A stretch of 13,007 nt of DNA from positions 1 through 13,007 of the forward strand of contig DAOOUC010000016.1 of assembly GCA_035390665.1 (NCBI GenBank), given 5' to 3'. Shown here piece by piece: positions 1 through 13,007 of this stretch. Positions within the stretch are counted from its first letter, which is position 1. Every line of letters starts with the position of its first letter. Source of the DNA: an archaeon. GTDB lineage: Archaea; Iainarchaeota; Iainarchaeia; Iainarchaeales; CSSED10-239. The translations under genes and the position numbers were made by a program. Below the pieces are notes generated by a model. The model worked only from the letters and a program-made list of their open reading frames with translations, was not told the origin of the DNA and ran no database searches.

Positions 1-1019
1 GCGAGATTTATAGTTCTCCAATAGCAATAACACAAAGTTTAACATTAAAAGCAAAAGCATTTTTATATGGTTGGTCGCCAAGTGAAATCGCGACATATAA
101 TTATCAAGTGATGGTTGTAGAAGATCCTATTTCAACTTTGGTTTCTGGTTATTATTATTATGGAACAACATTAGAGTTATATACTCCAACAGTTGGCGCA
201 AGTATAAGATATACAACAAACGATAGTGAACCAACAGAGTCAAGTACCTTGTATTCTGGCCCAATAGCAATAATAAATGATTTCACATTAAAAGCCAAAG
301 CTTTCAAACAAGGTTATGCCCCAAGTCAAGTTTCAACTTATGTTTATGATACAGGTGCAGCTCCAGAAAATTTAATTGTTGGTTTTATATTTCAAGGAAT
401 AGATAGTAATGCAACAATAGATAATGATCAAAATCTAGTAAGTATAAGAATACCATACGGTATTAATAAAAATGGTTTAATTCCAATAATTGAAGTAGAA
501 GAAGGTTGTAGTGTAAATCCAGAAAGTGGTATTTCTCAAAATTTTAATAATCTCGTAACCTACACAGTAAGTTCAATAACAGGTCAAAGAGTTTATACTG
601 TAATAGTTACAAACAATCCACGAGTATTTGCTCCAGTAGCTAGTGTTTCAGGAGGCAATTATACAGAGCCAATAACTGTGGAGTTAACAACTCAAACACC
701 AGGTGCAATAATTAAGTATACAACAAATGGTTCTTTTCCAACATTGTCTAGTAATACATATAATGGTCCAATAACAATCAATTCAACAACAACGCTAAAA
801 GCAAAAACCTATCTTTATGTTGGTCCAGGAATATCTTCTAATAATTCAAGAGAACAAAGTTCTAAAAATATTCCAAATATTATTCCTGCTCCTTTAATAT
901 GGGTGAGCAGTAGTTTGTTAACAGAAGAATATATCTTTCCAAGAAAAACACCAAGTAAAAATAAGTACGAAACAATAACAAAAGAAAAAATAAATATTTC
1001 TACAGAAAAATCATATTGA
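1..1019 (+). CDS. Cell-surface/secreted repeat protein, 5'-truncated at the window edge. Three chitobiase/beta-hexosaminidase-C-like (CHB_HEX_C / Fn3-associated type) repeats plus one Ig-like beta-sandwich module.
   Basis: The reading frame is open from nt 3. The translation EIYSSPIAITQSLTLKAKAFLYGWSPSEIATYNYQ precedes the GTG/ATG at 108-113 and is itself the tail of a repeat, so the true start lies upstream of the window. The pattern I(R/K)YTTN(D/G)S.PT.SS.Y.GPI.I....TLKAKA(F/Y)..G...S......Y occurs three times (nt 1-105 partial, ~147-347, ~651-815). nt 363-611 is a ~80-aa module also present in CDS 3434-4591. Confidence 0.75.
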   Translation, partial: EIYSSPIAITQSLTLKAKAFLYGWSPSEIATYNYQVMVVEDPISTLVSGYYYYGTTLELYTPTVGASIRYTTNDSEPTESSTLYSGPIAIINDFTLKAKAFKQGYAPSQVSTYVYDTGAAPENLIVGFIFQGIDSNATIDNDQNLVSIRIPYGINKNGLIPIIEVEEGCSVNPESGISQNFNNLVTYTVSSITGQRVYTVIVTNNPRVFAPVASVSGGNYTEPITVELTTQTPGAIIKYTTNGSFPTLSSNTYNGPITINSTTTLKAKTYLYVGPGISSNNSREQSSKNIPNIIPAPLIWVSSSLLTEEYIFPRKTPSKNKYETITKEKINISTEKSY

Positions 1020-1077
1020 TTGTTTCTATTTATATTTATTTCTTTGCCTTAAATATATTATTAAAAAGTGAATAATT

Positions 1078-2013
1078 ATGAAATATACTAAAGATTTATT
1101 ATGGACAAAAGGAATGAGCGTTTCTGAACTTGTAGATGGTTATTCCTCTACAGGTTTTCAATCAGCAGAAGTTTCAAGAGCAGCAAACCTTATTGAAAAA
1201 ATGAAAAAAGAAGGAGCAAAGGTATATCTTTCGTTTACTTCTAATATGGTAACTTCTGGGTTACGTGGTTTCTTTGCACAAGTTTTAAAGCTAAAGATGG
1301 CAGATGTTGTGTGTACAACAGTTGGTGCAGTTGAAGAAGATATAATGAAAGCTACTGGCGAGAAGTTTATTCTTTCATCCTTTAAAGCAGACGATCAAGA
1401 GCTTTATGAAAGAGGAGAGAATAGAGTTGGTAATATTTTAATCACTAACGAAAGCTATGCTAAACTTGAAGGAAATATGCAAGGATATCTTCTTGAACTT
1501 TACAAGAAAAAAAAAGTGTGGGCAACTTGTGAACTTTTAAAAGAAATAGGATTAAAACTAAATGATGAAAACTCTTTTCTTTATCAAGCAGCAAAGAACA
1601 ATATTCCAGTTTTTTGTCCTGCAATAACAGATGGTTCTTTTGGTTTCCATCTTTATCTTTTTCAACAAGATCATAAGGATTTTATGATAGATATTATTTC
1701 TGACTTTAAACAAATAATTTTTTCTACAACACATGATGAAAAGAAAGGAATAATTGCTCTTGGTGGTGGAGTTTCTAAGCACCATGTTATTTTAACAACA
1801 CTAATCAATGGCGGAGCAGACTATGCTCTTTACATGACAACAGCATCATCAAGATCAGGTTCTCTTTCAGGAGCAACAACAGACGAAGCAAAATCCTGGG
1901 GTAAGATTAAAGACGAAGCAGATGCTGTTACTGTTGTTGGAGATGTAACGATTACTTTTCCTCTAGCAATGATAAAAGCTTTGGAAAACTTAAGTAAAGA
2001 AGGAATAATATAA
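1078..2013 (+). CDS. dys: Deoxyhypusine synthase
   Basis: 311 aa. Contains the GGGVSKHH loop and DEAKSWGKIK with the conserved catalytic Lys (K276, nt 1903-1905), as in deoxyhypusine synthases. A TATA-like TTAAATATATTA lies at 1049-1060, 18 nt before the ATG. Confidence 0.9.
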   Translation: MKYTKDLLWTKGMSVSELVDGYSSTGFQSAEVSRAANLIEKMKKEGAKVYLSFTSNMVTSGLRGFFAQVLKLKMADVVCTTVGAVEEDIMKATGEKFILSSFKADDQELYERGENRVGNILITNESYAKLEGNMQGYLLELYKKKKVWATCELLKEIGLKLNDENSFLYQAAKNNIPVFCPAITDGSFGFHLYLFQQDHKDFMIDIISDFKQIIFSTTHDEKKGIIALGGGVSKHHVILTTLINGGADYALYMTTASSRSGSLSGATTDEAKSWGKIKDEADAVTVVGDVTITFPLAMIKALENLSKEGII

Positions 2014-2744
2014 TGGCTTTAAGATTATTTAAAAGAAGAATAGAAAAGAAAGAGTCTTCTAAACCTAAATCAAAACCAAAACCTAAGCAATCAAAGGTAT
2101 CCTCAAAACCAAGACAAGAAAACTTTCATAAAAGATACAAAGCTTTTTGTAGAAGACTTTTAAAAAACAAGATAGAAATTATTGGAAGAAACATAATTGA
2201 AGAAGAATCAAGTAAAGGTCCAATAATGATAATGAGTACACACAAACATCCTATAGAAACTTTAGTATATGATGCAATTGCTCCTAAAAAAGTATTCTTT
2301 TTGTCAGATATTGGGCAAGTTATTTCTTCTAATAAATATCTTAGATTTCAAGGTATTCCAGGAGTCAATAACATATTAAACTTATTTGGAACAATAGAAA
2401 TAAATAGAAAACAACCAGTAAAAGGATTAAGAAAAGCAATAGAAAAAAGTACAGATATATTAAAACAAGATGGGGTTCTTTGTATTTTTCCTAAAGGATA
2501 TAGAGGTGGATCAGAAGCACTAGATAGAAGTTTGGCAGAAAGCACAAGTAGAAGTAGTGGTATATATATTCTTCAAAAAGCAGAAGCTGAGATGAAAAGA
2601 AAGATTCCAATTATTTTTTCTAAAGTAGAGTATGATAAAACAACTAAAAAATATGTAGTAAAAATGGAAAAAGGATATCTTCCAGAAAATGCAGACAGAA
2701 AAAAATTAGCTCTAGAATATATAGATAGAATAGAAAGGTTATAA
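2013..2744 (+). CDS. Lysophospholipid/glycerol-3-phosphate acyltransferase family (PlsC/AGPAT-like) protein with a K/S/P-rich N-terminal tail
   Basis: The acyltransferase blocks are recognisable: STHKHPIE (block I, H-x4-acid with E instead of D), GTIEINR (block II), FPKGYRGG (block III, cf. FPEGTR) and IPIIFSKV (block IV). Residues ~10-35 are low complexity (KKESSKPKSKPKPKQSKVSSKPRQ). The ATG overlaps the dys stop (TAATG, nt 2011-2015). Confidence 0.7.
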   Translation: MALRLFKRRIEKKESSKPKSKPKPKQSKVSSKPRQENFHKRYKAFCRRLLKNKIEIIGRNIIEEESSKGPIMIMSTHKHPIETLVYDAIAPKKVFFLSDIGQVISSNKYLRFQGIPGVNNILNLFGTIEINRKQPVKGLRKAIEKSTDILKQDGVLCIFPKGYRGGSEALDRSLAESTSRSSGIYILQKAEAEMKRKIPIIFSKVEYDKTTKKYVVKMEKGYLPENADRKKLALEYIDRIERL

Positions 2745-2820
2745 AAATTTTATTAGCAGAATTATGAAAAGTTAAAGAAATAAATCTAAGATAAATTAAA
2801 GAAAGAAAAAGAGAAATAAA

Positions 2821-3360
2821 ATGAAAAATAATTTAGAAATTGAAATAAAAGTTCTTGAAATTAATAAGAAAGAACTAGAGAAAAAACTTCAAAAGATTGG
2901 TGCCCAAAAGATTTTTTCAAATAAAAAGATTATTCAAGAAAATTATAATAATAAAGATTTAAAAAAAAGAAAAACGAGTCTGAGAATAAGACAACTTGAT
3001 AAAGAGATTTATGTAACTTATAAAGAATTTAAAGACACAAAACATAATGTAAAGAATTGTAAAGAAATTGAATTTCAAGTATCTTCTGATTTTAGAACAA
3101 TTCAAAATTTGTTTAAATTACTGGGATTAACTTGTTATCAAAAAATTGAAAAACAAAGAACTAGTTATACTCTTGGAAACATAACTTTTGATATAGATAC
3201 GATTACTAAGCCAGTTAAGATTCCAACATATTTTGAAATTGAGGCAAAAGACCATAAAACTATAGAAAAAACACTTCAATTGTTGGGCATTCCAAAGGGA
3301 AAAGTAAAGGCTTGGGGGACGAAACAATTATTAGATTATTATAAAAAGTTAAATTTATAG
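2821..3360 (+). CDS. CYTH-domain protein (triphosphate tunnel metalloenzyme; CyaB-type class IV adenylate cyclase / triphosphatase family)
   Basis: 179 aa. Has the N-terminal EIEIK (ExExK signature), SLRIR basic pair, KQRTSY, ITFDID and YFEIE acidic motifs in the order typical of CYTH/CyaB-ThTPase proteins. Confidence 0.8.
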   Translation: MKNNLEIEIKVLEINKKELEKKLQKIGAQKIFSNKKIIQENYNNKDLKKRKTSLRIRQLDKEIYVTYKEFKDTKHNVKNCKEIEFQVSSDFRTIQNLFKLLGLTCYQKIEKQRTSYTLGNITFDIDTITKPVKIPTYFEIEAKDHKTIEKTLQLLGIPKGKVKAWGTKQLLDYYKKLNL

Positions 3361-3374
3361 TCTTAAAAAAACAA

Positions 3375-3385
3375 ACATATATAAA
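3375..3385 (+). promoter_or_regulatory. Archaeal TATA-box promoter element (ACATATATAAA), copy 1
   Basis: Exact 11-mer. Its last base lies 49 nt before ATG 3434. Confidence 0.5.
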
Positions 3386-3433
3386 CATTTAATTTACTAA
3401 TAATATTAATTAAATTCATCTTGGGGAATATTA

Positions 3434-4591
3434 ATGAATATTAAAAAAAAAGCCCTTTCGCCAATAGTTGCAACAATTCTTCTAGTTGTTGTTTCTGTAA
3501 TTCTTGTTTCAATTATTCTGTCTTTTGGAAAAAGTTTTACAAATCAGGGACTAGATAAGACAAAAGACATAAAAGAATTATCTCAATCAGATGCAGAACA
3601 CTTTGTTTATCCTAAGACTTTTTCTGAAGGTGTAGTTCAATTTAATTATTCTCCCCCAAACAATAGTTTTGGAGAAGTTCAAATAACTAAATATAAAATA
3701 TTATATGATAATAATGAAACAGAAGAAATTGAATTAACTACTCCGTACACCTTAAGCACAGGAACAAATCTTTTAAATCTTGAAGATTTTTCTGATCAAA
3801 ATATACCAACAAAAAAATTTGCTCTAGTTCTAGAAACAGAAGAAAATGAATATATTACATTAAAAAACATTACCAATCCTGAACCATATGTTGAAGAATT
3901 ATCTACTGAAAAATTAATCACTTCATTTATTATTTCAGAAATTTCAGGAACAATTAATAATGATAATAATACAATTTCTTTATCAGTACCATATGGAACA
4001 AATGTAACTGCACTTACGCCAACAATAATAATTTCAGATGAAACAACCATAAGTCCAGAATCAGGAATTGCTCAAGATTTTACAAATCCCGTAATTTATA
4101 CAGTAACAGCAGAAGATCAAAGTACTAGAGTTTACACAGTTACAATAATTGTAGAAGAATTAGGTCTGCTTTATCTTTATAATGAAGGGACTGGAGAAGA
4201 TGATTGGCAAGATATGTCTGGGGGTAGTAGTACTAATACAAAAGAAACAGATCATCTAAAAATATATGGATCTGATATGGCTTGGGGTGGTTTTGTTACT
4301 GTTAATAAAATTGATTTGACAGATTATAATACTTTAAATATAGATTGGGAAGGAACAATTACATTATTTCCTGCTGTTGGTAATTATTTTGGATTAGGTA
4401 ATGCCCAAGACACAACAATAGAGATGGGGGAAGGTTATGATTATAATCAAATGTCATCTCAATTTAGTAGACAAATAAGTGTATTAGATATAAGCAATAA
4501 TAATGGTGAATTTTATATAAAAGTATTACAAGCATGGTATGATTTTGGAGGAACCGCAACTACAAAGATATATAAAATCTGGTTAGAATAA
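3434..4591 (+). CDS. Archaeal type IV pilin-like (class III signal peptide) surface protein with an Ig-like module and an uncharacterised C-terminal beta-rich domain
   Basis: The N-terminus MNIKKKA/LSPIVATILLVVVSVILVSIIL matches the archaeal prepilin (Pilin_N/DUF1628-type) signal: a basic stretch, small residue, LSPI(V/I)AT, then a hydrophobic helix. nt 3905-4153 encode the module shared with CDS 1-1019. GGGG/GGAA Shine-Dalgarno-like sequence at 3423-3428. ACATATATAAA box at 3375-3385. Confidence 0.8.
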   Translation: MNIKKKALSPIVATILLVVVSVILVSIILSFGKSFTNQGLDKTKDIKELSQSDAEHFVYPKTFSEGVVQFNYSPPNNSFGEVQITKYKILYDNNETEEIELTTPYTLSTGTNLLNLEDFSDQNIPTKKFALVLETEENEYITLKNITNPEPYVEELSTEKLITSFIISEISGTINNDNNTISLSVPYGTNVTALTPTIIISDETTISPESGIAQDFTNPVIYTVTAEDQSTRVYTVTIIVEELGLLYLYNEGTGEDDWQDMSGGSSTNTKETDHLKIYGSDMAWGGFVTVNKIDLTDYNTLNIDWEGTITLFPAVGNYFGLGNAQDTTIEMGEGYDYNQMSSQFSRQISVLDISNNNGEFYIKVLQAWYDFGGTATTKIYKIWLE

Positions 4592-4592
4592 T

Positions 4593-6527
4593 TTAGTTTT
4601 CTCTTTTCTTTAGTTCTTTTATTTTATCTCTAAGCTTTATTGCTGTTTCAAAGTCAAGAGAATCTGATGCTTCGACCATTTGCTTTTCTAGTTCAATTAC
4701 TAGATTTGGTATCTCTGGCTTAGGGATATGCATTATGTCTTTAATCTCATCTATTTCTTTTTCTCTTATTGGTTTAATAATTGTTTTTGGAGTAATTCCA
4801 TATTGCATATTATATTCTAATTGAATCTTTCTTCTTCTTTCTGTTTCTTTAACTGCTCCTTTAATAGATTCAGTCATCTTGTCTGCATAGAGATGAACAT
4901 AAGATTCAGAGTTTCTTGCAGCTCTTCCAATAATTTGTATTAGACTTCTTTGATCTCTTAAGAAACCTTCTTTATCTCCATCAAGTATTCCAATAAAACT
5001 AACTTCTGGAATATCTATTCCTTCTCTTAAAAGATTAATACCGACTAGAACATCAAATTTACCAAGACGAAGCTCTCTAATGATTTCTGTTCTTTCAAGT
5101 GTGTTAATTTCAGAATGAAGATATCTTGTTTTAATTCCTTGACGAGAAAGATAATCTGCTAGTTCTTCTGCAAGTTTTTTTGTAAGAGCAGTAACTAAAC
5201 ATCTATTACCTTTAGCTATTGTTTTTCTAATATTAAATGTTAAATCTTCAATTTGGTTTTTAGAAGGTTTGATAAAGACTGGGGGATCAACTAAACCTGT
5301 TGGTCTAATAATCTGCTCAACTACTTGAGAAGATAACTTTGTTTCAAAGTCACTAGGAGTAGCAGACACAAAAATAACAGTGTCCATAAATGTTTCAAAC
5401 TCTTTAAACTTTAAAGGTCTGTTATCATAAGCAGAAGGAAGTCTAAAACCATACTCAACTAATGTTTTCTTTCTTGAATAATCTCCAGCATACATTCCAT
5501 GTAGTTGTGGTATTGTTTGATGACTTTCATCAATTACTAATAAGAAATCATCAGGGAAATAATCTAAAAGACAGAAAGGCCTTTCCCCTGGTTCTCTTTT
5601 ATCAAAATGTCTAGAGTAGTTTTCTATGCCATTACAATAACCTGTTTCTTCAATCATCTCTAAATCATATAATGTTCTTTGCTTTAATCTATGTCTTTCA
5701 AGTTCTTGTAATTCAGGAAGTCTATCTTCTAGTTCTTCTCTAATTGAATTAATTGCATCTTTTATAGAATCTTTTGAAACAACAAACTGTTTAGCAGGAT
5801 GTATAAAAAATTTATCCATATCATTTATTTTTATATTTGTGATTTTATCCATTTCTGTGATTCTGTCAATTGTTTCTCCAAATAATTCTATTCTTATGAA
5901 ATTTTGAGTATATCCTGGAGAGATATCAATAACATCTCCTTTTACTCTAAATCTTCCTGGTTCTAATTCTATATCATTTCTTTCAAATTGAAGATCAATT
6001 AATTGTCTTAAAAGTTCTGTTCTTTTTAGTTTTTGGTTTTTCTCTATTAAAAATCCTTTTTCTCTAAAAGTTTTTGGGTTACCAAGGCCATAGATACAAG
6101 AAACAGAAGCAACAACAATAACATCTTCTCTTGAGACTAGAGAAGTTGTTGCAGAAAGTCTCATCTGTTCAATCTTGTCATTTATTTTTGTGTTCTTTTC
6201 AATGTAAAGATCTTTCTGTGGAATGTAACTTTCAGGTTGATAATAATCATAATAAGAAACAAAATATTCTACTTTATTTTCAGGAAAGAAATCCTTTAAT
6301 TCGTTGTAAAGTTGTGCTGCTAAAGTCTTGTTATGGGCAAGCACCAAGGTTGGGCGATTGTAACTTGCAATAACATTTGCTATAGTAAAGCTTTTCCCTG
6401 AACCAGTAACACCAAGAAGAGTTTGAATCTTCTTGCCTCTTTTAGAAAGACCTGCTGATAGCTGCTTAATTGCATGAGGCTGATCCCCGTCTGGAGAAAA
6501 AGGAGCAACTAGCTTAAATTTGTTCAT
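4593..6527 (-). CDS. uvrB: Excinuclease ABC subunit B (UvrB)
   Basis: 644 aa. Walker A GVTGSGKSFT, DESH box (VIDESHQTIPQ), helicase C motifs (REGIDIPEV, QIIGRAARN) and a C-terminal UVR motif (DFETAIKLRDKIKELK). Collinear with UvrB along its full length. Confidence 0.95.
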   Translation of the reverse strand: MNKFKLVAPFSPDGDQPHAIKQLSAGLSKRGKKIQTLLGVTGSGKSFTIANVIASYNRPTLVLAHNKTLAAQLYNELKDFFPENKVEYFVSYYDYYQPESYIPQKDLYIEKNTKINDKIEQMRLSATTSLVSREDVIVVASVSCIYGLGNPKTFREKGFLIEKNQKLKRTELLRQLIDLQFERNDIELEPGRFRVKGDVIDISPGYTQNFIRIELFGETIDRITEMDKITNIKINDMDKFFIHPAKQFVVSKDSIKDAINSIREELEDRLPELQELERHRLKQRTLYDLEMIEETGYCNGIENYSRHFDKREPGERPFCLLDYFPDDFLLVIDESHQTIPQLHGMYAGDYSRKKTLVEYGFRLPSAYDNRPLKFKEFETFMDTVIFVSATPSDFETKLSSQVVEQIIRPTGLVDPPVFIKPSKNQIEDLTFNIRKTIAKGNRCLVTALTKKLAEELADYLSRQGIKTRYLHSEINTLERTEIIRELRLGKFDVLVGINLLREGIDIPEVSFIGILDGDKEGFLRDQRSLIQIIGRAARNSESYVHLYADKMTESIKGAVKETERRRKIQLEYNMQYGITPKTIIKPIREKEIDEIKDIMHIPKPEIPNLVIELEKQMVEASDSLDFETAIKLRDKIKELKKREN

Positions 6528-6685
6528 AAAATATATAATTAAGTATAGTAATGTATTTTAATATATTTAAAAAAAAGATATACAAAAAGCATGAAATTTT
6601 GTAAAATTGAAAAAATCAGCACAATTTTTAACACAATTCCAAAAAATATAAAAGACAGATTTAAATAGGTGTGAATATATAATTT

Positions 6686-6697
6686 ACATATATTTTT
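6686..6697 (+). promoter_or_regulatory. TATA-like element upstream of hicB (ACATATATTTTT)
   Basis: Shares ACATATAT with the three exact boxes. Ends 26 nt before ATG 6723. Confidence 0.35.
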
Positions 6698-6722
6698 AAT
6701 GATTTACTAGTTTAATTACTAT

Positions 6723-6947
6723 ATGAAGGGCAAAAAAATGTTAACTACATATAATATAATTATTGAGAAAGACAAAGAGGGGTGGTATATTGGTGAGGTA
6801 TTAGAATTACCTGGTTGTTATTCTCAAGCAAAAAGTATGGATGAACTAGTTAAGAGAACAAAAGAAGCAATTAAATGTCATTTACTTGAATCTAAAATAG
6901 AAATCCCATTATCTAATTTTGTAGGAATACAGCAATTAAAGGTGTAA
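6723..6947 (+). CDS. hicB: HicB-family antitoxin (UPF0150-type, single domain)
   Basis: YNIIIEKDKEGWYIGEVLELPGCYSQAKSMDELVKRTKEAI is the classic HicB/UPF0150 N-terminal fold signature. Alternative start at ATG 6738. Sits directly upstream of hicA (6-nt gap). Confidence 0.8.
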   Translation: MKGKKMLTTYNIIIEKDKEGWYIGEVLELPGCYSQAKSMDELVKRTKEAIKCHLLESKIEIPLSNFVGIQQLKV

Positions 6948-6953
6948 ACCCTT

Positions 6954-7187
6954 TTGAAAGAATTACCTTTGTTAACAGGAAAGAAATTAGGGAAGGTAAT
7001 TGTTAAACTAGATTATAAGTATGATCACACTTGTGGAAGTCATATGACCTTTACTAATTTTAAAGAAAACAAGAAGATAACAATTCCAAATCATGGTTCA
7101 GAACCAATAAGACCAGGTCTTCTTCTAAAGATAATAAAGAAAGATCTAGGTATAACAAAAGAAGAATTTTTAGAATTGTTAAAATAG
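6954..7187 (+). CDS. hicA: HicA-family mRNA interferase toxin
   Basis: 77 aa. The pattern LTGKKLGKVIVKLDY...CGSHMTF...ITIPNHGSEPIRPGLLLKIIKKDLGITKEEF matches the HicA/YcfA dsRBD-like family, including the conserved GSH His. TTG start. Confidence 0.8.
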   Translation: MKELPLLTGKKLGKVIVKLDYKYDHTCGSHMTFTNFKENKKITIPNHGSEPIRPGLLLKIIKKDLGITKEEFLELLK

Positions 7188-7288
7188 TAAGATTTAAGAG
7201 TTTTATATTATAAATTTATAATTTTTATTTTGTATATAACTCTTTTTAAAGTTAATTTCAGTTTTTGTAAGAAATAAAAAAATGAATT

Positions 7289-7780
7289 TTAATTTAAAAT
7301 AACAATCCAAAGGTTAAGTATTGTTGCAAAGCATAACCATAGAAGATATGGCATAAGAAGATATGCGGACTTTTCGTGTAGTTCATAGAATTTAATAATT
7401 GTTATTGCAACTAAGCCTACAAGAATAAAAATACAAAACAATCCAAATATTGGTGATTGTAGTCCAAAGAAAAGATATGACCAAAGGACATTAAAAAATA
7501 ATTGTAATCCAAAAAGAGCTAATGCTGTTTTCTTTTTCTCAGGATCTTTTCTATATTTCTGTGGCTGTGACCAAACCATAAATAAAGAAATTCCCATTAA
7601 GATGTAAAGTATTGTCCAAGCTATTGGAAAAACTATTCCTGGTGGAGTAATTGGTGGTTTGGTAATGGTCTGATACCAAGACCCTGGACCTGTTATTGTT
7701 ACTAAAGATCCTAAAAAACCTGCTCCTAGGCAAAAAACCATTGATAAAATAAACTTTATATAATCTTTCATAAATATCAC
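7289..7780 (-). CDS. tspO: TspO/MBR (tryptophan-rich sensory protein / translocator protein) family membrane protein
   Basis: 163 aa, five hydrophobic helices. Motifs WYQTITKPPITPPGIVFPIAWTILYILMG, FFNVLWSYLFF and LLMPYLLWLCFATILN are typical of TspO. Start could be M1 (7780) or M4 (7771). Confidence 0.88.
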   Translation of the reverse strand: MIFMKDYIKFILSMVFCLGAGFLGSLVTITGPGSWYQTITKPPITPPGIVFPIAWTILYILMGISLFMVWSQPQKYRKDPEKKKTALALFGLQLFFNVLWSYLFFGLQSPIFGLFCIFILVGLVAITIIKFYELHEKSAYLLMPYLLWLCFATILNLWIVILN

Positions 7781-7807
7781 TAATATGTATTTCTTGTATC
7801 AAAAGCA

Positions 7808-7819
7808 ATTTAAATATAT
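7808..7819. promoter_or_regulatory. TATA-like element (TTTAAATATATA) in the tspO / ABC divergent intergenic region
   Basis: Ends 50 nt before ATG 7869 on the + strand. On the - strand it lies 28 nt from the tspO M1 codon. Near-palindromic A/T sequence that could serve either direction. Confidence 0.35.
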
Positions 7820-7868
7820 AGATTGTATATTATTTAGGCAAAATAATCTAATTTTTAAAGTTGATAAG

Positions 7869-8663
7869 ATGAATAAAGAAAACATAATAGAAGTAAATGA
7901 ACTTAATAAAAGTTATGGGAAACTACAAGTGCTTAAAGATGTAAATTTTTCTGTTAAGAAAAAAAGCATCTTTGCTTTTCTTGGGCCAAATGGTGCCGGA
8001 AAGTCAACAACTATAAAGATATTAACCACTATTCTTCAACCAGACACAGGAAAAGTGTTAATTAATGGAAATAATCCACTTAAAGATTCAGATAAAGTAA
8101 GAAAAGACTTTGGAATAGTTTTTCAAGATCCTTCAGTTGATGAAGAATTAACTGCTTATGAAAATCTAGATATGCACGGTATCTTTTATCGTGTTCCAAA
8201 AAACGAAAGAAAAAAAAGAATAGAAGAACTAATGAAGATTGTTGAACTATGGGATAGAAAAGACGAGTTAGTTAAGAACTTTTCAGGAGGAATGAAAAGA
8301 AGATTAGAGATTGCTCGAGGATTACTTCATTATCCAAAAGTATTGTTTCTTGATGAACCAACAGTTGGTTTAGATCCACAAACAAGAAATCACATTTGGG
8401 ATTATATAAAGAAAGTAAACAAAAGAGAAGGAACAACAATATTCTTTACGACACATTATATGGATGAAGCAGAAAAGTATGCAGATAGTATTGCTATTAT
8501 TGATCATGGAAAAATTATAGATATAGGAACAAGTAAGGAACTTATTAAAAAAACAAAAACAAAAACTTTAGAAGAAGCATTTATTAAAATTACAGGATAT
8601 AGTATAAGAGATGAAGAAGCAAGTACTCTAGATAGAATGAGAATGATGAGAAGAAGACATTAA
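7869..8663 (+). CDS. ABC transporter ATP-binding protein (DrrA/ABC-2 exporter type)
   Basis: Walker A GPNGAGKST, Q-loop FQDP, signature FSGGMKRR, Walker B LFLDEPTVGLD, H-loop TTHYMDEA. I prefer the start at ATG 7869 (MNKENIIEV). The 28 codons upstream in the ORF track run through the divergent promoter and have no homology-like content. Confidence 0.9.
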   Translation: MNKENIIEVNELNKSYGKLQVLKDVNFSVKKKSIFAFLGPNGAGKSTTIKILTTILQPDTGKVLINGNNPLKDSDKVRKDFGIVFQDPSVDEELTAYENLDMHGIFYRVPKNERKKRIEELMKIVELWDRKDELVKNFSGGMKRRLEIARGLLHYPKVLFLDEPTVGLDPQTRNHIWDYIKKVNKREGTTIFFTTHYMDEAEKYADSIAIIDHGKIIDIGTSKELIKKTKTKTLEEAFIKITGYSIRDEEASTLDRMRMMRRRH

Positions 8664-8678
8664 AAGGAAAGATAACAG

Positions 8679-9425
8679 ATGAACACAATTGGAATATTAT
8701 GGTTAAGACAAATTAAAAGACACTATAGATCAAAAGCAAGACTTATTGGTTCTTTTTCTATGCCTTTGTTATTTTTATTAGCATTTGGATTTGGATTTGG
8801 TTCAATTTATGCTCAAGCAGGACAAGGAGACTATTTTCAGTTTCTTGTTCCAGGCATAATATCTATGACAATTCTATTTACTTCTGTAATGTCCGGAATA
8901 GAGATTATTTGGGATAGACAATTTGGTTTCTTGAAGGAAACATTAGTAGCTCCAGTATCTCGTTTAGAAATAATGATTGGAAGAACTCTTGGTGGAGCAA
9001 CCGTTGCCTTTGCACAAGGTTTTTTGTTTTTAATATTGTCTTTGTTTTTTGGATTTCGCATTATTTCTTGGACAATGTTGCCAATTGCTCTCCTCTTTAT
9101 GCTTTTAATAGCAATCTTTTTTGCAGCTTTAGGCACAGCCATTGCCTCTCTTCTAGACGATATGCAAGGTTTTCAATTGATAATGAATTTTCTAATAATG
9201 CCAATTTTCTTTTTATCAGGTGCAATGTTTCCAATTGATACTGCTCCAAAAGCAATACAAATTATTTCTAAGTTTAATCCATTAAGTTATGGAGTAAGTG
9301 GTATTAGAAATTCTTTATTAGGGGTTTCTCAAGGCAACATTTGGTTTAATCTTATAATATTGTTTATTCTAGCAATAGTGATGCTTGTCATTGGATCTAA
9401 GCTATTTTCAAAAATGCAGGTATAG
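8679..9425 (+). CDS. ABC-2 type transporter permease
   Basis: 248 aa, ~6 TM segments. The N-terminal LWLRQIKRHYRSK and the overall ABC-2 membrane pattern fit this family. 15 nt downstream of the ATPase gene. Confidence 0.85.
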   Translation: MNTIGILWLRQIKRHYRSKARLIGSFSMPLLFLLAFGFGFGSIYAQAGQGDYFQFLVPGIISMTILFTSVMSGIEIIWDRQFGFLKETLVAPVSRLEIMIGRTLGGATVAFAQGFLFLILSLFFGFRIISWTMLPIALLFMLLIAIFFAALGTAIASLLDDMQGFQLIMNFLIMPIFFLSGAMFPIDTAPKAIQIISKFNPLSYGVSGIRNSLLGVSQGNIWFNLIILFILAIVMLVIGSKLFSKMQV

Positions 9426-9434
9426 GTGAAATAA

Positions 9435-9821
9435 ATGTATACAGGATATTTAATTTCAGAGTCTTTTAAAAACCCAGAGTTTCTAAATAAACTTAATGTC
9501 AAAAATGTAAAAGTAGAATATTTTAAAAACGCAAAAGGGACAGGAACAAGTCTAAAGGTTTGGCATCTTTTCAAGGTTGGGGTTTCTGAAAAGAATATTG
9601 AAAAAATTTCAAAAATGATTTCTAAGAAAATCAAGGTTTCGTGGTATGTTCATTTCTATAATAAAAAGAAGTTATATCTAATTCTAACAGACAAAATATT
9701 TGTTATGCCAATGGAAGAAAACTTTAAATCTAAGGAATATCAAGACGCTTTTAAATATTCAGTAACCAAAGGCAAAATAGAAAAGAAATATATGTTTACA
9801 AAAGCTAAAGAAATAATCTAA
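9435..9821 (+). CDS. Hypothetical soluble protein (128 aa), probably co-transcribed with the ABC-2 operon
   Basis: Long ORF beginning 9 nt after the permease stop, same strand, with no TATA-like box in between. I recognise no family motif. Confidence 0.6.
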   Translation: MYTGYLISESFKNPEFLNKLNVKNVKVEYFKNAKGTGTSLKVWHLFKVGVSEKNIEKISKMISKKIKVSWYVHFYNKKKLYLILTDKIFVMPMEENFKSKEYQDAFKYSVTKGKIEKKYMFTKAKEII

Positions 9822-9833
9822 ATTGAATAAATA

Positions 9834-9844
9834 ACATATATAAA
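9834..9844 (+). promoter_or_regulatory. Archaeal TATA-box promoter element (ACATATATAAA), copy 2
   Basis: Exact 11-mer. Its last base lies 49 nt before ATG 9893, the same spacing as copy 1. Confidence 0.5.
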
Positions 9845-9892
9845 TCCATATTATCTTATAGATATTTATTAATAATATAAGGAGAAATAAAT

Positions 9893-10120
9893 ATGGATAA
9901 AGAAAAAAATGAAAACCCAACTGTTGCTTTAGCAGGAACTATTTGTGCTTTTGCAGTAGGGATTGCAGCTTTAATTGTAATCTTTGCAAAAAATTATGCT
10001 TGGATAATTATATTTACAACATTAACTTTGTGTTTCTTTGGAATAGCACTAGCAAAGAAAGATTGTTCTTGTGGTCCAAATTGTGAATGTAATACAAAAC
10101 CAAAAGATAAAAAAAAATGA
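9893..10120 (+). CDS. Small two-TM membrane protein with a cysteine-rich basic tail (CxCxxxCxC)
   Basis: Two hydrophobic helices (VALAGTICAFAVGIAALIVIFA, YAWIIIFTTLTLCFFGIALA), then KKDCSCGPNCECNTKPKDKKK (Cys motif nt 10064-10090). GGAG Shine-Dalgarno at 9882-9885. ACATATATAAA box at 9834-9844. Confidence 0.65.
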   Translation: MDKEKNENPTVALAGTICAFAVGIAALIVIFAKNYAWIIIFTTLTLCFFGIALAKKDCSCGPNCECNTKPKDKKK

Positions 10121-10130
10121 TGCTTTAACT

Positions 10131-10529
10131 ATGCCAACATTAAGACCAGCAAGAAGATTATCTCCTAAAGTCCTTGAAGATATAAAAAAAAGGAGAATAG
10201 AGAAATCAAAACCAAAAGTGCCCATTGATTATCAAACAAAGGTCTTAAAAGTTGGTGCAGAAATAAAAGCACTTAAGATTATAGCCGAATATGATCCAAT
10301 GTCTATGAAAGGATTAACAGTTGATACATTAAAACAAATAGAAACAAACATTTTAGATTTAACAAGAAAAATAACAGAAGAAATAGAAATATTAAAGAAA
10401 GCAAAATTAGAAAGAAGTAATCTTGCAGGCTTAAATATAGAGATAACTAATTTTGAAAGGCAGAAAAAAGAATCAGAAAAGATTATTGCTATTCTTGAAT
10501 CCAAGATTAAAGAAAAAACAAGACAATAA
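10131..10529 (+). CDS. Hypothetical coiled-coil protein (132 aa from ATG 10131)
   Basis: Basic N-terminus (MPTLRPARRLSPK...KRRIEKSKPK) followed by heptad-rich K/E/I/L sequence. The ORF-track start at 10071 (GTG) overlaps the upstream gene by 50 nt, so ATG 10131 is preferred. A T7 run follows directly after the stop. Confidence 0.6.
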   Translation: MPTLRPARRLSPKVLEDIKKRRIEKSKPKVPIDYQTKVLKVGAEIKALKIIAEYDPMSMKGLTVDTLKQIETNILDLTRKITEEIEILKKAKLERSNLAGLNIEITNFERQKKESEKIIAILESKIKEKTRQ

Positions 10530-10536
10530 TTTTTTT
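10530..10536 (+). terminator. Oligo-T (T7) archaeal-type terminator after the coiled-coil gene
   Basis: TAATTTTTTTAA directly follows stop codon 10527-10529. The next gene has its own TATA box 11 nt further on. Confidence 0.4.
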
Positions 10537-10546
10537 AATTCTAAAA

Positions 10547-10557
10547 ACATATATAAA
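10547..10557 (+). promoter_or_regulatory. Archaeal TATA-box promoter element (ACATATATAAA), copy 3
   Basis: Exact 11-mer. Its last base lies 23 nt before ATG 10580, which would give a leaderless or near-leaderless mRNA. Confidence 0.5.
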
Positions 10558-10579
10558 TCTTATTCTCTTTATATTTAGT

Positions 10580-11704
10580 ATGAATAAAGGTTCTAAAATT
10601 TTTGTAATTGTATTATTAGCAATAATACTTATCTCTATTGTTTATATATTTAATAATAAAATTAATGATTTAGAAGATAAATATAATATTCTAAATAATC
10701 GATATATAAAACTAAATCAAGAACATGAACAACTAATTGAAGAAAAGCAAGAATTAGAAGATCAGTTTAATGATCTTACAGCTGATTTTAAAGACTTAAC
10801 AGAAAATTACAATTCTAAGGTCTTAGAAAACAAAGAGAAAGATCAAGAAATTAATTCTTTAACAAACAACTATAATAATGTTCTAGAAAACTATCAAACT
10901 CTTAATAACGAAGTAGGAATATTTAAAACAAGAATAGAAGAATCCATGGATTGGTTTAAGAATAATTCTACTCTTGATAATCTTTCAAATCAAAGAACTA
11001 TAAAAAATAATCTTAAAAAATGTGTAACTTGCGAAGAAGAATTATGTTATATAAAAACAGCCTGTATTTATGTTATTAATCAAGAAGAACTATATCTAAA
11101 ATATGCCTTAGATTCTCAAACTTCTGGACAAGAAGACAAATTACAAACACTTGAGCAATTTCTTTTACAAAAAAAAGGAGACTGTGAGGATTTTTCTTTA
11201 TTCTTTGCTGCAGAGTTAAGATATTTGATTGAGTATGTTAATTCTCAAGAAAAAACACCAATCATTGAAGCAATTGTAGAATCAGATACTTCAAGAAGTT
11301 ATGAAATTGTTGGTAGATGGTATTACCCAGAAGGTATAGAAAAAAAAATAATTTCTAAAGAATATAGTTATCCTTATGTTGCTTGTGGTAACATTTTTGA
11401 TCCTAATACTCAAGAGATTGGAGGACATTGTTTGATAATGCTTTCAGAAGAAGAAATAAATGAAAGTCAAGATATTGAGGACTTAGACAACATAGAATTA
11501 CTAGAACCACAAAATGGATTATATATTGGAAAAGCTAAAAACAATGGAATATTTGAAACAAAAAATTCAGAAAATCAAGTTGGGCAAATAATTACAAGTG
11601 CTGACTATTATATGCACAATTCTATTCTTTACAGCAACAATACAGAAAGTCATTGGTATAGTTATGGTTATTATTACAATAAGATTATAGAATTAGAACA
11701 ATAA
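10580..11704 (+). CDS. N-terminally membrane-anchored coiled-coil protein with a C-terminal transglutaminase-like (papain-fold) Cys-His-acid core
   Basis: Signal anchor IFVIVLLAIILISIVYIF. Residues ~27-120 are coiled-coil-like with reiterated NYN/LEN motifs. GDCEDFSLFFAAELR (C202, nt 11183-11185), GGHCLIML (H283, nt 11426-11428) and LLEPQNG (E309, nt 11504-11506) match the order and spacing of the transglutaminase-core triad. ACATATATAAA box ends 23 nt before the ATG. Confidence 0.7.
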   Translation: MNKGSKIFVIVLLAIILISIVYIFNNKINDLEDKYNILNNRYIKLNQEHEQLIEEKQELEDQFNDLTADFKDLTENYNSKVLENKEKDQEINSLTNNYNNVLENYQTLNNEVGIFKTRIEESMDWFKNNSTLDNLSNQRTIKNNLKKCVTCEEELCYIKTACIYVINQEELYLKYALDSQTSGQEDKLQTLEQFLLQKKGDCEDFSLFFAAELRYLIEYVNSQEKTPIIEAIVESDTSRSYEIVGRWYYPEGIEKKIISKEYSYPYVACGNIFDPNTQEIGGHCLIMLSEEEINESQDIEDLDNIELLEPQNGLYIGKAKNNGIFETKNSENQVGQIITSADYYMHNSILYSNNTESHWYSYGYYYNKIIELEQ

Positions 11705-11760
11705 ATTAATTAATTTCCTTCCAATAACTCCCTTTTTGTATTTTAATTGATTTTCGGGTA

Positions 11761-11800
11761 GATAATTATCGAGATTAGAATCACCGAAAAATATTGTTTA
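11761..11800. terminator. Inverted repeat TTTTCGG-N26-CCGAAAA with a nested 10-bp palindrome, between convergent genes. Possible bidirectional terminator.
   Basis: 7-bp arms at 11761-11767 and 11794-11800. Perfect palindrome GATAATTATC at 11771-11780. A T-run leads into the stem on both strands (TTTT on the + strand, TTTTT on the - strand). Confidence 0.35.
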
Positions 11801-11830
11801 TGGAGATTTAAATCGCAATATGTTTTCTTA

Positions 11831-12493
11831 CTATTTTAATTTCTTTTCTAATTGATTATAGTATTCTAAACTTAATTTCCTTATGTCTTTTAGTATTGGG
11901 ATAATAATTTTTCTATCCTCTAAAAGATTTAATCTTTCTTCAAACCAAGTTATCCAAACATCTTTTCCGGATTTTTCTACTTGGTATTTGATTTCATCTA
12001 AGATAACATTCCAGTTAGGGTTTGTTCTAGCAATTGATTGACAATCATCAATATCTCCATCTCTGTCTGTGATGCTTTTGAAAACTAAGATGTCTTCTAA
12101 GGAACAAGCAAATAGTTTAATATTTTTGTATTCCTTTATTAGTTTTGCTCTTTTAATCATGTTTTCACTAAGGAAAAGATTATTACACACAATCTTATTA
12201 AAAATATCAAATCTGTAATTGTCTTTGATTAGTATATTTTCTAAATTTAATTTATGGTATTCTCTTGTTGGTTTTTCAAGTGTGAAATCATTTTTCTTGA
12301 GTGTATTGATCAATGATTCATATTCTTCTTTAGAGTTAACAATTAAGTCTATGTCTTTTGTTCCCGGTTTTGCATTATGATACAGTAGTACTGCTCCGCC
12401 TATCAGGTAGACATTTATCTTATTTCTAATATTTTTGTCAATTTCATCGAATGCTTCAGATATTTGAGTAAAATCAGTTATATATTTTTCCAT
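11831..12493 (-). CDS. Nucleotidyltransferase-fold protein (minimal NTase; AbiEii/DUF6036-like)
   Basis: LIGGAVLLYHNAKPGTKDIDLIV (nt 12347-12400) is the G-G/S...D-x-D NTase active-site strand-helix motif. A third acidic residue lies in RFDIF. The downstream SLEDILVFKSITDRDGDIDDCQSI resembles the (S.EDLI..K..A.R.KD..D) helix seen in this NTase group. Confidence 0.7.
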   Translation of the reverse strand: MEKYITDFTQISEAFDEIDKNIRNKINVYLIGGAVLLYHNAKPGTKDIDLIVNSKEEYESLINTLKKNDFTLEKPTREYHKLNLENILIKDNYRFDIFNKIVCNNLFLSENMIKRAKLIKEYKNIKLFACSLEDILVFKSITDRDGDIDDCQSIARTNPNWNVILDEIKYQVEKSGKDVWITWFEERLNLLEDRKIIIPILKDIRKLSLEYYNQLEKKLK

Positions 12494-12500
12494 TTTTTAA

Positions 12501-13007
12501 TCACATCTTTATATCATATACTTTTGCTTTTTCTTTTATTTCTTTTAGTGGAGGATATCTGTCTATTTTTTCTCCGGAAAATATTTTATTAAGGTTATCT
12601 AGTATTTCGTGCTTAATGTCTTTAAACTCGTCTTTGTATTTATAATAGAATAAAGCAAGATACATTCTGTCTCTAAATTCTTTTGTTTTTTCTACAATTG
12701 CTAAGGTGTGTAGTAGTATTTCTTGTTTAGTTAATTTCTTTTTAGGAAGGTAATAGAAGTTTTCAAGAGTATAGATAAGTAAATTATAGTCTTTAAACGC
12801 AGAAAAGGAAGTTAATGTTGCATCTATATTTTGTTTTATTGAAAACACAATTTCTTTTTCGTTTTTGTAGTAAATTGTTGAACCAACAGGCACTCTATAA
12901 TCATAGTTTCCTTGAAAACTTTTATATTCTTTTAAAAAATCAATTAAATCTGGCCAAACACTATAATTAACTATATATTCTTTATTTTCTTTAATAAATA
13001 TAGATCT
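12501..13007 (-). CDS. Hypothetical protein, 5'-truncated at the window edge; upstream partner of the NTase (possible AbiEi-like antitoxin/regulator)
   Basis: The frame is open to nt 13007 (...RSIFIKENKEYIVNYSVWPDLIDFLKEYKSFQGNYDYR precedes the GTG at 12893), so the gene begins outside the window. It stops 7 nt before the NTase ATG. I recognise no motif in the visible part. Confidence 0.6.
   Translation of the reverse strand, partial: RSIFIKENKEYIVNYSVWPDLIDFLKEYKSFQGNYDYRVPVGSTIYYKNEKEIVFSIKQNIDATLTSFSAFKDYNLLIYTLENFYYLPKKKLTKQEILLHTLAIVEKTKEFRDRMYLALFYYKYKDEFKDIKHEILDNLNKIFSGEKIDRYPPLKEIKEKAKVYDIKM

Follow-up and report, generated by a model that had tools for sequence, protein, structure and literature searches.

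The window analysed in this study, a stretch of 13,007 nt from a DPANN-type archaeal genome of 0.85 Mb and 28% GC, carries four open reading frames on the + strand, i.e., p128 (9435-9821, 128 aa), p75 (9893-10120, 75 aa), p132 (10131-10529, 132 aa from the ATG, or 152 aa from an alternative GTG at 10071) and p374 (10580-11704, 374 aa). These four frames, together with two exact copies of an 11-mer box, had been listed in a sequence-only reading of this DNA and were confirmed. The ATG of p128 lies 9 nt after the stop codon of an ABC-2 permease gene, with GGTG 8 nt upstream, and the p75 stop is separated by 10 nt from the p132 ATG. The dN/dS ratios against two congeners were 0.07-0.13 for p75, 0.16-0.19 for p132 and 0.10-0.21 for p374, and all three are therefore considered to be real genes. 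None of the four proteins was matched above threshold by any model in the Pfam, NCBIfam, PHROG and PADLOC scans, and the Rfam scan of the window gave no matches. The earlier statement that none is assignable to a named family is thus formally correct for all four, with the qualification that p374 can be placed at the superfamily level. Hydropathy agreed with the same reading in that two of the products, p75 with two hydrophobic helices and p374 with one, are membrane-anchored, such helices being absent from p128 and p132. Of the two proteins described as rich in coiled coil, p374 gave a strong heptad signal and p132 a modest one only (0.72 versus 0.62 at the 95th percentile of shuffled sequences, residues ~64-95; crude heptad score).

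The TATA-box-like 11-mer ACATATATAAA occurs as an exact match at 9834-9844 (+ strand), with its end 48 nt upstream of the ATG of p75 and the Shine-Dalgarno sequence AGGAG of p75 at 9880-9884 (+), and as another exact match at 10547-10557 (+). The end of this second copy is 22 nt upstream of the ATG of p374, a distance from which a near-leaderless p374 transcript would be expected. Directly after the p132 stop there is a run of seven T (10530-10536, +), which from its sequence is a candidate archaeal-type oligo-T terminator. Based on the gene spacing, the boxes and this T run, it is reasonable to read the interval as three transcription units, in which p128 would be the last gene on the DrrAB-type ABC-2 transcript, p75 and p132 would be co-transcribed from a consensus TATA box, and p374 would form a separate transcript with a conserved TATA box of its own. 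The box AAACATATATAAATC is retained 5' of the p374 orthologues in the related genomes G008, G004 and G009, whichever gene precedes.

The shared 11-mer should not be taken as a regulon signal. A third exact copy is present at 3375, six matches with at most one mismatch were found where 1.5 were expected, and 13 copies of the 11-mer exist genome-wide, including copies upstream of PRC-barrel-like and Hjc-like genes (identities read from N-terminal sequences). TATA-like octamers in general were enriched 5-6.5x upstream of genes (686 crude gene calls, whole genome). ACATATATAAA is the generic TATA consensus of this genome, and it was therefore ruled out as a mark of a surface-protein regulon. A promoter and terminator scan of the window was also run; its models are bacterial and uninformative for an archaeon.

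The p128, p75 and p132 products

p128 is a soluble cytosolic protein of a widespread unnamed domain family, with a predicted ferredoxin-like, weakly PII-like fold (AF2 model, pLDDT 90). The ~120-aa domain was found in 93 clusters at E<=1e-3, with E9, W43, W70 and F89 conserved in the family alignment (A3), and is fused elsewhere to TudS, NUDIX, VOC, cupin and ASCH-like domains; a cytosolic domain that is found with such enzymes does not bear out the suggested role of p128 as an envelope component. The Foldseek matches of the model were to PII/GlnK only and were weak (probability up to 0.99, TM 0.3-0.5, E 0.03-0.1). The profile search of the PDB with the p128 family returned no credible match, the P-II models of Pfam and NCBIfam matched neither p128 nor 40 family members, and neither a T-loop nor a nucleotide motif was identified in p128. 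Membership in the PII (GlnB) superfamily was therefore rejected. The likeness to PII proteins (GlnB/GlnK) and to PII-like proteins, e.g., PotN, lies in the weak match of the predicted model, whereas p128 has an extra C-terminal helical part and is not linked to ABC-2 in a conserved manner. Regulation of transporters is known for some PII-like proteins. A dedicated ABC-2 accessory was ruled out for p128, since environmental contigs have p128 behind TspO and no ABC-2, and G004 and G002 have ABC-2 and no p128.

The second product, p75, is a conserved microprotein with two predicted transmembrane helices (best KD19 window 2.6), homologues of which are confined to the family and were found in 12 of its 21 genomes. 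It would form a membrane hairpin with both termini cytoplasmic, and the hairpin is the highly conserved part of the alignment (A5). The CxCxxxCxC tail noted earlier is present in the window (C58-x-C60-xxx-C64-x-C66, nt 10064-10090, +) and varies among lineages, being complete in four of the ten aligned homologues, degenerate in two and missing from four, so that the tail is not conserved and a metallothionein-like Cys cluster was rejected. The C-terminus is poly-Lys. A programmed frameshift joining p75 to p132 at the A9 run was ruled out as a conserved feature, because the start-to-start offset modulo 3 varies (1 in G000, G004 and L038, 0 in G005, 2 in G002) and because poly-Lys ends every p75 homologue with or without a p132 gene downstream. 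By comparison, p132 is an orphan, a fast-evolving, basic, helical, cytoplasmic protein that is restricted to the genus, and could most simply be a lineage-specific partner or passenger of p75. Credible matches were found for neither family in the PDB profile searches.

Architecture and relationships of p374

The largest product, p374, has a single transmembrane anchor at residues 5-25 (KD19 3.0), a heptad stalk at residues ~25-125 (about 100 aa) and a transglutaminase-like/BTLCP-like head at residues ~121-374. The heptad run is long, extending from about residue 13 through the region before the head, and its maximum of 0.90 on the crude heptad score exceeds the 95th percentile of 0.75 for shuffled sequences; a stalk of ~15 nm was estimated from the ~100 helical residues. 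The head was modelled by AF2 with a pLDDT of 91.5. The transglutaminase-like triad pointed out in the sequence-only reading proved to be C202, H283 and E309, all three invariant in 24 homologues. The codons of D201-C202-E203-D204 lie at 11180-11191 (+), with C202 as the candidate nucleophile flanked by positions of LapG-type Ca2+ ligands; H283, the candidate general base within a GHC motif, is encoded at 11426-11428 (+); and E309, the candidate third residue of the triad, belongs to E309-P310-Q311 at 11504-11512 (+). In the model the Cys is the first residue of a 21-residue helix (82-102, fragment numbering), and H283 and E309 are placed on successive beta-strands, E309 at the end of its strand. 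The motif GDCED is present in 24/24 aligned homologues and at 45 of the 46 loci surveyed, and E-P-Q follows the His by ~27 residues in 43 of the 45 family members with GDCED. The Cys and His are 81 residues apart in p374, ~75-90 in the family and ~37, roughly half the p374 value, in a compact bacterial relative.

Based on these features, p374 is very probably an extracytoplasmic enzyme that is anchored and stalked and whose catalytic core is transglutaminase-like, and a surface role is therefore plausible. It would be a type-II membrane protein with its N-terminus inside, the coiled-coil stalk carrying a head of papain/transglutaminase fold outside. At the predicted active site, C202 would act as the nucleophile at the helix N-terminus, H283 as the base, and E309 would orient the His, while D201, E203 and D204 could form a Ca2+ site of the LapG type beside the nucleophile.

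The best match of the p374 family profile to a solved structure was LapG of Legionella (4fgo; E=1.6e-4), over the Y..D...GDCEDF segment, and hhalign matched the family to two bacterial proteins with 95.7% probability (E=1e-8, 46 columns), both of which pass the thresholds of PF01841 (Transglut_core), PF06035 (Peptidase_C93) and PF04473 (DUF553). Such matches span just ~45 residues around the Cys, and point to homology with bona fide members of the superfamily. Transglut_core was the sole recurrent Pfam match outside the coiled coil, in 11 of 24 members (best E=2.9e-4), all below threshold; p374 itself scored 17.8 bits against a PF01841 gathering score of 23. PF06035 was not listed for p374 in the Pfam scan at E<=1, and a search of the whole genome of the window with this model at E<=10 reported a single gene, a different one on contig C2; p374 as a PF06035 member was thus ruled out at the family level. 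In the Foldseek search the head weakly recovered LapG (probability 0.93) among matches with a best E of 1e-3 and TM 0.33-0.44, and the list also included the cysteine protease 3isr, whose group gave TM-scores of ~0.3. The fold search of BFVD with the head found nothing, and a viral origin was therefore dropped.

Like LapG and DvhG (BTLCP; PF06035), p374 has the Y..D...G-D-C-E-D signature with acidic residues flanking the nucleophile, and both are extracytoplasmic, p374 by its predicted topology. In DvhG/LapG, Ca is coordinated by the D/E residues on either side of the Cys, D316/E318 being required in DvhG, and an N-terminal feature is predicted for DvhG that is absent from soluble LapG (PMC13090378); D139 of LapG is a further Ca ligand (PMC4866520). 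The acidic residues of p374 fall at the corresponding positions, and the G-x-C motif of the candidate nucleophile, G200-D201-C202, which the model places at the helix N-terminus, is invariant (24/24). On the other hand, p374 is archaeal, its third triad residue is the Glu of E-P-Q rather than Asp, a beta insert of ~45 residues separates its Cys and His, its C-terminal extension is long, and it carries a coiled-coil stalk of ~100 aa, so that the compact Cys-His-Asp triad of BTLCP/LapG does not describe it. Neither a LapD/DvhD-like receptor, nor a T1SS, nor a giant adhesin with a (T/A/P)AAG site was found beside p374 at the 46 loci, the neighbours in relatives being housekeeping genes. The Transglut_core superfamily (PF01841; e.g., PDB 3isr, the putative cysteine protease of Cytophaga hutchinsonii) shares with the p374 model a Cys at the helix N-terminus. 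The triad of the superfamily is completed by a His and an acidic residue from neighbouring strands, places that H283 and E309 may take on their successive strands in the model. The alignment with p374 covers the Cys-helix segment only. PcsB/EnvC-type regulators of surface hydrolases combine an anchor or signal at the N-terminus with a long coiled coil and, C-terminally, a CHAP or LytM head of peptidase fold at the cell surface. Their resemblance to p374 is an analogy of architecture and not homology, limited to the coiled coil (NCBIfam PcsB, weak, E=0.024); unlike them, p374 has a head that is neither CHAP nor LytM, and no linked FtsEX partner. p374 is probably a divergent extracytoplasmic cysteine peptidase that depends on Ca2+.

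Of the 171 genomes that were sampled from the phylum, 34 have a homologue of p374, as do 12 of the 21 genomes of the family and four other DPANN lineages. About 45 MAGs, with the labels Woese-, Aenigmat- and Micrarchaeota, ainarchaeum and Nanoarchaeia, retain the TM...GDCED...GH...EPQ architecture. p374 thus belongs to an unnamed family with a scattered distribution among DPANN archaea of small genome size, which is not in Pfam and was not found in the literature searched. Its neighbourhood was surveyed at 46 loci (45 from public archaeal MAGs and the window); no conserved neighbour emerged across them, the commonest neighbour family being present at just five.

Gene order among relatives and alternative readings

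The sequence-only reading had suggested that all four genes could form one compact system of the cell surface or the cell-cell interface. They do lie tightly packed on the same strand, two products are membrane-anchored and two units have the identical 11-mer box. However, when 60 genomes of relatives were compared, 21 of them from the family, the block did not occur outside the genus: p128 was absent from 21/21 family genomes, p132 was present in the genus only, and p75 and p374 (12/21 each) were unlinked outside it, lying on different contigs in G013, G016 and G018 of three genera. Composition varies among congeners as well; close relatives differ in the interval by whole-gene insertions and deletions, with individual members missing or replaced. 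TspO directly precedes p75 in G008, with neither ABC-2 nor p128; ABC-2 directly precedes p75 in G004 and G002, without p128; and environmental contigs carry TspO, then p128-p75 and an unrelated 247-aa gene, by which p132 is replaced in L034. With p128 being a cytosolic domain seen with unrelated enzymes and the 11-mer a generic TATA consensus, a four-gene system is largely refuted by synteny; we regard it as very unlikely, and it should not be propagated as a module. A smaller, genus-specific trio, in which p75 would serve as the membrane anchor, p132 as an adaptor in the cytoplasm, p374 as the outward-facing enzyme and p128 as a bystander, accords with the adjacency of p75 and p132 in G000, G008, G004 and G005 and, diverged, in G002 and L038, and with a p374 gene lying 0-6 kb downstream in the same orientation in the congeners G008, G004, G005 and G009. 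The order of p75, p132 and p374 is retained in these four congeners, and the three may therefore have a lineage-specific functional link. Against it, p374 has its own conserved promoter behind a T-run terminator candidate, an unrelated redox cassette (ArsR-glutaredoxin-peroxiredoxin) sits between p132 and p374 in G004, G005 and G009, several DPANN lineages have p374 in the absence of p75 or p132, G002 and the one-contig genome G012 have p75 and lack p374, and p132 is exchanged in L034 as described above. The trio thus appears improbable. Between G000 and G008, dS was 0.043 for p75, 0.44 for p132 and 0.14 for p374, a tenfold jump between adjacent genes that points to recombination. The reading we prefer, and consider fairly likely, is that the interval lies in a plastic stretch and is a mosaic built from three independent units (p128 on the ABC-2 transcript, p75 with p132, and p374) and that p374 is a stalked, Ca2+-dependent cysteine endopeptidase.

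For the head of p374, an activity other than proteolysis was also considered, i.e., a transglutaminase that cross-links proteins of the surface layer or a binding module devoid of catalysis. True transglutaminases share the fold and the Cys-His-acid triad, Transglut_core is the best Pfam match, an unusual Glu replaces Asp, and the insert between Cys and His is long. However, the nearest matches in sequence and structure are the proteases LapG and 3isr and no cross-linking enzyme, and the LapG-type D-C-E-D signature is invariant; moreover, a dead domain would hardly keep C, H and E strictly invariant. We therefore hold a non-protease head to be rather unlikely. Under the favoured endopeptidase reading, p374 (possibly an isopeptidase) would target a surface or extracellular protein, its own or the host's. 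A more far-reaching proposal, which we put forward only tentatively, is that p374 is the founding member of a hitherto undescribed family of cysteine peptidases, stalked, dependent on Ca2+ and near-exclusive to DPANN-labelled MAGs, as an archaeal counterpart of the LapG/DvhG adhesin-release proteases, and that it may trim or release pili or adhesins of the symbiont or envelope proteins of the host, thereby controlling attachment and detachment. If so, its patchy presence would reflect a lifestyle-linked accessory function. To our knowledge, little is understood of the ways in which DPANN archaea attach to their hosts, feed on them and leave them, and the surface enzymes that have been linked to this interaction are few. 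As a concrete and easily expressed protein, p374 is a candidate for the biochemical study of proteolysis at the host interface, and its sequence would extend the LapG-type D-C-E-D calcium-switch motif to the archaea.

Gene row and its boxes

The source genome (G000; 0.85 Mb, 86% complete, ~28% GC) holds the window as contig C16. Four genes, named here by protein length in amino acids, stand in a row on the forward strand: p128 (9435-9821), p75 (9893-10120), p132 (10131-10529) and p374 (10580-11704). The ABC-2 permease stop lies 9 nt before the p128 start and the p75 stop 10 nt before the p132 start; from gene spacing we infer three transcription units. A T7 run on the same strand (10530-10536) follows directly 3' of p132. 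The sequence-only reading was accurate on the four same-strand ORFs and the 11-mer boxes, as checked against the ORF listing and the raw sequence, and the spacing agrees with its three transcription units. It had assigned none of the proteins to a named family, and indeed no Pfam, NCBIfam, PHROG or PADLOC model reached threshold for any of the four. Since dN/dS against two congeners was 0.07-0.21, p75, p132 and p374 are real coding genes. By hydropathy p75 has two TM helices, p374 has a single one (residues 5-25) and p128 and p132 lack any, in agreement with the two anchored proteins proposed. The coiled coil, claimed for two proteins, was strong in p374, where qualifying windows follow one another at length from about residue 13 and the crude heptad score before the head far exceeded shuffles, and marginal in p132 (residues 64-95, barely over shuffles).

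Exact copies of the 11-mer ACATATATAAA occur in the window at 9834, 10547 and 3375. Genome-wide there are 13, of which 11 sit 16-70 nt upstream of an ORF, including PRC-barrel-like and Hjc-like genes (by reading of N-terminal sequences), and TATA-like octamers are enriched 5-6.5x upstream of genes generally; the shared 11-mer was therefore rejected as the mark of a regulon. It also stands 46-48 nt before the start codons of a pilin-like paralogue pair (MNIKKKALSPI...; C12:6447 and window 3375-4591) and of a 2076-aa acidic protein (C13:11427). The p374 box AAACATATATAAATC is kept in the congeners G008, G004 and G009 whatever gene lies upstream, and p374 is thus an autonomous unit.

Distribution and synteny

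The four genes had been proposed as a plausible cell-surface or cell-cell interface system, with synteny across related genomes as the check. This was run on 60 relatives, 21 of them genomes of the same family, and the proposal failed it, with no conserved co-occurrence beyond the genus and with arrangements that varied among congeners. p128 was found in none of the 21 family genomes, with only weak, distant matches elsewhere among the 60, and p132 was restricted to the genus. p75 and p374 were each present in 12 of the 21, p374 also in five further families of the order; they lie on separate contigs in three genomes of other genera (G013, G016, G018), and the one-contig genome G012 has p75 and lacks p374. 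G008 carries TspO followed by p75-p132-p374, without ABC-2 or p128, and in G004 and G002 ABC-2 is immediately 5' of p75. Some environmental contigs read TspO, p128-p75 and an unrelated 247-aa gene, others ABC-2-p128-p75 and a 142-aa gene. An ArsR-glutaredoxin-peroxiredoxin cassette precedes p374 in G004, G005 and G009. Encoding an ArsR-like HTH protein, a glutaredoxin-like protein with CPYC and a peroxiredoxin, this small redox cassette (L004, L005, L015, L016) separates p132 from p374 in those three congeners; the window lacks it. Between G000 and G008, dS was 0.043 for p75, 0.44 for p132 and 0.14 for p374, and this roughly tenfold shift between adjacent genes suggests recombination breakpoints within the row (9893-11704 against L014).

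p128, p75 and p132

An exhaustive HMMER search with p128 gave 93 clusters, mainly stand-alone proteins of ~120 aa conserving E9, W43, W70 and F89, with no Pfam or PDB sequence matches. Its AF2 model (pLDDT 90) had only weak, PII/GlnK-like, ferredoxin-fold matches. Elsewhere the domain occurs in fusion proteins, its partners being 2-thiouracil desulfurase, NUDIX, VOC/glyoxalase (twice), cupin, DUF3850/ASCH and DUF5680. Judged from such fusions, its context is cytosolic and small-molecule, and the envelope association proposed for the block is not borne out for p128. One fusion (L021, G058:C1:554541-555359; 272 aa) has 2-thiouracil desulfurase (PF04463, E=3e-39) as its N-terminal half and a p128-type domain as its C-terminal half.

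In p75, the TM hairpin is strongly conserved across the family and the poly-Lys end is general. The CxCxxxCxC tail noted earlier is present, but is kept in just 4 of 10 homologues. Genes 5' of p75 are often transporters without a constant partner: ABC-2 in several congeners and, to judge from their sequences, ZIP-like (G012, G021) or AI-2E-like (G013) proteins. In G012 and G021 (L031, L030; another genus) p75 is preceded by genes for a ZIP-family metal permease and for a Cys-rich membrane protein of 173 aa; a gene for a DUF45/YgjP-like metallopeptidase runs convergently to p75.

Searches with p132 (PDB, PHROG and PADLOC among them) matched nothing known; its relatives comprise close ones, a 52% identical version in G005 and 27-29% identical ones in G002/L038. 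The frame relation of p75 and p132 differs among relatives, which rules out the A9 run as a conserved frameshift site; it codes the lysine tail. In G004 (L015, G004:C49:1153-1777) a TAA in frame at codon 111 interrupts the p132 orthologue, and the p75 orthologue no longer has its Cys cluster. Truncated p132 variants of 95-110 aa occur in public data (P0141-P0143).

Beyond the row (11831-13007, reverse strand), a protein of 220 aa hits two nucleotidyltransferase families, DUF6036 (E=7e-8) and DUF2204, and the sole match of its upstream partner is a faint one to HVO_2833_C; neither protein matched a PADLOC model.

The p374 family

The part of the row worth keeping is p374, an unnamed family and a variation on the known LapG/transglutaminase-like theme. 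A word-seeded search gave 31 clusters of hypothetical proteins, none with a Pfam domain, and literature searches found no description of the family. G200-D201-C202-E203-D204, G282-H283-C284, E309, Q311 and several more Cys are invariant, and P310 nearly so. Scanned for the motif pattern, 185,579 species genomes yielded 45 archaeal loci and two bacterial proteins. Nearly all of 46 loci share one layout: a TM, ~170-200 residues, GDCED, GH ~80 residues on and EPQ ~27 further; 43 of 45 members have Glu as the acid. A domain-only profile found the family patchily, in 34 of 171 phylum genomes at least 80% complete, and across the 46 neighbourhoods the most frequent neighbour family occurred in at most five. 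The archaeal loci are labelled Woesearchaeota, Aenigmatarchaeota, Micrarchaeota, 'ainarchaeum', Nanoarchaeia and, in three cases, 'Methanosarcinales'. The MAG contigs of these three (L059, L064, L079) bear the label 'uncultured Methanosarcinales archaeon', which could reflect mis-binning, mislabelling or true presence outside DPANN. In the closest congener, the 95-96% identical p374 orthologue (L003/L014; G008:C32, ~4397-5516) is broken across two reading frames, with stop codons inside it around residue 143-148; it is a pseudogene or else was misassembled.

Against PDB, the top non-coiled-coil sequence for the family profile was Legionella LapG (4fgo; E=1.6e-4, over Y..D...GDCEDF), and Transglut_core was the sole recurrent non-coiled-coil Pfam match (11 of 24 members, all sub-threshold). 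In the AF2 model of residues 121-374 (pLDDT 91.5), Cys opens a 21-residue helix, His lies on a beta-strand and Glu ends the following strand, so modelled a papain/transglutaminase arrangement. Foldseek matches of the head in PDB were weak: LapG (probability 0.93, TM 0.33/0.44), LapG in complex, the putative cysteine protease 3isr and TglA. The two bacterial proteins have the GDCED segment alone in common with p374 and pass the Transglut_core, Peptidase_C93 and DUF553 thresholds; hhalign put the probability of their match to the archaeal family at 95.7% (E=1e-8). In DvhG, D and E beside the catalytic Cys form a Ca2+ site needed for activity (PMC13090378), and LapG-D139 is a further Ca ligand (PMC4866520). 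Taken with profile, model and motif, these facts indicate that p374 is probably a type-II anchored, stalked, Ca2+-dependent cysteine peptidase. By sequence criteria it is a relative of the bacterial transglutaminase-like cysteine proteinases (BTLCP) placed outside that family proper, because the PF06035 search did not report it, its acid is Glu whereas that of BTLCP is Asp, and an insert of roughly 45 residues separates its Cys from its His. The family is accordingly read as putative divergent LapG-like/transglutaminase-like surface peptidases nearly confined to DPANN-labelled archaeal MAGs. A second transglutaminase-like protein of the source genome, canonical and extracellular (590 aa; L039 on contig C2, ORF 1006-2778 of the locus), carries a signal peptide and a C-terminal TM, has GVCDEFA...HAWLEVY...DPT as its core and is the sole, weak PF06035 match in that genome.

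Follow-up and report, generated by a model that had tools for sequence, protein, structure and literature searches.

We think it probable that the gene studied here, in the 13,007-nucleotide stretch of archaeal DNA that was analyzed (the window), encodes an extracytoplasmic cysteine endopeptidase that is related to LapG, held on a stalk and probably Ca2+-dependent, and that the enzyme is a divergent thiol enzyme of the transglutaminase-like (papain-like) superfamily, which corresponds to Pfam clan Peptidase_CA. In the proposed mechanism, the product would be a type-II membrane protein in which a single transmembrane helix runs into a rigid, probably coiled-coil stalk of ~100 residues (~15 nm if fully helical), and the stalk would display a disulfide-stabilized catalytic head outside the cell. 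The nucleophile would be C202, which begins a helix; H283 would activate C202, and E309 would orient the histidine. D201, E203 and D204 (with D178 and D186) would bind Ca2+ beside the active site, as in LapG. Most likely, the enzyme would cut within the chain of a surface or envelope protein at specific sites, the target being either the archaeon's own or its host's, and the family probably trims surface proteins. Protease (not cross-linking) chemistry, calcium dependence and the geometry of the triad are all predicted properties.

10580..11704, + strand: complete gene, 374 codons plus a stop codon, with an ATG start (from the list of open reading frames)

The gene product is identical to HOW29872.1, which is annotated in the database as 'hypothetical protein'. 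The open reading frame described in an earlier note on this DNA was recovered, and all of the motifs quoted there lie in the 374-amino acid translation where the note had placed them: CVTCEEELCYIKTAC starts at residue 148 (and includes C148, C151, C156 and C162), GDCEDFSLFFAAELR at 200 (C202), GGHCLIML at 281 (H283 and C284) and LLEPQNG at 307 (E309).

The protein has 21 clusters of close homologues, with E values down to 1e-234, and belongs to a family of at least 335 representative clusters (50% identity; exhaustive profile search), 277 of which are found at E<=1e-10. The proteins in these 335 clusters are almost all 340-420 amino acids long, with the head placed C-terminally, and they have a common plan: an N-terminal transmembrane helix, a stalk of 46-128 residues that is poor in proline and glycine and has heptad character, and a head of ~260 residues. 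All members with a source name come from DPANN archaea, tiny symbionts that live attached to other cells; five carrier MAGs are labelled 'Methanosarcinales', a label that is unverified. The carriers include Woese-, Nano-, Aenigm-, Iain- and Micrarchaeota. Neither Pfam nor NCBIfam has a model for this unnamed family, and direct scans with both collections gave sub-threshold Transglut_core matches and coiled-coil noise.

In an alignment of 155 diverse members, G200, C202, C269, H283, C284 and E309 are invariant (155/155), and the acids around the cysteine are nearly so: D201 in 153/155, E203 in 146/155 and D204 in 153/155. P310 (145/155), Q311 (151/155) and D342 (150/155) are also highly conserved. 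In the same alignment the head averages 45% identity per column and the stalk 28%, and a fully invariant triad with near-invariant flanking acids against that background is the pattern of an active site and not of a scaffold. The conservation of C202, H283 and E309, which the earlier note proposed to check, is thus complete. It also bears on a different view of the protein, that of a non-enzymatic transmembrane and coiled-coil scaffold of the FtsB/DivIC type, working in division or envelope spacing, whose head would be a binding module with ancestral residues. One member (P0037) is annotated 'cell division protein FtsB' by its source, and the coiled coil gives SMC- and FtsL-like noise matches, with no operon context. 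However, the FtsB label derives only from the transmembrane segment and coiled coil, and the invariance of the triad, together with the near invariance of the calcium-type acids across the 155 members, makes a scaffold very unlikely. The corresponding stretches of the gene are as follows.

11177..11191, + strand: G200-D201-C202-E203-D204, with the predicted nucleophile C202 and its flanking acids (conservation; model; PMC13090378, PMC4866520)
11255..11401, + strand: residues 226-274, a beta-rich insert that separates the Cys helix from the His strand and ends in the invariant C269-G270 (model)
11420..11431, + strand: G281-G282-H283-C284, with the predicted general base H283; both the His and the Cys are found in 155/155
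11504..11512, + strand: E309-P310-Q311, where E309, predicted to complete the triad, closes the strand that follows the His strand (conservation, model)
11516..11701, + strand: C-terminal beta-strands and last helix, residues 313-374, with conserved I338, D342, W359 and Y362

The AlphaFold model of the head has a pLDDT of 93.2 and a pTM of 0.92. In both AlphaFold models a long helix (202-222) starts with C202. H283 lies in strand 279-289, and E309 ends the next strand (304-309). H283 is the predicted general base because it is the only invariant histidine in the family. If the strands 279-289 and 304-309 pair end to end in antiparallel fashion, H283 would be set opposite residues 309-310. E309-P310-Q311 resembles the D-P-T turn of transglutaminase-like enzymes, and D342 could be an alternative acidic partner in the triad. 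The earlier note regarded two features of the core as atypical, and these fared differently. Glutamate in place of aspartate is not very unusual, since it is a known variant in the superfamily, whose triad is 'usually Cys-His-Asp/Glu' (PMC4866520). The long separation of C202 and H283, 81 residues when counted in the translation, does stand out to the extent that the spacing is much shorter in the BTLCP protein of Allohahella. The insert 226-274 is absent from LapG-size enzymes and accounts for ~46 extra residues between Cys and His.

The calcium site of LapG-type proteases, with residues assigned from two published studies (PMC13090378, PMC4866520), has its match in D201, E203 and D204, and we predict that these three bind calcium. 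In DvhG and LapG the site includes the D and E beside the catalytic cysteine, and the D316A/E318A mutations that flank C317 of DvhG abolish activity (PMC13090378). D139 of LapG binds Ca (PMC4866520).

Judged by sequence, the nearest characterized relatives of the family are the bacterial BTLCP proteases (Peptidase C93, PF06035) LapG, known from Pseudomonas and Legionella (PDB 4FGO/4FGQ and 4U65), and DvhG of Desulfovibrio vulgaris. LapG cuts adhesins, and proteases of the LapG family carry out calcium-dependent cleavage at a [T/A/P]AAG site. The region of likeness is the first lobe of the head.

11066..11266, + strand: homologue of the BTLCP/LapG N-terminal lobe, residues 163-229, with Y175, D178, D186 and the catalytic helix (hhalign, PDB profile match, weak Transglut_core)

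A search of all PDB sequences with the family profile found LapG alone: 4fgo was matched at E 0.0039 with a profile of 20 sequences and at 1.3e-5 with one of 40, and a second LapG chain, 4u65_E, at E 0.11. Alignment with hhalign to the Allohahella BTLCP, itself a member of Pfam Peptidase_C93 (E 1.3e-15), gave a probability of 97.5%, an E value of 6e-12 and 38% identity over 63 columns that run from Y175 through GDCEDF into the helix, calcium loop included. LapG and the Allohahella protein have the same G-D-C-E-D-F/Y motif, including the D and E that are essential in DvhG. LapG and DvhG are extracytoplasmic, as is predicted for the head here, and DvhG also has an N-terminal transmembrane helix and a linker of ~180 amino acids before the catalytic domain (PMC13090378), although that linker is disordered and the stalk here is modelled as a structured helix.

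The likeness has clear bounds. The C-terminal lobe, with the His and Glu strands, gave no signal (probability <1%) when aligned by hhalign with two BTLCP sequences. Because this lobe has no sequence match, the equivalence of H283 and E309 to the BTLCP triad is drawn entirely from residue order, invariance and strand register. No member tested reached the PF06035 gathering score; sub-threshold matches were found in one of 20 (E 0.065) and one of 40 (E 0.025), and a Pfam scan of this protein gave no PF06035 match even below threshold. The third triad residue is Asp in BTLCPs and Glu in the DPANN family, and the BTLCP domain is compact (~160-200 amino acids) in comparison to the head here (~250-263 amino acids), which adds a Cys-rich N-terminal subdomain and a C-terminal extension of ~60 amino acids. 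BTLCPs are bacterial, whereas this family is archaeal. Although related to LapG, the head does not qualify as a LapG-family member, as judged from the Glu in the triad, the 46-residue insert, the C-terminal lobe without a match and the lack of conserved partner genes.

Beyond the BTLCPs, comparisons lead to the transglutaminase-like superfamily, which was reportedly described by Makarova, Aravind and Koonin in 1999. Nearly all of the Foldseek matches in the PDB with a probability of at least 0.5 are transglutaminase-like, including LapG (4fgq_A, E 0.02, probability 0.96; 4u65_E was also found). A putative cysteine protease of Cytophaga hutchinsonii (3ISR, probability 0.94) and TglA of Streptococcus pyogenes (9CRN, 0.63) were aligned over 174-187 columns; both are transglutaminase-like thiol enzymes, but the matches have E values of 0.02-0.2, TM-scores of ~0.27-0.29 and identities of 7-11%, and the domain contexts differ. 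Four axonemal chains among the matches are presumably DRC7. In the fold comparison proposed in the earlier note, the informative PDB matches, low in TM-score as they are, are all transglutaminase-like. Pfam points the same way: Transglut_core (PF01841) matched residues 174-215 of this protein (42 residues) with E 0.004 and 17.8 bits, against a gathering score of 23. Of 20 close members, 19 had a sub-threshold match centered on the Cys motif to Transglut_core (best E 9.2e-5) and 5 had one to DUF553 (PF04473), and no member tested in the Pfam scans reached the gathering score of either model. These families have the same order of Cys helix, His strand and acid strand, with a C-H spacing much shorter than that found here. 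The claim of a transglutaminase-like Cys-His-Glu core is supported by the invariant triad, by this order of helix and strands, and by the profile links to LapG/BTLCP.

Members of the superfamily act as proteases, transglutaminases, amidases and acyltransferases, chemistries that sequence cannot tell apart. A true transglutaminase with the same fold and location might cross-link Gln and Lys residues of S-layer, pilus or host surface proteins, and an envelope layer could be stitched together by an enzyme kept at a set height above the membrane. Cross-linking enzymes with the same triad do exist in the superfamily (PMC4866520, PMC10318531), and Transglut_core is the weak Pfam match in 19 of the 20 close members. 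That name carries little weight, however, because Transglut_core consists mostly of uncharacterized proteins and proteases. The significant profile matches are only to BTLCP/LapG proteases, and the D-C-E-D calcium motif is a BTLCP signature, so we regard cross-linking as unlikely.

An envelope amidase or isopeptidase (of the Pei, NlpC/P60, PNGase-like glycoamidase or deamidase kind), which would act on amide bonds outside a protein backbone in the archaeon's own wall or that of its host, seems to us less likely still. The superfamily does include amidases and PNGase (PMC4866520, PMC10318531). The earlier note took the pseudomurein endoisopeptidases as its comparator, and PeiW and PeiP (Peptidase C71) are indeed of the same broad fold class and target archaeal envelopes. 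A model of PeiP (Q77WJ4) also turned up in a viral fold search, but the match is weak (E 0.55, probability 0.20, TM 0.2). BTLCP/LapG is closer, sequence homology favors BTLCP, and no pseudomurein-binding or other wall-binding repeats were found in a Pfam scan of the protein. At the level of sequence, the Pei enzymes gave no signal. The fold class named in the earlier note is supported, with the Pei comparator more distant than BTLCP/LapG.

A LapG-related endopeptidase would be held at the membrane by the N-terminal part of the protein.

10598..10651, + strand: N-terminal transmembrane anchor, I7-F24 (hydrophobic segment in 149/155 members; flanking charges; model)
10652..10963, + strand: helical, coiled-coil-like stalk, residues 25-128 (periodicity and full-length model; Pfam gives coiled-coil noise alone)
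10964..11089, + strand: residues 129-170, the N-terminal subdomain of the head, rich in Cys; a beta-hairpin and a helix carry C148, C151, C156 and C162

I7-F24 (18-19 residues) is the sole hydrophobic segment of the protein. It is followed by 89-104 residues that are rich in N, E, L, K, D and Q and almost without proline or glycine (together ~1.5% of the stalk). At a period of ~3.5 residues, the hydrophobic power of this protein lies 5.1 SD above that of shuffled sequences (family median z 3.1), and in the full-length AlphaFold model residues 3-128 form one unbroken helix with a pLDDT of ~90. Across the family the linker is 46-128 amino acids long (median 84); its heptads and its scarcity of proline and glycine are conserved, and its sequence is poorly so. 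The single N-terminal anchor and heptad-like stalk described in the earlier note therefore recur across the family, and the periodicity in this protein is far beyond chance. A weak Flp1_like match had raised the possibility of an archaeal class III (prepilin-like) signal, for which the cleavage pattern is [KR][GA]-hydrophobic. This was rejected: the K-G-S-K start does not fit, and the glycine is not conserved in homologues.

Flanking charges and cysteines both point to a head outside the cell. The anchor has a net charge of +1.9 on its N-terminal side and -0.3 on its C-terminal side, and the positive-inside rule is obeyed by 80% of members. There are seven cysteines in the head in 135 of 155 members. 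C151 is present in 25 of the 155 sequences and C220 in 121, and the two never occur together; each is seen only alongside C156, except for one sequence that has C220 without C156. Seven members lack C156, C151 and C220, and all seven retain C148 and C162. In our reading, the alternation of C151 and C220 marks a disulfide partner that has been relocated. We infer that the head has three disulfides plus a free C202, with pairs C148-C162 and C151-C156, and a third disulfide, C269-C284, across a hairpin. The last pair is suggested by cysteine parity and by the strand register of the AlphaFold model, in which strands 264-274 and 279-289 form a hairpin that sets 269 opposite 284. A Cys4 zinc site at C148/C151/C156/C162 was considered and rejected in favor of disulfides, since C156 and its partner are lost jointly and C148 and C162 stay. 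The four-Cys cluster pointed out in the earlier note is present in this protein but is specific to its subfamily; elsewhere in the family, the place of C151 is taken by a Cys where this protein has V220.

The pattern of cysteine gain and loss indicates disulfides, and thus a head outside the cell. We infer an N-in/C-out topology with an extracellular head, in agreement with the extracytoplasmic location proposed earlier. This same evidence, charge bias together with cysteine parity and covariation, argues against a cytoplasmic head (N-out/C-in). The related idea that the N-terminal segment is cleaved off as a signal peptide, giving a soluble secreted enzyme, takes its appeal from LapG, which is a soluble periplasmic protein whose signal peptide is removed (PMC13090378). 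However, there is no A-x-A or other small-x-small cleavage site after I7-F24 in the sequence, the model has the anchor run on into the stalk helix, and there would be no point in conserving a rigid stalk that is cut at its base. We give hardly any weight to either arrangement.

The stalked, LapG-related endopeptidase that we favor could have a role like that of the Lap protease, although we offer this as speculation that will probably prove wrong in its particulars. The family would be a DPANN-wide analogue of that protease: calcium-gated, held at a constant ~12-16 nm off the membrane at the S-layer or the symbiont-host interface, and clipping the archaeon's own adhesins or host surface proteins. 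Attachment, detachment or cytoplasmic bridging might then be controlled without a c-di-GMP receptor, and stalk length could be a molecular ruler that chooses the layer to be cut. The gene neighborhood differs from that of LapG and DvhG: genes for a LapD/DvhD-type receptor, a T1SS and a giant adhesin, which go with the bacterial proteases, are missing nearby, and the neighbors within the window are unrelated. Among 66 loci compared by ORF calling and all-against-all BLASTP clustering, there was no conserved partner gene (the commonest neighbor family occurred at 5 of the 66) and no neighbor that pointed to a substrate or regulator.

To our knowledge, almost no surface enzymes of DPANN archaea have been characterized. 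The family extends the LapG/BTLCP lineage, hitherto treated as bacterial, into the archaea with a new architecture, and it comes with a concrete catalytic hypothesis: a nucleophile (C202), a base (H283), E309, a LapG-type Ca site and three disulfides. Should the substrate be an adhesin or an envelope protein of the host, the family would provide a handle on symbiont attachment and detachment. If the substrate is something else, MEROPS and Pfam would still gain a new and well-defined family of peptidases.

Two smaller observations concern the surroundings of the gene. Kazal/DUF333 inhibitor-like and redox neighbors occur in single lineages and are not general across the 66 loci. Lastly, a possible promoter element lies ~27 nt upstream of the ATG.

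10550..10557, + strand: candidate archaeal TATA box, tatataaa (read from the sequence)

With a background GC content of just 24%, the motif is weak evidence of a promoter. It is possible that it is the TATA box of the gene, which would imply a leaderless mRNA.

The ORF at 10580-11704 is a genuine gene and not a chance ORF, because an identical protein has been deposited (HOW29872.1, 'hypothetical protein [archaeon]') and clusters of homologues were found. The elements that an earlier note had quoted are all present in its translation, at the residue numbers given there: a single hydrophobic segment (I7-F24), a Cys cluster (C148, C151, C156 and C162), and C202, H283 and E309, which lie in the motifs GDCEDF, GGHC (with C284) and LLEPQNG. 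A stretch rich in N, E, L, K, D and Q runs to about residue 125.

10550-10557, + strand: tatataaa, about 27 nt 5' of the ATG, read from the sequence
10580-11704, + strand: target ORF, ATG start, 374 codons

The tatataaa may serve as the archaeal TATA box of a leaderless transcript, although in DNA of such AT-rich composition (window GC 24-31%) the evidence for this is weak.

The protein belongs to a family with a common plan. A word-indexed search gave 21 clusters of homologues, with E from 1e-234 to 1e-30. A profile of the head domain, run exhaustively with HMMER over 1.84 billion representatives, gave 335 proteins at E<=1e-3, of which 277 reach E<=1e-10 and 157 reach E<=1e-30. All listed relatives have 340-420 aa, with the conserved head of ~260 aa at the C terminus. 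Source-supplied names are 'hypothetical protein' from DPANN lineages (Woesearchaeota, Nanoarchaeota/Nanoarchaeia, Aenigmarchaeota, Diapherotrites/Iainarchaeum, ainarchaeum and Micrarchaeota), except that one member is labelled 'cell division protein FtsB' by JGI, a name accounted for by its transmembrane (TM) segment and coiled coil. A scan seeded with a pattern and covering one genome for each GTDB species found 62 archaeal loci, whose names cover the same range, and 2 bacterial loci in which the match is confined to the surroundings of the Cys motif. Five family-bearing records (L008, L023, L034, L043 and L060; GC 37-56%) are titled 'uncultured Methanosarcinales archaeon'; either these labels are wrong or the family extends beyond DPANN. 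There is no transglutaminase or peptidase domain among the precomputed Pfam domains of any family protein, and Pfam and NCBIfam scans of the target protein gave no match above curated cut-offs. We conclude that the family is new, unnamed and DPANN-wide; the kind of enzyme is already known, and the system is not categorically new. We speculate, from the DPANN-restricted distribution only, that the family is tied to symbiosis.

The head had been read as a transglutaminase-like or papain fold. Profile matches and hhalign support this reading and refine the nearest relatives to LapG and the bacterial proteases of the BTLCP family (Peptidase C93, PF06035). Against all PDB sequences, a 20-sequence profile matched Legionella LapG (4fgo) alone, at E 0.0039, and a 40-sequence profile matched LapG alone, from Legionella (E 1.3e-5) and Pseudomonas (4u65_E, E 0.11). 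One bacterial locus of the GTDB scan encodes a 200-aa bona fide Peptidase_C93 member (E 1.3e-15). hhalign aligned this protein with the family profile at a probability of 97.5% (E 6e-12, 38% identity over 63 columns) along residues 163-229, which include Y175-x-x-D178, D186, GDCEDF and the catalytic helix. Taken together, the profiles are decisive in relating the Cys lobe to LapG/BTLCP. When the His/Glu lobe was aligned by itself, no sequence similarity to either of two BTLCP proteins was detected.

All single-sequence Pfam matches fall short of threshold. The target protein matches Transglut_core at residues 174-215 (E 0.004; 17.8 bits, cut-off 23 bits). Weak matches to Transglut_core occur in 19 of 20 close members, to DUF553 in 5 and to Peptidase_C93 in 1, and sub-threshold Pfam matches are fewer among more divergent members. 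Foldseek against PDB gave no match under E 1e-3. With one exception, the matches at a probability of >=0.5 are LapG (4fgq_A, E 0.02, probability 0.96; also 4u65_E), the Cytophaga transglutaminase-like putative protease 3isr, S. pyogenes TglA, and four axonemal chains that are probably DRC7, which is counted among transglutaminase-like proteins (PMC10318531). We consider it less likely that the target is itself a transglutaminase. Pseudomurein endoisopeptidase, previously suggested as comparator, is not the right one: the phage enzyme PeiP is a far weaker fold match (E 0.55, probability 0.20). An isopeptidase or amidase is likewise a less likely reading.

The catalytic core is strongly conserved among 155 aligned members, taken for the most part from representatives at 50% identity. 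G200, C202, H283 and E309 are invariant, so that the three proposed catalytic residues withstand the conservation check, and H283 is the sole conserved His of the family. Near-invariant positions are D201 (153), E203 (146), D204 (153), G282 (152), P310 (145), Q311 (151) and G313 (152). A non-catalytic role for the head is less likely. In AlphaFold models (head pLDDT 93.2, pTM 0.92), C202 is residue one of a 21-residue helix, H283 lies within the next long strand, and E309 is at the end of the strand after. This order of Cys helix, His strand and acid strand is canonical for papain/transglutaminase-like thiol enzymes (PMC10318531). Provided that the His and Glu strands pair antiparallel end to end, their register would have H283 face residues 309-310. 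Glu in place of Asp, once thought atypical here, is a documented variant: the superfamily triad is 'usually Cys-His-Asp/Glu', and that of NAT3 is Cys-His-Glu (PMC4866520). A second conserved acid, D342 (150 of 155), is a possible alternative to E309 as third triad residue.

A C202-H283-E309 enzyme might also depend on calcium. Activity of the BTLCP proteases DvhG (Desulfovibrio vulgaris) and LapG requires a C-H-D triad plus an adjacent calcium site, and a DvhG D316A/E318A double mutant, altered at the residues that flank nucleophile C317, is inactive (PMC13090378). D139 of LapG, two residues past its Cys, binds calcium (PMC4866520). Because the D-C-E-D string of DvhG and LapG is also present, almost invariant, in the family, the target is predicted to be a calcium-dependent thiol enzyme. 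We suspect, at somewhat better than even odds, that its chemistry is endoproteolysis of a surface protein, the likeliest of the readings, since its sole significant relatives are site-specific endoproteases. The outcome is a catalytic model, clean and open to test, for a surface enzyme conserved in a little-studied group, although neither chemistry nor system logic out of the ordinary has emerged so far.

Membership in BTLCP/Peptidase C93 itself was rejected on score, triad, insert, C-lobe, extra parts and archaeal origin. No member reaches the PF06035 gathering score. The target triad has Glu whereas that of BTLCP has Asp, and a beta-rich insert of ~46 residues, unlike BTLCP, separates the Cys helix from the His strand. 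The C-lobe sequence is not recognisable as BTLCP, the head has an additional Cys-rich N-terminal subdomain and a C-terminal extension of ~60 residues, and the family is archaeal. There is no Lap-like genomic context, and no neighbour gene family occurs in more than 5 of 66 loci.

The proposed anchor and heptad-like stalk are borne out. Besides the single hydrophobic segment, residues 3-128 form one unbroken helix that leads from the TM segment directly into the head (full-length AlphaFold model, pLDDT 90.6). In the 89 residues after the TM segment, hydrophobic power at a period of ~3.5 residues is 5.1 SD over shuffles, and Pro+Gly is 1%. Of 155 full-length members, 149 have a hydrophobic segment at the N terminus; across these 149, the heptad-period signal has a median z of 3.1 (z>2 in 72%), median Pro+Gly is 1.5%, and the linker is 46-128 residues (median 84, IQR 75-91). 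The stalk has 28% column identity and the head 45%. The stalk is thus conserved in character and approximate length rather than in sequence, which is what a spacer would show. With 0.15 nm for each residue, ~100 residues would span ~15 nm, and the coiled coil may mediate oligomerisation. DvhG, with an N-terminal TM helix and then a linker of ~180 residues, is a precedent for an anchored BTLCP-type protease, although its linker is disordered whereas the target stalk is helical.

Cysteine covariation and charge bias both favour a head outside the cytoplasm. In 135 of the 155 members this head contains exactly 7 Cys: C202, C269 and C284 are present in 155 each, C148 and C162 in 154 each, and C156 in 147. 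The seventh is either C151 (25 sequences, target included) or a Cys at the V220 position (121), never both. C151 or C220 is present only alongside C156, save for one sequence with C220 and no C156, and all 7 sequences without C156, C151 and C220 keep both C148 and C162. One would expect such a distribution were C156 to form a disulfide with a relocated partner, with C148-C162 and C269-C284 as the other pairs, and in the model C269 is opposite C284 in a hairpin (264-274/279-289). The three putative disulfides would leave C202 as the single free thiol, and their conservation would fit a location outside the cytoplasm. As an independent line, mean net charge is +1.9 in the flank that precedes the TM helix and -0.3 over the 15 residues after it, a bias that fits N-in/C-out in 80% of members. 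A Cys4 zinc site was rejected as a poorer fit to the covariation, in which two 'ligands' are lost together and the other two are invariant.

The target sits among unrelated genes in the window, namely an ABC-2 transporter, three small ORFs without annotation and a convergent DUF6036 nucleotidyltransferase.

6723-6947, + strand: HicB-like antitoxin, 74 aa, adjoining HicA
6954-7187, + strand: HicA toxin, 77 aa, adjoining the HicB-like antitoxin
7289-7780, - strand: TspO/MBR gene, divergent, beside the ABC genes
7785-9425, + strand: ABC ATPase and ABC-2 permease pair, 5' of the target region, an ordinary transporter context
9893-10120, + strand: 75-aa membrane protein with a Cys-rich tail, CSCGPNCECN
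10071-10529, + strand: 152-aa basic, coiled-coil-like ORF, GTG start, overlapping the 3' end of the 75-aa membrane protein gene
11831-12493 and 12501-12893, - strand: DUF6036/DUF2204 nucleotidyltransferase and the small ORF before it (weak HVO_2833_C match), convergent with the target gene

The 75-aa and 152-aa ORFs have no Pfam match and do not recur beside target homologues (66 loci). HicB-like/HicA is a complete type II toxin-antitoxin pair within a small DPANN-type genome, and the convergent genes may be a nucleotidyltransferase-type toxin-antitoxin-like pair. Two candidate surface proteins are encoded at 3434-4591 and 108-1019 (both +), one with an archaeal type IV pilin N-terminus and DUF5018, the other with Chitobiase-C/Fn3-associated repeats; they are possible envelope components, without a tie to the protease.

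Elsewhere, the Ca. ainarchaeum homologue (P0012) divergently adjoins genes for a 125-aa protein with DUF333 and Kazal protease-inhibitor domains and for an Fe-SOD (locus L001, 5483-5860 and 4743-5363), and in another MAG a homologue (P0009) is directly 3' of glutaredoxin and peroxiredoxin genes (locus L003, 5029-5934). These inhibitor and redox neighbours are suggestive of a thiol protease but lineage-specific. Lastly, an Omnitrophota bacterium (L067, 4788-5387, +) encodes a 199-aa secreted protein that bears RGDCEDF and an AHTLC His motif and matches DUF553, Peptidase_C93 and Transglut_core with similar strength. This protein may stand as an intermediate between BTLCP and archaeal-type DUF553 families.
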